In this document: positions 1 through 60,294 of the stretch, piece by piece
Numbering within the stretch: position 1 is the first letter of the stretch
Layout: each line of letters begins with the position of its first letter
From: Candidatus Kaiserbacteria bacterium
Lineage (GTDB): Bacteria > Patescibacteriota > Minisyncoccia > Phycocordibacterales > UBA2100
Direction: 5' to 3'
DNA length: 60,294 nucleotides
Assembly (NCBI GenBank): GCA_016217965.1
Contig: JACRFI010000002.1
Coordinates: 1 to 60,294, forward strand
Notes under the pieces: generated by a model
The model's input: only the letters and a program-made list of their open reading frames with translations
Database searches by the model: none
Told to the model about the DNA's origin: nothing
Position numbers and translations under genes: made by a program

Positions 1-2
1 GC

Positions 3-149
3 TTCAACGAACTCCTGATCGACTGGCTCCTCTGGTACAACACCGAGAGACCCCATGAATCGCTGGGCATGATCTCTCCTTTGCGGTATATTGTTCGTGA
101 CTTAACAGCACACCAGTGCCAAATGTGGTGGACTCGTACACAGGTTTGA
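3..149 (+). CDS. 3' end of an IS-type DDE transposase/integrase (rve-like core), truncated by the window edge
   Basis: Frame 3 reads FNELLIDWLLWYNTERPHESLGMISPLRYIVRDLTAHQCQMWWTRTQV*. The YNxxRPHxxLG motif is the conserved tail of the integrase-like catalytic core of IS3/IS481-type transposases. TGA stop at 147-149. No start lies inside the window, so it is absent from the ORF track. Confidence 0.7.
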   Translation, partial: FNELLIDWLLWYNTERPHESLGMISPLRYIVRDLTAHQCQMWWTRTQV

Positions 150-210
150 CAGACCCCCTCTTCCTACATATAATCCCGCCACGTTTAAGAAGTAAAAACC
201 TCAACAAACT

Positions 211-534
211 ATGAAAAAAGAGGAAAAAAAGAAGACACTTGCGGTTTCTCCGCTCGCTGATCGAGTGCTTGTGCGCCGCGTAGGCAAAGACGAGGAAAAA
301 TCTCCTGCAGGAATAATTATCCCGGACACGGCGACCAAAGAAAAATCTAAAGTTGGGGTAATTGTGGCTGTGGGCCCGGGGCGCTTTGGGGAAGAGGGCG
401 ACCTCATTCCGATGTCCGTTAAGGCCGGAGCGAAAGTCATTTTCAATGCAGGTTGGGACAACGAAGTGGATCTCGGAGATGACGAAGAATATTTCCTCGT
501 TAAGGAGTCAGACATATTAGGAACCATTAAATAA
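211..534 (+). CDS. groES: co-chaperonin GroES
   Basis: 107 aa. PLADRVLVRR...AGIIIPDTAKEK...GVIVAVGPG... is the canonical Cpn10 pattern. Lies immediately upstream of groEL. Confidence 0.95.
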   Translation: MKKEEKKKTLAVSPLADRVLVRRVGKDEEKSPAGIIIPDTATKEKSKVGVIVAVGPGRFGEEGDLIPMSVKAGAKVIFNAGWDNEVDLGDDEEYFLVKESDILGTIK

Positions 535-541
535 ATTCTGT

Positions 542-2200
542 ATGGCAGCTAAAAAAGTAATTTTTGACGCGGAGGTACGAGGCGCCCTCAAGAGAGGAGT
601 GGATATCGTCGCAGGCGCTGTGCGCGTGACGCTTGGCCCACGAGGGAGGAATGTCGCACTTGGTAAATCATGGGGAGGCCCTACTATCACGAACGACGGC
701 GTTTCTATCGCGAAAGAAATCGAACTTGCAGATAAGTTTGAGAACATGGGTGCGGCTATCGTGAAAGAAGTTGCCACGAAAACGAACGACAAAGCGGGCG
801 ATGGCACTACAACTGCAGTCGTTCTCACTCAGGCGATAGTGCATGAAGGCCTGAAGCGCACGGCGCTTGGGGCGAATGCGATGATGGTTCGCCGTGGCAT
901 CGAAAAGGCTGCAAAAGACGCCGTTGAGCAGCTTCGAAAAGATGCACGGGAAGTTAAGGGCAAAAACGAAATACGCCAAGTGGCATCGATTTCTGCAGAA
1001 TCAGAGGAGCTCGGAAAGACGATTGCGGATGTTGTTGAGAAAGTAGGAAAAGATGGCGTTGTTACCGTCGAGGAATCGCAGACAACGGAGACGAGCTACG
1101 AGTATGTAGAGGGACTTGAATTCGACCGCGGCTACGTTTCTGCGTACATGATAACCAATGCCGACAGAATGGAGGCGGAGATGCGCGATGCTCACATAAT
1201 GATCACAGATAGGAAGATCTCAACCGTCAAAGAAATATTGCCGCTTCTCGAAAAATTGGCGCAATCTGGGAAGCGCGACCTCCTCATCATTGCAGATGAC
1301 GTCGAGGGTGAGGCGCTTGCAACGTTCATCGTTAATAAATTGAAAGGGGCGTTCAATGTGCTCGCGGTCAAAGCACCGGGATACGGCGATAGGAAGAAAG
1401 ATTTGCTCCAGGACATTGCCATCACTGTTGGTGCGCAGGTAATTTCAGAGGACCTTGGCATCAAATTGGAGAATGCGGATCTCTCAATGCTCGGCAGGGC
1501 AAATCGTGTCGTTGCAACAAAAGATTCGACAGTCATCGTAGGCGGCAAAGGCAAGAAATCTGAGATCGAAGCTCGCGTCACGAGCCTTAAGAAGCAGGCG
1601 GAAAATACAGATTCTAAATTCGATAAAGAGAAAATCGACGAGCGTATTGCGAAGCTCTCTGGTGGAGTTGCAGTCATCCGTGTTGGTGCCGCAACAGAAA
1701 CCGAGATGAAGTATCTCAAGGACAAGATAGAGGATGCAGTGAACGCGACCAAGGCGGCTATTGCGGAAGGCATCGTATCTGGCGGAGGTTCAGCTCTCGC
1801 AAAGGTTGGAGAGAAACTTTCCCGCAAAGTCGACCCGAAGGCGCATGATGAGCACACGATAGGGTATCGTATCCTTCTCACCGCGCTTTCTGCTCCACTT
1901 CTTCAAATCGCAAAGAATTCGGGACGTGAAGACGGACCAGTCGTTCTTCAGGAAATCATCAAGAAGGGTGGAAACTTCGGCTACAATGCCGCAAGCGAAT
2001 CTGTTGATGCTGAGATAGTAGACATGTTCGAAGCAGGCATCATTGACCCAGTGAAAGTAACGCGTAGCTGCGTTGAAAATGCAGCATCAGCTGCTGCAGT
2101 TCTTCTCACTACAGAAGCGGCGGTTGCGGACGAACCCGAAGACAAGAAAGCGGCACCTGCTGGAGGTATGCCAGGGGGGATGGGAGGGGAAGACTACTAG
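542..2200 (+). CDS. groEL: chaperonin GroEL
   Basis: 552 aa. AGDGTTTA motif, full-length Cpn60 similarity, and a GGM-like C-terminal tail (GGMPGGMGG). Confidence 0.97.
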   Translation: MAAKKVIFDAEVRGALKRGVDIVAGAVRVTLGPRGRNVALGKSWGGPTITNDGVSIAKEIELADKFENMGAAIVKEVATKTNDKAGDGTTTAVVLTQAIVHEGLKRTALGANAMMVRRGIEKAAKDAVEQLRKDAREVKGKNEIRQVASISAESEELGKTIADVVEKVGKDGVVTVEESQTTETSYEYVEGLEFDRGYVSAYMITNADRMEAEMRDAHIMITDRKISTVKEILPLLEKLAQSGKRDLLIIADDVEGEALATFIVNKLKGAFNVLAVKAPGYGDRKKDLLQDIAITVGAQVISEDLGIKLENADLSMLGRANRVVATKDSTVIVGGKGKKSEIEARVTSLKKQAENTDSKFDKEKIDERIAKLSGGVAVIRVGAATETEMKYLKDKIEDAVNATKAAIAEGIVSGGGSALAKVGEKLSRKVDPKAHDEHTIGYRILLTALSAPLLQIAKNSGREDGPVVLQEIIKKGGNFGYNAASESVDAEIVDMFEAGIIDPVKVTRSCVENAASAAAVLLTTEAAVADEPEDKKAAPAGGMPGGMGGEDY

Positions 2201-2227
2201 CATTCCGTAGGCTGACAAGACAGAAAA

Positions 2228-2260
2228 CACCCCTATCGACCTCGTAGGTCGATAGGGGTG
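2228..2260. repeat. REP-like perfect palindrome (copy 1), probably also the bidirectional terminator between groEL and the RAYT gene
   Basis: cacccctatcgacc-tcgta-ggtcgataggggtg forms a 14-15 bp perfect stem followed by tttatt. The core atcgacctcgtaggtcgat recurs at 2773-2793 and, inverted, at 2976-3000. Confidence 0.75.
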
Positions 2261-2261
2261 T

Positions 2262-2957
2262 TTATTCGTGCAGCAGGTCTTTAATTGGTTCAATATTTAC
2301 ATCCTCAAGGTAACGAGCGATATCCTTCTTGTAGTTTCTATGTTCATCTCCGAAAAGATCAGTTGAGATTATCGAAGGGAAATTCGATCTGCCAGAATAG
2401 TCTTGAAAGCTGCTCCATCGATAATTTTCGAGATGTTTCAAAGCAGCAGGCGGATTTTTAACCGTCAAATCGCGCCATTGATCCGCGCCTTTCAAGAAAT
2501 CGAGCGGATTCAAATGAATGTAGTTCATAATGTGCATAAAGTGTGCGTCAGTGGCAATTCGTACTTTTTTCGTTCGTCCTTGAAACAACGTTCCCGCTCG
2601 TTTGTATCGTTCGTTGAAATATTTTGCATAACCGACATTGAGTTTCATCAAAAACTTTGTGATTCCGTTGTCGACTCTGGACGAGAGCAGTAAATGGTAA
2701 TGATTGCCCATAAGACACCAGGCATGTATATCCACGATTTGTTTTCTCTTGTCAGGCTTATATCCATCTTTATATCGACCTCGTAGGTCGATAGATTCCA
2801 CAGATTTGGTTGTACGCGAGTAAAAGTATTCGGTGTTCTCGGCTGGTTTTGAGTCGTTGAAGATAAATAGATCGTGGACAAAACGGTGCCGATCTTGATC
2901 ATCGAGAAATATTGTTCGCTTATCAACACCGCGATTAAGAACATGGTAAAGCTCCAT
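2262..2957 (-). CDS. REP-associated tyrosine transposase (RAYT; IS200/IS605-like Y1 HUH transposase)
   Basis: 231 aa. YHVLNRG...IF N-terminus, HUH motif in CLMGNHYHLLL, and catalytic-Tyr region NYIHLNP. Flanked by inverted copies of one palindrome. Confidence 0.8.
   Translation of the reverse strand: MELYHVLNRGVDKRTIFLDDQDRHRFVHDLFIFNDSKPAENTEYFYSRTTKSVESIDLRGRYKDGYKPDKRKQIVDIHAWCLMGNHYHLLLSSRVDNGITKFLMKLNVGYAKYFNERYKRAGTLFQGRTKKVRIATDAHFMHIMNYIHLNPLDFLKGADQWRDLTVKNPPAALKHLENYRWSSFQDYSGRSNFPSIISTDLFGDEHRNYKKDIARYLEDVNIEPIKDLLHE
2773..2793. repeat. REP-like palindrome (copy 2) lying inside the RAYT coding sequence
   Basis: tatcgacc-tcgta-ggtcgata, same core and loop orientation as copy 1. 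Encodes ...SIDLRGRY... of the RAYT. Confidence 0.65.
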
Positions 2958-2975
2958 ATGTGAGATCGATTATGT

Positions 2976-3000
2976 CATATCGACCTACGAGGTCGATATG
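2976..3000. repeat. REP-like palindrome (copy 3), inverted relative to copies 1 and 2
   Basis: catatcgacc-tacga-ggtcgatatg. The loop tacga is the reverse complement of tcgta. Sits 19 nt upstream of the RAYT start codon. Confidence 0.75.
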
Positions 3001-3060
3001 TTATCCACTGAATACTTTGCAAGAGGAGGGACGAGCGACTTCCTCTTGTAGAATTGGGGC

Positions 3061-3615
3061 ATGCAGCCGGAGCATAAAACCCCAGAGCATTTTTTGGGCG
3101 AATTGTTCGTTCTTGCGAGCGCAAGTTTGCTTCTCGTTTTTATTCTCCAGATCCCACCTACACAGGCTGCGCAAGGCTCGGGAAATATTGCGTGTAAAGG
3201 CACAGCAAAAAATTATAAATGCAATTACAAGGACAAAGGTTGCCAGAAAAAAGATAAGAATAAAGGGCAGCCGTACAAAAAAGATTTGCCATGCCAAGAG
3301 ACATGTGGCAAAAGCGGCGGAGTAGCTAAGGGCAAATGTGTGTTTGAAGGGACGGGGCGTTGTAAAACAACGACAACATGCCAAGGGAAAGTTCCGAAGA
3401 AGGTTGATCCAAGCGGGAATCCAAAAAAAGAGGAAGGGAAGGGGGGAGAGGGAATGCCTAAGTTGCCGGATCCGCCGAAGGGGGACGAGAAGAAACCTGA
3501 GCAACCAAAAAAAGATGACCAGAAAGAAAATGCTGTGTGCCAGTACAGTTGGCTCACAGAATCGCAGAGACAAGCTCTAAAATGCCCGCCGGCAAATACC
3601 ACCACACAAAGCTGA
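3061..3615 (+). CDS. small secreted Lys/Cys-rich protein, paralogous to the head of the giant protein at 5667
   Basis: 184 aa. The N-terminal hydrophobic segment HFLGELFVLASASLLLVFILQIPPTQAAQG aligns by eye with HFFGLLLMLLSISLLLALIVEIPTSRAANA of the 1918-aa ORF. Carries 10 Cys in a very K-rich mature part. Confidence 0.6.
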   Translation: MQPEHKTPEHFLGELFVLASASLLLVFILQIPPTQAAQGSGNIACKGTAKNYKCNYKDKGCQKKDKNKGQPYKKDLPCQETCGKSGGVAKGKCVFEGTGRCKTTTTCQGKVPKKVDPSGNPKKEEGKGGEGMPKLPDPPKGDEKKPEQPKKDDQKENAVCQYSWLTESQRQALKCPPANTTTQS

Positions 3616-3698
3616 GAACGATGGAGGCGTTAAAATCAGGCCGTGCTGCAGCAAAATGCGGGCGCCGACAGTGTCTGGAAGAAGCTGCTGGATTGCAT

Positions 3699-4823
3699 CT
3701 AGCGAGCATCTTGCCGACGCTCCGCTTCCTCAATGCCGATAGCAAGGTTTGGTTCTTTGTCGTGTAATCCGAATTCTTGCCCAAGTTCATGTTCCCGGAA
3801 AAGGGAATAGGACTTGCGCATCGCGTCTGGCTTTTGGAAGAACGCATGTGCGCGCGCTGACTCGTTCAGGTCTGTATGACGCATGACTGGCCCTACAGAT
3901 TTCCAACCGTCCTTCGTGAGTACCACAGCGTGTCCGCCTGAAATACCCTCGGGCAGCAGCTCTCCATTTTCATTTAGTCTTGCTTCGGTTGAGCGAAATG
4001 AGATCATGTATGCGTCTTCAGGTACCGTGTACTGTGCGGTTGGAACGGGCATCGCAAAGGACGCATAGAAACCCGGCTCCCCATCCTTCCGCACCCAGTA
4101 CACACCCACAGGCTCACCCAGGACGCTTGCATCTGTGACGCTCGAGTCAAACACGGGAAGCTGTTCCGGGCTGGGTATTTCCCCGTCTTTCGGCCGCCGA
4201 ATCGAATTATCGAATCTTTCGCCCTCTGGTGTGAAGAATGGCTTCGCGAATCTTTCTGTTGCTATTTTCACATGATGTCCAGGAGCAACAAAAAGCGGCT
4301 CAAATTCTCCCGCTTCGTTCTCGACATTGGCATAGTATCCATTACTGAATCCATCGGCGCCTTCTTGTGTCTCAAAGGTGAGCGCCTCCGCAGCTATCTG
4401 GAGCGGTGTGATATCCGATTTTCCAGCTAACTCCGGAGGCAGCGTCGACGCCAGCCCTCTGTTATTTAAGGCATCAGTTAAATTTTCTGACGCAGTTTCG
4501 ACTATCTCCAAAACGTGCTTCCGTACGTCATTGTCGGTGTTTTCGTCGGTCAGGCACTTGTAGTATTTCCCTCCTTTCTGAAGGGCGTGCTTTATGAAAG
4601 TCATCTGCTTTTCCAGTGGGATACTGTTGTGCAAAATCCCGGCTTCGAATTCTGGGAACGAGAGGAGCTTCTTTTGCACCTCTGCCGGCACGTGCTTGAA
4701 CGCTCGCGCCGGCGGGGCTTGCAGCTCTGGCGTTTTTTCTTTTGCAGCTGCGCCTCCAGCAGCGATTCCCAGCGCTGCTGCTCCTCGTGTCGCGATTTTT
4801 CTCAAATTCTTGAAGTGGTCCAT
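3699..4823 (-). CDS. hypothetical exported protein
   Basis: 374 aa ORF. The N-terminus RKIATRGAAALGIAAGGAAA is signal-like. No family recognised. Co-directional with 4839-5456. Confidence 0.55.
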   Translation of the reverse strand: MDHFKNLRKIATRGAAALGIAAGGAAAKEKTPELQAPPARAFKHVPAEVQKKLLSFPEFEAGILHNSIPLEKQMTFIKHALQKGGKYYKCLTDENTDNDVRKHVLEIVETASENLTDALNNRGLASTLPPELAGKSDITPLQIAAEALTFETQEGADGFSNGYYANVENEAGEFEPLFVAPGHHVKIATERFAKPFFTPEGERFDNSIRRPKDGEIPSPEQLPVFDSSVTDASVLGEPVGVYWVRKDGEPGFYASFAMPVPTAQYTVPEDAYMISFRSTEARLNENGELLPEGISGGHAVVLTKDGWKSVGPVMRHTDLNESARAHAFFQKPDAMRKSYSLFREHELGQEFGLHDKEPNLAIGIEEAERRQDAR

Positions 4824-4838
4824 GGAGAAGCGGTTTTT

Positions 4839-5456
4839 CTAGCTTACCGCAGATGATCCGTCGTGAGGTTGAGGAGTTGTGGGGTTCTTTTCTTCTTCAA
4901 TTCTATTTTCCAATATCCACCGCGTGAGCGCATTAAGAATGTCGCTCTCGGGATATTTCATATTGTAACGGTCCATGCCAAACAGATCCCTCACTCGCGC
5001 CGTAAGTTTCTTAAGGTTTTTCTCAAGTTCAATTTCATCTTGCGCAGAATCTGTGCCCTTGACAGAAGACTGATATCCGGAGCGAAGGTCTTCGGAAAGA
5101 GTCTTCAATATACCCATCAATTCCGGTAGCTTTTTGTCCCATTGTTCATTTGAGAAGGTTTCTTTGAAAGAGCCGAGCGCATATGCCGCGGGTTTCTCTT
5201 GTTTCGAATTCTCCTTTAGCATCTTTTTCACCTCATCGTGTGCGTCGTCTACCGCTTTCCGCCATCTACCGAGCGCGTTCTCGAACTGTTTTACTGTCGG
5301 ACTTTTTTCCGGTTGATGGGCGGGGTCTTCATACGATTGGCGAGGTTTTGGGTGTACTTGTTCTACGGAGGGTGCAGCAATTCCCGCTTGCGCTGCGAAA
5401 ATCTGCGCCCCTGCCACTACACCTCTCGCAAGTACATCAAACCCCTTTCGCTTCAT
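4839..5456 (-). CDS. hypothetical exported protein
   Basis: The ORF track gives 4839-5498. The start was moved to MKRKGFDVLARGVVAGAQIFAAQAGIAAP (signal-peptide-like), because the upstream 14 codons overlap a repeat terminus. Confidence 0.5.
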   Translation of the reverse strand: MKRKGFDVLARGVVAGAQIFAAQAGIAAPSVEQVHPKPRQSYEDPAHQPEKSPTVKQFENALGRWRKAVDDAHDEVKKMLKENSKQEKPAAYALGSFKETFSNEQWDKKLPELMGILKTLSEDLRSGYQSSVKGTDSAQDEIELEKNLKKLTARVRDLFGMDRYNMKYPESDILNALTRWILENRIEEEKNPTTPQPHDGSSAVS

Positions 5457-5468
5457 GACAAAAGTGTA

Positions 5469-5594
5469 CCCGGTAGTGAAATTTCGGCTAGTGTACATCT
5501 GTGACTATGTTTCTGTCGCGATTTTCATGTAGATGCAATTGGTAATTCGTCAACCGAAGCGCCTGCGGCGCAAGCCGAAATTCTACTAACCGGG
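5469..5594. repeat. TIR-bounded intergenic element, copy E1
   Basis: The termini cccggtagtgaaatttcggc ... gccgaaattctactaaccggg are inverted repeats. A second copy lies at 15707-15839 with the two termini swapped. Confidence 0.65.
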
Positions 5595-5666
5595 TGTAGC
5601 ATGCGAGCGCGGCGTGGACAGTGGATCTTAAGCTTGGTTTTGCTTGTACAATAGGGAGACATAGCC

Positions 5667-8600
5667 ATGTTTGTTAAGTCTCATAGGGAGGGACATTTTT
5701 TTGGGCTGCTTTTGATGCTTCTAAGCATCAGCCTTTTGCTTGCACTGATTGTCGAGATACCTACTTCAAGAGCTGCGAATGCTCCAATGGGAGATCCAAG
5801 TCCTCAGTGCATGGGAGATTACTGCACATTCAAACCTTTTAAAGGGAGTCCGTATCTTACAGGTAGTTGTGCGGAACCTAAGCAAGGGGAAAAACCGACG
5901 AAAGATGGTCTCATTGGGAAACCATGTCAGGTCACAAAAAATGTTACGACATGCACCGGAAAGTGTCTTGGCGAGCAACCACTTTGCGGTAATGCTACTT
6001 CTTGCAATGGCGAAAAAACGAAAGATGCAAAAGAAACCGAAAAGAAAGCGATAGAGGACTATGAGGACAACCAACAGAAAGCATCGGAAAAACCCAAACA
6101 AGCACCTGAAAGTCCCAACGACTCTGGAGGAGATGCACCGAAAGAAGACTCACAGCAACCGGGCAACAAAGGTCCGCAAACAGGCATGGAGCCTGATTTT
6201 TCCAAATATGGAGAATGGTCGCAGCCGCCACAGCAAAGCCCGCCTTCGAACTCGCCGCCGAGTAGCTCTCCTGATTTTAAATTTAGCGATTTTGGGGAAA
6301 GAGGCAGCATTCAGCCGTCGCAAACGGATGAGAGGTTCAGTGATTTCGGCGAGGGTGGCAACCCTCCACAGTCGGGAAAAACGGGTCCGCAGCCGAGTAC
6401 GTTTGGAAATCCTCCGCCTCAGGGTAGTGGGGGCGACGATTCGCAGGGGGACGGTATTGGCGATAAGCTCGGCGAGATCGCATCCAAAGCAAAGGATGCG
6501 TTAAAAGATTCTGCGACGGATTTTGGTGAACTTCTCGATGACCTAAAAAAGTGGTTGGAAGATTTGAGAGAGCAGTTGAAAGGTGAAGTGGAGAAACCAT
6601 CACCGACTCCGTCGATTGGAGATGAGATTGCAAAGGGAGAAACAAAACCAGAGTTAGATCCCTCTGGGGCGAAACGAGAAAGACTGGATAAAGGCACGAT
6701 CAATTCTGGGAAAGGTGCCAATGTCTGCGCCTTGGGAGTTTGCGGGAAACAATTTACAAGAGATCAGTTGAATAATTTAAAAGGAAAAATTATTCCGGGC
6801 GTGAGGACATCAAAGTTTAATGAAGTTGAGGGAACTGCATATGGAGGAAAAAATAATCCGAATGCGTTTACGACGGCAAGTAAAGAGTTTCCGGCGGGGG
6901 CACGTATCTTGGAATATAACCTAAAGACAGGCGATACAGTGGCAGTGAGTGTCAACGATACAGGTCCATTTGTTGCGGGACGCTATCTTGATACAACTCC
7001 AGCGGGGTTGAACGCCGCAAAGTTGGGAGATTTAAGCAATCCCGATGTTGCATACATGGGGCAAACTGGACCGACGGGATATATGGGTAAATATAGCAGC
7101 TTCGATGACGCAATTGCTGCGTATGAGGCGAGACAAGGTGTTGGTAGTGGTCCGTATTCATCTCCTGTCGCAAGCACTTTGCCGCCATTCAGCCCGCCTC
7201 CGGTAAATTATCCCGGTCCATCGTTCACGAATGAGACTGCGCCCGATTCTTGGTATGACAATTCGGGATGGGATTATTCCGGTTTTGAGAATGTGACGGA
7301 TTGGAATGACTTGTCGAGCACCTATGTGCAGGAAGAAGGTTTGTATTCAGGGCAGCAGGGTGGGCAAGAGCTCGGGAGTGACCCCGATCCAGGATTTGAA
7401 AATGAGACAGGTGGCAATGATCCAGACCCGGGATTCGAGAATGAGGTGGATGGTAATGATCCTGATCCAGGATTTGAAAACGACCTGCCGCCCACTGTAC
7501 CTGGTGCCCGTCAGCTTGGCGATGAGTTGCCAGTCGAAGGCTTTAGACCAGACCCAGGTTTCGAGAACTATTTGGGCAATGACCCTGATCCCGGATTCGA
7601 AAACGAGCAGGTGGGTAATGATCCAGACCCTGGGTTTGAAAATGAGATAGATGGCAATGACCCTGACCCTGGTTTCGAGAACGATGCCGATTTTGACTCA
7701 GAGCAGGAACGGCTTAGTGAACTTGAACGAGCAGGAAAAGAGTTGCAACGACAGGAGGACGAAACCTTTGCAAGTACTATGGCTAGAAATCTCCAAGACT
7801 GGACGGAGCAAGCATTTGCGAGCGACATGGCGCGAAATATCCAAGAGTGGACAGAGACACGGCTTGCGGAAATACAGCAAGCAGCGATTGACAGACTGAG
7901 TGGGGACACGTGGGAGAAATATCTTGATTGGGATTATGGAGAGCCGACTCCGGAAGGCGATGATGTGGCTGAGCAACCGGGTGACCAGTTTAAGCAAAAG
8001 GATACGTTTGATCCCGAAGAAGAGCGCTTGGCAGAGCAAAAGAGCCTGGGAGATGAATTGCAGCGGCAAGCCGAAGAGAAAGCAGCAGAAAAAGAGAAGA
8101 GAGCAGAGGAGATAGCAAAAAATCTCGACAATGAAGATGTCGAGAGAGGGAAGGAAATGTCTCAACCGGAGGATGAGGTCGCGAAACAAGCACGACAAGA
8201 ACAGCAGAAGAAGGAAGAAGAGGAAAAGCGAGCCGCAAAACAGAAAGAAGTCGATGAGGCGATGAAAAAGAGCGCGGAAGCCGATAAGGTGAAAGAGGAG
8301 GCACAAAAACGCGCGGAGGCGGCTGATAAAAGGATAGAGGAAAGAAGCAAGGCACTAAGCGATGCCACGGAAAAGAAGAAGAAAGCAGAAGAGGCGGCGA
8401 AGAAAAGTGGTGGCGCACTTAAGCAAGCAAAAGATAATTTGAACGAGAATGTAAATGGCATCAAAAATCTAAAAGGTGCTGCTGAACGGGGGCTGCGTAC
8501 GGCGGAGGAGGTGGGCAAACAGACAGGAGACGAGGATCAGGTAAGAAGCAAAGCGCGTGCCGCGATAGGGCGAATTGACACGGACCCTCTTCGGGACGCG

Positions 8601-11423
8601 GCAGAAAGCCCATTGCTGTCCCAGAAGCAAAAAGATAGCCTTATTGGTACTGCTAATCGGGTAGACAGAAATAGTGAACGGATAGAAACCTTGGGTACGA
8701 ACGGAGGGTCTGTTGCCGAGATGAGAAGTCTCGCGAGTAGATCAATTGATGATTTGGGAGGGGCTCTTTCAACAGCGCAAGCTGGCTTAAAAAATGAAAA
8801 CACAACGCTCACAGTTCAGGCTGCAAGTGACGCACGGGCACTCAGTGTTGCCACAGCAGAATTTAACAATGCTGGGAAGTCACTGTGGTCCTCTGCAATC
8901 TCTGCAGATAGAGCATGGAGTTCCTACTATGAAGCGGACGAGGCATCATTGAATGCATACATAGAGTCGTGGAAAGTCTCGGGTGAGGGCTGGGATCTTG
9001 GTGACATACAAACCTATACTCCTGGACTTCCTGGATCGGGAGATATAGTGCCAGGATTTGTCGCTCCGCCTACCGACCAAGGGGATCTTCTTAGTATGGA
9101 TTCTTCTGCATGGAATTACGACGCTGAAGGTTGGGTCAAGACCGATTGGGATAGCGAGTCCGTGTTGAAGGTGACGGAAGATAAAGTATTCGAGTCCATA
9201 CTTGGAGAAGATACGCGAGCTTGGCAGCAGGTCGAACAAATGCTTGCTGATGAGCAAGAACAAGCCATACAGAGATTTCTTAAGCGATGGGAAAATGAAC
9301 CAGAAAACTGGGAAACAGCGGTAGATCCTTGGCGCCCGCTTTCCGCTGCAGCTCAGGAGAAAGCTGATGAATTGCAAAAAAAGATTGCTGCGGAGCATGA
9401 AAAGATACGAGCCGCTAAGGCGCGGCTTGAAGCGGGATATGGAACTGATTTTGAAAAAATCCCGACTCGAAAATTATTTGGGGAGTCAGAAGCGAACAAA
9501 TGGCGAGACGATCTCTGGACTGCACAAAAAGACTTGGCGCAATACGAAGCCGATCTAGCAAAGGTTAAGAGAGACGATATTGATGCCGGATACATTGACA
9601 CGGCAGGTGAAATGAACAAGGCGGATCTGGCTGCGCGAGATGCTCTCTCGGGGCAATTACGAGAGCACGAGGAAAAACTGGAATCGGTTATTGCAGCGGA
9701 GAGGCAAGAACGCAACAACGTAGTCCAGCAATATATAGATGACAAGCGTATGACGAGAGATATGTTAGAGGCTGTGACAAAGGAAAGCCGAGGAATAACT
9801 GAGGGAGCGTTAGGAAAGGATTGGGAGAAAGGGAAGTTTTTCGGATTTGCACGTGACCTGCAATATTTGCAATTAGCTCGGGAGGATGCGCTGATACGGT
9901 CCGACGGGTGTGGCGAAAATTGTGCGATAAAACTATATCCGGAAGGATCGCAGCCACCAACGCAGTGGGATAGGGCTGTTGCCGCAGTTAAGGCATGTTT
10001 TGGTTTCTGCGGTGATGCGACTCCAACTCAAATTCCGACCGAAGTTCCCACAACAGATTGGTCAGCGTATAAGGATTCAGATGTTCTATCGTACAGACCT
10101 GAATCACCGCTCGACCATGATATCCCTGGAGATGATGTTGCGGAGCAGCCAGGAAGAATTTTCGACGATGGACAGCTGGATCAACCGCATGATTATGATG
10201 GCGACGAAGAATATGCAAAGTTAAACAATGAGCAGAAAGAGAACGCGATACGTGCATTGCAAGATCAATATAAGGAAGCCTATGCCGAATTCAAAAATGC
10301 TGATCGTAACGATACGCAGAAATTGTTTAGCGCACTAAGAGCGCAAAATGATCGAAATGAGTTTTTTGCGAGGCTTCAGGAAGATCAAAGCTATCAAGAA
10401 TACATGAAGAATAGACCGATAACGGTGTCAGATTTGCCCGATGGTGATGACCTCGAGGACAATGAAATTTTCGGGGTTTCGTATAACAAAGAGAGTGCAA
10501 AATTAATGGAGGAATTAGAGACGTGGATCAAGGACGACTGGGATAAACATTACAAGGACGTACCGCCTGAACCTCCAACGAGATCTGTTGCTCCGTCTGC
10601 GACGAAAGTAGAGCCACCAGATCCGTTTCCCGCTGATGCGACCGATGTGCCGGAAAATGTAAAGAGGCCGCCGAAAGACGAGCCGGATTTTCCTGCGGAT
10701 GCGACTGATGTGCCGGAGAGCGTGAAGCGACCTCCGAAAGCCGAGACTCCTCCTCCTGCTGCCGCTAAAACGCCACCGACGCCAGGCCCTACAGCTTCGG
10801 GGCCCGGTCCAGGCCCTTCGGGAGGCAATGCAGACGCGAGTGGCTCTGGCTCTGGTTCTGGGGGAGGTCTTGGCGGAATCTTTGAAAAGCTGATGAATGC
10901 GCTCAAAGATTTCTTTAAACCAAAAGAGCAAAAGCAGAACCAGCAACAACAGCAAGCGCAGCAAGGGCAGCAGACGCCACCAGCGATAGCCTCTATCTTT
11001 GCGCGCCCACCGACGGTCAAGAAAGGTGAGAAGACACGTTTGATATGGGGAAGTGTGAACACAACGAGTTGCATCGTATTTGATGAACTTAGCAATGAGG
11101 TTGCGAGAGGCACTTCTGACGGAGCTGCGACAACGACCGCACTTTTTGCGACGACAAAATTCAAAGTTACTTGCCAGGGGAAAAATGGCTCCCAAGCCTC
11201 AGCAAGCACACAGGTAACTGTCACGGCAGCAACTCCTACGTTAAATAAAACAAAAACGAATACTACAACCACAAAAACCAACACAAACACGCAAACGAAA
11301 ACGCAAACTAATACGAACACAAACACAGAGACTCAAACAAATACCGGGGCCAAGAATAGTACTGACGAGATATGCCACCCATCACTGCCGTACGATGAAT
11401 TTGTCGCGTGCGTGCTTCGTTGA
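5667..11423 (+). CDS. giant (1918 aa) modular surface/secreted protein with an RlpA-like DPBB module
   Basis: Single uninterrupted ORF with these parts:
- signal anchor, aa 11-33
- 8-Cys head, aa 48-113
- P/S/G-rich linker
- aa ~385-456 EGTAYGG..TASKEF..VSVNDTGPFVAGRYLDTTPAGLNAAKLG, resembling the RlpA/DPBB signature
- 8x DPDPGFEN, aa 571-672
- long E/K/A-rich coiled-coil-like region
- several internal duplications
- beta-rich Ig-like ~75 aa followed by a T/N/Q low-complexity tail. Confidence 0.8.
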   Translation: MFVKSHREGHFFGLLLMLLSISLLLALIVEIPTSRAANAPMGDPSPQCMGDYCTFKPFKGSPYLTGSCAEPKQGEKPTKDGLIGKPCQVTKNVTTCTGKCLGEQPLCGNATSCNGEKTKDAKETEKKAIEDYEDNQQKASEKPKQAPESPNDSGGDAPKEDSQQPGNKGPQTGMEPDFSKYGEWSQPPQQSPPSNSPPSSSPDFKFSDFGERGSIQPSQTDERFSDFGEGGNPPQSGKTGPQPSTFGNPPPQGSGGDDSQGDGIGDKLGEIASKAKDALKDSATDFGELLDDLKKWLEDLREQLKGEVEKPSPTPSIGDEIAKGETKPELDPSGAKRERLDKGTINSGKGANVCALGVCGKQFTRDQLNNLKGKIIPGVRTSKFNEVEGTAYGGKNNPNAFTTASKEFPAGARILEYNLKTGDTVAVSVNDTGPFVAGRYLDTTPAGLNAAKLGDLSNPDVAYMGQTGPTGYMGKYSSFDDAIAAYEARQGVGSGPYSSPVASTLPPFSPPPVNYPGPSFTNETAPDSWYDNSGWDYSGFENVTDWNDLSSTYVQEEGLYSGQQGGQELGSDPDPGFENETGGNDPDPGFENEVDGNDPDPGFENDLPPTVPGARQLGDELPVEGFRPDPGFENYLGNDPDPGFENEQVGNDPDPGFENEIDGNDPDPGFENDADFDSEQERLSELERAGKELQRQEDETFASTMARNLQDWTEQAFASDMARNIQEWTETRLAEIQQAAIDRLSGDTWEKYLDWDYGEPTPEGDDVAEQPGDQFKQKDTFDPEEERLAEQKSLGDELQRQAEEKAAEKEKRAEEIAKNLDNEDVERGKEMSQPEDEVAKQARQEQQKKEEEEKRAAKQKEVDEAMKKSAEADKVKEEAQKRAEAADKRIEERSKALSDATEKKKKAEEAAKKSGGALKQAKDNLNENVNGIKNLKGAAERGLRTAEEVGKQTGDEDQVRSKARAAIGRIDTDPLRDAAESPLLSQKQKDSLIGTANRVDRNSERIETLGTNGGSVAEMRSLASRSIDDLGGALSTAQAGLKNENTTLTVQAASDARALSVATAEFNNAGKSLWSSAISADRAWSSYYEADEASLNAYIESWKVSGEGWDLGDIQTYTPGLPGSGDIVPGFVAPPTDQGDLLSMDSSAWNYDAEGWVKTDWDSESVLKVTEDKVFESILGEDTRAWQQVEQMLADEQEQAIQRFLKRWENEPENWETAVDPWRPLSAAAQEKADELQKKIAAEHEKIRAAKARLEAGYGTDFEKIPTRKLFGESEANKWRDDLWTAQKDLAQYEADLAKVKRDDIDAGYIDTAGEMNKADLAARDALSGQLREHEEKLESVIAAERQERNNVVQQYIDDKRMTRDMLEAVTKESRGITEGALGKDWEKGKFFGFARDLQYLQLAREDALIRSDGCGENCAIKLYPEGSQPPTQWDRAVAAVKACFGFCGDATPTQIPTEVPTTDWSAYKDSDVLSYRPESPLDHDIPGDDVAEQPGRIFDDGQLDQPHDYDGDEEYAKLNNEQKENAIRALQDQYKEAYAEFKNADRNDTQKLFSALRAQNDRNEFFARLQEDQSYQEYMKNRPITVSDLPDGDDLEDNEIFGVSYNKESAKLMEELETWIKDDWDKHYKDVPPEPPTRSVAPSATKVEPPDPFPADATDVPENVKRPPKDEPDFPADATDVPESVKRPPKAETPPPAAAKTPPTPGPTASGPGPGPSGGNADASGSGSGSGGGLGGIFEKLMNALKDFFKPKEQKQNQQQQQAQQGQQTPPAIASIFARPPTVKKGEKTRLIWGSVNTTSCIVFDELSNEVARGTSDGAATTTALFATTKFKVTCQGKNGSQASASTQVTVTAATPTLNKTKTNTTTTKTNTNTQTKTQTNTNTNTETQTNTGAKNSTDEICHPSLPYDEFVACVLR

Positions 11424-11459
11424 TGCGTGGAGACGGGGCTATGATATAGTGCCCACTGT

Positions 11460-11708
11460 ATGTTAACGAGTAAGGATATAGATAAGATCATCGCAGTTGT
11501 CGCCACAAAGGAAGATGTTCGTCAACTTAACGAGCGAGTCGATAAACTCGAGCGAACACAGCAACAAATCCTGTCGGCAATCGACCGACTTGCCACCGCG
11601 ATAGAAAAACAAAATCTTCAAGTCGCAGCAATGGCAATGCAATTAGATCGCCATGAAAAGTGGATACGCCAGATAGCGAAACAGGCGGGAGTCAAATTAT
11701 CAGACTAG
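11460..11708 (+). CDS. small coiled-coil protein, hypothetical
   Basis: 82 aa ORF with a heptad-like sequence (VRQLNERVDKLERTQQQILSAIDRLATAIEKQ). No family recognised. Confidence 0.45.
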   Translation: MLTSKDIDKIIAVVATKEDVRQLNERVDKLERTQQQILSAIDRLATAIEKQNLQVAAMAMQLDRHEKWIRQIAKQAGVKLSD

Positions 11709-11719
11709 CAATATCAATT

Positions 11720-12277
11720 ATGGCACTCATCATCGTCTTAGGAGCAGCGGCCCTTCTTATCATCTGGGTTATTTTTGCCTACAACAGGCTGGTGAGCCTC
11801 ACGAATCGTTCAGAAGAAGCTTGGTCGGATATTGATGTGCAATTGAAGCGCCGATACGACCTCATCCCGAATCTTGTTGAGATGGTAAAAGGATATGCTT
11901 CGCACGAAGCGGGTACTTTGCAGAAGGTGACCGAGGCGCGCACGAAAGCAATGGGTGCGCAGACGGTAGGAGAGCATGCGGCGGCGGAAAATATGCTGAC
12001 CGGTGCGCTAAAATCTTTGTTTGCGGTTTCGGAGAGCTATCCAGACCTTAAAGCGAACACTAATTTCGTAGAACTCCAGCGCGAACTATCCGATACGGAA
12101 AATAAGATACAGGCAGCGCGGCGCTTCTATAACACTGTCGTGCAAGATCTTCAGAACGCGCTTGAGCAATTCCCGTCAAATATCATCGGAAACATCTTTG
12201 GCTTTAAGACGAGAGAATTCTTCGCGCTCGGAGAAAACGAACAGGCGGCAAAGGATCCCGTTAAGGTTCAATTTTAG
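11720..12277 (+). CDS. lemA: LemA family protein
   Basis: The start was moved to MALIIVLGAAALLIIWVIFAYNRLV (TM helix plus YNRL). WSDIDVQLKRRYDLIPNLV and ARRFYN are typical LemA motifs. Confidence 0.88.
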   Translation: MALIIVLGAAALLIIWVIFAYNRLVSLTNRSEEAWSDIDVQLKRRYDLIPNLVEMVKGYASHEAGTLQKVTEARTKAMGAQTVGEHAAAENMLTGALKSLFAVSESYPDLKANTNFVELQRELSDTENKIQAARRFYNTVVQDLQNALEQFPSNIIGNIFGFKTREFFALGENEQAAKDPVKVQF

Positions 12278-12307
12278 GGTATAGCCACTAGGGTTTAGGG
12301 TATAGGG
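12275..12307. repeat. period-7 TAG array (TAGGGTA-like x5), left inverted repeat of the four-helix-bundle cassette
   Basis: tagggta tagccac tagggtt tagggta taggg has TAG every 7 nt. The first TAG is the lemA stop codon. It matches 27 of 33 positions of the reverse complement of 12680-12712. Confidence 0.8.
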
Positions 12308-12308
12308 C

Positions 12309-12668
12309 ATGCAATCCTATCGAGAACTCATCGTTTGGCAGAAAAGTAGAAAGTTTGTAACTGAAGTTTATCGTCTTACCGAGAACTTCCCGAAGTCGGA
12401 AATGTTTGGCCTTACAAGCCAAATGCGACGCGCGGTTGTTTCAATACCTGCGAACATTGCGGAAGGATATGCGCGTAAGCACAGAGCAGAATATATTCAA
12501 TTTTTGAGGATAAGTTATGGATCGGGAGCCGAACTTGAGACATTTTTGCTGCTTATTGAGGATTTGAAATATGTTACGGCAGAAGATTTGCGGTCTATCA
12601 GCGAAAAGTTGCAAGAAATTATGAGGATGCTAAATAAATTGATTGATTCTCTGAAGCCAAAGTCTTAA
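12309..12668 (+). CDS. four-helix-bundle protein (23S rRNA intervening-sequence protein family)
   Basis: 119 aa. YRELIVWQKS..., SQMRRAVVSIPANIAEGY and GSGAELETFL are hallmark motifs of this family. Confidence 0.85.
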   Translation: MQSYRELIVWQKSRKFVTEVYRLTENFPKSEMFGLTSQMRRAVVSIPANIAEGYARKHRAEYIQFLRISYGSGAELETFLLLIEDLKYVTAEDLRSISEKLQEIMRMLNKLIDSLKPKS

Positions 12669-12679
12669 TTTGCATTTAA

Positions 12680-12712
12680 CCCTATTGGCTATACGCTAGT
12701 GGCTAAACCCTA
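12680..12712. repeat. period-7 CTA array, right inverted repeat of the four-helix-bundle cassette
   Basis: CTA occurs at 12682, 12689, 12696, 12703 and 12710. The array is the reverse complement of the left array. Confidence 0.8.
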
Positions 12713-12717
12713 TCTCT

Positions 12718-13623
12718 ATGGCATCTTTGTATACTCAGCAAGGTAAGAATATCCGAAAGACGTGGCTTCTCATGACCGCGTTCTTCCTGATGGTCATCGC
12801 GATCGGATATTTCATTGCGTGGTATCTCCAGGAGCCGGGGCTTTTGTATGTTGCGGTTGCGTTCTCCGTCATGATGAATATCACTGCGTATTGGTTTTCT
12901 GACAAGATTGCGCTTGCCGCGACGGGGGCGAAAGAGGCCGACCCGAATGAGTTTCGCGAGCTGCACCGAATTGTTGAGAATCTCGCGATAACCGCCGGGC
13001 TTCCGAAGCCGCGTGTGTACGTTATTAACGACCCGGCGCCAAATGCGTTTGCTGCCGGAAGAAATCCGGAGCACGCCGTTGTCAGCGTCACCACAGGCCT
13101 CTTATCGATCTTAGATAGAAGTGAGCTAGAGGGCGTGATAGCACACGAGCTCTCGCACATTGGGAACCGAGACATCCTCGTCATGACAGTAGCGGTCGTT
13201 CTCGCGGGCTTTATTTCTGTGATAGCAGACCTATTCCTCCGCATGACATTCTGGGGCGGTGGGCGAGACAGAGACAACAAGGGGAATGCGCTTATTATGA
13301 TTCTTGGGCTTGTCGGCGTTATTCTCGCACCTATCGCGGCGCAGCTCATCCAACTCGCAATTTCGCGGAAACGCGAATTTTTGGCGGACGCTTCCGGGGC
13401 TTTGCTTACGAGGTATCCAGATGCACTTGCATCGGCGCTCCAGAAAATTTCCTCATACGACGCGCCGATGCAGCGGGCAAGCCACGCGACAGCGCATCTG
13501 TTCATTTCGAATCCGTTCGGTGCAGGTGCACAAGGTGGAAAATTCATCGCAAAGCTTTTCTCCACACATCCGCCAGTTGGGGAACGTGTTACGGCTCTCA
13601 TGGGGATGCGCGGCAAGGTGTAA
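12718..13623 (+). CDS. htpX: M48-family zinc protease HtpX
   Basis: 301 aa. HELSHIGNRD (HExxH), four TM segments and the STHPPVGERV tail. Confidence 0.9.
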   Translation: MASLYTQQGKNIRKTWLLMTAFFLMVIAIGYFIAWYLQEPGLLYVAVAFSVMMNITAYWFSDKIALAATGAKEADPNEFRELHRIVENLAITAGLPKPRVYVINDPAPNAFAAGRNPEHAVVSVTTGLLSILDRSELEGVIAHELSHIGNRDILVMTVAVVLAGFISVIADLFLRMTFWGGGRDRDNKGNALIMILGLVGVILAPIAAQLIQLAISRKREFLADASGALLTRYPDALASALQKISSYDAPMQRASHATAHLFISNPFGAGAQGGKFIAKLFSTHPPVGERVTALMGMRGKV

Positions 13624-13629
13624 ACGCCT

Positions 13630-14169
13630 ATGAAAATCTCTCGCGGGAGATTCGTTCGCACGGATATCTGGCGGGAAGGAGAGTATCTCGATCTCTGGAG
13701 CGTGCCGCATTTCTTGTCGGGGATAATGACGGCGCTCGGTCTGTATCTATTGAATTTTCGCGGCATTTCCGCATTCGTAATCGCGTTCCTCATCTTTGTC
13801 GTGTATGAGATGTTCGAGGTAATCGCGAAGATAGAGGAAACGCGGATGAACCGAGCTCTGGATGTGGTGGTAGGGATGGTGAGTTTTGCACCGGCATTTT
13901 TTCTTTCTGCGGGATTTTCACAGACACAACTGTGGTTTACATTTTCTGCGGTCACTATCTTGGACGGAACCTTGAGCTATTTTGGTTGGCTTGCATCCAA
14001 GAAGGCATCGGTCTTGGAAGAGAATGTGCGGCGCGAGTTTGAATTGGAGCGCGCAAAAATGAAGGAACGCCGTGATCGTTTCCGCGAAAGGTTCCGCTTG
14101 CAGAAATCTCGCATGAGAAAACGGTGGTACGAGAGGAAGAGAAAAGATGCGACGTTCTCTCCGAAATGA
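13630..14169 (+). CDS. hypothetical membrane protein with a basic C-terminal tail
   Basis: 179 aa. About 4 hydrophobic helices followed by an R/K/E-rich tail (ERAKMKERRDRFRERFRLQKSRMRKRWYERKRK). Confidence 0.5.
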   Translation: MKISRGRFVRTDIWREGEYLDLWSVPHFLSGIMTALGLYLLNFRGISAFVIAFLIFVVYEMFEVIAKIEETRMNRALDVVVGMVSFAPAFFLSAGFSQTQLWFTFSAVTILDGTLSYFGWLASKKASVLEENVRREFELERAKMKERRDRFRERFRLQKSRMRKRWYERKRKDATFSPK

Positions 14170-14208
14170 TATAACTCTCTCGTCTTTGTTCTTTTTTGTT
14201 GATACTGC

Positions 14209-14295
14209 GGAGAGGTGGCTGAGTGGTCGAAAGCACACGTTTGGAGTACGTGCATCCGGGAAACTGGATCGAGGGTTCGAATCCCTCCCTCTCCG
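14209..14295 (+). tRNA. tRNA-Ser (GGA)
   Basis: Acceptor GGAGAGG/CCTCTCC, anticodon stem CACGT/ACGTG with loop TTGGAGT, long variable arm, T-arm GAGGG-TTCGAAT-CCCTC. No encoded CCA. Confidence 0.9.
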
Positions 14296-14331
14296 CAGTG
14301 TTTGCAATGGATTTCGAGCTATAATTCTCGG

Positions 14332-15159
14332 ATGGCATTCAAATATTTTTCACATAACGGCGAGTTGAAGCCCGCTTCTGAGGCGGTCATACCGCTTTCC
14401 AACATCGAGTATTCGTACGGATTCGGCGTCTACGAGACCATCCGAGTTGCGGACAAGATACCGTATTTCCTCCTCGACCATATCGAGCGTCTTGGAGAAT
14501 CGGCGCGCATCATTGGACTTGAGCATGGCTTTTCCGGCGAGCAGTTGGAAACGCATATCTTGGAGCTTATCAAAAAGAACGACGTCGAGACCGCGAATCT
14601 AAAGATACTTCTCATCGGGGCGAAGGAAAAAGAAAATGCCCAACTTTTTATACTGTGCTTGAATCCGCTCTTTCCGGATAAAAAACTCTACCGAGAGGGC
14701 GCAACGTTCGTCACGTACGAATACGAACGAGCTTTTCCGCATGCAAAAACATTGAACATGCTCCAGAGCTATCTGGCGTATCGGAAGGCCAAAGAGGCCG
14801 ATTGCTACGACGCACTTCTCATAAATCGGGAAGGCTGCATCACCGAAGGAACGCGCACGAACTTTTTCTGTATAAAAGGAAAGACGCTCATTACGCCGCC
14901 GGAGAGCGAGATACTCCTTGGGGTCACGCGAAAGGCAGTTCTCAAAGCCGCCACTCAGAATGGTTATGAGCTGGAGGAGAAGGTTGTCACGTGGGGCGAC
15001 TTGAGGAATGCAGACGGAGCGTTCGTCACGAGCACGTCGTCAAAAATAATCCCAGTTCGCCGCATAGACGACCAGGAATTTCACGGACCCGAAGCGCTGA
15101 AAGAATTGATGCGACTGTACGATGCATTTCTTGATACCTGTAATGGGAAGATGGAATAG
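14332..15159 (+). CDS. class IV (branched-chain/D-amino-acid) aminotransferase
   Basis: The track ORF begins inside the tRNA, so the start was moved to MAFKYFSHNGEL. YGFGVYETIR, EGTRTNFF and LLGVTRK fit fold-type IV PLP enzymes. Confidence 0.75.
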   Translation: MAFKYFSHNGELKPASEAVIPLSNIEYSYGFGVYETIRVADKIPYFLLDHIERLGESARIIGLEHGFSGEQLETHILELIKKNDVETANLKILLIGAKEKENAQLFILCLNPLFPDKKLYREGATFVTYEYERAFPHAKTLNMLQSYLAYRKAKEADCYDALLINREGCITEGTRTNFFCIKGKTLITPPESEILLGVTRKAVLKAATQNGYELEEKVVTWGDLRNADGAFVTSTSSKIIPVRRIDDQEFHGPEALKELMRLYDAFLDTCNGKME

Positions 15160-15201
15160 TGGCTATGGTATACTAGCTTTCTTAAAATCGAATTCGCTCA
15201 C

Positions 15202-15702
15202 ATGAAATACTTGCTTGCCGTCGTAATTATTCTTGCCGCGGGAGGCGTCTTTTTCTGGCAATACCAAAAAGCCGACGTGCCTCTCCAGGAATCGAATCAG
15301 CAACAAAATGCTGCCGGGAACCCATTTGGCGACGGCGCTCGAACTGTGGGGAACTTGGATGACGATGAGAATGAAACCGAAGATGAGGACGAAGACGGGA
15401 TGACCGGTACAAATGCGGGCGGAGGGACAGGAAGTACGGGAGGCGGGGGCACACCAGGTGCGATAGTGACAAGAGCAACTCTCAGCACACACAACAAAGT
15501 TGCAGACTGCTGGATCGCGTACAAGGGAGTCGTCTATGACATCACGAACTGGTTGCCGCGTCACCCTGGTTCCGCCGGTGCCATTGCGCCGTATTGCGGC
15601 AAAGCAGAGGAATTTTCGGCTGCATTTAATAAGCAGCACGGAACTAGCAAGGAAACCAGATTGAAACAAGAGGGGACTGTAGAAGGAACGCTTTCGAACT
15701 GA
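15202..15702 (+). CDS. membrane-anchored cytochrome b5-like heme-binding domain protein
   Basis: N-terminal TM helix, acidic/Gly-rich linker, then LSTHNKVADCWIAYKGVVYDITNWLPRHPG (cyt-b5 pattern). Confidence 0.7.
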   Translation: MKYLLAVVIILAAGGVFFWQYQKADVPLQESNQQQNAAGNPFGDGARTVGNLDDDENETEDEDEDGMTGTNAGGGTGSTGGGGTPGAIVTRATLSTHNKVADCWIAYKGVVYDITNWLPRHPGSAGAIAPYCGKAEEFSAAFNKQHGTSKETRLKQEGTVEGTLSN

Positions 15703-15706
15703 CATG

Positions 15707-15839
15707 CCCGGTAGTAGAATTTCGGCTTGTCTCATCTGAACAGATCAACGACAGTCAACTATGAATCAAAAGTGCAACATAGCGTGTTCTTACGACAGCG
15801 ACATTGCGCTGCGCGCCAGCCGAAATTTCACTAACCGGG
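15707..15839. repeat. TIR-bounded intergenic element, copy E2
   Basis: Termini cccggtagtagaatttcggc ... gccgaaatttcactaaccggg. The right terminus ends 2 nt before the ATG at 15841. Confidence 0.65.
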
Positions 15840-15840
15840 T

Positions 15841-16209
15841 ATGAGACCTTCTCCGCAATGGGGGCTACTTGTCGTGCGTGTGGGACTCGCAGGAGTGCTT
15901 TTGTGGTTCGGTGCGCAGCAGCTTCTCCATGCAGCCGATTGGGTGGGGTACGTGCCCGCGTATGCGACATCACTCTCTGGTCTTTCTGCGGTGACAATAG
16001 TGCTTGCGAATGGCAGTGCGGAAATAGCATTCGGGCTCCTGCTTCTTTTGGGGCTTTTTACGCGGATATCTGCGCTCATCATGGGTGTGCACTTGGCTCT
16101 CATCGCACTTTCGCTCGGGCTGAACCAGATAGGTGTGCGTGATTGGGGGCTAGCGGCTGCATTATTTGGTCTTGCGATCGCGGGGCCGGGGATGTGGAGC
16201 CTCGATTAG
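15841..16209 (+). CDS. DoxX-family membrane protein
   Basis: 122 aa, 4 TM. LVVRVGLAGVLLWFGAQQL and GLFTRISALIM are DoxX-like. Confidence 0.65.
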   Translation: MRPSPQWGLLVVRVGLAGVLLWFGAQQLLHAADWVGYVPAYATSLSGLSAVTIVLANGSAEIAFGLLLLLGLFTRISALIMGVHLALIALSLGLNQIGVRDWGLAAALFGLAIAGPGMWSLD

Positions 16210-16282
16210 TTACGCACACCAGATCCTGGCACTTCCAAGGGGAGCCAGATATGATTTCGGTATAGCGGGGTAATTTTTTTAT

Positions 16283-16690
16283 ATGTTTGAAATTAATTTG
16301 TGGGCGATACTTGGCGCGGCGGTAGCAAACGTGGTTCTCGGCATGGTCTGGTACCACCCAAAAGTGTTCGGCTCGATGTGGATGCGCCTCGCAAATGTCT
16401 CTCCGGAAACATCGGCCAGGGTGAATAAGCAGATGCCGATACGAGTTTTCTTTGGCTTTCTCTCGAGCTTGATCATTGCGTACGTTCTTGCGAACCTTGG
16501 CATAATCCTAGGAATATTCGATGTTATCGGCGCAATTTTGGACCTCGCGTTTTCCGCGTGGATAGGATTCGTTGCGCCAGTCCTTCTTGGTGCCGTGTTG
16601 TGGGAAGGGAAAAGTTTGAAGTTGTACGCGATAAATGCTGGGTACTGGCTCGTTAGCCTAATTGTGATGTCGGTCGTACTTTTGTTGTAA
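16283..16690 (+). CDS. DUF1761-family membrane protein
   Basis: 135 aa. The N-terminus AILGAAVANVVLGMVWYHPKVFGSMWM is typical of DUF1761. Confidence 0.6.
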   Translation: MFEINLWAILGAAVANVVLGMVWYHPKVFGSMWMRLANVSPETSARVNKQMPIRVFFGFLSSLIIAYVLANLGIILGIFDVIGAILDLAFSAWIGFVAPVLLGAVLWEGKSLKLYAINAGYWLVSLIVMSVVLLL

Positions 16691-17139
16691 TGAACCAAAA
16701 GCCGCTACTTGGGTACATTGCGATCGTGGTCCTGTTTGGGGCCGCGGCGTGCGGCTTGTACTGGCAAACGCTCGTTGAGAAAGAGCAGGTACGCACGGTA
16801 TTCATAGACGAGCTGCGCATACGTGCGACAGTTGCAGACACGCTTGCTGCGCGCGCAAAAGGTCTCAGTGGGCGGACAAGCTTGCCAGAAGGAGAGGGGA
16901 TGCTATTCATTTTCAAGGATGATGCTGCGCATGGGATATGGATGAAGGATATGTTGTTTCCGATCGACATTTTGTGGGTATCCAAAGAGAAGCAGGTAGT
17001 ACACATAGAGAGTAACGTATCTCCTGACAGTTACCCAAACGTGTTCAGGCCGCCATATGCTGCTCGATATGTCGTAGAGTTACCAGCGGGGGCCGCACAA
17101 AGAAATTCTGTTGTAAATGGAAGTGAGGTTGAATTCTGA
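16690..17139 (+). CDS. DUF192-family protein
   Basis: 149 aa. GLSGR..L...EGMLFIF......WMKDMLFPIDILW matches the DUF192 core. Confidence 0.7.
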   Translation: MNQKPLLGYIAIVVLFGAAACGLYWQTLVEKEQVRTVFIDELRIRATVADTLAARAKGLSGRTSLPEGEGMLFIFKDDAAHGIWMKDMLFPIDILWVSKEKQVVHIESNVSPDSYPNVFRPPYAARYVVELPAGAAQRNSVVNGSEVEF

Positions 17140-17145
17140 CACATT

Positions 17146-17178
17146 GCAAAAGCGAGCAGAAGCTTTCGCTCTGCTCGC
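17146..17178 (-). terminator. rho-independent terminator of rnpB
   Basis: On the minus strand, GCGAGCAGAGC-GAAA-GCTTCTGCTCGC is followed by TTTT. Confidence 0.6.
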
Positions 17179-17590
17179 CTTCGCTACGCTAGTAAGCCGG
17201 ATTTTGTCTTATCTCACCGAAGCCTTGGCGAAGGCGGATCTGCCTACGCTAAAGCTTCGGCAAGACGAAGCAACTATGTATCTAAGGATCGTTGTTGCCA
17301 ACAACCTCAAGCGGCTCTTCCAGCAGTGATTTCAATTGAGAATCACGGCTGGACGCGGCCTTGCACGCAGGTAGGAATTTTGCCGTTTCAATCTTGCGTT
17401 TCCACAAGCATCACCCCTTCGGGGGTCTCGGGCTCTCGCCCTCGACGTTTCTGCTCGCATCCCTATGCTCTCGCACGACGGGCGTTACCCGCTACCATTC
17501 TGCCGATTCCATCCGAAGAAGAAATTGGCGCGTGTCCGGACTTTCCTCTCCAGCTTTACGCCGGAGCAGCTGCCTTGCGCAGGCGAATAC
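17175..17590 (-). ncRNA. rnpB: RNase P RNA (bacterial type A)
   Basis: On the minus strand:
- GAGGAAAGTCCGGAC (CR-I/P4), reverse complement of 17533-17547
- ACAAAATCCGGCTTAC (CR-V/P4), reverse complement of about 17191-17206
- GGGTAACGCCCG (P11/12-like)
- P3 hairpin CTCCGGC-GTAAA-GCTGGAG
- 5' TCGCCTGCGC pairing with 3' GCGAAGGCGA as P1
The ends are approximate, +/-15 nt. The locus has no credible ORF. Confidence 0.88.
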
Positions 17591-17695
17591 TATGCCACAT
17601 TTTTTGCTGATTTTCCAATGTTGGCTGCGACAGGTGGATAAAGGAGCGGAAAATGGTTTCAAAAAAATGGTACAATCTGCGAATTGCCATCCGCA

Positions 17696-19963
17696 ATGCT
17701 TGAAGATATGCGCACATTCTCAGAGACCGCAACAAGATGGAGTCTGACTCTACTTGCCACGCTCCTGCCGCTTTTTGTGATTCCGGGAGCTGCGACGACG
17801 ACGCCTCAATCCAAGATGCTGCTCTCCAGTGTTCTTGTAGCGATTGCGGCGGTTTTTTGGACGATAAGCTTCTTTTATCGCGGTACGTTGCTTCCACGGA
17901 ATATGCTCGTTCTCGCCAGCGTGCTTCTCCCCATCACGTATGCGCTCTCTTCTCTCATTGCTGGTTGGCCGAGCTCTTCGATACTGAGCGGGCTTGGCGA
18001 GCAGGACACACTCGCGGCGATGTGTATTTGGTTTGCGTCGTTGGTCATTGCTGCCTCGGTATTCAGCGAGACACGTTCGCGCGTTTTTTTTCTCAGGGCG
18101 GCACTTCTTGGGGGGTTTGTAATGGCACTGTTTCAGGCGGCTCGGCTCTTTTTTCCTGAAGCGCTTTCGTTTGGGCCACTTACAAGCCAGATCTCGACGG
18201 TAGCCGGAAGTTGGCACGATCTTGGCATTGTCTTAGGCCTATTCGCTATCATCGGAGCGGTATTCTACAGGTCAGAAAGCAGCGCGCTGTGGCGATATGC
18301 CGCTCTTCTTGTCGCCTCGCTCTCATTTCTTTTTCTCATAGTGATAAACATGTCCGATATATGGTATGTGCTTGCGGGAGTGCTTGCGCTCATCACGGCA
18401 TATATGTGGTTCACTGCCACGATTTCTTACACAGAAAAATTCATGCTTCCTGGGCTTTGCATCGCCGCGCTCCTTCTTGGATATTTTGGCACCTTTGTCC
18501 ATGAGAACTTGCCTTCAAAGATGCAGGTCGTTGCGGTAGAGGTGCGGCCTTCGTGGAGTGGCACGTTTTCAATAGGGAAGCAGGCTCTTGAAGAGTCGCG
18601 CACGCTTTTCTTTGGGTCCGGGCCAAACACGTTTGTCCGGAATTGGGCGCTCCATAAGCCAGCATCAGTGAACGCAACACAATTTTGGGGATTTGATTTC
18701 AGTGCCGGAGTTGGCGTTGTCCCGACCGCTTTCGTAACACTTGGCCTCTTTGGGCTCATTGCATGGCTTCTGATATCGCTCACATTTTTCTTTTCGCTTT
18801 GGAGGCGGTTTCGGCAGCTTGAGCCACTTTCGAGTGAGTCGACAATGCAATTCGCAATTGCCGGTGCCGTACTATATCTTCTCGTATTCCATATTACGTA
18901 TGCGCCTGGCATAGCTATCTCGGCGCTTCTTTTCTTGTTTCTTGGGCTTTTCGCAGCGGCGCGTTCTGGTGTGGGGCAACTCAAGGAAGCGCCTTTGGTT
19001 TCAGAAACAGGAGAACGCGCTCAAGGTATATATGAAAAAGTCGTTGTGTGCATTTTTGCTGTGATCGCCGTAAGTGCATGTGGTATATCACTGCAAGCTC
19101 TTGCGTCTGACATTCAGCTGAATCAAAGCATTCAGGCGTATGCAAAGACCGGTGATATTGCCGCTTCGAGAAAAAAGATAGAGCGCTCTCTTTCTATATG
19201 GCCATCAAATGACAGAGCCCACCGGGCGGCGGTTGAACTTGGCATCTTGCAGCTCCAGGCACTTGCAGCGAGCCAGGATGCCGCAGAGCAGCAGCGCCTT
19301 GAATCCACACTCTCAGAAACAATCGGCCATGGCCTTGCGGCAGTTGAGATAGACAAGAACGATTACCAGAATTGGCTCACCCTGGCGATACTCTACCAGC
19401 AACTCGCAGGAGCGGGCATATCGGGCGCATACGAGCAGGCAAAGAATGCTTTTGCGAAAGCGCAGGAAGAAAATCCGACGAATCCGCTGCTTGCCTTTCG
19501 GCTTGCGCAGCTTGAGGCAGTGGAGGGGAACAGAGAAGTAGCGCTGAAGAATTTGAACGATGCAGTTACGATGAAGCCAGACTTCGCGGCCGCCTACTTT
19601 CTTGCATCGCAACTTTTTGCACAGGGAAGTCAGCTTCAAGAAGCAATACAATCCGCTGCAACCGCGGCGCAGCTTGTGCCTGATGATCCTCTCGCTTGGT
19701 ATAACCTGGGGACCATGCTCTACGCAGCAGGAAGGTATCCGGAATCGGCCTCAGCATTCGCGCAGGCAGTTAGTTTAAACAACGATTACTCAAACGCACT
19801 GTTCATGCAGGCGCTTGCGTTGAACCAATCTGGCGATGGAGAACATGCCCTCTCGCTACTTATGAGGGTGGCCGAACTCAATCCGAGCGACGGAACTATA
19901 CCCGTCATCATCCAGAATTTGAAGGACGGCAAAGAACCTCTTTCCGGACTCTCGGGCGCATAA
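17696..19963 (+). CDS. polytopic membrane protein (O-antigen-ligase/Wzy-like) fused to C-terminal TPR repeats
   Basis: About 450 aa with at least 10 TM helices, followed by about 300 aa of TPR-like repeats (AYFLASQLFAQGSQLQEAI..., AWYNLGTMLYAAGRYPESA...). The start is uncertain (17684, 17696 or 17708). Confidence 0.55.
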   Translation: MLEDMRTFSETATRWSLTLLATLLPLFVIPGAATTTPQSKMLLSSVLVAIAAVFWTISFFYRGTLLPRNMLVLASVLLPITYALSSLIAGWPSSSILSGLGEQDTLAAMCIWFASLVIAASVFSETRSRVFFLRAALLGGFVMALFQAARLFFPEALSFGPLTSQISTVAGSWHDLGIVLGLFAIIGAVFYRSESSALWRYAALLVASLSFLFLIVINMSDIWYVLAGVLALITAYMWFTATISYTEKFMLPGLCIAALLLGYFGTFVHENLPSKMQVVAVEVRPSWSGTFSIGKQALEESRTLFFGSGPNTFVRNWALHKPASVNATQFWGFDFSAGVGVVPTAFVTLGLFGLIAWLLISLTFFFSLWRRFRQLEPLSSESTMQFAIAGAVLYLLVFHITYAPGIAISALLFLFLGLFAAARSGVGQLKEAPLVSETGERAQGIYEKVVVCIFAVIAVSACGISLQALASDIQLNQSIQAYAKTGDIAASRKKIERSLSIWPSNDRAHRAAVELGILQLQALAASQDAAEQQRLESTLSETIGHGLAAVEIDKNDYQNWLTLAILYQQLAGAGISGAYEQAKNAFAKAQEENPTNPLLAFRLAQLEAVEGNREVALKNLNDAVTMKPDFAAAYFLASQLFAQGSQLQEAIQSAATAAQLVPDDPLAWYNLGTMLYAAGRYPESASAFAQAVSLNNDYSNALFMQALALNQSGDGEHALSLLMRVAELNPSDGTIPVIIQNLKDGKEPLSGLSGA

Positions 19964-19999
19964 CTTTTCAAGATGTTTCCCAGGAAGTAGTCTCTCTCT

Positions 20000-21718
20000 A
20001 TGATAGGAACCATCCGCCAAGGATTTGCCCTGACGGGAAGAGCGTTCGAATATTTGTCGAGAGAAGTACGCGGCATGCATGCAGCGGCGTATATGCTGGC
20101 TCTCTCCTCTCTCGTTTCGTCTCTTCTTGCACTCTTTAGAGATAGGCTACTTGCGCATACATTCGGCGCTGGCCATGAGCTCGATCTCTATTATGCAGCG
20201 TTCAGGATACCTGACCTCTTATTCGTTGGCATTGGCTCCCTCGTGTCTGCGTATGTTCTCATTCCAGTTCTCGCGAGCCGTGCCGAAGAAGCGCAGCGGC
20301 GATACATTGATGCGGTATTGGTCACCTTCTCGCTTATTGCCATCTGTGCGTGCGGCGTAGCGGCTCTTTTCTCTCCCGCACTTCTCTCGTGGCTTTTTCC
20401 CGCTCTATCGTCTGGCCCGTCATCTGGGACGCTTCTTTCTCTTACGCTCGTTTTGCTCATCCAGCCGGTACTTCTTGGGCTTTCGAATATTCTTGCCGCT
20501 GTAACCCAATTTCGCCACCGATACGCGCTCTATGCCTCTGCGCCCATCCTTTACAACCTCGGCATTATTATCGGCATAGTGGTGTTATATCCGCGAATGG
20601 GGCTCATTGGCCTTGGGTGGGGCGTGTGCCTCGGTGCGCTCCTCCATGGACTTATCCAACTTCCACCCATACTGAAGGAGGGATATGTACGCTCCATCTC
20701 CATACGCTTCGAGTTTAAAGCGATTGTGGGGACAGCTTTGGTCTCGGTCCCACGCGCACTTGCGCTTTCGATGGCGCAACTCGCATTCCTCGGACTCCTG
20801 GTTATAGCTGGAAGCCTTGCGGAGGGTTCAATTGCGATATTCATGCTCGCGTTCAATTTGCAGGCAGTCCCTCTTGCGATTATCGGGGCATCGTACTCTG
20901 TCGCAGCGTTTCCAACGCTCGCACAACTGTCGAAAAGCGGCTCAGCAGAGTTCGTGAATTACGTGGCGACTGCAGCTCGGCACATCTTTTTCTGGTCCAT
21001 GCCCGCACTATGCCTTGCCGTTGTGCTTCGTGCGCACATTGTCCGTGTAGTCCTTGGCTCCGGTGAGTTCGATTGGACAGACACCCGCCTCACCGCCGCT
21101 GCGCTTGCCCTCTTTGTCGTTTCTCTTGCGGCTCAGGGAGTATCTCTCCTTCTTGTGCGAGCATATTACGCAGCAGGGAAGACGGGCGTGCCGCTTTTCG
21201 TATCGGGGCTCACGGCACTAGGCACACTTCTTCTCAGCGTCTTGGCGCTCGGTGCCGTACGTGATGCTCGCGCGCTCCTTTTTCTTGAATCGCTTCTCAG
21301 GGTTGATTATGTTCCTGGAGCCGAAATGCTTGCGCTTCCGTTTTCCTACGCGCTCGCATCTATTATCGGCGCTGCCGCGCTAGCATACGTATTCGATAAG
21401 GAGTACAAGGGATTTCTCTCACTCGTGGGAAGGGCGTTCGGGGAAAGCTTGACCGCCGGCTTTCTTGGAGCGCTTGTTGCGTATGGTGCGCTGGTTATCC
21501 TTGGTACCGTCACGCTGACATCCACGCTCGCTTCAATACTTATGCGAGGAGGGCTTTCGGGCATAGCAGGGCTCGTCGTTGCCGCGTTTGTGTATTACGC
21601 GCTTGGGAATCGCGAATACTCTGAAACAGTGCAGGCTCTGGCGAGGAAAATATGGCGGGGTGGCGAGCCTATTTCATCTGGGGAAGATACGAACGCGACG
21701 CATAGCGCCGTTCTCTGA
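20000..21718 (+). CDS. murJ: lipid II flippase MurJ
   Basis: 572 aa, about 14 TM. LALFRDRLLAHTFGAGHELDLYYAAFRIPDLLF is the MurJ/MviN N-terminal signature. Confidence 0.85.
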   Translation: MIGTIRQGFALTGRAFEYLSREVRGMHAAAYMLALSSLVSSLLALFRDRLLAHTFGAGHELDLYYAAFRIPDLLFVGIGSLVSAYVLIPVLASRAEEAQRRYIDAVLVTFSLIAICACGVAALFSPALLSWLFPALSSGPSSGTLLSLTLVLLIQPVLLGLSNILAAVTQFRHRYALYASAPILYNLGIIIGIVVLYPRMGLIGLGWGVCLGALLHGLIQLPPILKEGYVRSISIRFEFKAIVGTALVSVPRALALSMAQLAFLGLLVIAGSLAEGSIAIFMLAFNLQAVPLAIIGASYSVAAFPTLAQLSKSGSAEFVNYVATAARHIFFWSMPALCLAVVLRAHIVRVVLGSGEFDWTDTRLTAAALALFVVSLAAQGVSLLLVRAYYAAGKTGVPLFVSGLTALGTLLLSVLALGAVRDARALLFLESLLRVDYVPGAEMLALPFSYALASIIGAAALAYVFDKEYKGFLSLVGRAFGESLTAGFLGALVAYGALVILGTVTLTSTLASILMRGGLSGIAGLVVAAFVYYALGNREYSETVQALARKIWRGGEPISSGEDTNATHSAVL

Positions 21719-21784
21719 GGGGTGGTACTCTGCCCGACACACGACTAGCGTGTGAACGGGCTTCGCGCACGCTACACTACACGT

Positions 21785-23563
21785 ATGAATATCCGAAATT
21801 TCTCAATAATCGCGCACATTGATCATGGAAAATCAACGTTGGCAGACAGAATGCTCGAACTCACGGGCACAATAGAAAAGCGAGAAATGCAGGAACAGGT
21901 GCTCGATAAGATGGACTTGGAGCGAGAGCGCGGCATCACGATAAAAATGGCGCCTGTTCGCATGGGGTGGAAAAAAGGTGGGACAGAGTATGTCTTGAAT
22001 CTCATTGACACCCCGGGGCACGTCGATTTTTCGTATGAAGTGTCACGTGCTCTCACCGCTGTTGAAGGCGTCATTCTCCTTGTTGACGCGACGCAAGGTG
22101 TGGAAGCTCAGACGCTCTCCGTGCTCTCTGTTGCGAAGGAGTTAGGGAGAATCATCATCCCGGTTGTATCGAAGATAGATTCTCCAAATGCACGCATAGC
22201 CGATATAACAACCGAGCTTGCCATCTTGCTTGGGATCGAAGAGACCCAGATCCTGGGTTGTAGTGGCAAGACGGGAGAGGGGGTCGGGGCTCTTCTTGAT
22301 GCAATAGTCGATCGCATACCTCCTCCCGACGTTCTGAACGTTGGTGCACAAGGACTCATTTTTGATTTCGGCTATTCTGACCACAGAGGTATCATCGTGT
22401 ACCTGCGCATCTTCGGGGGAGAGTATAAGAAAGGCGATTACCTCCGATTTGTTGCAGCGGATGCAGATTTTATCGCGCTCGAGGTGGGAGCACTTACGCC
22501 AAAAGAGACCCCAAGAGCGTCCCTCTCCGGTGGAGAAATAGGGTACATCGTGACCGGAATAAAAAAGCCTGGCATCGCATCGGTCGGCGATACGATAACG
22601 CAAGCGAAAAAACCCGCGCCCGCACTCCACGGCTACCAAGCGCCTACCCCAGTCATCTGGGCAAGCGTGTACCCAGAATCTCAAGACGATCTTTCAGTGC
22701 TGCGGCAGTCGCTAGACAAATTAAAACTTTCTGACTCGTCCCTTTCATACGAGGAAGAGTCGTCCGGGGTCATGGGCCGTGGTTTTCGGTGCGGGTTTCT
22801 TGGCATGTTGCATTTGGAAATCATCATCGAACGCTTGAGGCGGGAATTCAATATGGCGCTCGTTGTGACGCAGCCAACGACCGTGTATGAGATAACGAAA
22901 ACGAATGGCGCTGTCGAAGAGATATATGCCCCAGCTCGTTTTCCAGACGACGGCACGGCGAAGCTTGTCCGCGAAAAGTGGGCGAGTGTCACGATACTCA
23001 CTCCACCACCGTACATTGGTGCGATATCACAGCTGCTCTATGACCATGAAGCAGCTGTAGGCAACACAGAGACGCTTCCGGATGGGAAAGTGGAATTGCA
23101 CGCAGAAATGCCGCTTCGGGAACTAATGCGCGGATTTTTTGATCGCCTGAAGAGCGCATCTTCCGGGTTTGCGTCGCTTTCATATGAGATATTGGGCCTA
23201 AGAGAAGCGAATGTTGTGCGACTTGACGTCTTGGTGGCCGAAGAGATGGTTCCCGCATTCTCTCGCATTGTTTCCGAAAGACGTCTCAATACGGAGGCTG
23301 AGAATTTGGTGGAGAAATTAGAAGAGCTGTTGCCAAAGCAGCTCTTCGAGTTGAAGATCCAAGCGAAAGCACACGGTCGCATCATTGCATCGCGCCGCAA
23401 GAGCGCTATGCGAAAGGACGTCACCGGGTATCTTTATGGAGGTGACATTACGCGGAAAATGAAACTGCTCGAGAAACAAAAGAAAGGGAAGAAGAAGATG
23501 CTTGCCCGTGGCAAGGTCGATATTCCGAACGAGGTGTTTCTAAAAGTGGTTCGTGAGTCCTAA
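21785..23563 (+). CDS. lepA: translation elongation factor 4 (LepA)
   Basis: The start was moved to MNIRNFSIIAHIDHGKSTLADR. DTPGHVDF, the full LepA C-terminal domain and YGGDITRKMKLLEKQKKGKK. Confidence 0.95.
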   Translation: MNIRNFSIIAHIDHGKSTLADRMLELTGTIEKREMQEQVLDKMDLERERGITIKMAPVRMGWKKGGTEYVLNLIDTPGHVDFSYEVSRALTAVEGVILLVDATQGVEAQTLSVLSVAKELGRIIIPVVSKIDSPNARIADITTELAILLGIEETQILGCSGKTGEGVGALLDAIVDRIPPPDVLNVGAQGLIFDFGYSDHRGIIVYLRIFGGEYKKGDYLRFVAADADFIALEVGALTPKETPRASLSGGEIGYIVTGIKKPGIASVGDTITQAKKPAPALHGYQAPTPVIWASVYPESQDDLSVLRQSLDKLKLSDSSLSYEEESSGVMGRGFRCGFLGMLHLEIIIERLRREFNMALVVTQPTTVYEITKTNGAVEEIYAPARFPDDGTAKLVREKWASVTILTPPPYIGAISQLLYDHEAAVGNTETLPDGKVELHAEMPLRELMRGFFDRLKSASSGFASLSYEILGLREANVVRLDVLVAEEMVPAFSRIVSERRLNTEAENLVEKLEELLPKQLFELKIQAKAHGRIIASRRKSAMRKDVTGYLYGGDITRKMKLLEKQKKGKKKMLARGKVDIPNEVFLKVVRES

Positions 23564-23651
23564 TTCTGAACGAGGCCTGCCCCGTAGCCAACCGAGCAAA
23601 GCGAGGTTGTGGTACCGGGGTGTTCTTGAAGGTTGTTCGCGAGAGCTAGGC

Positions 23652-23741
23652 CTACCCAAGGAGGGCAATCACACCTGGCGCGAAGAAGAGCGTCATTGCG
23701 AGGGCGATAATGACGGCGAGGACCGCCCAAATGACCTTCAT
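23652..23741 (-). CDS. possible 29-aa hydrophobic micro-protein
   Basis: Minus strand reads MKVIWAVLAVIIALAMTLFFAPGVIALLG*, preceded by GGAAAG. It falls below the ORF-track length cutoff and has no homology support. Confidence 0.25.
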   Translation of the reverse strand: MKVIWAVLAVIIALAMTLFFAPGVIALLG

Positions 23742-23794
23742 GACTTTCCGTGTTCTATGATGAAAAAGAAAACTCACGGGGTATAGTATACGGG

Positions 23795-24166
23795 ATGGCG
23801 ATTTTTTCTCAAAGGAACGATCCTGTACGGCTTTTGAAGCGCCGGCTCTTGTTGGTAGTAATGCTCATATTAGTTGCGGTGGCTGTTCGCGGGGTGTGGG
23901 GTGTGTACCAGAAAGAAAGGGAGTCCAGACAGTTGCGAGAGGAAGCAGAATTCCAGCTTGAGGGGCTCGAAGGCCGAGAGGCGGCACTTCGCTCGGACCT
24001 CGCGGCTCTGAAGAGTGACCGAGGCATGGAAGAAGTGTTGCGGGAGGAATATGAGCTCGCAAAGGAAGGCGAGGGGCTTATCGTCATCGTGGAGCCGCCC
24101 GCTCCTCCACCGCAAGAAGCCTCTGCGGCGAGCCTATGGCTACATAAAGCGTTTCCGTGGTGGTAA
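23795..24166 (+). CDS. septum formation initiator (FtsB/DivIC-like)
   Basis: The start was moved to MAIFSQ. One TM helix is followed by a coiled coil (QLREEAEFQLEGLEGREAALRSDLAALKSD...EEVLREEYELAKEGE). Confidence 0.55.
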   Translation: MAIFSQRNDPVRLLKRRLLLVVMLILVAVAVRGVWGVYQKERESRQLREEAEFQLEGLEGREAALRSDLAALKSDRGMEEVLREEYELAKEGEGLIVIVEPPAPPPQEASAASLWLHKAFPWW

Positions 24167-24170
24167 ATTG

Positions 24171-24241
24171 TGCGGGCGAGGGGAATCGAACCCCTATCTA
24201 ATGCTTGGGAAGCATTCATTCTACCACTGAACTACGCCCGC
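24171..24241 (-). tRNA. tRNA-Gly (CCC)
   Basis: The reverse complement is GCGGGCG TA GTTC AGTGGTA GAAT G AATGC TTCCCAA GCATT AGAT AGGGG TTCGATT CCCCT CGCCCGC A. Confidence 0.9.
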
Positions 24242-24287
24242 ATGGTATACTTGTCTCGTTAACCGTCGTAAGAATACGAAATTATTT

Positions 24288-24533
24288 ATGCCGACACAAC
24301 CTCAGGTAACAATCTACACAACACCGACCTGCCATTTTTGCGGAGAAGCAAAGGGGTTTTTCCAAGAGCATAAGGTTGCATACACGGAGCACAATGTCGC
24401 GACGGATCTCGCTAAACGCAAGGAGATGATAGAGAAAAGCGGCCAGATGGGGGTTCCTGTTATATATGTCGGCGACCAGCTCGTTGTGGGGTACGACCAA
24501 GACAAGTTGAAACAGTTTCTCAGCATTCAGTAG
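24288..24533 (+). CDS. glutaredoxin-like protein (NrdH/YruB type)
   Basis: 81 aa. VTIYTTPTCHFCGEAK (CxxC) and GVPVIYVGDQLVVGYD. Confidence 0.85.
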   Translation: MPTQPQVTIYTTPTCHFCGEAKGFFQEHKVAYTEHNVATDLAKRKEMIEKSGQMGVPVIYVGDQLVVGYDQDKLKQFLSIQ

Positions 24534-24542
24534 AAATTGCTT

Positions 24543-24676
24543 GGATTGCGAATCTCTTTCTCGGCATAAATTTTTTGCCGTCGCTATCTGGCGCTGCTGC
24601 GCCAGCGCTCGGTCTCGGCCTCGTCAGGCCTGCGAAGACGGCAAAAAACTTACGCCTTCGACGAGTTTCGCAATCC
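24543..24676. repeat. branched-hairpin intergenic repeat, copy A1
   Basis: Outer stem GGATTGCGAAtCTC/GAGtTTCGCAATCC. Long stem GGCATAAATTTTTTGCCGTC/GACGGCAAAAAACTTACGCC. Inner hairpins CTGGCGC-TGCT-GCGCCAG and GGCCT-CGTC-AGGCC. The near-homologous copy is at 47051-47176. Confidence 0.8.
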
Positions 24677-24695
24677 TTAGTAGAGTAGTGTTGTT

Positions 24696-24767
24696 GCCCT
24701 CGTAGTTCAATGGATAGAACGAACCGTTCCTAATGGTTTGATGTCAGTTCGATTCTGGCCGAGGGCA
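24696..24767 (+). tRNA. tRNA-Arg (CCT)
   Basis: GCCCTCG TA GTTC AATGGATA GAAC G AACCG TTCCTAA TGGTT TGAT GTCAG TTCGATT CTGGC CGAGGGC A. Confidence 0.9.
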
Positions 24768-24795
24768 TTGAACAGCAGTGAGATGTCCTCGACCA

Positions 24796-24927
24796 GGAAG
24801 GGGGTCGGGGAACGGGAGTTCCCCGTGGAGGAAGGCAGCGAAGCGTTGGAAAACCGTGGGCGACCAAGAAAATAACGAGTGCAATGAGTATATTTTCTGA
24901 AGTACTCTTGTGGTGTTTCCAAAGTGC
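24796..24927 (+). repeat. tRNA-trailer element, copy R1 (candidate structured RNA)
   Basis: The ~60-nt core GGGGTCGGGGAACgGGAGTTCCCCGTGGAGGAAGGCAGCGAAGCGTTGGAAAaCCGTGGG starts 28 nt after tRNA-Arg. The same core lies 39 nt after tRNA-Phe. The closing strand GTGTTTCCAAAGTGC is displaced by a ~55-nt insertion. Confidence 0.6.
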
Positions 24928-25040
24928 CGAAGAGCACAACAGTTTCTCCACGTTAGGTTTGTGGATAACGTCTGATAGGGCGTTTCGAAATGCGGGGTAC
25001 AATTATGGGAATCATTATTTACAACACTAATAAGATAACC

Positions 25041-25271
25041 ATGGGTAAAAAACACCTTTTGAAGTGCTGGTTGTGGAAGATATTGTGGGGACTAAGCGTA
25101 CTCGCCTTTGCGTTGGCTTGGGTGAGCGTCCTTAGAAAAGCGCCGATAGGACAATTTGATCCTCTGTTCCTTTTCTGGAACGCGCTTATTCTTGGAGTCC
25201 TTGCCGTTCCTATAAAGCTCGATTGCCAAACATGCGAGACCTGTTCAGTAGCTCCGCCGAGAGCGATGTAA
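25041..25271 (+). CDS. small two-TM protein with a C-terminal CxxCxxC
   Basis: The start was moved to MGKKHLLKCWLWKILWGLSVLAFALAWV. The second TM is ALILGVLAVPI, and the protein ends DCQTCETCSVAPPRAM. No family recognised. Confidence 0.45.
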   Translation: MGKKHLLKCWLWKILWGLSVLAFALAWVSVLRKAPIGQFDPLFLFWNALILGVLAVPIKLDCQTCETCSVAPPRAM

Positions 25272-25272
25272 T

Positions 25273-25446
25273 ATGGGTTGGGGCGAAACCACAGTCGAGC
25301 AAGATTTTGCTGCATTGTCGAAGTTAATCGATGGTTTAGAGCCAGAGAACGTGCGTGCGGAAAAAACCAAGTTGGAGAACGAGCTCGAGAAGCTTCGTGT
25401 CAAGCTGCGGACCATCATTCGCGAGAAAATTGGGTTCAAGAACTAG
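25273..25446 (+). CDS. 57-aa coiled-coil micro-protein (not in the ORF track)
   Basis: MGWGETTVEQDFAALSKLIDGLEPENVRAEKTKLENELEKLRVKLRTIIREKIGFKN*. Begins 1 nt after the preceding stop and ends 2 nt before the next ATG, so the packing suggests an operon. Confidence 0.4.
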   Translation: MGWGETTVEQDFAALSKLIDGLEPENVRAEKTKLENELEKLRVKLRTIIREKIGFKN

Positions 25447-25448
25447 TC

Positions 25449-25760
25449 ATGGATGATCTTGACCGAACGGAGCTTGAGCAGATTCTCAAACTCACGAAAG
25501 AGAACAATCGCATGCTGCACGCAATGCGGCGGAATGCGTGGCTATCCGGCATATTCAAGGTTCTCCTGTGGGCGGCGTTCATAATTATCCCGTTCTGGCT
25601 CTATATGCAGTATCTTGCGCCGGTAATGCAAAGCGCCATGGATACCATGAATCAAATACAAGGGACTGGAGCTAAAGCACAAGCGCAGTTCGGTGAGCTC
25701 AACAACGCAATGCAGAAACTGCAGAATCTTTATCCCCAATATTTTCAGGGGCAGCAATAA
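25449..25760 (+). CDS. small membrane protein, hypothetical
   Basis: The start was moved to MDDLDRTELEQILK. It has one TM helix (GIFKVLLWAAFIIIPFWLYMQYL) and a Q-rich tail. Confidence 0.5.
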   Translation: MDDLDRTELEQILKLTKENNRMLHAMRRNAWLSGIFKVLLWAAFIIIPFWLYMQYLAPVMQSAMDTMNQIQGTGAKAQAQFGELNNAMQKLQNLYPQYFQGQQ

Positions 25761-25780
25761 ATGCTATAGTCTTGCGCGAA

Positions 25781-25854
25781 GCCTGGATAGCTCAGGTAGT
25801 TAGAGCATTCCCCTGAAGAGGGAAGGGTGGTCAGTGCAAGTCTGACTCCAGGCA
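25781..25854 (+). tRNA. tRNA-Phe (GAA) with a non-canonical T-loop
   Basis: GCCTGGA TA GCTC AGGTAGTTA GAGC A TTCCC CTGAAGA GGGAA GGGTG GTCAG TGCAAGT CTGAC TCCAGGC A. The cloverleaf is good, but the T-loop reads TGCAAGT, with G where U55 is expected. Confidence 0.75.
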
Positions 25855-25893
25855 CAAAGAGCAATGCGATTTTGGGGCGGGAGTCAGACTTTG

Positions 25894-25968
25894 GGAAGGG
25901 GTCGGGGAACTGGAGTTCCCCGTGGAGGAAGGCAGCGAAGCGTTGGAAACCGTGGGTTTCCAAAGCGC
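25894..25968 (+). repeat. tRNA-trailer element, copy R2 (candidate structured RNA)
   Basis: Same core as R1, differing by one substitution and one 1-nt indel. Hairpins GGGGAAC-TGGA-GTTCCCC and TTGGAAAC-CGTGG-GTTTCCAA. Confidence 0.6.
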
Positions 25969-26009
25969 AACTCGCGTAGCGAGCGAGCAGGTTAGACTCC
26001 AGGCACAGG

Positions 26010-26402
26010 TTATTTCTTGAGAATGAGTTGGTCGACGATCGCTTGAACAGATTCGATCTGCGTGTTTGTAGGGTTTCGAGGGATCAGATCTAAGAATTGG
26101 TGGAGGACCCATGCGGGATGATCTCGCACAAGATCTTCCACTCGACCTTGCGTTCGCGGATCTTTTTGCATCCGCTCGATCATTGCACGAAAATCTCTAT
26201 CACGCTGTATGACTTCGAGAGTTTTAGCTTTGAGCGTAAGTGCGGCGTGGTCGAGCGCAGAATTCGCATGCGGCTCATCGCCACTATGTTCACAATCATC
26301 TTTTATTCGTTCGATCACTGCTGGCACCGCAGCAGTGATCAATTCATTTTCGAGCTTACTACCATTCCAATCTTGGTTGGCCTCTAATCTCATTTCGGCC
26401 AT
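26010..26402 (-). CDS. hypothetical protein
   Basis: About 130 aa, acidic and helical. Last gene of the valS-to-hsp20 minus-strand gene string. No family recognised. Confidence 0.5.
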   Translation of the reverse strand: MAEMRLEANQDWNGSKLENELITAAVPAVIERIKDDCEHSGDEPHANSALDHAALTLKAKTLEVIQRDRDFRAMIERMQKDPRTQGRVEDLVRDHPAWVLHQFLDLIPRNPTNTQIESVQAIVDQLILKK

Positions 26403-26407
26403 ATTTA

Positions 26408-26902
26408 TCACCGGCTCCTCACTTTCAGTTTGGTCTGCCTCTTTTTATTTATTTTTGGAAGACGGATCATGAGTATCCCGTGCTTTTCGGATGCTTCGGC
26501 AAGTTCGACATCGACTTCTTCCGGGAGAAGTATGGTCCTTGAAAATGCTCCCCAGTATAATTCTCGTTGAAAGTAACTGTCCTCGTCGACTTCACGCTCA
26601 TCTTCACGGGAGCCACTAATCGTGAGCATTTCGCGAGTAAGGGCAATATCGATGGTTGCGGGCTGTACGCCAGCAACAAGCGCCTTCACAACGATAGCAT
26701 CGGGTGTCTGGTACACATCCACAGCCAGTTCACCTCCACCCTCTGTCTGGGGAAACGTGGGGTCATCCTCGGTCGCCATGTGCGCATGCCTTTCCTTACC
26801 GGCACCATGGAACTGGAGGTGTTCCGCTTGCGGGTCATCAAAATAGTCATCGTACTGGTTTCCGCTCCCGGTCAGCCGTTGAAAAAATGAGGGTTTTGCC
26901 AT
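26408..26902 (-). CDS. Hsp20/alpha-crystallin small heat-shock protein
   Basis: 164 aa. VDVYQTPDAIVVKALVAGV...LTISGSRE...FSRTILLPEEVD...ASEKHGILMIRLPK. Confidence 0.88.
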   Translation of the reverse strand: MAKPSFFQRLTGSGNQYDDYFDDPQAEHLQFHGAGKERHAHMATEDDPTFPQTEGGGELAVDVYQTPDAIVVKALVAGVQPATIDIALTREMLTISGSREDEREVDEDSYFQRELYWGAFSRTILLPEEVDVELAEASEKHGILMIRLPKINKKRQTKLKVRSR

Positions 26903-26921
26903 GTTGCTGTGGTCCGTGTCG

Positions 26922-27617
26922 TTATTTTCTAAATCTTGGCTTGATGCGCTTTACAAATTCTACTCCTGCAAGAACAGCGATGACGCCGCCCCACACTATA
27001 GCAAACGTTCGGAGCAGATGCTCTTCCGGCGCGTTAAGTATAAGGAAATTAAAGCCGCTGTGCAAAAGAGCGGCGAGGATAACTCCTCCGAGAACGTACC
27101 AGCCGTGGATCCGGTGTGGCTTGTAGAAAGAGAACGCGAGCGCCATTCCGACAACGGCAGATGAAAGCACGTGGAGGAGGGTGGCACCGACAAAACGCAG
27201 GTTTCCGGTCATTATGGTTTCGACCGGTGAGCCGCCGGCAAGCGGACTTAAGAGAAAAAGCGTGTTTTCAAGCGCTGCAAAGCCGAGCGCAACTGTAATC
27301 ATGTAGATAACAGGGTCTATCGGCTCGTCGTCTTCTCGCCGCCACAGTACTGTGATGCGGGCAGCAATATATTTCATGACTTCCTCTATGATGGACCAGG
27401 CGGTAAAGATAGCAGTAGTACTGAAGAGAAAATGGGCAACGTACTTTTGGATCGGGATGACGAGACCCACTGTCACCATGCCGGCAAGAAACGCGAGTGC
27501 AATGAGTTTCTTCGGCTCGGGGTGTGCCCTGTCTTCTCGGCGCCAGAACCAGAGCCACGCAAGAGCAGGAAACACACCTCCGGCGACGGCGGCAAGTACT
27601 GGTGCGAGATCGCTCAT
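26922..27617 (-). CDS. PrsW-family intramembrane metalloprotease
   Basis: 231 aa, multi-TM. EEVMKY (ExxK), ENTLF and HVLSSAVVG...LHSGFNF match the PrsW motifs. Confidence 0.7.
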   Translation of the reverse strand: MSDLAPVLAAVAGGVFPALAWLWFWRREDRAHPEPKKLIALAFLAGMVTVGLVIPIQKYVAHFLFSTTAIFTAWSIIEEVMKYIAARITVLWRREDDEPIDPVIYMITVALGFAALENTLFLLSPLAGGSPVETIMTGNLRFVGATLLHVLSSAVVGMALAFSFYKPHRIHGWYVLGGVILAALLHSGFNFLILNAPEEHLLRTFAIVWGGVIAVLAGVEFVKRIKPRFRK

Positions 27618-28069
27618 AGCGTTCTCATAACATTTTCCAATTGCTCTGTCGTTATAGAGTACGTCCGAAGTCTGTCGATATCGTTGGCCCCAAATAGATC
27701 AAAAAGCCACGTAATAGCCTTGCTGTGTGGGGCTTCTTTCGCAATGCGCCCATACATTCTGTTAAGATGGGGTTTTGTAGCTTCCGCATGAAAATACACG
27801 GTGTCAATTCCTTCTTTTTTCATAACATCTAGAAGTTTTTCGATTAGCCCTTTCGCGATATTTGCTGTGCGGAATCGTGGCCCAATGTCGAGATACTCAA
27901 TATACATATGCCTACGCAAACGCGGCATACGTTTTATCGTATAATCGATGCTTCCTCTGCCACCCGCGAGATGAATTATGCCTCCTTCATTTGATCCAAG
28001 TACGAACCACTCGCCCGTATGCTTTTTACCCGGTTTCTCATCGTGAAGTGACAGCCTATTTATTCTCAT
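27614..28069 (-). CDS. possible GNAT-like acetyltransferase, hypothetical
   Basis: 151 aa. IEYLDIGPRFRTANIAKGLIEKLLDVMKKEGIDTVYFHA resembles GNAT motif A. The assignment is weak. Confidence 0.35.
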   Translation of the reverse strand: MRINRLSLHDEKPGKKHTGEWFVLGSNEGGIIHLAGGRGSIDYTIKRMPRLRRHMYIEYLDIGPRFRTANIAKGLIEKLLDVMKKEGIDTVYFHAEATKPHLNRMYGRIAKEAPHSKAITWLFDLFGANDIDRLRTYSITTEQLENVMRTL

Positions 28070-30290
28070 GCACTGGCCATCTGGCCACCATAAGTATATC
28101 AGTATCTTTTTTAGGAAGTTTCTGCCATATTGCTTCAGTTACAAATGGCATGAAAGGATGGATAAGTTTGAGGGAGAGTGAGAGGATTTCGTATAGAAGC
28201 CGTGCGCGAGAGAGTTTCGCAGCAGCGCCTGCCCCGTTAGAGGTTGAAGGCTCTCTAATGGGGTCGCCATCTTTAAAAATATTCTTTGACTCCTCCAGTA
28301 TCTCCGACGCAAACCTATCCCACACAAAGTGGTACAGTTTTTCCGCGGCGATGTAGAGCCGATAATTCTCCATATCTTTAGTCACGTCCTCCGCAAGCGC
28401 TTTTGCTTCGTCTAGGAGCGCCGTGTCAGCATCACTCATCTTGGCATCGAGGTCGCTCTCGTTCACGCTTTCGAGCACGAATCGAGCTACGTTCCACAAT
28501 TTGTTCGAGAACAGCTTGTACGCCTTAATTTTTTGCTCGGAGAGTGCCATGTCCATTCCGGGCGTATTGCCGACAAGAAGTGCCATTCGGAGCGCGTCTG
28601 TGCCGTACGTTTCCGTCATCTGCAGGGGATTGATGACATTGCCCTTGCTCTTGCTCATCTTCTGCCGCTGCGCGTCGCGAACAAGCCCATGGAGATACAC
28701 GTCTTTGAATGGGACTTCACCGGTGCGATAGAGCCCGAGCATAATCATGCGCATCACCCAGAAAAAGAGAATGTCGTAACCGGTTTCCATCACGGATGTC
28801 GGATAAAATGCCTTGAAATCCGGCGAGTCAGGATATCCGAGCGTCGCGAACGGCCATTGGCCTGAAGAGAACCACGTATCGAACGTATCAGGGTCTCTCG
28901 AGACGATTCCACCACAATGCGGGCATTTCTCCACAGGTTCTGTGCTCACTATGGGTTCCGAACATTTTGCATGAAGGCGGTCTAGTCCGCCGCTGTATTC
29001 ACAAAACCATGCTGGTATCGGGATACCCCACACTATTTGCCTCGATATATTCCAGTCGCGAAGTTGGTCCAGCCAGTTGAAATATATCTTCCTATATTGC
29101 TCGCTCACGAATGTGATGCGTCCATCTTCAACCGCTTTTCGCGCAAGGTCCGCAAGCGGTTTTATCTTTACGAACCATTGTGGCAAGACGCGCGGCTCAA
29201 GAATATCGTGTTCGCTTTTGTAATTCACGAGCACGTTGTGCGTGTAGTTCTCGTCTACTTTTACCAACATTCCCTTTTCCTCGAGGTCGCGAGCCGTTGC
29301 GGCGCGTGCCTCCAGGATCTTCATGCCGGCATATTTCCCGCACTTCTCGTTCAATCGTCCGAATTGGTCAATGACTTCGACGATGGGGAGATCGTGTCGC
29401 TGCGCAACGGCAAAGTCATTCGGGTCATGTGCGGGTGTTATCTTCACCACCCCTGTGCCGAATTCCATGTCCACATATTCATCAGCAATGACCTTTAATT
29501 TCACAGGCCCTATCAAGCCCTCGAACTCGATTTCTTTCCCGACCCATTCCTTGTACCGTTCATCGCGCGGATTGACTGCAACCGCTGTGTCGCCGAATTT
29601 CGTCTCTGGCCGGACAGTTGCAAGCACAAAGGGACCATACTTCAGGTAGTAGAGTGGGTCTTGGCGTTCGACGGTCTTGGTTTCAAGATCAGAAAGGGAC
29701 GTTTGGTATTTTGTGCTCCAGTGCACAGGGCGTGAGCCGCGGACGATAAGCCCATCATCGTACATTTTTTTGAATGTGCCGTAGACAGTCGATATTATTT
29801 TCGGATCAAGCGTGAATGTATTCCTGCTCCAGTCGCACGAGGCACCCAGCTGCCGCAACTGTCCCTCCATGAATTTTTTGTTCTCAAGCGTGAAGGCAAG
29901 TGTTTCTTTGTAGAATTCCTCTCGTTGCATCTTGAACCGCGAACGTCCTTCTTTTTCCAATTTCTTTTCAAAGACTATCTGTGTCTCGAATCCAGCGTGG
30001 TCTGCGCCCGGCAGCCAGAGAGTTTTAAACCCTCGCATGCGTTTGTATCGAATGAGGAGGTCTTGCAGTGTGACGAAAAGTGCATGGCCCACGTGCAGCG
30101 AGCCATTCGCATTTGGCGGGGGCATAATTATTGTGTACGGGTCTTGATGCTCCTTTGGCAGGTTGTCCGGATTGAAGTACCCGCTCTTTTCCCAGAGCGC
30201 GTAGATGTCGGGCTCTGCCTCTGTGGGGTTATAGGGCTTCAGGAATATTTCCGGGGCGCTACCTCGTGTTTCCTCCCCGTTAGAAGCCAT
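28056..30290 (-). CDS. valS: valine--tRNA ligase (short form)
   Basis: PPPNANGSLHVGHAL (HIGH), KMSKSKGN (KMSKS) and a CP1 editing domain. The start was moved to MASNGEE; the alternative is 30329. The long C-terminal coiled coil is absent. Confidence 0.93.
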   Translation of the reverse strand: MASNGEETRGSAPEIFLKPYNPTEAEPDIYALWEKSGYFNPDNLPKEHQDPYTIIMPPPNANGSLHVGHALFVTLQDLLIRYKRMRGFKTLWLPGADHAGFETQIVFEKKLEKEGRSRFKMQREEFYKETLAFTLENKKFMEGQLRQLGASCDWSRNTFTLDPKIISTVYGTFKKMYDDGLIVRGSRPVHWSTKYQTSLSDLETKTVERQDPLYYLKYGPFVLATVRPETKFGDTAVAVNPRDERYKEWVGKEIEFEGLIGPVKLKVIADEYVDMEFGTGVVKITPAHDPNDFAVAQRHDLPIVEVIDQFGRLNEKCGKYAGMKILEARAATARDLEEKGMLVKVDENYTHNVLVNYKSEHDILEPRVLPQWFVKIKPLADLARKAVEDGRITFVSEQYRKIYFNWLDQLRDWNISRQIVWGIPIPAWFCEYSGGLDRLHAKCSEPIVSTEPVEKCPHCGGIVSRDPDTFDTWFSSGQWPFATLGYPDSPDFKAFYPTSVMETGYDILFFWVMRMIMLGLYRTGEVPFKDVYLHGLVRDAQRQKMSKSKGNVINPLQMTETYGTDALRMALLVGNTPGMDMALSEQKIKAYKLFSNKLWNVARFVLESVNESDLDAKMSDADTALLDEAKALAEDVTKDMENYRLYIAAEKLYHFVWDRFASEILEESKNIFKDGDPIREPSTSNGAGAAAKLSRARLLYEILSLSLKLIHPFMPFVTEAIWQKLPKKDTDILMVARWPVHENK

Positions 30291-30468
30291 ACCAAATCTG
30301 TGTAGGGCTGATAATCTCGGATGTTGCAAGTTTCGCGAAGCTTCTAACGGGGTCCATCAAGCGATGGTAGCAAATACCGCCTCATTTCGCGAGAGAACGG
30401 ATGTTCTTGCAGAGCGTCCGGCTGCAGGCTACCATGGGGGGCATTACGCTAATCTCATAGACGGATAT

Positions 30469-30891
30469 ATGGCTGGCATAACAGTGAAGCAGGTTACGCA
30501 ACTTAAAGTAGTTGTCGCACATGTACCCGGCTCGCTCGCGAGAGTTGCCGAGGCGCTCCAGAAGGCTGATGTGAATATCGAGGGAACATGCCATACCGAA
30601 GGAACGGATGAGACAGCACCTTTCCGAATGATTGTTGATAAGCCTGACGAGGCGAAGAAAGCGATCGAGTCTCTCGGAGAGCCTGTAACATTCGAGCAAT
30701 GCCTTTCGGTGCAAAGCGAAGATGACAAACCGGGATTCATAGCAAGAGTTGCGCGCAAACTTGGGGCCGCAAGTATAAACATTCAGGCTATTTACCACAC
30801 ATCATCCGGAAGGGGCGGAAGCGCAACGATGTATATTTCTGTCGACAAGGCGAACTTGCCAAAAGCACTCGAACTCTTAAAGTCCCTCTAG
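30469..30891 (+). CDS. tandem ACT-domain protein
   Basis: There are two repeats of the ACT-like pattern (LKVVVAHVPGSLARVAEALQKADVNI; SVQSEDDKPGFIARVARKLGAASINI). The start is uncertain (30364 or 30469). Confidence 0.6.
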   Translation: MAGITVKQVTQLKVVVAHVPGSLARVAEALQKADVNIEGTCHTEGTDETAPFRMIVDKPDEAKKAIESLGEPVTFEQCLSVQSEDDKPGFIARVARKLGAASINIQAIYHTSSGRGGSATMYISVDKANLPKALELLKSL

Positions 30892-31973
30892 TTCCCGGTG
30901 TTATCCAGCTTGAGAGCGCCATTCGCACTGAGAGAGTGTGCATCGGGAAATTCTTTTCTTTGTGCGCGGAAGTAACCCGCGAGCGCAATCATCAGTGCGT
31001 TGTCCGTTGAGAATTCCTGTGGGGGAATGAGGAGCAAGATACCGGCCTTTTCACATTCTTCAGCGAATCGTGCGCGTATGTGTTTGTTTGCAGAGACACC
31101 GCCGCCGATAACGATGCTCTTGGCGCCATGTTCCTCTGCAGCGCGCATCGTTTTCGATATCAGGACATCGGCGGCGGTGTCTTCGAATTCTCTCGCGATT
31201 TGTCTCTTTAATTCATCGCTCAGTGGTGAATGAGCCTCGACCATTCTCAGTACTGAGGTTTTTAAACCAGAGAACGAAAAATCGAAATTTTTCTCATGTA
31301 TCATTGGGCGAGGCAACTTGAAATGCGCTTCTAGCTTGGAGCTCCTGGCTTCAAGGGCAAGGCGGGAAATATGCGGGCCTCCGGGATAAGGTAGGCCAAG
31401 CATGCGTGCAACCTTGTCGAACGCTTCTCCCACAGCGTCGTCCCGCGTGCGTCCAATATACTCGTATCGCATCCATTCCCTCGAGAGTATTAATTCAGTA
31501 TGGCCGCCCGAAATTAACAACGAAAGCATTGGAAATTGTATTTCATTTGAAATTTGAAATTTGAAATTTGAAATTGCATCGTTTCCGCTCGTGAGGGCGG
31601 AAATGATGATATGTCCTTCCATATGGTTAACAGGCACGACAGGGATGTTCCATTTTTTTGAGAGCTCTTGCGCAAAATTGATTCCCGTCCATAAGCATGG
31701 CTCGAGCCCGGGGCCGTGAGTCACTGCTATCGCATCTATCTGAGGCGCGTCAGGCCCTCCGAGCACTTGCTGAAGGAGGCGAGGTAGATTTTCTTTGTGT
31801 TTGTTCTTTGCAAGGTTTGGATATATGCCGCCGTACTTCGCGTGCAAGTCCGATTGGGAATCAACCACATTAGCCAAGATCTCGAAAGAAAAATCTGTGC
31901 CAAATTTGCCGCTCGCTTCTATCAGCGCGACTCCGGTGTCGTCCGCGGAGGTCTCGATTCCAAGAATTTTCAT
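30888..31973 (-). CDS. tsaD: tRNA N6-adenosine threonylcarbamoyltransferase TsaD
   Basis: MKILGIETSADDTG, VNHMEGH, LLISGGHT and VIGGGVSAN. The start was moved to MKILGIE. Contains a heptamer-repeat-encoded insertion. Confidence 0.92.
   Translation of the reverse strand: MKILGIETSADDTGVALIEASGKFGTDFSFEILANVVDSQSDLHAKYGGIYPNLAKNKHKENLPRLLQQVLGGPDAPQIDAIAVTHGPGLEPCLWTGINFAQELSKKWNIPVVPVNHMEGHIIISALTSGNDAISNFKFQISNEIQFPMLSLLISGGHTELILSREWMRYEYIGRTRDDAVGEAFDKVARMLGLPYPGGPHISRLALEARSSKLEAHFKLPRPMIHEKNFDFSFSGLKTSVLRMVEAHSPLSDELKRQIAREFEDTAADVLISKTMRAAEEHGAKSIVIGGGVSANKHIRARFAEECEKAGILLLIPPQEFSTDNALMIALAGYFRAQRKEFPDAHSLSANGALKLDNTGN
31545..31572. repeat. perfect heptanucleotide tandem repeat (ATTTGAA x4) inside tsaD
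   Basis: catttgaaatttgaaatttgaaatttgaaattgc. On the coding strand, AATTTCA x4 encodes ISNFKFQISN. Confidence 0.9.
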
Positions 31974-32030
31974 CCCGCAGTTATAGCGCATTATGCGGCC
32001 TGCAGCCACCAGGAGGGTTATAATTGCCAC

Positions 32031-33812
32031 ATGGTTGCACGTTGGCGAGAAGACATACCGCTTGATACGAACCCCTTCAGGTTCTTTTTGTTTATTTCAA
32101 AGGCGCATTGGAGGGTGGCAGTCGTTTCGATGTTAGCAGTTATCGCTGCGGGCCTGTGCGCCGCGTACACTGCATATACATTCAAGCTTATTGCCAATGC
32201 GGCTTTGGCGTTGCCACAAGAAAGTGCATACCAGAATCTTTTGTGGGGCAGCGGTTTATATCTTGCATCACTCTTGGCGGCAAAAGCGTTTTGGCGCCTG
32301 AGCGGCTTTGTCGGGGCAGAGTGGGCGACCGGATCTCGCGCGAGCGCGAGACATGCGCTTACCGCATATGTCACGCTTCACAGCCGTACCTATTTTTCGA
32401 ACCGCTTTGCAGGTTCCATCGCAAATAAGATCGGGCATGCCTCGAGTGGCATGGTGGACATGGTGGAACTTCTCTTATGGGAGTTCATGGAACTTTTCGT
32501 TGCAGTGATAACGAGCTTCTTTATCGCTTTTTTCGCGTCTCCGTCTATTGCTCTTATTTTTTTGGTGTGGGTCATCGTTGTTGCTGTTCTGAATTCGTAC
32601 TTTGCATACAAGCGTACGCCGCTTTCAGCAAAGGCGCAGCAACTCGAAACGAGCCTTACTGGCAAAACTGTTGATCTATTATCCAACATCACTGCGATGC
32701 AGGAGTACGCTCGGCGGCCGTTCGAGATAGTGCGCCTCAAGGATGCGATCGACGAACGCCGTTTGGCAGGGCTTAGGAACTGGTGGTATGGCGAGCGGGT
32801 ACTCGTTATCAACAATGTGTTGCAGACATTTTTCGGAGCAGCAATGCTCTATACCGCCATCAAGCTAGCCATGCTTGGCAGCATTTCTCCAGGCGATGTC
32901 GTTTTGATCATCACCATTATTTTCCGCATAGAGGGTCTCCTGCAGACATTGGGTTCCAATTTGAACAAAGTGTCGAATGTATGGGGAGAGATAGAAGAGA
33001 GCCTCAACGAAATAGTTGAGCCGCACGAAATCCCGGATAGGGAGGACGCGATTGATCTCGTTGTGTCGGAAGGCAAGATCGACGTCAATACTATTTCATT
33101 CGCGTACGAAGAAACGCAGGTATTCCAGCATCTTTCCATTCACGTCGAAGCCGGGCAGCGTGTCGGGCTTGTGGGAAGGAGCGGCTCGGGCAAAAGCACG
33201 TTGATGCGTCTCCTTCTGCACCACCATGATATTCAGGGTGGTTCTATTACCATCGACGACACTGACATCGCAGGAGTGAAGCAGGAGAGTTTGCGCAGAG
33301 CGATTTCCATTGTGCCTCAGGAGCCGCTCCTCTTTCATCGAACTGTGCTTGAGAATATCGGATATGGTAAACCAAATGCGAAGAAGAAAGACATCGTCGA
33401 AGCAGCAGAACTCGCGCAGGCGCACGAATTCATTGAGAATCTTCCTCAAGGCTACAATTCAGTCGTGGGGGAACGGGGTATTAAGCTCTCTGGTGGAGAG
33501 CGCCAGCGTGTTGTGATCGCCCGCGCGATCCTAAAAAATGCGCCAATACTCCTTTTGGATGAAGCCACGTCTGCGCTTGATAGCGAGAGTGAGGTTGCGA
33601 TCCAAGAAGCCTTGAAGAAATTGATGCAAGGGAAGACGGTGATCGCCATTGCCCATCGCCTCTCGACTTTGCGGGAGATGGACCGGCTGCTCGTCATGGA
33701 GAAGGGCAAGATCATTGAAGACGGAACGCATGATGAACTGCTCCGGAAAGGCGGCAAATATTCTGATCTGTGGACCCACCAGGCTGGCGGATTCTTGCAG
33801 GATGATGAATAG
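32031..33812 (+). CDS. ABC transporter, fused permease/ATPase (MsbA-like exporter)
   Basis: The start was moved to the ATG at 32031, divergent from tsaD. Six-TM domain, Walker A GRSGSGKST, signature LSGGERQR, Walker B ILLLDEATSALD. Confidence 0.9.
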   Translation: MVARWREDIPLDTNPFRFFLFISKAHWRVAVVSMLAVIAAGLCAAYTAYTFKLIANAALALPQESAYQNLLWGSGLYLASLLAAKAFWRLSGFVGAEWATGSRASARHALTAYVTLHSRTYFSNRFAGSIANKIGHASSGMVDMVELLLWEFMELFVAVITSFFIAFFASPSIALIFLVWVIVVAVLNSYFAYKRTPLSAKAQQLETSLTGKTVDLLSNITAMQEYARRPFEIVRLKDAIDERRLAGLRNWWYGERVLVINNVLQTFFGAAMLYTAIKLAMLGSISPGDVVLIITIIFRIEGLLQTLGSNLNKVSNVWGEIEESLNEIVEPHEIPDREDAIDLVVSEGKIDVNTISFAYEETQVFQHLSIHVEAGQRVGLVGRSGSGKSTLMRLLLHHHDIQGGSITIDDTDIAGVKQESLRRAISIVPQEPLLFHRTVLENIGYGKPNAKKKDIVEAAELAQAHEFIENLPQGYNSVVGERGIKLSGGERQRVVIARAILKNAPILLLDEATSALDSESEVAIQEALKKLMQGKTVIAIAHRLSTLREMDRLLVMEKGKIIEDGTHDELLRKGGKYSDLWTHQAGGFLQDDE

Positions 33813-33845
33813 CCAAGCTATATTTTTCTGCTATATTGTTCGCAC

Positions 33846-33917
33846 GCGCGGTTAGCTCAGTGGTAGAGCATCTTCTTGACGTGAAGAGGGCCGGGGGTTC
33901 AATCCCCTCACCGCGCA
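33846..33917 (+). tRNA. tRNA-Val (GAC)
   Basis: GCGCGGT TA GCTC AGTGGTA GAGC A TCTTC TTGACGT GAAGA GGGCC GGGGG TTCAATC CCCTC ACCGCGC A. Confidence 0.9.
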
Positions 33918-33921
33918 CTGA

Positions 33922-34545
33922 ATGGAGACGATTCAGCTTCAAAATAATCTCGGCACCTGTGTTTTAAAGGCGTCTGGGATGCTTCAAAGAGGGGGAGTTA
34001 TCATCTATCCTACAGACACGTTGTACGGACTTGGTGCGGATGCGCTCTCGGATGAGGCGGTAGCGAAAGTCTATGAGATAAAGGGGAGAAATGAAGGGAA
34101 GCCGATGCATGCGGTGTTTGCGGACATGGAGATGGTACGGGAGTACGCAGAAGTGAATGACACTGCGGAAAAACTTGCGGAGAGGTTTTTGCCAGGAGCA
34201 CTTACCCTTATTCTAATAAAGAAGCCGCAGTTTAATGCGGGATTTGTGAAAGGAATTGATACCATAGGCGTTCGCATCCCTGATAATGAATTTTGCTTGG
34301 AACTCGCCAGAACATTTGGCAAACCGTATACGGCCACTAGCGCGAATATTGCGGGCCAGGTACCTCAACTCTCCGTAGAAAAAGTATTGGAACAATTGGG
34401 ACCGAATGCAAAAGGTGTTGACCAGGTGATCGATGGCGGGGTGCTTTCGATGCGGCAACCGACGACGGTGGTACGCGTAGCAAACGGAGAGATTTTTATT
34501 TTGCGCGAGGGTGCGATACTGAAAGAGGAAATTTTGGCAACATAA
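33922..34545 (+). CDS. tsaC: L-threonylcarbamoyladenylate synthase (TsaC/YrdC/Sua5 family)
   Basis: 207 aa. GGVIIYPTDTLYGLGADA, KGRNEGKPM and TATSANIAG. Confidence 0.88.
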   Translation: METIQLQNNLGTCVLKASGMLQRGGVIIYPTDTLYGLGADALSDEAVAKVYEIKGRNEGKPMHAVFADMEMVREYAEVNDTAEKLAERFLPGALTLILIKKPQFNAGFVKGIDTIGVRIPDNEFCLELARTFGKPYTATSANIAGQVPQLSVEKVLEQLGPNAKGVDQVIDGGVLSMRQPTTVVRVANGEIFILREGAILKEEILAT

Positions 34546-34588
34546 AGTCCGACCCTTGCACAACAGCTCGTGCCAGGGATCGGTTGCC

Positions 34589-34753
34589 TCAGGACGGATC
34601 CGCGTCGTCTCGCTTTTCGTCGCGCCGACCTTTGAACTGCGTGTACATCGCGTAAGCGACTGCAGCTCCAATCAGCACAAGTACGAGCGTTAGACCGAGC
34701 CATCCAGGCAATAAAGTGTCGTCCGATGTTGGAAGTGTTTGCAAGAAGTGCAT
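34589..34753 (-). CDS. possible 54-aa single-TM micro-protein (not in the ORF track)
   Basis: Minus strand reads MHFLQTLPTSDDTLLPGWLGLTLVLVLIGAAVAYAMYTQFKGRRDEKRDDADPS*, preceded by the purine-rich GGGAGAGAAGAG. No homology support. Confidence 0.35.
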   Translation of the reverse strand: MHFLQTLPTSDDTLLPGWLGLTLVLVLIGAAVAYAMYTQFKGRRDEKRDDADPS

Positions 34754-34861
34754 CAGCGCTTCTCTTCTCTCCCGGTGTTTCCCTCAATCTGCCTTCGCCG
34801 GAAGTCGTGGCAGCGGGATCGGAACTCGCGCGATTATCCCACGAATTTCCGAATAATCAAG

Positions 34862-35503
34862 TTATTCTTTTGCGCCATCTGCAACGCGCCAGAGATACCA
34901 ACTTGCGACCGATGCGTGTTCGCGCCAATCTTTGGCAAGTTTTTCCATTTTCTTGTGGTCGGGGAGGGTGCGTAGTTTATAGAGGATCTGAAAACCCTTT
35001 CGAATACCCAAGTCTCCTGTGGGGAGAATATCGGGGCGATTCAGAGAAAAGATGAGAAACATATGCGCGGTCCATACGCCGATTCCTTTGACTGCGGTTA
35101 GTGCTGCGATTATCTCGTCGTTTGTGAGGCGATCATGAGTTTTATGCTTGATAGTTCCATCAGAGAATTTTTTGGCGAGATCCTTGAGGTATTTGATTTT
35201 TTGTGGTGAGAGCCCTGCCGAGCGCATCTTTGCCTCGGAGATTTTGAGTACTTGCTCAGGAAGAGGGAATTTTCTCGCAGCGGGTTTTTCCCAATCTATC
35301 GGACCGTCAAGGCGAATGCCAAAAAGCGCGACGAATTTCTTGTAGATAGATATTGCGGCACTTCCCGATATCTGTTGGTAGATTATCGCGCGCGAGAGCG
35401 CTTGGAATGCATTCTTGCCCCGCCGCAATTTCGGCGGGCCGTGCTGTTTGATAAGTTGCGCAAATTTTGCATGTTGTGAAAGTTGTCTTAGTGCTTCTTT
35501 CAT
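34862..35503 (-). CDS. HhH-GPD DNA glycosylase (AlkA-like 3-methyladenine glycosylase II)
   Basis: 213 aa. LTAVKGIGVWTAHMFLIFSLNRPDILPTGDLGIRKG is the helix-hairpin-helix plus catalytic Asp region. Confidence 0.8.
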   Translation of the reverse strand: MKEALRQLSQHAKFAQLIKQHGPPKLRRGKNAFQALSRAIIYQQISGSAAISIYKKFVALFGIRLDGPIDWEKPAARKFPLPEQVLKISEAKMRSAGLSPQKIKYLKDLAKKFSDGTIKHKTHDRLTNDEIIAALTAVKGIGVWTAHMFLIFSLNRPDILPTGDLGIRKGFQILYKLRTLPDHKKMEKLAKDWREHASVASWYLWRVADGAKE

Positions 35504-35628
35504 AGAGCATGTTCAAAAAGTTCTCAGATGCGAGGCGCGGGGATGGCGGCGCTTGAGACGTATAAGCATACGTTGAAAGTGACGCTGGGGCCCCGCAACG
35601 AAGCAGGTGGGACTTTTTGGACTTGCTC

Positions 35629-36078
35629 TTACCATGTTCCGGTGTTTTGCATGCTCTGCCATGGTTCATCGATAGGGAGCGTGGGACCTATCTGGAGAAG
35701 TTCAATAGAAATTCCATCTGGAGACTTGATGAATGCCATGCGTCCGTCACGCGGAGGGCGATTGATCGTGACTCCGAGTCTCTGGAGCCGTTCACAGTAT
35801 TCGTAGATATTTTCGACCGCGTATGCGAGATGCCCGAAATTTCTACCGCCGGCGTATTCCTCAGTATCCCAATTGTATGTTAGCTCGAGGAGTGGCGCTT
35901 TCTTTTTTTCCAGGTCGACAGTATCTCCGGGCGCCTTTAGGAACACGAGCGTAAAGCGCCCTTTCTCGTTTTCTTTTCGTTCGACCTCTTGGAGCCCAAG
36001 TTTATTGCAATAGAAATCCAAGGATTCTTCGAGATTTTTTATTCGGACCATCGTATGCAAGTAGTGCATAAGGGCCAT
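35629..36078 (-). CDS. gloA: lactoylglutathione lyase / VOC-family glyoxalase I
   Basis: 149 aa. [42 protein letters not shown] and [14 protein letters not shown]. Confidence 0.8.
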
Positions 36079-36731
36079 TATACTCTCAAGCGTTGCCGTA
36101 TGATGCGCAGAGTTTCTTCACCGGATCTGTCGTGCATTTCATTCGCGGATATGTTTACGTGGGCAAGGGCACGATAACGTTTAAGACGCTCGGAAAGAAG
36201 CGTGGGGTACTGCCTGCGCAGAGCTGTTTCTTCGGACTCGCCTAGATTGATGCTAAAAAAATCACCCCACGCTACCGGTTTTGGTTCGCGAAAGAAGCGG
36301 TCGATCATTTGTTGTAAAGAATTTTCTCCCACATCGAGGTGGATGATAAGACAGTTATCGCCAAGAATTTCGAGCGTATCCTTATCTAACTGCGCGACAC
36401 TTCCCGTTGTATCGAACACCAGATTCTTGTCAGTTTGCATCGATGCCTCCTTGGTGAAATTGTTTTCAAGTTCGAGATACTTCTTTTCCCGATCTTCGTA
36501 CCCGGGGGAAGATGGGTATCCAATCCACGAAGATATCTCATCCATGTTCTTGAATCCCAGCGCCTTTTGTATTTCTTCATCCACGTGATACCACTGGAAT
36601 CCTAGTTCTTGTTGCAATACTTTTGAACGGAAGCTTTTGCCACAGTTGGACATCCCAATGAACGCGATTCTGCACGTGTTGTTGTCTATGTGTGCGTCGA
36701 ATTCCTCGGGTTTTAGCATGTCCATTTTCAT
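36078..36731 (-). CDS. P-loop NTPase, shikimate-kinase-like small kinase fold
   Basis: 217 aa. Walker A is [12 protein letters not shown]. The stop overlaps the gloA start. The specific function is unknown. Confidence 0.5.
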
Positions 36732-36883
36732 AAAAGGTTTTAAATTTTTTTTCGCTCTCCTCGGCTCGGAAACGAGAAAGAGTACTTTCTCATTTCGCTC
36801 GCTCTACGTCGGCGATAAACCTGGACAGCCTACCATAGAGCCTGCAGCAAAGCATTTGACCTACGGGCTATAGGCGTGGAGTA

Positions 36884-37876
36884 CTACGTGGAGAGGTGGC
36901 TGTATACCAATTCTGAAATCGTCTTTATCACAGACTTCGCGGCATCGAGCGTTTTTGCGCGAGTCATGACGCAAAGAAGATATGGATGGTCGGGTTTGTA
37001 GATTATCCCGCAATCGTGAAGTTCTTCTCCTACAGGCGCTCCATCCTTCTGAGCAACATGTTCACCATATTTATGCGAAACAACTATTCCCTCAGGTATT
37101 CCTGCTGCAAGTCCGTCTTTGTACGTTGTGCGCGAAAGGATCTCGAGTGCTCGTTCAGATGCGCTTGGAGTTAGGTATGTGCCGTTAAAAAGTGTCCTGA
37201 AAAAAAGCGCATATGTTTCCGTCGGAATTCGGTACGTCGCAGAATCATCTCCAGGATCAGTAATGCCAAGCCGCCGGTAGACACTTGCAAGTAGGTCGGG
37301 GTCTATTCTATTCACAAGCGTAAAGGTTGCCCCATTGTCCGAGTCTATGATCATTTTTTCAATGAGTTCTTGGATCGTGTAGCTGCGCCCCGATGTAAGT
37401 TGCGACGGTGCTTCATATTTGTCCCCGACTGATATAGGTACGTATACGATCTTGCGTTGGAGGAGTGAGGGGTCGGATTCCTCGGCTTTAAAGTATGCAA
37501 TCATGAGTGGCACTTTCAGGAGGCTGGCAGGATAGTAGGCAGTATCTTCGTTGACCCCGATCCAGCGAGAGGCTTCTGTGTCGCGATAGTATACCGAGAT
37601 GCTTTCCGCGGTGCCGTCCTGTAATTTTTCGTGTATCAGTGTCTCCACTTTTCGCTTCAGTTCTGCATATTCCGGCAGGACTGTTGCTTGCGGCGTCTCG
37701 TATGCGACGAGGGCATGTACGAAACGAAAGCTCTCGTCGTTGGCGCGGAGAGGGTAAGATGAATTCAAGAAATTGCGTTCACGCCAATTGAGATTCAGGA
37801 ACGCAGCGCCATATCCAAGCACTACTCCTATGGCAAGAATGAGGATCACGTGCCAGTACTTTCTCACGTACTTCAT
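36884..37876 (-). CDS. class A beta-lactamase-like serine hydrolase, membrane anchored
   Basis: 330 aa. N-terminal TM helix, SLLK (SxxK), SDN in IDSDNGAT, and a KTG-like HKYG. Confidence 0.6.
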   Translation of the reverse strand: MKYVRKYWHVILILAIGVVLGYGAAFLNLNWRERNFLNSSYPLRANDESFRFVHALVAYETPQATVLPEYAELKRKVETLIHEKLQDGTAESISVYYRDTEASRWIGVNEDTAYYPASLLKVPLMIAYFKAEESDPSLLQRKIVYVPISVGDKYEAPSQLTSGRSYTIQELIEKMIIDSDNGATFTLVNRIDPDLLASVYRRLGITDPGDDSATYRIPTETYALFFRTLFNGTYLTPSASERALEILSRTTYKDGLAAGIPEGIVVSHKYGEHVAQKDGAPVGEELHDCGIIYKPDHPYLLCVMTRAKTLDAAKSVIKTISELVYSHLST

Positions 37877-37897
37877 GAGCGTATCCTAGCAGACTGT

Positions 37898-37969
37898 TGA
37901 CCCTACCGGGAATCGAACCCGGGTTAACACATTGAAAACGTGCTGTCCTAACCACTAGACGATAGGGCC
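37898..37969 (-). tRNA. tRNA-Glu (TTC)
   Basis: The reverse complement is GGCCCTA TC GTCT AGTGGTTA GGAC A GCACG TTTTCAA TGTGT TAAC CCGGG TTCGATT CCCGG TAGGGTC A. Confidence 0.88.
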
Positions 37970-38087
37970 CCTGCTTCGCCAAGGCTACGCAGGGCAAGCC
38001 TTGTACTCGAAGACAGAGGCATAGTAGCGCAAAAGTGGGCAGAAAAAAAGTGTTCAAATTTCAGTCGTTCTGCTACACTCGCGGGTT

Positions 38088-38172
38088 GGAGAGGTGCGTG
38101 AGTGGTTGAAACGAGCGGTTTCGAAAACCGCCATGTCGCAAGGCATCGGGAGTTCGAATCTCCCCCTCTCCG
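38088..38172 (+). tRNA. tRNA-Ser (CGA)
   Basis: Acceptor GGAGAGG/CCTCTCC, anticodon arm GCGGT-TTCGAAA-ACCGC, long variable arm, T-arm GGGAG-TTCGAAT-CTCCC. Confidence 0.9.
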
Positions 38173-38194
38173 AAATGGGTGATAGACTGCCGGC

Positions 38195-38461
38195 ATGATC
38201 GAACTTGCGGATATTTTTGGGTATGCAGGCACTGTGACCGCGGTTGGATTCATGATTCCGCAAGTCTTCAGGACATATAAGACGAAAAGTGTTGAGGATA
38301 TTTCGTGGGGAATGCTCTCAGTTTTTCTCCTGAACTGTTTTTTCTGGACCACATACGGAATACTAGAGAACTCGATGCCGGTAATATTGGCGAATTCCAT
38401 CGCCGGCGCCGTTGTATTGATTCAAATCACTCTTAAGATTCTGTATCGCAATAATCCCTAA
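38195..38461 (+). CDS. SemiSWEET / PQ-loop transporter
   Basis: 88 aa, 3 TM. The PQ motif lies in FMIPQVFRTYKTKS. Confidence 0.72.
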   Translation: MIELADIFGYAGTVTAVGFMIPQVFRTYKTKSVEDISWGMLSVFLLNCFFWTTYGILENSMPVILANSIAGAVVLIQITLKILYRNNP

Positions 38462-38480
38462 GTTTGCTAGATTGCGTCCC

Positions 38481-39755
38481 ATGGAAAGTCACGCCCGCTA
38501 CCATGAGGCGATACGGTATCTCGAATCATTCGCTCGCGAGAAGGGTGCGCCGGATTACATGCGGGACCAGAAGAATCCCGCCGTGTATCTGAAGAGGATG
38601 AAGCGTTTGTTAAGGCTAGTTGGAAACCCTGAGAAGCATTTTAAGTTTGTGCACGTGACCGGCACATCTGGAAAAGGCACTGTTGTCTCGATGGTGCATG
38701 AATCGCTTCGTGCCGCAGGAAAGCGTGTCGGCAGCTTTACATCTCCGTACGTGGTTGCTGCGATCGAGAAAATCCAGGTGGATGATTTGTATATTTCTCC
38801 GAATGACTTTGCAGATATTGTAGAAGAATTGAAACCCACCATCGAGAAAGAACATCTGGAAGGAGCGTTCGGTAGCCCTACGTATTTCGAAGTCTTTTTT
38901 GCAGTTGCGCTCATCTATTTCAAACGCCGAAAATGCGAGTGGGTGCTTCTCGAGGTCGGCGCAGGGGGACGGTATGATGCGACGAACATTATCGAGAAGC
39001 CAGCTGTTACTGCAGTCACAAGTATCGATTATGACCACGTGCAAATCCTGGGTAAAACGCTCCTTTCCATTGCGGACAACAAAGCGGGAATTATAAAAAA
39101 AGGTTCAGCATTTTTTACTACCGAAAAAAGAAAAGCGCTTCTGTCGCTCTTTCGGCGCACTTGCCAAGGAAAGGATGCGGCATTCACCGCACTTCCTGCG
39201 GTAAATGATTATCAGGAAAATAATAAAACGTTGGCGAGAGCGATATGTCGAAGTATCGGCATTCCCGACACAGACATTGAAAAAGGGATACGCACAGCAA
39301 AGCTTCCGTGCAGGTTCGAAGTGATGGAGGCTCAGCCCCGAGTTGTTCTTGATGGCGCACACAATCGGGCAAAAATGCGGAGCACTGCGTCAAACGTGCG
39401 AGCGATCCAGTTTGGCAAGCTGCACCTCATTGTCAGTGTAAAAGACGACAAAGACCTTAGCCCAGTACTCGGCGAGATAGTTCCGCTTACAGACAATATC
39501 TATGTGACAGAGTTTTTCTCGCCAACTCTAAAGAGCGCGCGTCTTGAGGACATTGCGCGGGTTGCAACATCACTGGCAAAGAAAGGTACAGCAATACGTA
39601 TCGTGCCGAACGCTGCCGATGCATATGCAGCAGCGAGGGGTATTGCAAAGCACGACGATGTCATTCTTGTGACAGGCTCGTTCTATCTCGCGGGTGAGTT
39701 GCGTAAAGGTTGGTATTCGGAAGACTGGGTGCTCGAACACAGAAAAAGCTTCTAG
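38481..39755 (+). CDS. folC: folylpolyglutamate synthase / dihydrofolate synthase (Mur-ligase family)
   Basis: VHVTGTSGKGTV P-loop, EVGAGGRYDATN and DGAHN. The start was moved to the ATG at 38481. Confidence 0.88.
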   Translation: MESHARYHEAIRYLESFAREKGAPDYMRDQKNPAVYLKRMKRLLRLVGNPEKHFKFVHVTGTSGKGTVVSMVHESLRAAGKRVGSFTSPYVVAAIEKIQVDDLYISPNDFADIVEELKPTIEKEHLEGAFGSPTYFEVFFAVALIYFKRRKCEWVLLEVGAGGRYDATNIIEKPAVTAVTSIDYDHVQILGKTLLSIADNKAGIIKKGSAFFTTEKRKALLSLFRRTCQGKDAAFTALPAVNDYQENNKTLARAICRSIGIPDTDIEKGIRTAKLPCRFEVMEAQPRVVLDGAHNRAKMRSTASNVRAIQFGKLHLIVSVKDDKDLSPVLGEIVPLTDNIYVTEFFSPTLKSARLEDIARVATSLAKKGTAIRIVPNAADAYAAARGIAKHDDVILVTGSFYLAGELRKGWYSEDWVLEHRKSF

Positions 39756-39780
39756 GTGCTAGCTTTCAGCTTCTAGCTTA
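39753..39780. repeat. period-7 TAG array (reverse-orientation CTAGAAG family)
   Basis: taggtgc tagcttt cagcttc tagctta. The first TAG is the folC stop. The reverse complement matches CTAGAAGCTGAAAGCTAGCACCTAGAAG at 51206. Confidence 0.75.
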
Positions 39781-39791
39781 AAATACTAGAC

Positions 39792-40391
39792 ATGTCGTTC
39801 GACTATCATGTGATACTCGGCACTATCGCCGCCGGCGGTAGCCTGATTGGATACGCACTCTACTTTCGCAGCATCATACAAGGCATCACAAAGCCTCATC
39901 CGTTCACATGGTTCATATTTTTCATCATCGATGGCACGGTGTTTGTGGCGCAACTAGTGAGCGGAGCGGGCCCTGGTGCGTGGGTGATAGGTGTGAGTTC
40001 TTTTATGAACAGTATCGTGTTTCTCTTTGCATTGGTGCGAGGTGAAAAACGCATTGTCAGGGTAGATTGGGTATGTCTCATTTGCGCGTTCCTCGGCATC
40101 GTTCTTTGGTGGATTACGAGCGAACCGTTCCTGGGGGTACTATTTGCAACAGCAGCCGATGCAATTGCGAAAATTCCTACGTTCCGAAAATCATATCTAC
40201 GGCCAAACGAAGAATCGGTGAGTTTGTGGTCGCTTGATATCATCAAGTTTTCTCTAGGTCTTGTGGCCCTTTCATCTTTTACCGTTACAACGGCTATTTT
40301 TCCCGCAGAAGCAGCGATAACAAACGTTTTGCTCGTTGGATTTGTCTTGCTTCGCAGGAGGCAACTTGCGCATAAACTTTCGAATTTATAG
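39792..40391 (+). CDS. hypothetical polytopic membrane protein
   Basis: 199 aa, about 6-7 TM. No family recognised. Confidence 0.5.
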   Translation: MSFDYHVILGTIAAGGSLIGYALYFRSIIQGITKPHPFTWFIFFIIDGTVFVAQLVSGAGPGAWVIGVSSFMNSIVFLFALVRGEKRIVRVDWVCLICAFLGIVLWWITSEPFLGVLFATAADAIAKIPTFRKSYLRPNEESVSLWSLDIIKFSLGLVALSSFTVTTAIFPAEAAITNVLLVGFVLLRRRQLAHKLSNL

Positions 40392-40417
40392 TTCCCCTGT
40401 TACGATAGGCGCATCCT

Positions 40418-41242
40418 ATGGATCGGGACTTCATGAGGCTCTTGGACTCAAGATGGGAGCAAGGCCTTTTTTTATGTGTTGGGCTCGATCCTGGATACGA
40501 AAAAATACCACAATCGGTGCGCTCTTCCAGTGTAGAGGAGACATTCCTCACATTCAATAAGGCGATCATAGATGCGACCAAGGATATTGTGTGTGCGTTC
40601 AAGCCGAATCCTGCGTTTTACGAAGCGCAAGGCATAGAGGGTTGGAAGGCACTCCAATCGACCGTCGATTACATACACGCTGTCGCGCCGGACGTACCGG
40701 TCATTTTGGATGCGAAGCGAGGAGACATAGGAAATACAAACGTCGATTATGCGAAAATGGCATTTGATAATTTCGGCGCAGATGCGATAACAGTACAGCC
40801 ATATGCAGGAGGCGAGGCGCTTGAGCCATTCTTGGATAGGAGTGATAAAGGCGTGTTCGTGTTGGTTCGAACATCAAACGGCGGAGCCCGGGAATTCCAG
40901 GATCTTGAGATAGGAGGGAAGAAGCTGTATGAAATTGTTTCCGGCGCTACAGTCGGATGGAACAAGAATGGAAATGTTGGTGTGGTCGTAGGAACGACAT
41001 ATCCGAAAGAGATCGGAGAAGTCCGCGCAATTGTTGGTGATATGCCAATTTTAATGCCCGGAGTTGGAGCGCAGGGAGGCGACCTCGAGGAGTCTGTGCG
41101 CCTCGGGAAGAACAGCAAAGGCAAGGGATTCATAATAAATGTCTCGCGAGCCGTGATTTTTGCCTCTCAGAAAGATGATTTTGCAGAAGCAGCGCGAGCG
41201 AAATCGCAGGAACTTCATAGCGCAATACAAAAAGCACTGTAG
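40418..41242 (+). CDS. pyrF: orotidine-5'-phosphate decarboxylase (type 2)
   Basis: 274 aa. LCVGLDP, ILDAKRGDIGNT and PGVGAQGG. Confidence 0.9.
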   Translation: MDRDFMRLLDSRWEQGLFLCVGLDPGYEKIPQSVRSSSVEETFLTFNKAIIDATKDIVCAFKPNPAFYEAQGIEGWKALQSTVDYIHAVAPDVPVILDAKRGDIGNTNVDYAKMAFDNFGADAITVQPYAGGEALEPFLDRSDKGVFVLVRTSNGGAREFQDLEIGGKKLYEIVSGATVGWNKNGNVGVVVGTTYPKEIGEVRAIVGDMPILMPGVGAQGGDLEESVRLGKNSKGKGFIINVSRAVIFASQKDDFAEAARAKSQELHSAIQKAL

Positions 41243-41243
41243 T

Positions 41244-41888
41244 ATGGGGAGCACTATGACAGAGCCTGACGTACTTGATCTATTGGAGAGGGTGGGAGCA
41301 TTTCGAAAAGGGCATTTTGTTTTGACGCACGGCAGGCACACTGATACGTATATCAACAAAGACGCCATTTATCCGTACACGCGAGAGACTTCGACACTGT
41401 GCCGGGCGATGGCGGAACAATTCAAGGATTCAAAAGTGGAAGCGGTCATCGGGCCTGCGGTTGGAGCAGCCATACTCTCCCAGTGGGCAGCCTATCATCT
41501 TACCGAAATGAACGGCCGGGACGTGCTTGGCGTTTATGCTGATAAAGACGGGCTCGGCGGATTCATATTGAAGCGCGGATATGACAAGCTCATTGCGGGA
41601 AAACGCGTCGTTGTCGTTGAAGACCTGATGACAACGGGCGGTTCGGTGAAGAAAGTCATTGATATTGTTCGCGCGTGCGGTGCAGAGGTCGCAGGCGTCG
41701 GTGTTGTATGCAATCGTGGCGGCGTCGAGCCCAAGGATATTTCGAATCCGCCGAAATTGGTTTCTCTGGTGAATGTGCAACTTGATTCATGGGAAGCTGC
41801 TGACTGTTCGCTTTGTGAGAGAAAGATACCGGTGAACCTCGATGTCGGCCACGGAAGGGAATTCGTCGCCAAAAATGCCAACCACTAA
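41244..41888 (+). CDS. pyrE: orotate phosphoribosyltransferase
   Basis: The start was moved to MGSTMTEPD. GHFVLTHGRHTDTYINKD and the PRPP loop VVVVEDLMTTGGS. Confidence 0.88.
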   Translation: MGSTMTEPDVLDLLERVGAFRKGHFVLTHGRHTDTYINKDAIYPYTRETSTLCRAMAEQFKDSKVEAVIGPAVGAAILSQWAAYHLTEMNGRDVLGVYADKDGLGGFILKRGYDKLIAGKRVVVVEDLMTTGGSVKKVIDIVRACGAEVAGVGVVCNRGGVEPKDISNPPKLVSLVNVQLDSWEAADCSLCERKIPVNLDVGHGREFVAKNANH

Positions 41889-42918
41889 CAAAACACTGCA
41901 GATCATGCTCGTATTCTCAGCGGCAGTTCTCTTGTTGCCGTTTTTTTTGTACGCGCACGAAGTGTATGTTTTAACTCCTGAAGAAATACTGCATGGGCTA
42001 GTAACGCCTCCCGCCTCGCCGACTCACGTGATGATGGAAAATTTCTCGCAGTTCATGTTCTGGGCGATAGTGACAGGCATTGCGCTCCCGACGCTTTTTT
42101 TGATGTCGCTTTCGCGCAGAATCGAGCGAGTCTTCACTCCCTTCTTCGCGAGAACAAGAAAATATGCGCTGCATCTTGTCCGTATCGGCGTTGGAGCGAG
42201 CCTGCTTACCTTCGCATATGCCGGTGCGGTATTCGGGCCGGAGCTCCCCCTCCAGGGTGTTTTTGGGGCGTACTCTTCTTTGGTTATGGCTATGCTTGCT
42301 GCGGCGGGCGCTGCCATTCTCTTCAACACATACAGCCGCCTGGGCGGAGCACTTCTCTTGGCGGTGTACATAGGGGCACTATTCGGGCGCGGGGCATATG
42401 TGTTCACATACATCGAGTACGCGGCTGCTGGAATATTCTTTCTAGTAGGCGATGCAAGCGCCGCGGGCGGCGGAGCCACGTGGCAGCGCATCCAGAAAAA
42501 ATTAGAGAAATTTCGGCCATACCGATTTCTGATACTACGCGTCGGGTTCGGTCTTTCTGTGATGTTTGCATCCATATATGCAAAGGTTATTTACGGGACG
42601 CTTGCGCTAACGGTCGTCGAGAAGTACGACCTTACAAGCTACTGGCTGTTCTCTTCGTTTAGCCCTGAATTTTTGGTACTTGGCGCTGCAATCGTCGAAT
42701 TCCTATGCGGGCTCTTGATAGCTCTTGGTATTGAGGTTCGCCACACTGCCGTCTTCCTCGCGTTCTGGCTCACTCTCTCACTCGCGTATTTCCAAGAAAT
42801 GGTCTGGCCGCATATCATTCTCTTTGGGCTCGGCGGGGCATTCTTTTTGTACGGGTATGACTGGTACTCTATTGAGGGGCGGTTCTTCAAGTATGGGAAT
42901 CGGGAAGCTGTGCTATAG
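41875..42918 (+). CDS. hypothetical polytopic membrane protein
   Basis: About 347 aa, about 8 TM. Overlaps the pyrE end by 14 nt. No family recognised. Confidence 0.5.
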   Translation: MPTTNKTLQIMLVFSAAVLLLPFFLYAHEVYVLTPEEILHGLVTPPASPTHVMMENFSQFMFWAIVTGIALPTLFLMSLSRRIERVFTPFFARTRKYALHLVRIGVGASLLTFAYAGAVFGPELPLQGVFGAYSSLVMAMLAAAGAAILFNTYSRLGGALLLAVYIGALFGRGAYVFTYIEYAAAGIFFLVGDASAAGGGATWQRIQKKLEKFRPYRFLILRVGFGLSVMFASIYAKVIYGTLALTVVEKYDLTSYWLFSSFSPEFLVLGAAIVEFLCGLLIALGIEVRHTAVFLAFWLTLSLAYFQEMVWPHIILFGLGGAFFLYGYDWYSIEGRFFKYGNREAVL

Positions 42919-42974
42919 ATGCGTTTTTTTCGATCGCGTGGTAGGGTGGAAGCGTTACAAGAAGAGAAAAAGGT

Positions 42975-43421
42975 ATGAACAAAAAAATCATTTTTGCGCT
43001 TGTTGCTCTCGTTGCCGTTGCAGCAGTACTTTACATCGTGTGGCCGCAACTTGCTTCCGCACCAGCAGACACGCAGCAAAAAAATACAGATAGCGTTATT
43101 CCAGACACCTATGATGCGCTTATTTCATACACAGAAGAAGGGTACAGCCCATCTAGCGTGACGATAAAGAAAGGGCAGTCGGTGCGATGGACCAATGACG
43201 CGGCGAGTGACGTAGAAACGTGGCCTGCTTCCGCTGTACACCCGACGCACTCCATCTATCCGGAAACGACGGGCAATGACTGTCTTGGCAGCGCATTCGA
43301 CGCGTGCCGTGGCTTGAAGAAGGGAGGCGTGTGGCAATTTACATTCAACGAGGTTGGTGAGTGGCGTTTCCACGACCATCTCCACCCTTCGAAGACGGGC
43401 GTTGTCATCGTGACGGAGTGA
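42975..43421 (+). CDS. membrane-anchored cupredoxin-like domain protein
   Basis: 148 aa. Signal anchor, then VTIKKGQSVRWTNDA...H...WQFTFNEVGEWRFHDHLHPSKTGVVIV, which is a plastocyanin/cupredoxin-like beta sandwich with His ligand candidates. Confidence 0.6.
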   Translation: MNKKIIFALVALVAVAAVLYIVWPQLASAPADTQQKNTDSVIPDTYDALISYTEEGYSPSSVTIKKGQSVRWTNDAASDVETWPASAVHPTHSIYPETTGNDCLGSAFDACRGLKKGGVWQFTFNEVGEWRFHDHLHPSKTGVVIVTE

Positions 43422-43542
43422 CGCGAAACTCTTTCTCGGCAGGTGTTTCGTCAACCACGAAAAATTTCTGCTGAAATTTTTCTCCGTCCGTCGCCACTCC
43501 TCCCGAGGGTTTCCGAAACACCTGCCTTCGACGAATTTCGCG
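43422..43542. repeat. branched-hairpin intergenic repeat, copy B1
   Basis: GCGAAACTCTTTCTC...GACGAATTTCGC outer stem. GGCAGGTGTTTCG/CGAAACACCTGCC stem. Inner hairpin GAAAAATTTC-TGCT-GAAATTTTTC. Fills the gap between the convergent cupredoxin and trxB genes. Confidence 0.75.
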
Positions 43543-43551
43543 GTAGGAGAA

Positions 43552-44478
43552 TTATTTGGTGGAATGCAAATGATAGTAGATATCTTCAAGAGCTTTGACT
43601 GCATCTCCTGCTGCGATGTTGTTCTGATGGTAGAGCCCATCGGTCGCATCTCCTGCCGCCCAAATTCCAAGTTGTGAGGTCCGCTGTGTTTGTGGGTCAA
43701 CTTTTATGTAGTTCCACTGGTTCAACTCGACGACACCTTTCACGAGTTCGGTCGAGGGGAGCATGCCTATCTCAACAAATATGCCCGCGACTGGAAGTTC
43801 AGACATTTCTCCGGTTTTTACGTTCTTTACAACCAGGCTTTGAACGAACTTCTCGCCTTTGACCTCGATTGGTTCGGTGTTTAGGAGCGCTTTCATATTC
43901 GGATGCTTTAGAACGCCCTCTACCGTCGCGGCATCAGCTTTATCAAATACCTCCCCGCGGTGAATGAGCGTGACTGATTTTGCATAGGCAAGGAGTTGGG
44001 CTGCCGTCTCAAATCCCGCATTTCCTCCTCCAACGACGATGGTGTCTTGGTCAGCAAACAGTGGCCCATCGCATGAGGCACAGTAGGTGAGGCCCTTGTT
44101 CTCGAACTCCTTCGCTCCGGGGATCTCAAGTTGGCGGCGGTTGCCACCGGTTGCAACGAGGACAGCGCGAGCTTCATATGTACCTTTTTTTGTTGTTATA
44201 GAGAATCCGGAGGCAGTCTTTGCTACTTTATCGGCGCGCTCACCGAGGCGTACGTCTACCCATTCTCCTGCGTATGCGCGAACGTGTTTTTCAAAAAGTA
44301 TCGCGAGGTCATTGCCTGTCACTTTTTCCATGCCTATCCAATTTTGAATCTCCGTTGAAACGGTGCTCTGTCCGCCGAAGTGTTCGACGATAAGAATGGT
44401 TTTTAGGCGCTTGCGTGCAGCGTATACTGCCGCAGCGGTTCCTGCTGGGCCACCACCAACAATTGCCAAGTCATACAT
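43552..44478 (-). CDS. trxB: thioredoxin-disulfide reductase
   Basis: The start was moved to MYDLAIVGGGPAGTAAA. Redox CASC in TYCASCDG, and the second Rossmann GGGNAG. Confidence 0.92.
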   Translation of the reverse strand: MYDLAIVGGGPAGTAAAVYAARKRLKTILIVEHFGGQSTVSTEIQNWIGMEKVTGNDLAILFEKHVRAYAGEWVDVRLGERADKVAKTASGFSITTKKGTYEARAVLVATGGNRRQLEIPGAKEFENKGLTYCASCDGPLFADQDTIVVGGGNAGFETAAQLLAYAKSVTLIHRGEVFDKADAATVEGVLKHPNMKALLNTEPIEVKGEKFVQSLVVKNVKTGEMSELPVAGIFVEIGMLPSTELVKGVVELNQWNYIKVDPQTQRTSQLGIWAAGDATDGLYHQNNIAAGDAVKALEDIYYHLHSTK

Positions 44479-44497
44479 AATTCGGCAATTGTAAGCT

Positions 44498-44564
44498 CCA
44501 AGTTCCAATTTCCAAAATCCAACGAGAATTCTTTGGAATTTGTTTCTTGGGATTTGGGATTTCC
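44498..44564. repeat. inverted pair of heptamer arrays (CCAANNN x4 / TTGGNNN x4)
   Basis: ccaagtt ccaattt ccaaaat ccaacga ... ttggaat ttgtttc ttgggat ttgggat. Together they can form a long imperfect hairpin just downstream of the ftsZ stop. Confidence 0.7.
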
Positions 44565-44565
44565 A

Positions 44566-45738
44566 TCATTTCCTTCGCAGAAATGATGGTAACCCTCCCC
44601 ACGCATCCTCGTCATCTTCCGGAGGGGTGCCTGTGTTTCGAGGGGCAGGATCCTTTGTGGCAGTTTCTTTTTCGGGAGGTGGTTCTGGTTTACGCTCAAT
44701 ACGGACTGGAGGAAGGTCATCGGGCTTGCGTGGCGAGAGGCGCTGGGGCCCAAATAATTGCCGGCCTCCACCTGGTGGGCTTTCTGGGAATCCTGTCGCA
44801 ATGACAGTCACGCGTACCTGGCCCTTTTTGAGTGCGTCGTCTGTAACTGCGCCGAAAATGACTTTTGCTTCTGGGTCTATTGCTTCGGTAATAACGTTTG
44901 CCGCATCTTGTATCTCGAGCATGCCCAGGTCTTCTCCGCCCGCGATAGAGAAGAGGACGCCTTTCGCGCCCGAAATAGATACTTCGAGGAGGGGAGAGTT
45001 GATGGCAGCTTTTGCCGCAACCTCGGCTCGCTTTTCCCCCATGCCTGTGCCGATACCCATCAATGCGGAGCCCGCGTTCTGCATGATGGTGCGTACGTCG
45101 GCAAAGTCCACGTTGATTATGCCAGTGGTTGTGATGAGGTCGGAAATGCCCTCGACCGCCTGCTTCAAGATGTCATCGCACATCGCGAATGCGTTCTTAA
45201 TGCCCGTATCGCGCGAAACGATGGCGAGGAGTTTGTCGTTAGGGATGATGATGACAGCGTCAACAGCCTTCCGCAATTCTGTTATGCCTTGCTCGGCGAG
45301 GCGCATGCGCTGCGCGCCTTCGAATGCAAATGGGCGGGTTACAACGCCCACTGTCAGGGCGCCAAGCTCCCTTGCGATCTTGGCAACGACGGGCCCTGCG
45401 CCGGTTCCTGTGCCGCCTCCCATACCGCCGGTTATGAAGACCATATCAGAGCCCTTGAGGGCATCTTGAATTTCCTCGCGAGTTTCTTCCGCAGATTGTT
45501 TGCCGAGGTCAGGATTCATTCCGGTGCCGAGGCCGCGTGTCAAATTCTTGCCGATGTGTATCTTTTTCTTTGCTTTTGATTTGTGGAGGTCTTGCGCGTC
45601 GGTATTTATAGAAATGAAATCGACTCCCTGCACATGCGAGGAGACCATGTGATTAATGGCATTTCCGCCCGAGCCTCCAACGCCTACAACCCGTATCCGG
45701 GCAAAGGATTCCACGTCGGGTTTTACCTGTTTTGCCAT
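44566..45738 (-). CDS. ftsZ: cell division protein FtsZ
   Basis: 390 aa. [29 protein letters not shown] and a P-rich C-terminal linker. Confidence 0.97.
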
Positions 45739-45841
45739 TGTTGGACATCATATCAGGTTCGATAAAAAGGCAATCATTGACCTAATGGCTAAAACATTTT
45801 GCTATGCAAATGATCGCCCCACGAGAGCGTATATGAGGCTT

Positions 45842-47014
45842 TTAGGGCAGCAGTGTCCTGAAACCGCTTTTTACTGAATCAATTGCGCGCGAGAGCACCT
45901 CGCCGAACGTCTCAGAAGGGCCAGCGTTTTCTTCGGCGTATCCCCACCTACACAGGCCGTATGCCACAGCCCACGTCGCATCGAGGCTTCCGAGGCGAGA
46001 GACACCGGAGGGCAGTCCTATCTGCGAAGGAAGTTTTAGCGTGGATTTTGCGACGTCCGAGACAAATTGCGAGCCGGCTCCGCCTCCGGTTATGACGATG
46101 CCCGCGGGGAGAAGGCGATGCCTGTTTATGGAACGAAGGTGTGTGTTAACAAGCGAGAACATTTCTTTGAGGCGGCCTGTTATCACGCTCGCCATCTTTC
46201 TGGGAGGAATATCACTTCCGGTGACGGCGCCGCGCTTCATCTGCTCTGCTTCGTGAAGTGGAAGTTGAAATGAGAGCGCAATGGCATGTGTGATATCGGA
46301 CGAACCGATGGGGAAGACTTTCATCGAGATGGGGACGTCGTTGTCATACACAATTATTGAGAGCGTTTCCGCGCCGATGTTCGCGAGAACCACTCCGGCA
46401 GTTTTCTGTGCTTTCGTCAGTGTGACGAAACTCGCGGCAAGGGGAGAAGCCATGAACCCCTCAACTTCGATGCCCGCGGATTCAACTGCATCTATCAGGT
46501 CATCGTGGTGCTGCGTGAGCATTGAGATGATAAGTGTGTCCACCGACAGCTTGGTTCCTTGTAGCCCATGGGGCCGTCCTCGTATCGCGGTGCCGTCTAT
46601 TCGGTACTCAAGCGGTATCGTGTGGAGGATAGTACGGTTTAGGAGCTTGGAGATGGCCTTCTTTTCGCTTTCGCGCAGGGCGCGCTCTATTTCGCGCTCG
46701 CTTGCTACGCCGCCGGATGTTGTGAGAGTGATATCGCCCGTCGAACGCAGCTCTTCAACAGATACGCCACCCATCGCGATGCGAGCGCTTCTTACGTTCA
46801 CTCTGGAAGCTTGGGCGGCGCGCCCCACAGCTTCTTTGATGCTTCGCGTTACCTCTCCTCCATCCACAATATATCCATGGCGCATGCCCTTAGATGCAGC
46901 AGAGCCAGTGCCAACGATGGACATCGGGAGGTCAGGCGAATCTGGTGCCGAAGCGATGACGACTTTCACGTGATGCGTGCCAATGTCAATTCCGGTATAA
47001 AGCCTCCGAGCCAT
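45842..47014 (-). CDS. ftsA: cell division protein FtsA
   Basis: 390 aa. The actin-like ATPase motifs TGIDIGTHHVKVV and ITGGGAGS. Lies upstream of ftsZ. Confidence 0.92.
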   Translation of the reverse strand: MARRLYTGIDIGTHHVKVVIASAPDSPDLPMSIVGTGSAASKGMRHGYIVDGGEVTRSIKEAVGRAAQASRVNVRSARIAMGGVSVEELRSTGDITLTTSGGVASEREIERALRESEKKAISKLLNRTILHTIPLEYRIDGTAIRGRPHGLQGTKLSVDTLIISMLTQHHDDLIDAVESAGIEVEGFMASPLAASFVTLTKAQKTAGVVLANIGAETLSIIVYDNDVPISMKVFPIGSSDITHAIALSFQLPLHEAEQMKRGAVTGSDIPPRKMASVITGRLKEMFSLVNTHLRSINRHRLLPAGIVITGGGAGSQFVSDVAKSTLKLPSQIGLPSGVSRLGSLDATWAVAYGLCRWGYAEENAGPSETFGEVLSRAIDSVKSGFRTLLP

Positions 47015-47050
47015 ACAAGTAGCCTATTGTAACTCGTTTTTTAAAGGAAT

Positions 47051-47176
47051 CACGGGACTCTTTCTCGGCATAACTTTTTTGCCGTCGCTATCTGGCGTTG
47101 CTACGCCAGCGCTCGGTCTCGGCGCCGTCGCGCCTGCGAAGACGGCAAAAGAGTTATGCCCTCGACGAGTTCCGTG
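47051..47176. repeat. branched-hairpin intergenic repeat, copy A2
   Basis: Same architecture as A1, with paired changes: CTGGCGT-TGCT-ACGCCAG, GGCGC-CGTC-GCGCC, and outer stem CACGGGACTC/GAGTTCCGTG. Its 3' 23 nt overlap the ybeY C-terminus and stop. Confidence 0.8.
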
Positions 47177-47552
47177 AGAAGATTTTAAGATATTTTGCTT
47201 CAAGTTGGTCCATTTTTTTTCCGTGAGCATGCCCTTTGAGATGGAGGCATGCATGGATAAATAAAAAAGCGGCGCGCTCATTCAGTGAGACATTGAATTC
47301 GCGGGCCTCGCGCTTTGTTTTTTGTAGATTCAATAGTATCTCGCCTTCGTCTTTTGCGTACGGGAAGGAAAGAACATTGGGCGAATAGCTTTTCTTTCTA
47401 TATTTTTTGTTCAATGCCGTTGCAAGAGAGTCTCCACACACGACGAGTGAAAGTGAATAGTGCTCTCCCAGTATTTTTTTTGCCAATGTTCCAAACGGAA
47501 CACGCGGCAAAGGGCCGCGGGTAGTTTTGTGTACATTGAACTCGAACGCCAT
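47154..47552 (-). CDS. ybeY: rRNA maturation endoribonuclease YbeY
   Basis: 132 aa. HACLHLKGHAH is the HxxxHxxxxxH zinc motif. The start overlaps the rpsU stop (TAATG). Confidence 0.82.
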   Translation of the reverse strand: MAFEFNVHKTTRGPLPRVPFGTLAKKILGEHYSLSLVVCGDSLATALNKKYRKKSYSPNVLSFPYAKDEGEILLNLQKTKREAREFNVSLNERAAFLFIHACLHLKGHAHGKKMDQLEAKYLKIFSRNSSRA

Positions 47553-47890
47553 TAGCGTGCGATTGGAGTGTCCTCGCCGAATCGTGCTGGAGTAGCCGGA
47601 ACACCGCTTTCTCGCTGAGGGGAAGCAGAAGTTTGTGGCCTGTTTTGGTATCCTCGGCGCTGCGGTGTTTCCACTGCCTTGCCTTCCTTTACAAGACGCT
47701 TGAATTCGTCGCGGCGCTTGATTCGTTTCAATGCACGCTTCTTTGCGACCGCTTTTGATGTATTGCGCGAGTAGTAGCGGCGTTTCCTGGACAGCTGGAT
47801 GAGTCCCGTGCCTTGTACGCGGCGAGAGAACTTGCGAATGACCGCAAGCGGACTTTCATTTCCCGATTTACTCACTTCTGCATTTACCAT
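47552..47890 (-). CDS. rpsU: 30S ribosomal protein bS21 with a long C-terminal extension
   Basis: The N-terminal ~60 aa (ESPLAVIRKFSRRVQGTGLIQLSRKRRYYSRNTSKAVAKKRALKR) fit S21. They are followed by about 50 extra P/R/Q-rich residues. Confidence 0.7.
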   Translation of the reverse strand: MVNAEVSKSGNESPLAVIRKFSRRVQGTGLIQLSRKRRYYSRNTSKAVAKKRALKRIKRRDEFKRLVKEGKAVETPQRRGYQNRPQTSASPQRESGVPATPARFGEDTPIAR

Positions 47891-47909
47891 GTGGGCGCAA
47901 CAATACCAC

Positions 47910-47952
47910 TAGAATAGGTGATAGGCAATAGGTTTTAGGGATTGGGAATAGA
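47910..47952. repeat. period-7 TAG array (TAGGNNN family)
   Basis: tagaa taggtga taggcaa taggttt tagggat tgggaa tagag. Same vocabulary as the arrays flanking 12309-12668. Confidence 0.65.
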
Positions 47953-48007
47953 GGGGAGATAAAAAGCGTCCGGACGAAAGATTTGGATCCTCGTTTTGTA
48001 TCCCCCC

Positions 48008-48038
48008 TTAGAAGCTGGGACCTAGAAGCTAGCAGCTA
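48008..48038. repeat. period-7 CTAG array (CTAGAAG family)
   Basis: ttagaag ctgggac ctagaag ctagcag cta. The final CTA is the TAG stop of the minus-strand hisS-like gene. Confidence 0.75.
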
Positions 48039-49223
48039 CACTGTTGCTACCGCTTTGTACCTCCTTAGATATCCTGGCAGTTCGGTGACAGGCACTGCTT
48101 CCTGGGAGTTGGTCGCGACTTCGCGCACAAGGACCGTTCCTTCCATCGCTTCCTTGTGACCCATGATAAGGAGGTGAGAGACGTTTGTTTTTTTCGCTCT
48201 CTCCATCTGCTCACCCAAACGCTCGTGCATCAGCGACTGATGGACCGGGATGTCCGCTTGGCGCAAGGTTTCTAGGACCGAGAGTGCTTTCCGGCGTGCC
48301 TCCATTCCGAGGTGGGCAAAATACAATGCTGGCATTGCTCGCACCGTGGGCTTCATGCGAGTTTTTCCTCGCAGTTCGCATGCAATGGACACCACGGCTG
48401 CCGGAGTTTCGCGGGTTGCGAACCGGGTAGCCAAGGGGTCATATCTGCCGCCGCTCGCAAAGGGAATGCGAGAGCCGGTTTCTTCGTCTACTGTTGCAAT
48501 TTCGAACAGCGTGTGTGCCCAAAAATCGCGGCTACCGAGGACGCTGGGCGAGAGTTCGTATGGCACACCGAATACTTCCAAATATTCCAACAGGTCCCAG
48601 AATCGTTTTCTCTCGTCCTCGGTCAGATATTCCATGCTTTGTGGCGCACGTGGCGTAGCTGGGTGACCTTTCTCAAAAAGTTGCGTCAACGTGCCAAGCG
48701 GGTCCGTCGCAGCGCGGGGGCGCAGAGTCGGTGAGATGCTATCAATGTGCTTCCGGAGGAATGTGCCTACATCGCGCACGAATCGAGAAGATGAATCCAT
48801 CGCGCCAATGGAATTTATTGCAAGTACGCGGCGGTTGATGCCAGCGTCGGCTGCGATAGCATCCGCAACGACAATGAGAAGCGCTTCTGCCATCGCATGG
48901 GGCGCGCCGACGACGTGCAGTTCGATCGTGTGGCATGGCATATTCGAGCGATCGCGCGCCGCGTTTTTATTCAGCCGCCAGATGAGGAGCGTTTCTTCCG
49001 GTTTGCGCGAACACGATACGCACAGTTTCGCGGATGACATGAGTGTGCGTTCGTCGCGGCGCGCGAATGAGATATCGGGTTCGCGCTTCGAAGATGGTGG
49101 AGCAGGAAGCCGGACGCGCTGCAGCCGATCAATGGGAAGGAACCCGTAATATTCCGCGATCCGTATTGCGCCTCCGAGGAATCCTGCAGTATTTTGGTGC
49201 CGCGTGTCTTTCAATCTAATCAT
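48036..49223 (-). CDS. histidyl-tRNA-synthetase-like class II protein (divergent motif 2)
   Basis: 395 aa. LAINSIG, SRDFWAHTLFE, ASGGRYDPL and a C-terminal anticodon-binding-like domain (HLLIMGHKEAMEGTVLVREV) align by eye with HisRS. The LRPEGT and FRHERPQxGRxRQF regions are not recognisable. Confidence 0.6.
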   Translation of the reverse strand: MIRLKDTRHQNTAGFLGGAIRIAEYYGFLPIDRLQRVRLPAPPSSKREPDISFARRDERTLMSSAKLCVSCSRKPEETLLIWRLNKNAARDRSNMPCHTIELHVVGAPHAMAEALLIVVADAIAADAGINRRVLAINSIGAMDSSSRFVRDVGTFLRKHIDSISPTLRPRAATDPLGTLTQLFEKGHPATPRAPQSMEYLTEDERKRFWDLLEYLEVFGVPYELSPSVLGSRDFWAHTLFEIATVDEETGSRIPFASGGRYDPLATRFATRETPAAVVSIACELRGKTRMKPTVRAMPALYFAHLGMEARRKALSVLETLRQADIPVHQSLMHERLGEQMERAKKTNVSHLLIMGHKEAMEGTVLVREVATNSQEAVPVTELPGYLRRYKAVATV

Positions 49224-49233
49224 GCGCGTTTCG

Positions 49234-49890
49234 TTAGTCTTCTAAATATCTTGCTTCCGCTGGCAAGATGCCAAGTTTCGAAAGAGGGAAAAGACGAAGG
49301 AGAACGCGCCCGACAATATTTTCTCGTGGCAGCACTCCCCATGTGCGTGAGTCCGAAGATACACGTCGGTTGTCTCCCATGACGAAATATTGTCCCTCTC
49401 CTAATGTTTCGGTTGCGCTTTGTGGGCCGCCAAGGTTTTCAATCGCAAGGTACGGCTCTTCAATATAAAACCCGTCGGGATGTTCGGCGTTTTGTATGGT
49501 GATCCCGGCACCATTTACTGTCACTGTTTCTCCGGGGAGCCCAATGACTCGTTTTATTAGTGTGCGCGAATACTCTTGGGGCAAATGAAAGACGATAACA
49601 TCTCCGCGGGACGGCTCTTCTATGCGATACGATATCCTGTCGGTGATGAGATAGTCCCAGTTTTGGAAATTTGGCTCCATGGAGCTGCCGGAAACGACAT
49701 ACGGTGCCGCTATAAAGAAGCGGATGAAGAGCGCAAGCCCGAGAGCGAGAATTGTGTAGCCAAAAAGAGCCCCTCGCCCTGGCGAATTGCCGGCATTTTG
49801 CGCCGCTTCTCTCATTCCACTCGCTGGCGCGGCTTCAAACTGGTCATTTGTGGAGATTCCATCCCGTTTATTTTGAAAAAGTTCACTCAT
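49234..49890 (-). CDS. lepB: signal peptidase I
   Basis: 218 aa. VSGSSMEPNF (catalytic Ser), LIKRVIGLPGE (Lys) and GDNRRVSSDSR. Confidence 0.9.
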   Translation of the reverse strand: MSELFQNKRDGISTNDQFEAAPASGMREAAQNAGNSPGRGALFGYTILALGLALFIRFFIAAPYVVSGSSMEPNFQNWDYLITDRISYRIEEPSRGDVIVFHLPQEYSRTLIKRVIGLPGETVTVNGAGITIQNAEHPDGFYIEEPYLAIENLGGPQSATETLGEGQYFVMGDNRRVSSDSRTWGVLPRENIVGRVLLRLFPLSKLGILPAEARYLED

Positions 49891-49971
49891 GAGTGACTTA
49901 CAACGGGCAACACGCTCGACAGTATACTACCAAGTGTGATTGACACCAAGTGAAGGTGGTGTTGTGTCGAC

Positions 49972-50090
49972 AAAAACTCTTTTTCGGCGCAGGGTTTCCG
50001 TCGCACGGATATTTTTCTGCTGAAAAATTCCTCGAGCTCGCGCCGATCGCGCTCGCTAGGCGCCGTTAACCCTGCGCCTCAGCGAGTTTT
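49972..50090. repeat. branched-hairpin intergenic repeat, copy B2
   Basis: AAAAACTC/GAGTTTTT outer stem. GGCGCAGGGTT/AACCCTGCGCC stem. Inner hairpin GGAtATTTTTC-TGCT-GAAAAATTCC. Lies between the divergent lepB and pth genes. Confidence 0.7.
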
Positions 50091-50143
50091 TTATGTACAA
50101 ACAGCTTTAGTAAGTGCGTTTGCGTCTGGTACTATGCCGGAAT

Positions 50144-50737
50144 ATGACTTGGGTCGTTGTCGGGCTAGGAAATCCGGGAGGGGAGTATGAAAATACGCGC
50201 CACAACGCTGGGCGTATGGCGGTTGCGCAATTCGTGAAGTCAAAAAAAGTTGGTGAGTGGAAAATTGATGCAAAAGCGAAAGCGCTTGTCGCGCGCGGGA
50301 TGATAGAGCGCTCTCTTGCGGTATTTGTACTGCCGGAAACGTATATGAATAAATCCGGGGGTGCACTTTTGAAGTTCGTGAAGAGCATGAAGGCAGCCGA
50401 ACACCTCGTCATTGTCTACGACGACCTCGATTTGCCACTCGGTTCGATGAAAATTTCCTATGATCGCGGCAGTGGCGGGCACAAAGGCATCGAATCAGTG
50501 ATGCGCGCGGTGAAGACGAAACGATTCTGGCGCATTCGAATCGGAGTTTCCGCGTCGACCGCATCTGGGGAGATAAAAAAACCGCTGGGAGAGAAAAAAG
50601 TGAACGATTTTATCCTCGATGTGTTCAAGCCGCACGAATTCGGAGCGCTAAAGCCCGTTTTCAAACGTGTCGAACATGCGCTCGAAACAATTCTGCTCGA
50701 AGGCGGAATGAGGGCGATGAATCAGTTCAATGGGTAG
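50144..50737 (+). CDS. pth: peptidyl-tRNA hydrolase
   Basis: The start was moved to MTWVVVGLGNPGGEYENTRHNAG. YMNKSG and GSGGHKG. Confidence 0.92.
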   Translation: MTWVVVGLGNPGGEYENTRHNAGRMAVAQFVKSKKVGEWKIDAKAKALVARGMIERSLAVFVLPETYMNKSGGALLKFVKSMKAAEHLVIVYDDLDLPLGSMKISYDRGSGGHKGIESVMRAVKTKRFWRIRIGVSASTASGEIKKPLGEKKVNDFILDVFKPHEFGALKPVFKRVEHALETILLEGGMRAMNQFNG

Positions 50738-50769
50738 CTTCTAGGTGCGAGCTTCTAGAAGCGAGCTTT
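50735..50769. repeat. period-7 TAG array (CTAGAAG family, reverse orientation)
   Basis: tagcttc taggtgc gagcttc tagaagc gagcttt. The first TAG is the pth stop. The array ends at the stop of the convergent gene 50769-51101. Confidence 0.75.
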
Positions 50770-51101
50770 TATATTGATTGGGGTTTTTCAGGTATGTTCA
50801 ATATCTGAGTTACGTGTTGGTCAATCATAAATGGTTGTTCCATGCCTTTTTGATGTCCGCTGTCAAGAAGGTCTCGCGTCATTTTTACAACCGCTTTTCT
50901 TTCCTCGCTAGTAATACCCGTTTTTGCGTCAGAGTTCATTAAATCTTCCGCTTTTCCTAATAGATCTCTCATGGATTTGTTAAATTCGTCTTGCGAGTTC
51001 TTGCCAATAGCACCCTCTGCTGCCTTCGTAAGCTTTTCGGCATCTCTTCCAAGTTGTCGCGGAGAGTCCTGTTTATTTCTCTGAAAAAGTCCACGCATCA
51101 T
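50769..51101 (-). CDS. hypothetical helical protein
   Basis: 110 aa, K/E/D-rich. No family recognised. Confidence 0.45.
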   Translation of the reverse strand: MMRGLFQRNKQDSPRQLGRDAEKLTKAAEGAIGKNSQDEFNKSMRDLLGKAEDLMNSDAKTGITSEERKAVVKMTRDLLDSGHQKGMEQPFMIDQHVTQILNIPEKPQSI

Positions 51102-51205
51102 AATTCTCGAAGGTTATTGATATAGTTTAACGATAACTCGAAAATCAATCTTTCACACCGTCGCATGGGGATAGCATCCGAAGGTGTTTGTGACCCTCCC
51201 TTTGT

Positions 51206-51238
51206 CTAGAAGCTGAAAGCTAGCACCAAGAAGCTATG
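51206..51238. repeat. period-7 CTAG array (CTAGAAG family)
   Basis: ctagaag ctgaaag ctagcac caagaag cta. The final CTA is the TAG stop of rpsA. Confidence 0.75.
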
Positions 51239-52391
51239 CTACCGGCTTCAACGTCATTCTTCGTTCCTTTGGTTCGAAGAGCGTGATTGTGAACGGATAC
51301 ACTTTTCCAAGTTCCAATTTCGCGCGGAGTTCCGGCTCGTCTTTGAATTCTGAGATGTGCACGAGTCCTGCGACGCCTTCTTCTATCGATGCGAGCGCGC
51401 CATGTTTGTTGTACTTGATGACGACTGCATCCACTTTCTGGTCTTTTTTGTATTTTGCCGCAGCTGCTTTCCATGGATCGTCGGCGAGAGCCTTGATGGA
51501 GAGCGAAACCTTGTCGTCTTTTATCTCAATTACTTTTACTTTCACCGCTTCGCCGACTTTGTAGCGAGTCTTCGGATTCTCCACGAGCGCCCAATCCATT
51601 TCGGAGATGTGCACCAGCCCTTCGAGGCCTTCTTCGAGTTTAACGAAGACGCCGAAATCAGTCGCACCCGTGACGATGCCATCAAGCGTATCGCCGACAC
51701 CGTATTTTTCGACGAGTGAAGAGCGCTCAGATGTGCCCGCGCCCTTCTCGCTGAAAATAAGTTTCTGCTCTTTCGGGTTCGCAGTGATAATGAGGACTTC
51801 GATGCGTGTTCCAACTAACTTTTTGAGTTCGACGAAAATCTTGTCTTTGTCTCCATCAGGAACGCGCGGGTAGTGCGCGGGAGCGAGTTGCGATGCGGGA
51901 AGGAATCCTTGGAGCCCATTCCACGCGATGATAAGCCCGCCTTTGTTTGCGTCGGTTACGGGGAGCTCAAATACTGTTTTCTTTTGCGTTGCCGTTTCAG
52001 CCTCGTTCCAAATGAGTGCTTGGCGCGCTTCGCGCAAGGAGAGCTCAATGTAGCCCTCTGTATTGTCGGTGCCAACGACTTTCGCCGTAATGGTGTCTCC
52101 AATGTGGACGTTCTTCAATGCCTCGCGTGCCGAGAGATATTCACGGCCGTAAATGATGCCTGTACCAAAAGGATGCAGGTCAACGAACACGCGTGCTCGC
52201 CCGACTGCTATGACCGGACCTTCGACGACGTCATCTATCGCCGGCGGTTTTGGCGCCGACTGCAGAAGCTCGTCCATCGGCCCCTGTTTTGCCACCACTT
52301 TTTCCTCTTCTTCTGCGTCTTCTACATCACGAGTCTTTTCAGACTCTTTAGTTGCTGTCGCTAACATTGTATTTTGCGGTACCTTCTGCAC
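51234..52391 (-). CDS. rpsA: 30S ribosomal protein S1 (four S1 domains)
   Basis: 385 aa. Repeated S1 OB-fold motifs (GxVxxVxxFGxFVxL..GxxGLxHISE) occur four times. Confidence 0.88.
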   Translation of the reverse strand: MQKVPQNTMLATATKESEKTRDVEDAEEEEKVVAKQGPMDELLQSAPKPPAIDDVVEGPVIAVGRARVFVDLHPFGTGIIYGREYLSAREALKNVHIGDTITAKVVGTDNTEGYIELSLREARQALIWNEAETATQKKTVFELPVTDANKGGLIIAWNGLQGFLPASQLAPAHYPRVPDGDKDKIFVELKKLVGTRIEVLIITANPKEQKLIFSEKGAGTSERSSLVEKYGVGDTLDGIVTGATDFGVFVKLEEGLEGLVHISEMDWALVENPKTRYKVGEAVKVKVIEIKDDKVSLSIKALADDPWKAAAAKYKKDQKVDAVVIKYNKHGALASIEEGVAGLVHISEFKDEPELRAKLELGKVYPFTITLFEPKERRMTLKPVA

Positions 52392-52481
52392 CTTCCGTAT
52401 CTGTCGTGAGGCAGGTGGGTATAAACCGCTTCCTATTAATAATCTCCCACAAGGGAGAGGCGCAATATATATGACAATAAG

Positions 52482-52580
52482 TTAGAAGTCAAAAGGCAAA
52501 AGTCAGAAGTTACTGTTATAATCCCGCCATGTATTTCTGTTTTTCCTATAAGCTAGAAGTTAGCACCTAGAAGCTATGAT
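52482..52580. repeat. two adjacent period-7 arrays upstream of, and running into, the 52576 start codon
   Basis: First array: ttagaag tcaaaag gcaaaag tcagaag (52482-52509). Second array: ctataag ctagaag ttagcac ctagaag ctATGat (52546-52580). Confidence 0.7.
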
Positions 52581-53196
52581 ACTCACGTACCACGAGGGAG
52601 AATGCATACGCGCGAGCGCGGGGGACACAACATTGGTTCTCGGCCCCATCTCAAAAGCAAGCAAGAACTTTAAGCCGACAAATTTTGGTGCCGATGTCGC
52701 GTTCGTTTCTCTCAATCATCCCGACATGAACGGCGCAGCCGAAGCAAGCCGTGGAGAGAAGCAGCCGTTCATTATTTTGGGGCCTGGAGAATATGAAGTG
52801 AAAGGCATTACGGTAGCCGGATTTCCATCGAAATCGAAATATGGGGGCGAGGAAAAAATAAATACGGTGTACGCGATAGATTTTGACGGCCTATCTGTTT
52901 TTTACCTCGGCGCTATTTCCGAACCTGAGTTGCCCAAGGACCTCTTGGAGATGGATGCCCCGGATATCGTCATTCTTCCGATAGGGGGCGGCGAAGTGCT
53001 TTCTCCAGCTGATGCCCAAAAACTTGCGGTGATGCTCGAAGCAAAGATCGTGATTCCTGTCCACTATGATGCGAAGACATTGAAGGTCTTCTTGAAGGAG
53101 GCAGGAGATGAGGCCGTGAAGCCAATCGAAAAGCTTACGTTGAAACCGAAGGACATTGTGGGGAAAGAGAATGAAGTCGTCGTTCTTAGCGTCTAG
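52576..53196 (+). CDS. MBL-fold metal-dependent hydrolase (UPF0173-like)
   Basis: 206 aa. The beta-lactamase-fold pattern is visible (DVAFVSLNHPDMNG; ILPIGGG; VIPVHYD). The assignment has moderate support. Confidence 0.55.
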   Translation: MILTYHEGECIRASAGDTTLVLGPISKASKNFKPTNFGADVAFVSLNHPDMNGAAEASRGEKQPFIILGPGEYEVKGITVAGFPSKSKYGGEEKINTVYAIDFDGLSVFYLGAISEPELPKDLLEMDAPDIVILPIGGGEVLSPADAQKLAVMLEAKIVIPVHYDAKTLKVFLKEAGDEAVKPIEKLTLKPKDIVGKENEVVVLSV

Positions 53197-53220
53197 CTTC
53201 TAGGGGCTAGTTTCTAGTTT
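53193..53220. repeat. period-7 CTAG array
   Basis: ctagctt ctagggg ctagttt ctagttt. The first TAG (53194-53196) is the stop of the MBL-fold gene. Confidence 0.75.
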
Positions 53221-53250
53221 TCGTGCAATAATGTAGCGGCGTGCATTTTC

Positions 53251-53280
53251 CTAGGAGCTAAAAGCTAGCAACTAGAAGCT
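53251..53280. repeat. period-7 CTAG array
   Basis: ctaggag ctaaaag ctagcaa ctagaag ct. Ends 6 nt before the ATG at 53287. Confidence 0.75.
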
Positions 53281-53286
53281 TTTCAT

Positions 53287-53643
53287 ATGGTTCTCCAAAA
53301 AGCAGTCGACAATCTGAAGGATAAGTCGAACGACGAGAAAAAAGCCGTCGCAAGCGGTGTTGCCATCGGCGTTGTCGTAATTCTTCTTGCGGCGTGGGGC
53401 TTTCTTTTCGTGAAGAAATTGCAGAAAGGGACAGAGCTGCAGCTTGGTGGGGGCGCTCAATCGGAATTTGATTTTGAGTCGGTCAAGAAAGCGCAACAGC
53501 AGCTGAAGCAAGATTTCCAGTACTCCGCAGACGAACTTCGTGCCATCAGGGATTCTGCTGTTTCGGGGCAGGTTGGCACGGAAGTGCAGACAGGAGGGGG
53601 CTCGCAGAGTGAGCCGTTCGATGCTCCTCAGGACTCATTTTAA
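53287..53643 (+). CDS. hypothetical single-TM protein
   Basis: 118 aa. The TM helix is AVASGVAIGVVVILLAAWGFLFV, followed by a Q/E-rich tail. No family recognised. Confidence 0.5.
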   Translation: MVLQKAVDNLKDKSNDEKKAVASGVAIGVVVILLAAWGFLFVKKLQKGTELQLGGGAQSEFDFESVKKAQQQLKQDFQYSADELRAIRDSAVSGQVGTEVQTGGGSQSEPFDAPQDSF

Positions 53644-53683
53644 GCTTTTTTCTGAGACGGTTTTGTGATAAAATGCGCGGCGA

Positions 53684-56179
53684 ATGGCTCGTAAGAATAC
53701 TCCAACTGATGTGGCTCCTCCAGCACGAGATCCTTCTCTCGGCGTTGTCGCACGCTCTATCACCACGGAGATGCGTGAATCGTATCTCGATTATGCGATG
53801 TCCGTCATCACGGCGCGCGCGCTTCCCGATGTACGCGATGGATTGAAACCGGTGCACCGCCGCATTCTTTTTGCGATGCAGGAATTGGGGCTCACAGCAT
53901 CAGCAAAAACGAGAAAATCTGCAACGGTCGTTGGCGAGGTTCTCGGCAAATACCACCCGCATGGCGATGCGGCTGTGTACGAATCGATGGTGAAAATGGC
54001 GCAAGATTTTACGCTGCGCTATCCGATGATCATCGGACAAGGAAACTGGGGTTCTATTGATGGGGATGCGGCAGCCGCAATGCGATACACGGAAGCAAAA
54101 ATGTCGCGCCTCGCAGGAGAGATGCTGAAAGATATCGAAAAAGACACCGTAGATTTTCGACCGAACTATGACAACACAAAGCAAGAGCCAACAGTCCTTC
54201 CCGCTGCCGCGCCAAATCTTCTCATCAATGGGACTCTCGGCATCGCGGTCGGGATGGCATCAAACATTCCCCCGCACAATCTTAGAGAAGCTTGCAATGC
54301 CGCCGTACATCTCATTGAGAATCCCGAGGCGACAACAGATGATCTCCTACAATTCATACAAGGTCCGGATTTTCCAACAGGCTGCATGGCGTTCAATCAG
54401 AAAGATCTCGCGCATGCCTATGCGACCGGGCGCGGGGGTGTCGTCGTGCGCGGGGATGCGGAGATAATAGAAGGGAAGAAAGAAGACTACAGCATCGTCA
54501 TCACATCTATTCCTTACCGCGTGAACAAAGCGGACCTTCTCCAAAAGATAGCGGACCTGGTACACGAGAAGAAACTTGAAGGCATCCGCGATGTGCGCGA
54601 TGAATCCACAAAAGACATCCGTGTTGTAGTGGAGTTGAAGAACAACGCCAACGCGCAGACGGTCCTTAACTACCTCTATAAACATACGCAACTGGAAGAA
54701 ACATTTCATTTCAATGTTGTCGCACTCGTTGACGGAGTTCCGCAAACACTTTCTCTTAAAGCGCTTCTCCAATCGTTCATCTTGCATCGAAAAGAGGTCG
54801 TCACGAGGCGCACGAAATTCGACCTGCGGAAAGCTGAAGAGAGGGAGCATATCCTCCTCGGCCTCAAGAAGGCGCTCGACCACATTGACGAGATCATCAA
54901 ACTCATCAAGAAATCGAAGGACGTGAATGATGCGCGGGCGTCTCTCATGAAGGTTTTCAAATTCTCAGAGATACAGGCGAATGCCATACTCGACATGCGC
55001 CTCCAAAAACTTGCCGGCCTCGAGCGAAAGAAAATAGAGGACGAACTTAAGGAAGTGCAGGCTCTCATCGAGGAACTCACCGCACTCCTTAAGAGCGAAA
55101 AGAAATTAATGGGCCTCATCGAGAAAGAAATTTCTGAGATCGGCGAGAAATATGGCGACGACCGTAGGACAAAAATTGTGAAGCGCGCAGCGCAGCTTCT
55201 TTCTGCCGAGGACTTGGTTGCCGATGAAGACTCTGTTCTTGTCTTAACGCAGGGCGGATACATCAAGCGGACGAACCCAAATGAATACCGCCGTCAGAAG
55301 CGGGGAGGGATCGGGGTAGTCGATCTGGATACTAAAGAGGAAGATTTTGTCACGCAGTTTTTGACCGCGAGCGCACACAGCGACCTTCTCTTTTTCTCTG
55401 ACAGGGGCAAGGCGTACCAGCTAAAAATGTACGAGCTCCCAGAAGGAAAGCGCGCGACCAAGGGCAAGTCCATCATGAACTTCCTCTCGCTTGAGCAGGG
55501 TGAAAGTATCACGTCAATTTTGCCAATGCCGAAGAACGTCAAAGGAAGTGACGGACTCTCTCTTCTTATGGCAACAAAGCAGGGGACCGTAAAGAAAACG
55601 GCGGCCGACAAATTCAGAGAAGTCCGCAGAAGCGGGCTGTTAGCGATTTCGCTGGATAAAGGTGACTCGCTCATTTCTGCCCAATTCGCGCGAAAAGGCG
55701 ATTCGGTCATTCTCACGACGGCAAAAGGCCAATCGATCCGCTTTGCAGAGGAAGAAGTTCGCGAGATGGGACGGCAGGCGGCGGGTGTGCGCGGCATGAG
55801 GCTTTCTTCAGGAGATTCCATCGTGGGCGCGGACGTGGTGCAAAAAGAGGCGAAAGATGGCTCACTTCTAGTTATTTCTTCCACTGGATATGGGAAGAAA
55901 ACGAAACTGTCTGAATATAAGATACAGGGGCGTGGCGGAAGCGGCATAAAAACCATGTCAATCACAGCAAAGACGAAACAGCTTGTCGGCGCAGCTGTGC
56001 TCATTGAAAAAGGCGGAGAACTCGTTGCGATGTCGAAAAAGAGCCAGACTATTCGAACAGGGCTCGATGAGATACCGACGCTCTCACGCGCGACGCAGGG
56101 CGTGCGCGTCATGAAAATGCGCGAAGGGGATCAGGTTGCATCTTTCGTTGTGTTTGGGGTTGTCGAGGGTGAAGAATAA
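53684..56179 (+). CDS. gyrA: DNA gyrase subunit A
   Basis: 831 aa. [32 protein letters not shown] (catalytic Tyr) and C-terminal beta-pinwheel repeats. Confidence 0.97.
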
Positions 56180-56240
56180 TTGCCAACATAGTGTTGCTGT
56201 CCAGCAAGTTCGGCGATTTTTCGCTGTATAATGCGTAGCG

Positions 56241-56810
56241 ATGAATACGGAGCCTTCGGGGAAGCAGGCGGCGCCTTTTGCACACCCGCGACGGAACGTG
56301 GCAGCGCTCGGCATCCAGCCGGGCATGAAAATCGCGGATTTCGGCGCGGGAAGTGGCGCGTATGTGCACGCGATAGCAAATGAGCTATCCGGCAGTGGAA
56401 CGGTGTATGCCGTTGACGTCCAGAAAGACCTTTTGCGCAGAATAAAGAATGACGCGCTCAAGCGAGGGCTTCATAATGTGGAAGTCGTGTGGGCGGATAT
56501 CGAGAAGCCTGGCGCATCAAAGATAAAAGAGCACATGCTCGATCTGGTGCTTATCTCGAATCTTCTCTTTCAATTGCAGAACCACAAGGTCCCCTTCGTA
56601 GAAGCGCATCGCATTTTGAAAAAAGAAGGACGTCTCGCCGTCATTGATTGGAATGACTCGTATGGAGGCATCGGGCCAATAAAATCTCACGTGGTTCCAA
56701 AGGGTGAAGTGATATTGTTAGCGAACAATGCCGGGTTCGAGCTCGCGAGAGAATTTTCTGCCGGAACGCACCACTACGGCCTTATCTTCAGGGTGGCGAG
56801 GAACACGTAG
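56241..56810 (+). CDS. class I SAM-dependent methyltransferase
   Basis: 189 aa. Motif I is KIADFGAGSGAY, with an acidic residue after beta-2 (VYAVDV). The substrate is unknown. Confidence 0.7.
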   Translation: MNTEPSGKQAAPFAHPRRNVAALGIQPGMKIADFGAGSGAYVHAIANELSGSGTVYAVDVQKDLLRRIKNDALKRGLHNVEVVWADIEKPGASKIKEHMLDLVLISNLLFQLQNHKVPFVEAHRILKKEGRLAVIDWNDSYGGIGPIKSHVVPKGEVILLANNAGFELAREFSAGTHHYGLIFRVARNT

Positions 56811-56824
56811 TATCATTTGGATGT

Positions 56825-58123
56825 ATGTCGAAACTTTCTTTCTTCCAGATAGTCATACTCTCGGTCTTCGGAGCTCTCGCAATAGGCGGCGTCATGATAT
56901 TCGCGTTTGTTGTCGGAGGTTCGGGTGGTGAGGGCATTGGCGAAGTCGAGATATGGGGCACGCTCGATGCGGGAGCATTCTCTGTAGTTCTGCGGCAGCT
57001 CTCAGACGAGGATAGCCGCCTTAAGGCGGTCACCTACGTGCAGAAAGATGAAGCGACATTTTCACGGGATGTGACAGATGCTCTCGCTTCTGGCTCTGGG
57101 CCAGAGCTATTCATACTTCGGAACGATTATGCCGAGCGTGATGGCGCAAAGGCTGTGGCGATTCCATTTGCGTCGTTCTCGGAAGAGCAGTTCCAGAATA
57201 CGTTCATCGAGGCGGCCAGCCCGTTTGTGGGAGGGGATGGCATCCGAGGTGTGCCGTTCGCGGCAGACCCACTCGTCTTGTATTGGAATCGCGATCTTAT
57301 GGGGAGTGCGGGTTTCTCTCAAGCGCCACAATACTGGGGTGATTTTTATGACATCGCGTCGAAGGCGACGATGAAGGACGACACTAATACCGTAAAGAAA
57401 AGCGGCGTCGCGTTGGGTGAATATTCAAATGTGAATCACGCAAAGGATATTCTCGCGCTCCTCATATTGCAGGCTGGAGGCAGAATAACGTCGCGTGATA
57501 GCACGGGAAAACTCTCGACGGCGCTAGTGTCTCGTGCGGGGGACACACAGCAACCTTCAGAGTCTGCGGTCAGGTTCTTCACAGAATTCGCGAATCCTAT
57601 TAAGACGTACTATTCATGGAACCGTGCTCGCCCAGAGAGCAGACAGACGTTCGCGACAGGGGACTTGGCACTGTATGTAGGCCTTGCGAGCGAGGAGCCG
57701 TTGATACGCAGGCTGAATCCAAATTTGAATTTCGCGGTTGCCCCTGTGCCACAGATAAAGGGCGGGAATCGATCGCTGGATGTCGCGCATGTGTACGCAT
57801 TTGCTGTGCCGAAAGCAAGCGCGAACCGAGAGGGCGCACTTACTGTCGCGTACCTACTGGCTTCGCAAAAGCCATCTCAGCTTCTCTCTCAAGCGCTTGG
57901 CATCCCTTCGGCGAGAAGAGATGTCCTTGCTATGCCGCTTTCGGGGCGTGATGATCTATTTAATAAACAGGCCATTATCGCTCGCAGCTGGACAGACCCG
58001 GATCCGGAAAAGACGGATACAATATTTCGCGATATGATTGAATCCATCACCTCCGGCGCCGCGCGGCTTTCCGAGGCGATACAGCGCGCAGACCAGGCGA
58101 TGACGCAGCTTATGAGCATATGA
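56825..58123 (+). CDS. extracellular solute-binding protein (family 1, MalE-like), membrane anchored, with no adjacent permease
   Basis: 432 aa. N-terminal TM anchor. The pattern IWGTLD..., PELFILRNDY, PFAADPLVLYWNRDL and LALYVGLASE is typical of ABC substrate-binding proteins. Confidence 0.6.
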   Translation: MSKLSFFQIVILSVFGALAIGGVMIFAFVVGGSGGEGIGEVEIWGTLDAGAFSVVLRQLSDEDSRLKAVTYVQKDEATFSRDVTDALASGSGPELFILRNDYAERDGAKAVAIPFASFSEEQFQNTFIEAASPFVGGDGIRGVPFAADPLVLYWNRDLMGSAGFSQAPQYWGDFYDIASKATMKDDTNTVKKSGVALGEYSNVNHAKDILALLILQAGGRITSRDSTGKLSTALVSRAGDTQQPSESAVRFFTEFANPIKTYYSWNRARPESRQTFATGDLALYVGLASEEPLIRRLNPNLNFAVAPVPQIKGGNRSLDVAHVYAFAVPKASANREGALTVAYLLASQKPSQLLSQALGIPSARRDVLAMPLSGRDDLFNKQAIIARSWTDPDPEKTDTIFRDMIESITSGAARLSEAIQRADQAMTQLMSI

Positions 58124-58482
58124 TGCACCTTAGGCACAAAGCACAATTTACACTTGTCTTCTTACTTTGCTTTTGTGCCGTAGTTTTGCCGTTCGCATTT
58201 GCTGCAGCAGCAACAAGCCTAGAGAATCCCACGAAATTTCCGACCATCGAGAAATTCATCGAAGGTGTATTAAAGGCGGTGGTCTATATAGCACTTCCGG
58301 TCATTGCACTGTTCATGGTCTATGCCGGTTTCAAATATGTGTCTGCCAGAGGCGACATTGGAAAAATAAAAGAGGCTCACACAAATTTTCTGTACGTCGT
58401 TATTGGCGCAATTCTCATTCTTGGCGCGTGGGTGTTCGCAACATTGATTGGCGGCACGGTTTCGCAGCTTGTCGGGCCATGA
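58120..58482 (+). CDS. TrbC/VirB2-like pilin-type small membrane protein, paralogue 1
   Basis: 120 aa. Signal peptide ending AFAAAA, then two TM helices separated by the charged loop SARGDIGKIKEAHTN. ATGA overlaps on both sides. Confidence 0.6.
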   Translation: MMHLRHKAQFTLVFLLCFCAVVLPFAFAAAATSLENPTKFPTIEKFIEGVLKAVVYIALPVIALFMVYAGFKYVSARGDIGKIKEAHTNFLYVVIGAILILGAWVFATLIGGTVSQLVGP

Positions 58483-58871
58483 ATAAGAAGCTTTATATTG
58501 CTTCGGCGTTTTGTCTCACGTTCTTGCCAATTGCCGCCTCGGCTGCGTCGCCGAGAACCTATCGCGAGCTTGTCGTGTACATAGTGAATATCATGAATTA
58601 TGCGGTGGGAACGCTCATCATTCTCGGGCTTGTCATCTACCTGTTTGGAGCGGCACGAAATATCTTGAAGGCAAAAGATGGCGATTCGAGCGCCAGCCGG
58701 AAATTTCTTCTGATGGGCATTGCCATTCTTTTTGTAATGGTTTCTATTTGGGGCATTCTCGAACTTTTGCAAAACACATTCCTCTCCGGGGGTCTGTTTG
58801 ACCCGGGAGGTGGAGAAGAGACTATAGATGACTGCGCTTTCGGCGACCCGAGTTGTTCCATAGGTTTTTAA
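58479..58871 (+). CDS. TrbC/VirB2-like pilin-type small membrane protein, paralogue 2
   Basis: 130 aa from the internal ATG (MNKKLYIASAFCLTFLPIAASAAS). Two TM helices, the shared motif FVMVSIWGILELLQ, and a C-terminal Cys pair. Confidence 0.6.
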   Translation: MNKKLYIASAFCLTFLPIAASAASPRTYRELVVYIVNIMNYAVGTLIILGLVIYLFGAARNILKAKDGDSSASRKFLLMGIAILFVMVSIWGILELLQNTFLSGGLFDPGGGEETIDDCAFGDPSCSIGF

Positions 58872-58872
58872 T

Positions 58873-59169
58873 ATGCGTAACCGAGTTCATTCGCGTCTTC
58901 TCTCTATTGCGGTTTCGGCAGCGGTACTTCCGGGCATTGCCGGAGCGCTCACGATGCGGGAGGCATACGAGTCTGTATCGCCGCTTCTGTATGGCGCTAT
59001 TGGTTTTTTTGGCGCTGCCGCCGTCCTAGCGCTTGGTGGGGGATTGATCATATATTTCTCACGCATGGCACTCGACAATCGTGTGGAAGGGATAGACGTA
59101 ATGATCAAAGCCGTGCAAATTCTGTTTGTAGTCGTCATTCTCGTCGCGGTAGTGGCGCTCATTGAGTGA
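58873..59169 (+). CDS. pilin-type small membrane protein, paralogue 3
   Basis: 98 aa. Signal-like N-terminus, then two TM helices separated by SRMALDNRVEGID. Confidence 0.5.
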   Translation: MRNRVHSRLLSIAVSAAVLPGIAGALTMREAYESVSPLLYGAIGFFGAAAVLALGGGLIIYFSRMALDNRVEGIDVMIKAVQILFVVVILVAVVALIE

Positions 59170-59282
59170 CTCCGATCGGCATGCGTCTCGCGGGTCGCCT
59201 CTCTAGATGCATGTCTGCCTCCCTATAACTTATCCACACAGTAGAGTCTCAGGCGCGCGTGGACTGCCGAGAAGGGGATAGA

Positions 59283-59684
59283 ATGAGAGCACTTAGGAAC
59301 CATTTAATTTATTTTTCTATGAGCGCACGGTTTGCTTCGATAGTTGCCGCAGGAACACTGATACTTCCGGCAATCGCTTCTGCCCAGACTCTTCTCAATA
59401 CGTTGGCGCTCATCAATACGTTCCTCAACGCCCTCATCGGGCTTTTCATCACCCTCGCTATCGTCGCGTTCTTCTGGGGGCTCATCAAGTACCTCGTCAA
59501 CATGAACAACGAGTCGGCGAAGGAGGGCATTCAGATAATGCTCTGGGGCGTTATTGCTATCTTCGTCATGGTTTCTATCTGGGGAATCATTCGTCTCCTC
59601 CAGGCAACGTTCCGCGTGACTTCAACTGACCCGGTCATTCCGAAGGGTATACAGATAAATACGGGAGGGACAGGTTTCAATTGA
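59283..59684 (+). CDS. TrbC/VirB2-like pilin-type small membrane protein, paralogue 4
   Basis: The start was placed at the ATG after GAAGGGGA. Signal ...LILPAIASAQ, two TM helices, and the motif FVMVSIWGIIRLLQ shared with paralogue 2. Confidence 0.6.
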   Translation: MRALRNHLIYFSMSARFASIVAAGTLILPAIASAQTLLNTLALINTFLNALIGLFITLAIVAFFWGLIKYLVNMNNESAKEGIQIMLWGVIAIFVMVSIWGIIRLLQATFRVTSTDPVIPKGIQINTGGTGFN

Positions 59685-59720
59685 TGATCGAGTTCGTCAC
59701 TAAATCTCAAAGCGAGCGTA

Positions 59721-59820
59721 GTGCGAGAAAAGCTTCTGAAGGGGCTCTGCAGGCCGGCGGGCCGAAGCCCGAGCGATTTTTCAGCAGAAAAATTGCGTAC
59801 CCGGAAGAAGCTTTTCGCGC
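59721..59820. repeat. branched-hairpin intergenic repeat, copy B3 (reverse orientation)
   Basis: On the reverse complement: GCGAAAAGCTTCT...AGAAGCTTTTCTCGC outer stem, CAATTTTTC-TGCT-GAAAAATCG hairpin, and CGGGC-TTCG-GCCCG hairpin. Lies between pilin paralogues 4 and 5. Confidence 0.65.
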
Positions 59821-59838
59821 GCCTAGTGAGTAACACCT

Positions 59839-60156
59839 ATGGATGCTGGTGTCACATTGATGCAGAGGATAGACGAGCTGATACTACAGCCGACCATCTA
59901 TCTCATTTTGACGGCCGGGCTACTTGTCTTCATCTACGGGCTGGTCCAATTCATTTGGCATGTTCGCGAGGGCACGGATCATAAAGAGGGGCTTAACCAC
60001 ATGTTGTGGGGAATTATCGGGATGTTCATCATGGTGTCCGTGTACGGCATCATTAGCCTCATCATCAACACTATCGGCTCAGACCCAACCAATCCCGATG
60101 TGAGCCGCATCAATAACGTTACGCCAGCTTCAGGATTTTTCAGCCCTATCAAATAG
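59839..60156 (+). CDS. pilin-type small membrane protein, paralogue 5
   Basis: 105 aa. Two TM helices separated by HVREGTDHKEGLNH. The motif FIMVSVYGIISLI is related to paralogues 2 and 4. No obvious cleavable signal. Confidence 0.5.
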   Translation: MDAGVTLMQRIDELILQPTIYLILTAGLLVFIYGLVQFIWHVREGTDHKEGLNHMLWGIIGMFIMVSVYGIISLIINTIGSDPTNPDVSRINNVTPASGFFSPIK

Positions 60157-60294
60157 TGAGTATCTACAACGCTGCTCGAACCTATTTTAGCACCAACGCC
60201 GACTGACTCGCACGCACGCGCCGCGTGCGCTGTTGCTCCAACCCTGATCGTGCGCCCCGATCCGGTGGTGGCTCGTCCGCCCCCGCGCGGAGTA

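What the first reader, a model, noticed from the sequence alone, without database searches (positions are those of the whole stretch)
58120..60156. Array of five tandem TrbC/VirB2-like pilin paralogues at the window edge
There are five consecutive same-strand genes of 98-133 aa. Each has a signal-like or hydrophobic N-terminus followed by two TM helices joined by a short charged loop, which is the topology of conjugative/T4SS pilins. Paralogues 2, 4 and 5 share the second-helix motif F(V/I)MVS(I/V)(W/Y)GI. Paralogues 1-3 are linked by ATGA or 1-nt junctions. A branched-hairpin repeat (B3) separates paralogues 4 and 5. Five diversified copies in a row suggest either a heteromeric filament or antigenic or host-range variation of a surface fibre. 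The rest of any secretion machinery (VirB4, VirB6 or TrbL-like) would lie beyond the right edge of the window. In reduced episymbiotic bacteria such pilin-like proteins are abundant, and their apparatus and function remain largely uncharacterised.
Basis: partly seen in the sequence, partly recalled or inferred. Interest (0 to 1): 0.65.

Follow-up and report, generated by a model that had tools for sequence, protein, structure and literature searches.

The report
Conserved VirB2-like pilin gene cassette
Five small membrane-protein genes at the window's right edge are divergent copies of the "type IV secretion pilin" family already known to form tandem arrays in ultra-small Patescibacteria; here they form an old, strictly conserved operon with a sugar-binding-protein-like gene, far from any secretion machinery.

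Summary
Five same-strand ORFs (120, 130, 98, 133 and 105 aa) sit at the stated coordinates, with the stated junctions and the shared motif. All five belong to Pfam PF18895 (T4SS_pilin, VirB2/TrbC-like). P1 passes the curated cut-offs. P2 to P5 are divergent, but PF18895 is the top family across their orthologues.

Tandem VirB2-like pilin arrays in Patescibacteria are already published: 441 arrays of 2-11 genes, plus an essential six-pilin array in Southlakia epibionticum. That makes the kind known.

- **Conserved cassette.** The five genes are five ancient orthogroups, kept in the same order in about 80 species-level Kaiserbacteria-type genomes. The order is always gyrA, SAM-methyltransferase, membrane-anchored SBP_bac_8 protein, g1, g2, g3, a gap of about 110 nt, g4, g5.
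- **Selection.** dN/dS is 0.06-0.13, which argues against antigenic variation.
- **No nearby machinery.** In relatives, about 20 kb to the right of the array is housekeeping (RbfA, IF-2, ClpB, ParB, TopA). I found no VirB4, VirB6 or T4CP there or in the window. VirB4 is reported elsewhere in most of these genomes.

Most likely these are non-redundant subunits of a pilus-like envelope fibre or channel served by a distant T4SS. The SBP linkage leaves a T4SS-independent role open.

The parts
56241..56810 (+). Class-I SAM-dependent methyltransferase (189 aa). It is the conserved upstream neighbour of the cassette. Whether it belongs to the cassette functionally is uncertain.
   Evidence: Pfam Methyltransf_31/11/25. 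A homologue sits directly upstream of the SBP gene, usually overlapping it, in 68 of 72 loci.
56825..58123 (+). Membrane-anchored protein with a solute-binding-protein fold (SBP_bac_8, 432 aa, N-terminal TM helix). Its stop overlaps the P1 start (ATGA).
   Evidence: PF13416 at 2e-17. The nearest solved relatives are sugar/maltose-type SBPs. It is present immediately upstream of g1 in essentially every one of about 80 loci, with a median gap of -4 nt.
58120..58482 (+). P1 (orthogroup g1): a VirB2/TrbC-like T4SS pilin with a signal peptide and a 2-TM hairpin with a basic loop.
   Evidence: PF18895 at 37.6 bits and PF04956 at 31.6 bits, both above the curated cut-offs. The AF2 model has pLDDT 87, with helices at 2-30, 43-75 and 80-118. 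phmmer with a TrbC/VirB2 protein from a Gram-positive plasmid hits 79 g1 orthologues.
58479..58871 (+). P2 (g2): a divergent pilin paralogue with a signal peptide, a 2-TM hairpin and a Cys-containing extracellular tail.
   Evidence: The window copy has no Pfam hit of its own, but 13 of 61 orthologues hit PF18895. hhalign against g4 gives 99.8% probability.
58873..59169 (+). P3 (g3): a divergent pilin paralogue. In this clade it is a short 2-TM form (98-115 aa); most relatives have a 3-TM form of 134-152 aa with a charged tail.
   Evidence: 18 of 61 orthologues hit PF18895. hhalign against g4 gives 98.6% and against g2 97.1%. Length comparison.
59170..59282 (.). The g3-g4 spacer, the only conserved long gap in the cassette. 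It may hold an internal start of transcription or a processing site (inferred).
   Evidence: The gap has a median of 112 nt over 65 loci, while all upstream junctions overlap. The window copy has no consensus promoter or Rfam match.
59283..59684 (+). P4 (g4): the most conserved paralogue. It has a long leader, a mature N-terminus QTLLNTLAL..., the FVMVSIWGI helix and a conserved tail VTSTDPVIPKGIQINTG. The alternative start is 59319.
   Evidence: PF18895 at 25.0 bits, just under the cut-off. Homologues are 62-88% identical, and many carry precomputed PF18895 hits. The alignment has 43 invariant columns. dN/dS is 0.065.
59685..59838 (+). A structured branched-hairpin repeat element inserted between P4 and P5. 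The 49-aa ORF called here by one pipeline is probably not a gene.
   Evidence: MFE -60.5 kcal/mol, z = -3.6. It is absent from L008 and L009. A second copy with the same architecture lies at 49960-50095 on the minus strand.
59839..60156 (+). P5 (g5): a pilin paralogue without a signal peptide. It is a 2-TM hairpin with an acidic N-tail and an extracellular C-tail.
   Evidence: PF18895 at 20.1 bits for the window copy, and 51 of 61 orthologues hit PF18895. hhalign against g4 gives 99.3%. All orthologues lack a signal peptide.

Best explanation
The window comes from the chromosome of a groundwater Candidatus Kaiserbacteria-type bacterium (Patescibacteria/CPR). Its right edge carries a conserved cassette: a SAM-methyltransferase, a membrane-anchored SBP-fold protein, and five anciently diverged members of the VirB2/TrbC-like T4SS_pilin family (PF18895).

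Shown:
- Family membership of the five proteins.
- Signal peptides with AxA-type cleavage sites on P1-P4. A LepB-type signal peptidase gene lies at 49234-49890.
- The 2-TM hairpin fold.
- A fixed gene order with overlapping starts and stops from the SBP gene through g3, then a second unit g4-g5.
- Five separate orthogroups under purifying selection.
- No T4SS machinery within the 58 kb to the left, or within about 20 kb to the right in relatives.

Inferred: the proteins insert with both termini outside and the charged loop inside, as VirB2 does. They act as non-interchangeable subunits of one envelope-spanning, pilus-like fibre or channel. g4 is the best candidate for the main subunit, and the others for minor or base subunits. 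Assembly would depend on the Patescibacterial monoderm-type T4SS (VirB4/VirB6/VirB3/VirB8), which these genomes encode elsewhere. The co-translated SBP-fold protein would be a partner, either a ligand- or host-glycan-binding receptor or an anchor at the fibre.

The five copies are not antigenic variants.
For: - Family: plus (link to a TrbC/VirB2 protein in a pLS20-like Gram-positive conjugation cluster).
- Topology.
- Conserved cassette and spacing in about 80 of 329 species-level genomes.
- Orthologue versus paralogue identity.
- Purifying selection.
- VirB4 is reported in the assemblies that gave L008 (the closest relative), L011, L015, L025, L043 and L077, and in 19 of 24 Kaiserbacteria rows read (Table S1 of PMC12102498).
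- Precedent: an essential six-pilin array in Southlakia epibionticum (PMC10633639; PMC12857230), and 441 arrays with about 25% identity within each array (PMC12102498).
Against: - Nothing here links this cassette to the T4SS physically. It is never next to virB4 in the loci seen.
- Three array-bearing draft MAGs are listed without VirB4 (L017, L038, L042).
- The fold search was uninformative, with no PDB match at E <= 0.001. A profile search found no solved VirB2 or TraA.
- g1 is only weakly linked to g2-g5 by direct profile comparison (25-33% probability).
- No pilus made of VirB2-like subunits has yet been seen in any Patescibacterium (PMC12857230).
- No RNA or protein data exist for this locus. 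Only DNA runs hold it.
Confidence: 0.55

Rival explanations
1. A T4SS-independent membrane module. The five 2-TM proteins would form a hetero-oligomeric membrane complex that works with the co-translated SBP-fold protein, for example as a receptor/anchor or an unconventional uptake device. Their pilin ancestry would be historical only.
For: - Strict, translationally coupled linkage to the SBP gene, and none to virB4, in about 80 genomes.
- The cassette sits among housekeeping genes.
- The cassette is present in three MAGs scored VirB4-negative.
- The SBP's TM anchor resembles the second helix of g1, 13/29 identical.
Against: - All five are PF18895 members. In the one genetic study, this family is essential and encoded inside a T4SS cluster.
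- The VirB4-negative genomes are drafts.
- No ABC, TRAP or other transporter component is linked to the cassette.
- Similarity between TM helices may reflect composition only.
Confidence: 0.25
2. Antigenic or host-range variation: a set of interchangeable major-pilin variants that are diversified, and perhaps alternately expressed, to evade or match hosts. This was the first reader's alternative, by analogy to Bartonella and Anaplasma VirB2 paralogues.
For: - Low identity between paralogues, 14-36%.
- The same idea is raised for Patescibacterial arrays in PMC12102498.
Against: - Each position is its own orthogroup in about 80 species, and orthologues are more alike than paralogues.
- dN/dS is 0.06-0.13, close to the SBP gene's 0.056.
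- The extracellular tail of g4 is nearly invariant.
- No recent duplications or conversion tracts were seen. The paralogues differ in architecture: g5 has no signal peptide and g3 usually has three TM helices.
Confidence: 0.05
3. Generic small inner-membrane proteins, whose pilin-family hits are artefacts of hydrophobic composition.
For: - The window copies of P2 and P3 have no significant Pfam hit. Many weak hits go to unrelated membrane families.
- The fold search returns only generic helical hairpins.
Against: - P1 passes two curated pilin cut-offs.
- PF18895 is by far the most frequent family in every orthogroup.
- A real TrbC/VirB2 protein from a conjugation cluster finds g1, g4 and g2 specifically among 11,817 ORFs.
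Confidence: 0.08

Closest known systems
Tandem VirB2-like pilin arrays of Patescibacteria (Quinonero-Coronel et al. 2025, PMC12102498): 441 arrays of 2-11 genes detected with PF04956/PF18895
   Same: Same protein family and same phylum. The arrays are tandem and same-strand, with low identity within each array (about 25% there, 14-36% here) and a chromosomal location.
   Different: That survey reports arrays mainly in Microgenomatia and Saccharimonadia and does not describe this cassette. Here only g1 passes the curated thresholds, so the array would be under-counted. The cassette is fused to an SBP-like gene and a methyltransferase gene, lies far from virB4, and is fixed in order across the lineage.
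Essential six-pilin array inside the T4SS cluster (SEML1_0006-0019) of Southlakia epibionticum ML1 (Wang et al. 2023, PMC10633639; reviewed in PMC12857230)
   Same: [quoted passage not shown] This suggests non-redundant subunits.
   Different: There the array lies within the T4SS gene cluster and essentiality was shown by Tn-seq. Here no T4SS gene lies within tens of kb and nothing has been tested experimentally.
VirB2/TrbC/TraA conjugative pilins of Gram-negative T4SSs (Pfam PF04956)
   Same: A long leader, a mature protein of about 70-100 aa forming a hairpin of two hydrophobic helices with a basic loop, and processing by signal peptidase I. P1 passes the PF04956 cut-off.
   Different: Those systems normally have a single copy encoded beside virB3/virB4. 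The host here is a monoderm. No cyclisation or acetylation partner (TraF, TraX) was seen. No sequence match to any solved pilin.
TrbC/VirB2-family small proteins in Gram-positive conjugation clusters (e.g. Macrococcoides canis pB8, pLS20-like) and the Mbov_0395 ICE pilin-like family (NF045849)
   Same: phmmer links the pB8 protein to g1 at E of 1e-8 to 1e-5. NF045849 gives weak hits to P1, P4 and P5. Both come from monoderm hosts.
   Different: Those proteins are single-copy, lie inside mobile-element transfer operons next to VirD4- and VirB4-like genes, and lack the SBP partner.

Membership tests
Pfam PF18895 T4SS_pilin | Profile score at or above the gathering cut-off (26.6 bits) | tested here: met
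   P1 scores 37.6 bits, so the feature is met for P1 only. The window copies of P4 (25.0) and P5 (20.1) fall below the cut-off, and P2 and P3 give no hit. Many orthologues of g2, g3, g4 and g5 do hit PF18895 at E <= 0.01: 13/61, 18/61 and 51/61 for g2, g3 and g5, and precomputed hits for g4.
Pfam PF04956 TrbC/VirB2 pilin | Profile score at or above the gathering cut-off (27.9 bits) | tested here: met
   P1 scores 31.6 bits, and nearly all g1 homologues carry PF04956. P2-P5 do not meet the cut-off. Only 3 of 61 g2 orthologues give weak hits.
VirB2-type pilin | A cleavable signal peptide followed by two hydrophobic helices joined by a short charged (cytoplasmic) loop | tested here: met
   Hydropathy and AxA-type sites in P1-P4. 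AF2 helices. P5 has the hairpin but no signal peptide. Cleavage itself was not tested.
VirB2-type pilin | Structural similarity to solved conjugative pilins (TraA, VirB2, TrbC) | tested here: inconclusive
   Foldseek of the P1 model against the PDB found nothing at E <= 0.001. An archaeal conjugation pilin (8dfu) appears only at E = 5.3. Helical hairpins this short are poorly discriminated.
VirB2-type pilin | Encoded with, and assembled by, a T4SS (VirB4 ATPase, VirB6, VirB3, VirB8) | tested here: not met
   For genomic linkage, no T4SS component was found in the window, within about 20 kb to the right in relatives, or in about 90 loci searched with Gram-positive VirB4-like, VirD4 and VirB6-like queries. 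VirB4 is reported elsewhere in most of these genomes. Assembly dependence cannot be tested with these tools.
VirB2-type pilin | Polymerises into an extracellular filament | not testable with these tools
   This needs cryo-ET, proteomics or multimer modelling. No filament of this type has yet been reported for any Patescibacterium (PMC12857230).
Patescibacterial tandem VirB2 array (PMC12102498) | Two or more VirB2-like genes in tandem, or separated by one non-pilin gene, with low mutual identity | tested here: met
   Five consecutive genes with 14-36% pairwise identity. g2-g5 are homologous by hhalign at 81-99.8% probability.
Antigenic-variation pilin cassette (Bartonella/Anaplasma-type VirB2 paralogues) | Lineage-specific recent duplication and diversifying selection on exposed parts | tested here: not met
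   Five orthogroups are shared by about 80 species. Gene-wide dN/dS is 0.06-0.13. The exposed tail of g4 is nearly invariant. Site-specific tests were not run.
ABC-transporter solute-binding protein (for the upstream gene) | SBP fold together with a cognate permease and ATPase | tested here: inconclusive
   The fold family is met: PF13416 at 2e-17, with sugar-type SBPs as the nearest solved relatives. No importer permease or ATPase lies in the conserved neighbourhood. The rest of the genome was not available.

The most novel reading that the evidence does not exclude
The cassette of SBP-fold protein plus five pilins, possibly with the coupled methyltransferase, is a self-contained, lineage-wide surface device of Kaiserbacteria. 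In this reading, VirB2-derived subunits build a fibre or conduit whose receptor or tip is a solute-binding-fold protein. That would tie host or ligand recognition directly to a pilus-like structure, for example for capturing host-derived sugars or wall fragments. The device could be independent of the T4SS, or could use it only as an assembly platform. It would be the first case of an SBP recruited as a partner of conjugative-type pilins.
Probability: 0.2. Interest if true: 0.7.

Novelty: new member of a known kind. Interest (0 to 1): 0.38.

Why it matters
VirB2-like pilin arrays are among the few Patescibacteria-specific envelope features shown to be essential for epibiotic growth, yet nobody knows what they build.

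This locus shows that in one large lineage the paralogues are not variable spares. They are a fixed five-part set under purifying selection, which favours a heteromeric machine over immune or host evasion.

The locus also offers a concrete partner to test: the translationally coupled SBP-fold protein. And it gives a natural experiment on whether such pilins need a neighbouring T4SS.

Practically, threshold-based surveys will under-count arrays like this one, because only one of the five genes passes the curated Pfam cut-offs.

Tried and rejected
- **Extending the contig.** The only other assembly holding the locus ends at the same place (L001). An exact look-up of P1 failed because the gene caller used the second ATG. 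I used synteny in relatives instead.
- **PDB searches.** The profile search with the g1 alignment gave no pilin, only chance GPCR hits at E of about 8. Foldseek of the P1 model gave generic helical hairpins and nothing significant. I did not submit the P4 model, because its leader and first TM helix are modelled as one continuous helix.
- **Rfam.** No match in 56000-60294.
- **Promoter and terminator scan.** Not above shuffled expectation. The only notable site is a terminator-like hairpin inside the inserted repeat.
- **Shine-Dalgarno argument for g4 as the major subunit.** Rejected, because SD motifs are rare before all genes of the cassette across loci.
- **RNA evidence.** Only three DNA runs from groundwater metagenomes hold the locus.
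- **A sixth pilin as a marker for the T4SS cluster.** A solitary Cys-rich PF18895 pilin lies about 10 kb downstream in relatives, after ClpB. Its neighbours are MiaA, ParB, RelA/SpoT, TopA and DprA, so it does not mark the cluster.
- **Direct search for a Kaiserbacteria VirB4.** I relied on Table S1 of PMC12102498.
- **Table S3 of that paper** (positions relative to virB4) is cut off in the stored copy before the relevant assemblies.


Full report

| Gene | Coordinates | Length | Note |
|---|---|---|---|
| P1 | 58120-58482 | 120 aa | start overlaps the upstream gene's stop (ATGA) |
| P2 | 58479-58871 | 130 aa | ATGA overlap with P1 |
| P3 | 58873-59169 | 98 aa | 1 nt after P2 |
| P4 | 59283-59684 | 133 aa | 121 aa from the second ATG at 59319 |
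| P5 | 59839-60156 | 105 aa | no signal peptide |

Hydropathy shows an N-terminal signal-like segment ending in an AxA-type site in P1-P4, followed by two hydrophobic helices joined by a short charged loop. P5 has the two helices but no signal peptide. The motif F(V/I)MVS(I/V)(W/Y)GI is present in P2, P4 and P5.

**Family.** P1 passes the curated cut-offs of two pilin families in Pfam: PF18895 T4SS_pilin at 37.6 bits (cut-off 26.6) and PF04956 TrbC/VirB2 at 31.6 bits (cut-off 27.9). P4 (25.0 bits) and P5 (20.1 bits) fall just below the PF18895 cut-off. P2 and P3 give nothing on their own. NCBIfam gives only weak hits to the Mbov_0395 ICE pilin-like family.

I collected positional orthologues from about 80 genomes and scanned them one by one. 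PF18895 is the most frequent family in every orthogroup: g2 13/61, g3 18/61, g5 51/61. Many g4 homologues and nearly all g1 homologues carry precomputed PF18895 hits.

Profile-profile comparison shows g2, g3, g4 and g5 to be homologous to one another (81-99.8% probability). g1 is a more distant branch, at 25-33% against g2 and g4.

An independent link comes from plasmids. The only tblastn match of P1 among 72,556 plasmids is weak (E = 0.1). It is a 76-aa protein annotated "TrbC/VirB2 family protein", sitting in a pLS20-like conjugation cluster of Macrococcoides canis pB8. Used as a phmmer query against 11,817 ORFs of the fetched loci, that protein finds 79 g1 orthologues (E of 1e-8 to 1e-5), 8 g4 and 1 g2.

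AF2 models P1 with confidence (pLDDT 87) as a leader helix plus a helical hairpin. P4 is modelled less well (pLDDT 72). The structural comparison was uninformative: nothing in the PDB at E <= 0.001 and no sequence-profile match to any solved pilin. So fold-level membership remains untested in practice.

**Surroundings.** The window is ordinary chromosome of a Patescibacterium. Its genes include GroEL, MurJ, LepA, LeuRS, TsaD, FtsZ, FtsA, signal peptidase I, Pth, ribosomal protein S1 and GyrA. Homologues are named Candidatus Kaiserbacteria, Paceibacterota or Parcubacteria, and the reads come from groundwater metagenomes.

None of the 40 larger ORFs I scanned is a T4SS component. Directly upstream of the array lie a class-I SAM methyltransferase (56241-56810) and a membrane-anchored SBP_bac_8 protein (56825-58123). 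The nearest solved relatives of the latter are sugar/maltose-type binding proteins.

**What lies to the right.** The contig cannot be extended, so I used synteny. Five annotated relatives on long contigs show the same left flank: S1, Lactamase_B_3, GyrA, methyltransferase, SBP.

After the fifth pilin they continue with housekeeping genes. These are an F420-ligase-like gene or a methyltransferase, then RbfA, IF-2, an aminotransferase and ClpB. Next comes a solitary sixth, Cys-rich PF18895 pilin, followed by MiaA, ParB, RelA/SpoT, TopA, DprA and SerRS. In the two closest relatives, tRNA genes follow g5.

No VirB4, VirB6 or coupling protein appears within about 20 kb. Gram-positive VirB4-like, VirD4 and VirB6-like queries hit nothing in about 90 loci.

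The lineage does have a T4SS. Table S1 of Quinonero-Coronel et al. 2025 lists VirB4 as present in 19 of the 24 Kaiserbacteria assemblies in the part I read. It is also listed as present in the assemblies that gave L008 (the window's closest long relative), L011, L015, L025, L043 and L077. It is listed as absent in the draft assemblies of L017, L038 and L042. That paper places virB4 of Paceibacteria mostly near dnaA/dnaN.

**Evolution.** A scan of one genome per species with the g4 alignment found relatives in 329 species, and I fetched the 80 best loci. With HMMs for each gene, essentially every locus with enough flank shows the same order: SBP, g1, g2, g3, g4, g5. The methyltransferase lies directly upstream in 68 of 72 loci, and gyrA upstream in 55 of 58.

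Spacing is conserved too:
- SBP-g1, g1-g2 and g2-g3: median -4 nt, i.e. overlapping.
- g3-g4: median 112 nt.
- g4-g5: median 31 nt.

The window's 154-nt g4-g5 spacer is longer because of an inserted structured repeat that the closest relatives lack.

Orthologues are more alike than paralogues. Mean pairwise identity across loci is 51% for g1, 41% for g2, 38% for g3, 60% for g4, 49% for g5 and 52% for the SBP. Paralogues within the window share 14-36%.

Nei-Gojobori dN/dS on nine moderately close genome pairs is 0.11 (g1), 0.11 (g2), 0.13 (g3), 0.065 (g4) and 0.057 (g5), against 0.056 for the SBP gene. The mature N-terminus and the C-terminal tail of g4, which would be outside the cell, are almost invariant.

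The paralogues also differ in build. g5 never has a signal peptide. g3 usually has a third TM helix and a charged tail, which the window's clade has lost. Together these results argue against antigenic or host-range variation and for five non-redundant parts.

**Mechanism.**

*Shown:* family membership, leader and hairpin topology, the fixed and translationally coupled cassette, purifying selection, and no adjacent T4SS.

*From established knowledge of VirB2/TraA pilins:* such proteins are inserted by Sec, cleaved by signal peptidase I, and sit with both termini outside and the loop in the cytoplasm. A VirB4-containing T4SS then extracts them into a filament.

*Inferred:* P1-P4 follow this route, and a LepB gene is in the window. 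P5, with an acidic N-tail and no leader, reaches the same topology without cleavage. The five act as distinct subunits of one envelope structure served by the T4SS encoded elsewhere. g4, the most conserved gene, is the likeliest main subunit. The SBP-fold protein is a stoichiometric partner, acting as receptor or anchor.

I put this at about 0.55. The main rival, at about 0.25, is that the cassette works with the SBP independently of any T4SS. It rests on the strict SBP linkage, the lack of any virB4 linkage, and three VirB4-negative draft genomes.

**Comparison with what is known.** Tandem VirB2-like arrays in Patescibacteria are published. One survey found 441 arrays of 2-11 genes in 383 assemblies, with about 25% identity within arrays and the pilin near virB4 in only 1,135 of 1,948 assemblies (PMC12102498).

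An array inside the T4SS cluster of Southlakia epibionticum is essential by Tn-seq (PMC10633639). A 2025 review describes it as six structurally conserved, sequence-divergent VirB2-like pilins and singles these systems out as the only monoderm T4SSs with VirB2-like pilins (PMC12857230).

The present locus is thus a new member of a known kind. I could not find three things in the literature available here:
- the conserved coupling to an SBP-fold gene and a methyltransferase;
- the fixed five-orthogroup composition across a whole lineage;
- the selection evidence against the variation hypothesis that the survey paper itself floated.

**Verdict.** Interest is moderate to low (0.38). The SBP-pilin partnership is the one lead worth following.

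Noticed in passing
window 59685-59838 (+) and 49960-50095 (-): Two copies of a structured intergenic element with the same architecture: a long outer stem, then a multiloop holding a GC-rich hairpin and an AUUUUUC(A/U)GC(A/U)GAAAAAU hairpin. MFE is -60.5 and -57.5 kcal/mol, with z of -3.6 and -5.3. The copy between P4 and P5 is an insertion absent from the closest relatives and carries a terminator-like hairpin. There is no Rfam match. It is probably a small mobile or REP-like repeat of this genome.
   Followed up: partly
L002 20034-20369, L035 16794-17234, L077 18982-19464, L088 10001-10441, L089 10001-10480 (relatives; beyond the window's right edge): A sixth, solitary PF18895 pilin of about 130-160 aa with conserved cysteines (CxxxGGCxSxC ... 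GPWNKxC). In many relatives it lies about 10 kb downstream of the array, just after clpB and a few kb before parB. It too has no T4SS neighbours.
   Followed up: partly
window 58873-59169 versus g3 orthologues (e.g. L002 9380-9820): In the window's clade (window, L008, L009), g3 is a short 2-TM protein of 98-115 aa. In most other genomes it has a third TM helix and a Lys/Glu-rich cytoplasmic tail and is 134-152 aa long.
   Followed up: partly
window 56241-56810: A class-I SAM methyltransferase is translationally coupled to the SBP gene in most relatives (68 of 72 loci have it directly upstream). Whether it modifies the pilins or the SBP, or is an unrelated housekeeping enzyme, is unknown.
   Followed up: partly
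window 56825-56920 versus 58390-58476: The N-terminal TM anchor of the SBP-fold protein resembles the second helix of g1 (13/29 identical against the L004 orthologue, pairwise E = 1e-4). This could reflect hydrophobic composition or a shared packing interface.
   Followed up: no
window 5667-11423: A giant 1,918-aa ORF whose only Pfam signal is a weak DPBB_1 (lytic-transglycosylase-like) domain. It is a possible large surface protein and was not examined further.
   Followed up: no
L036 11067-11426, L051 8254-8685, L075 7256-7586: A few relatives carry an extra g4-like copy just downstream of g5. Occasional duplication therefore does occur, and always of the most conserved paralogue.
   Followed up: no
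L089 10863-13124: A 753-aa protein with no Pfam hit lies directly after the solitary Cys-rich pilin in one relative. It is absent at that position in L088.
   Followed up: no
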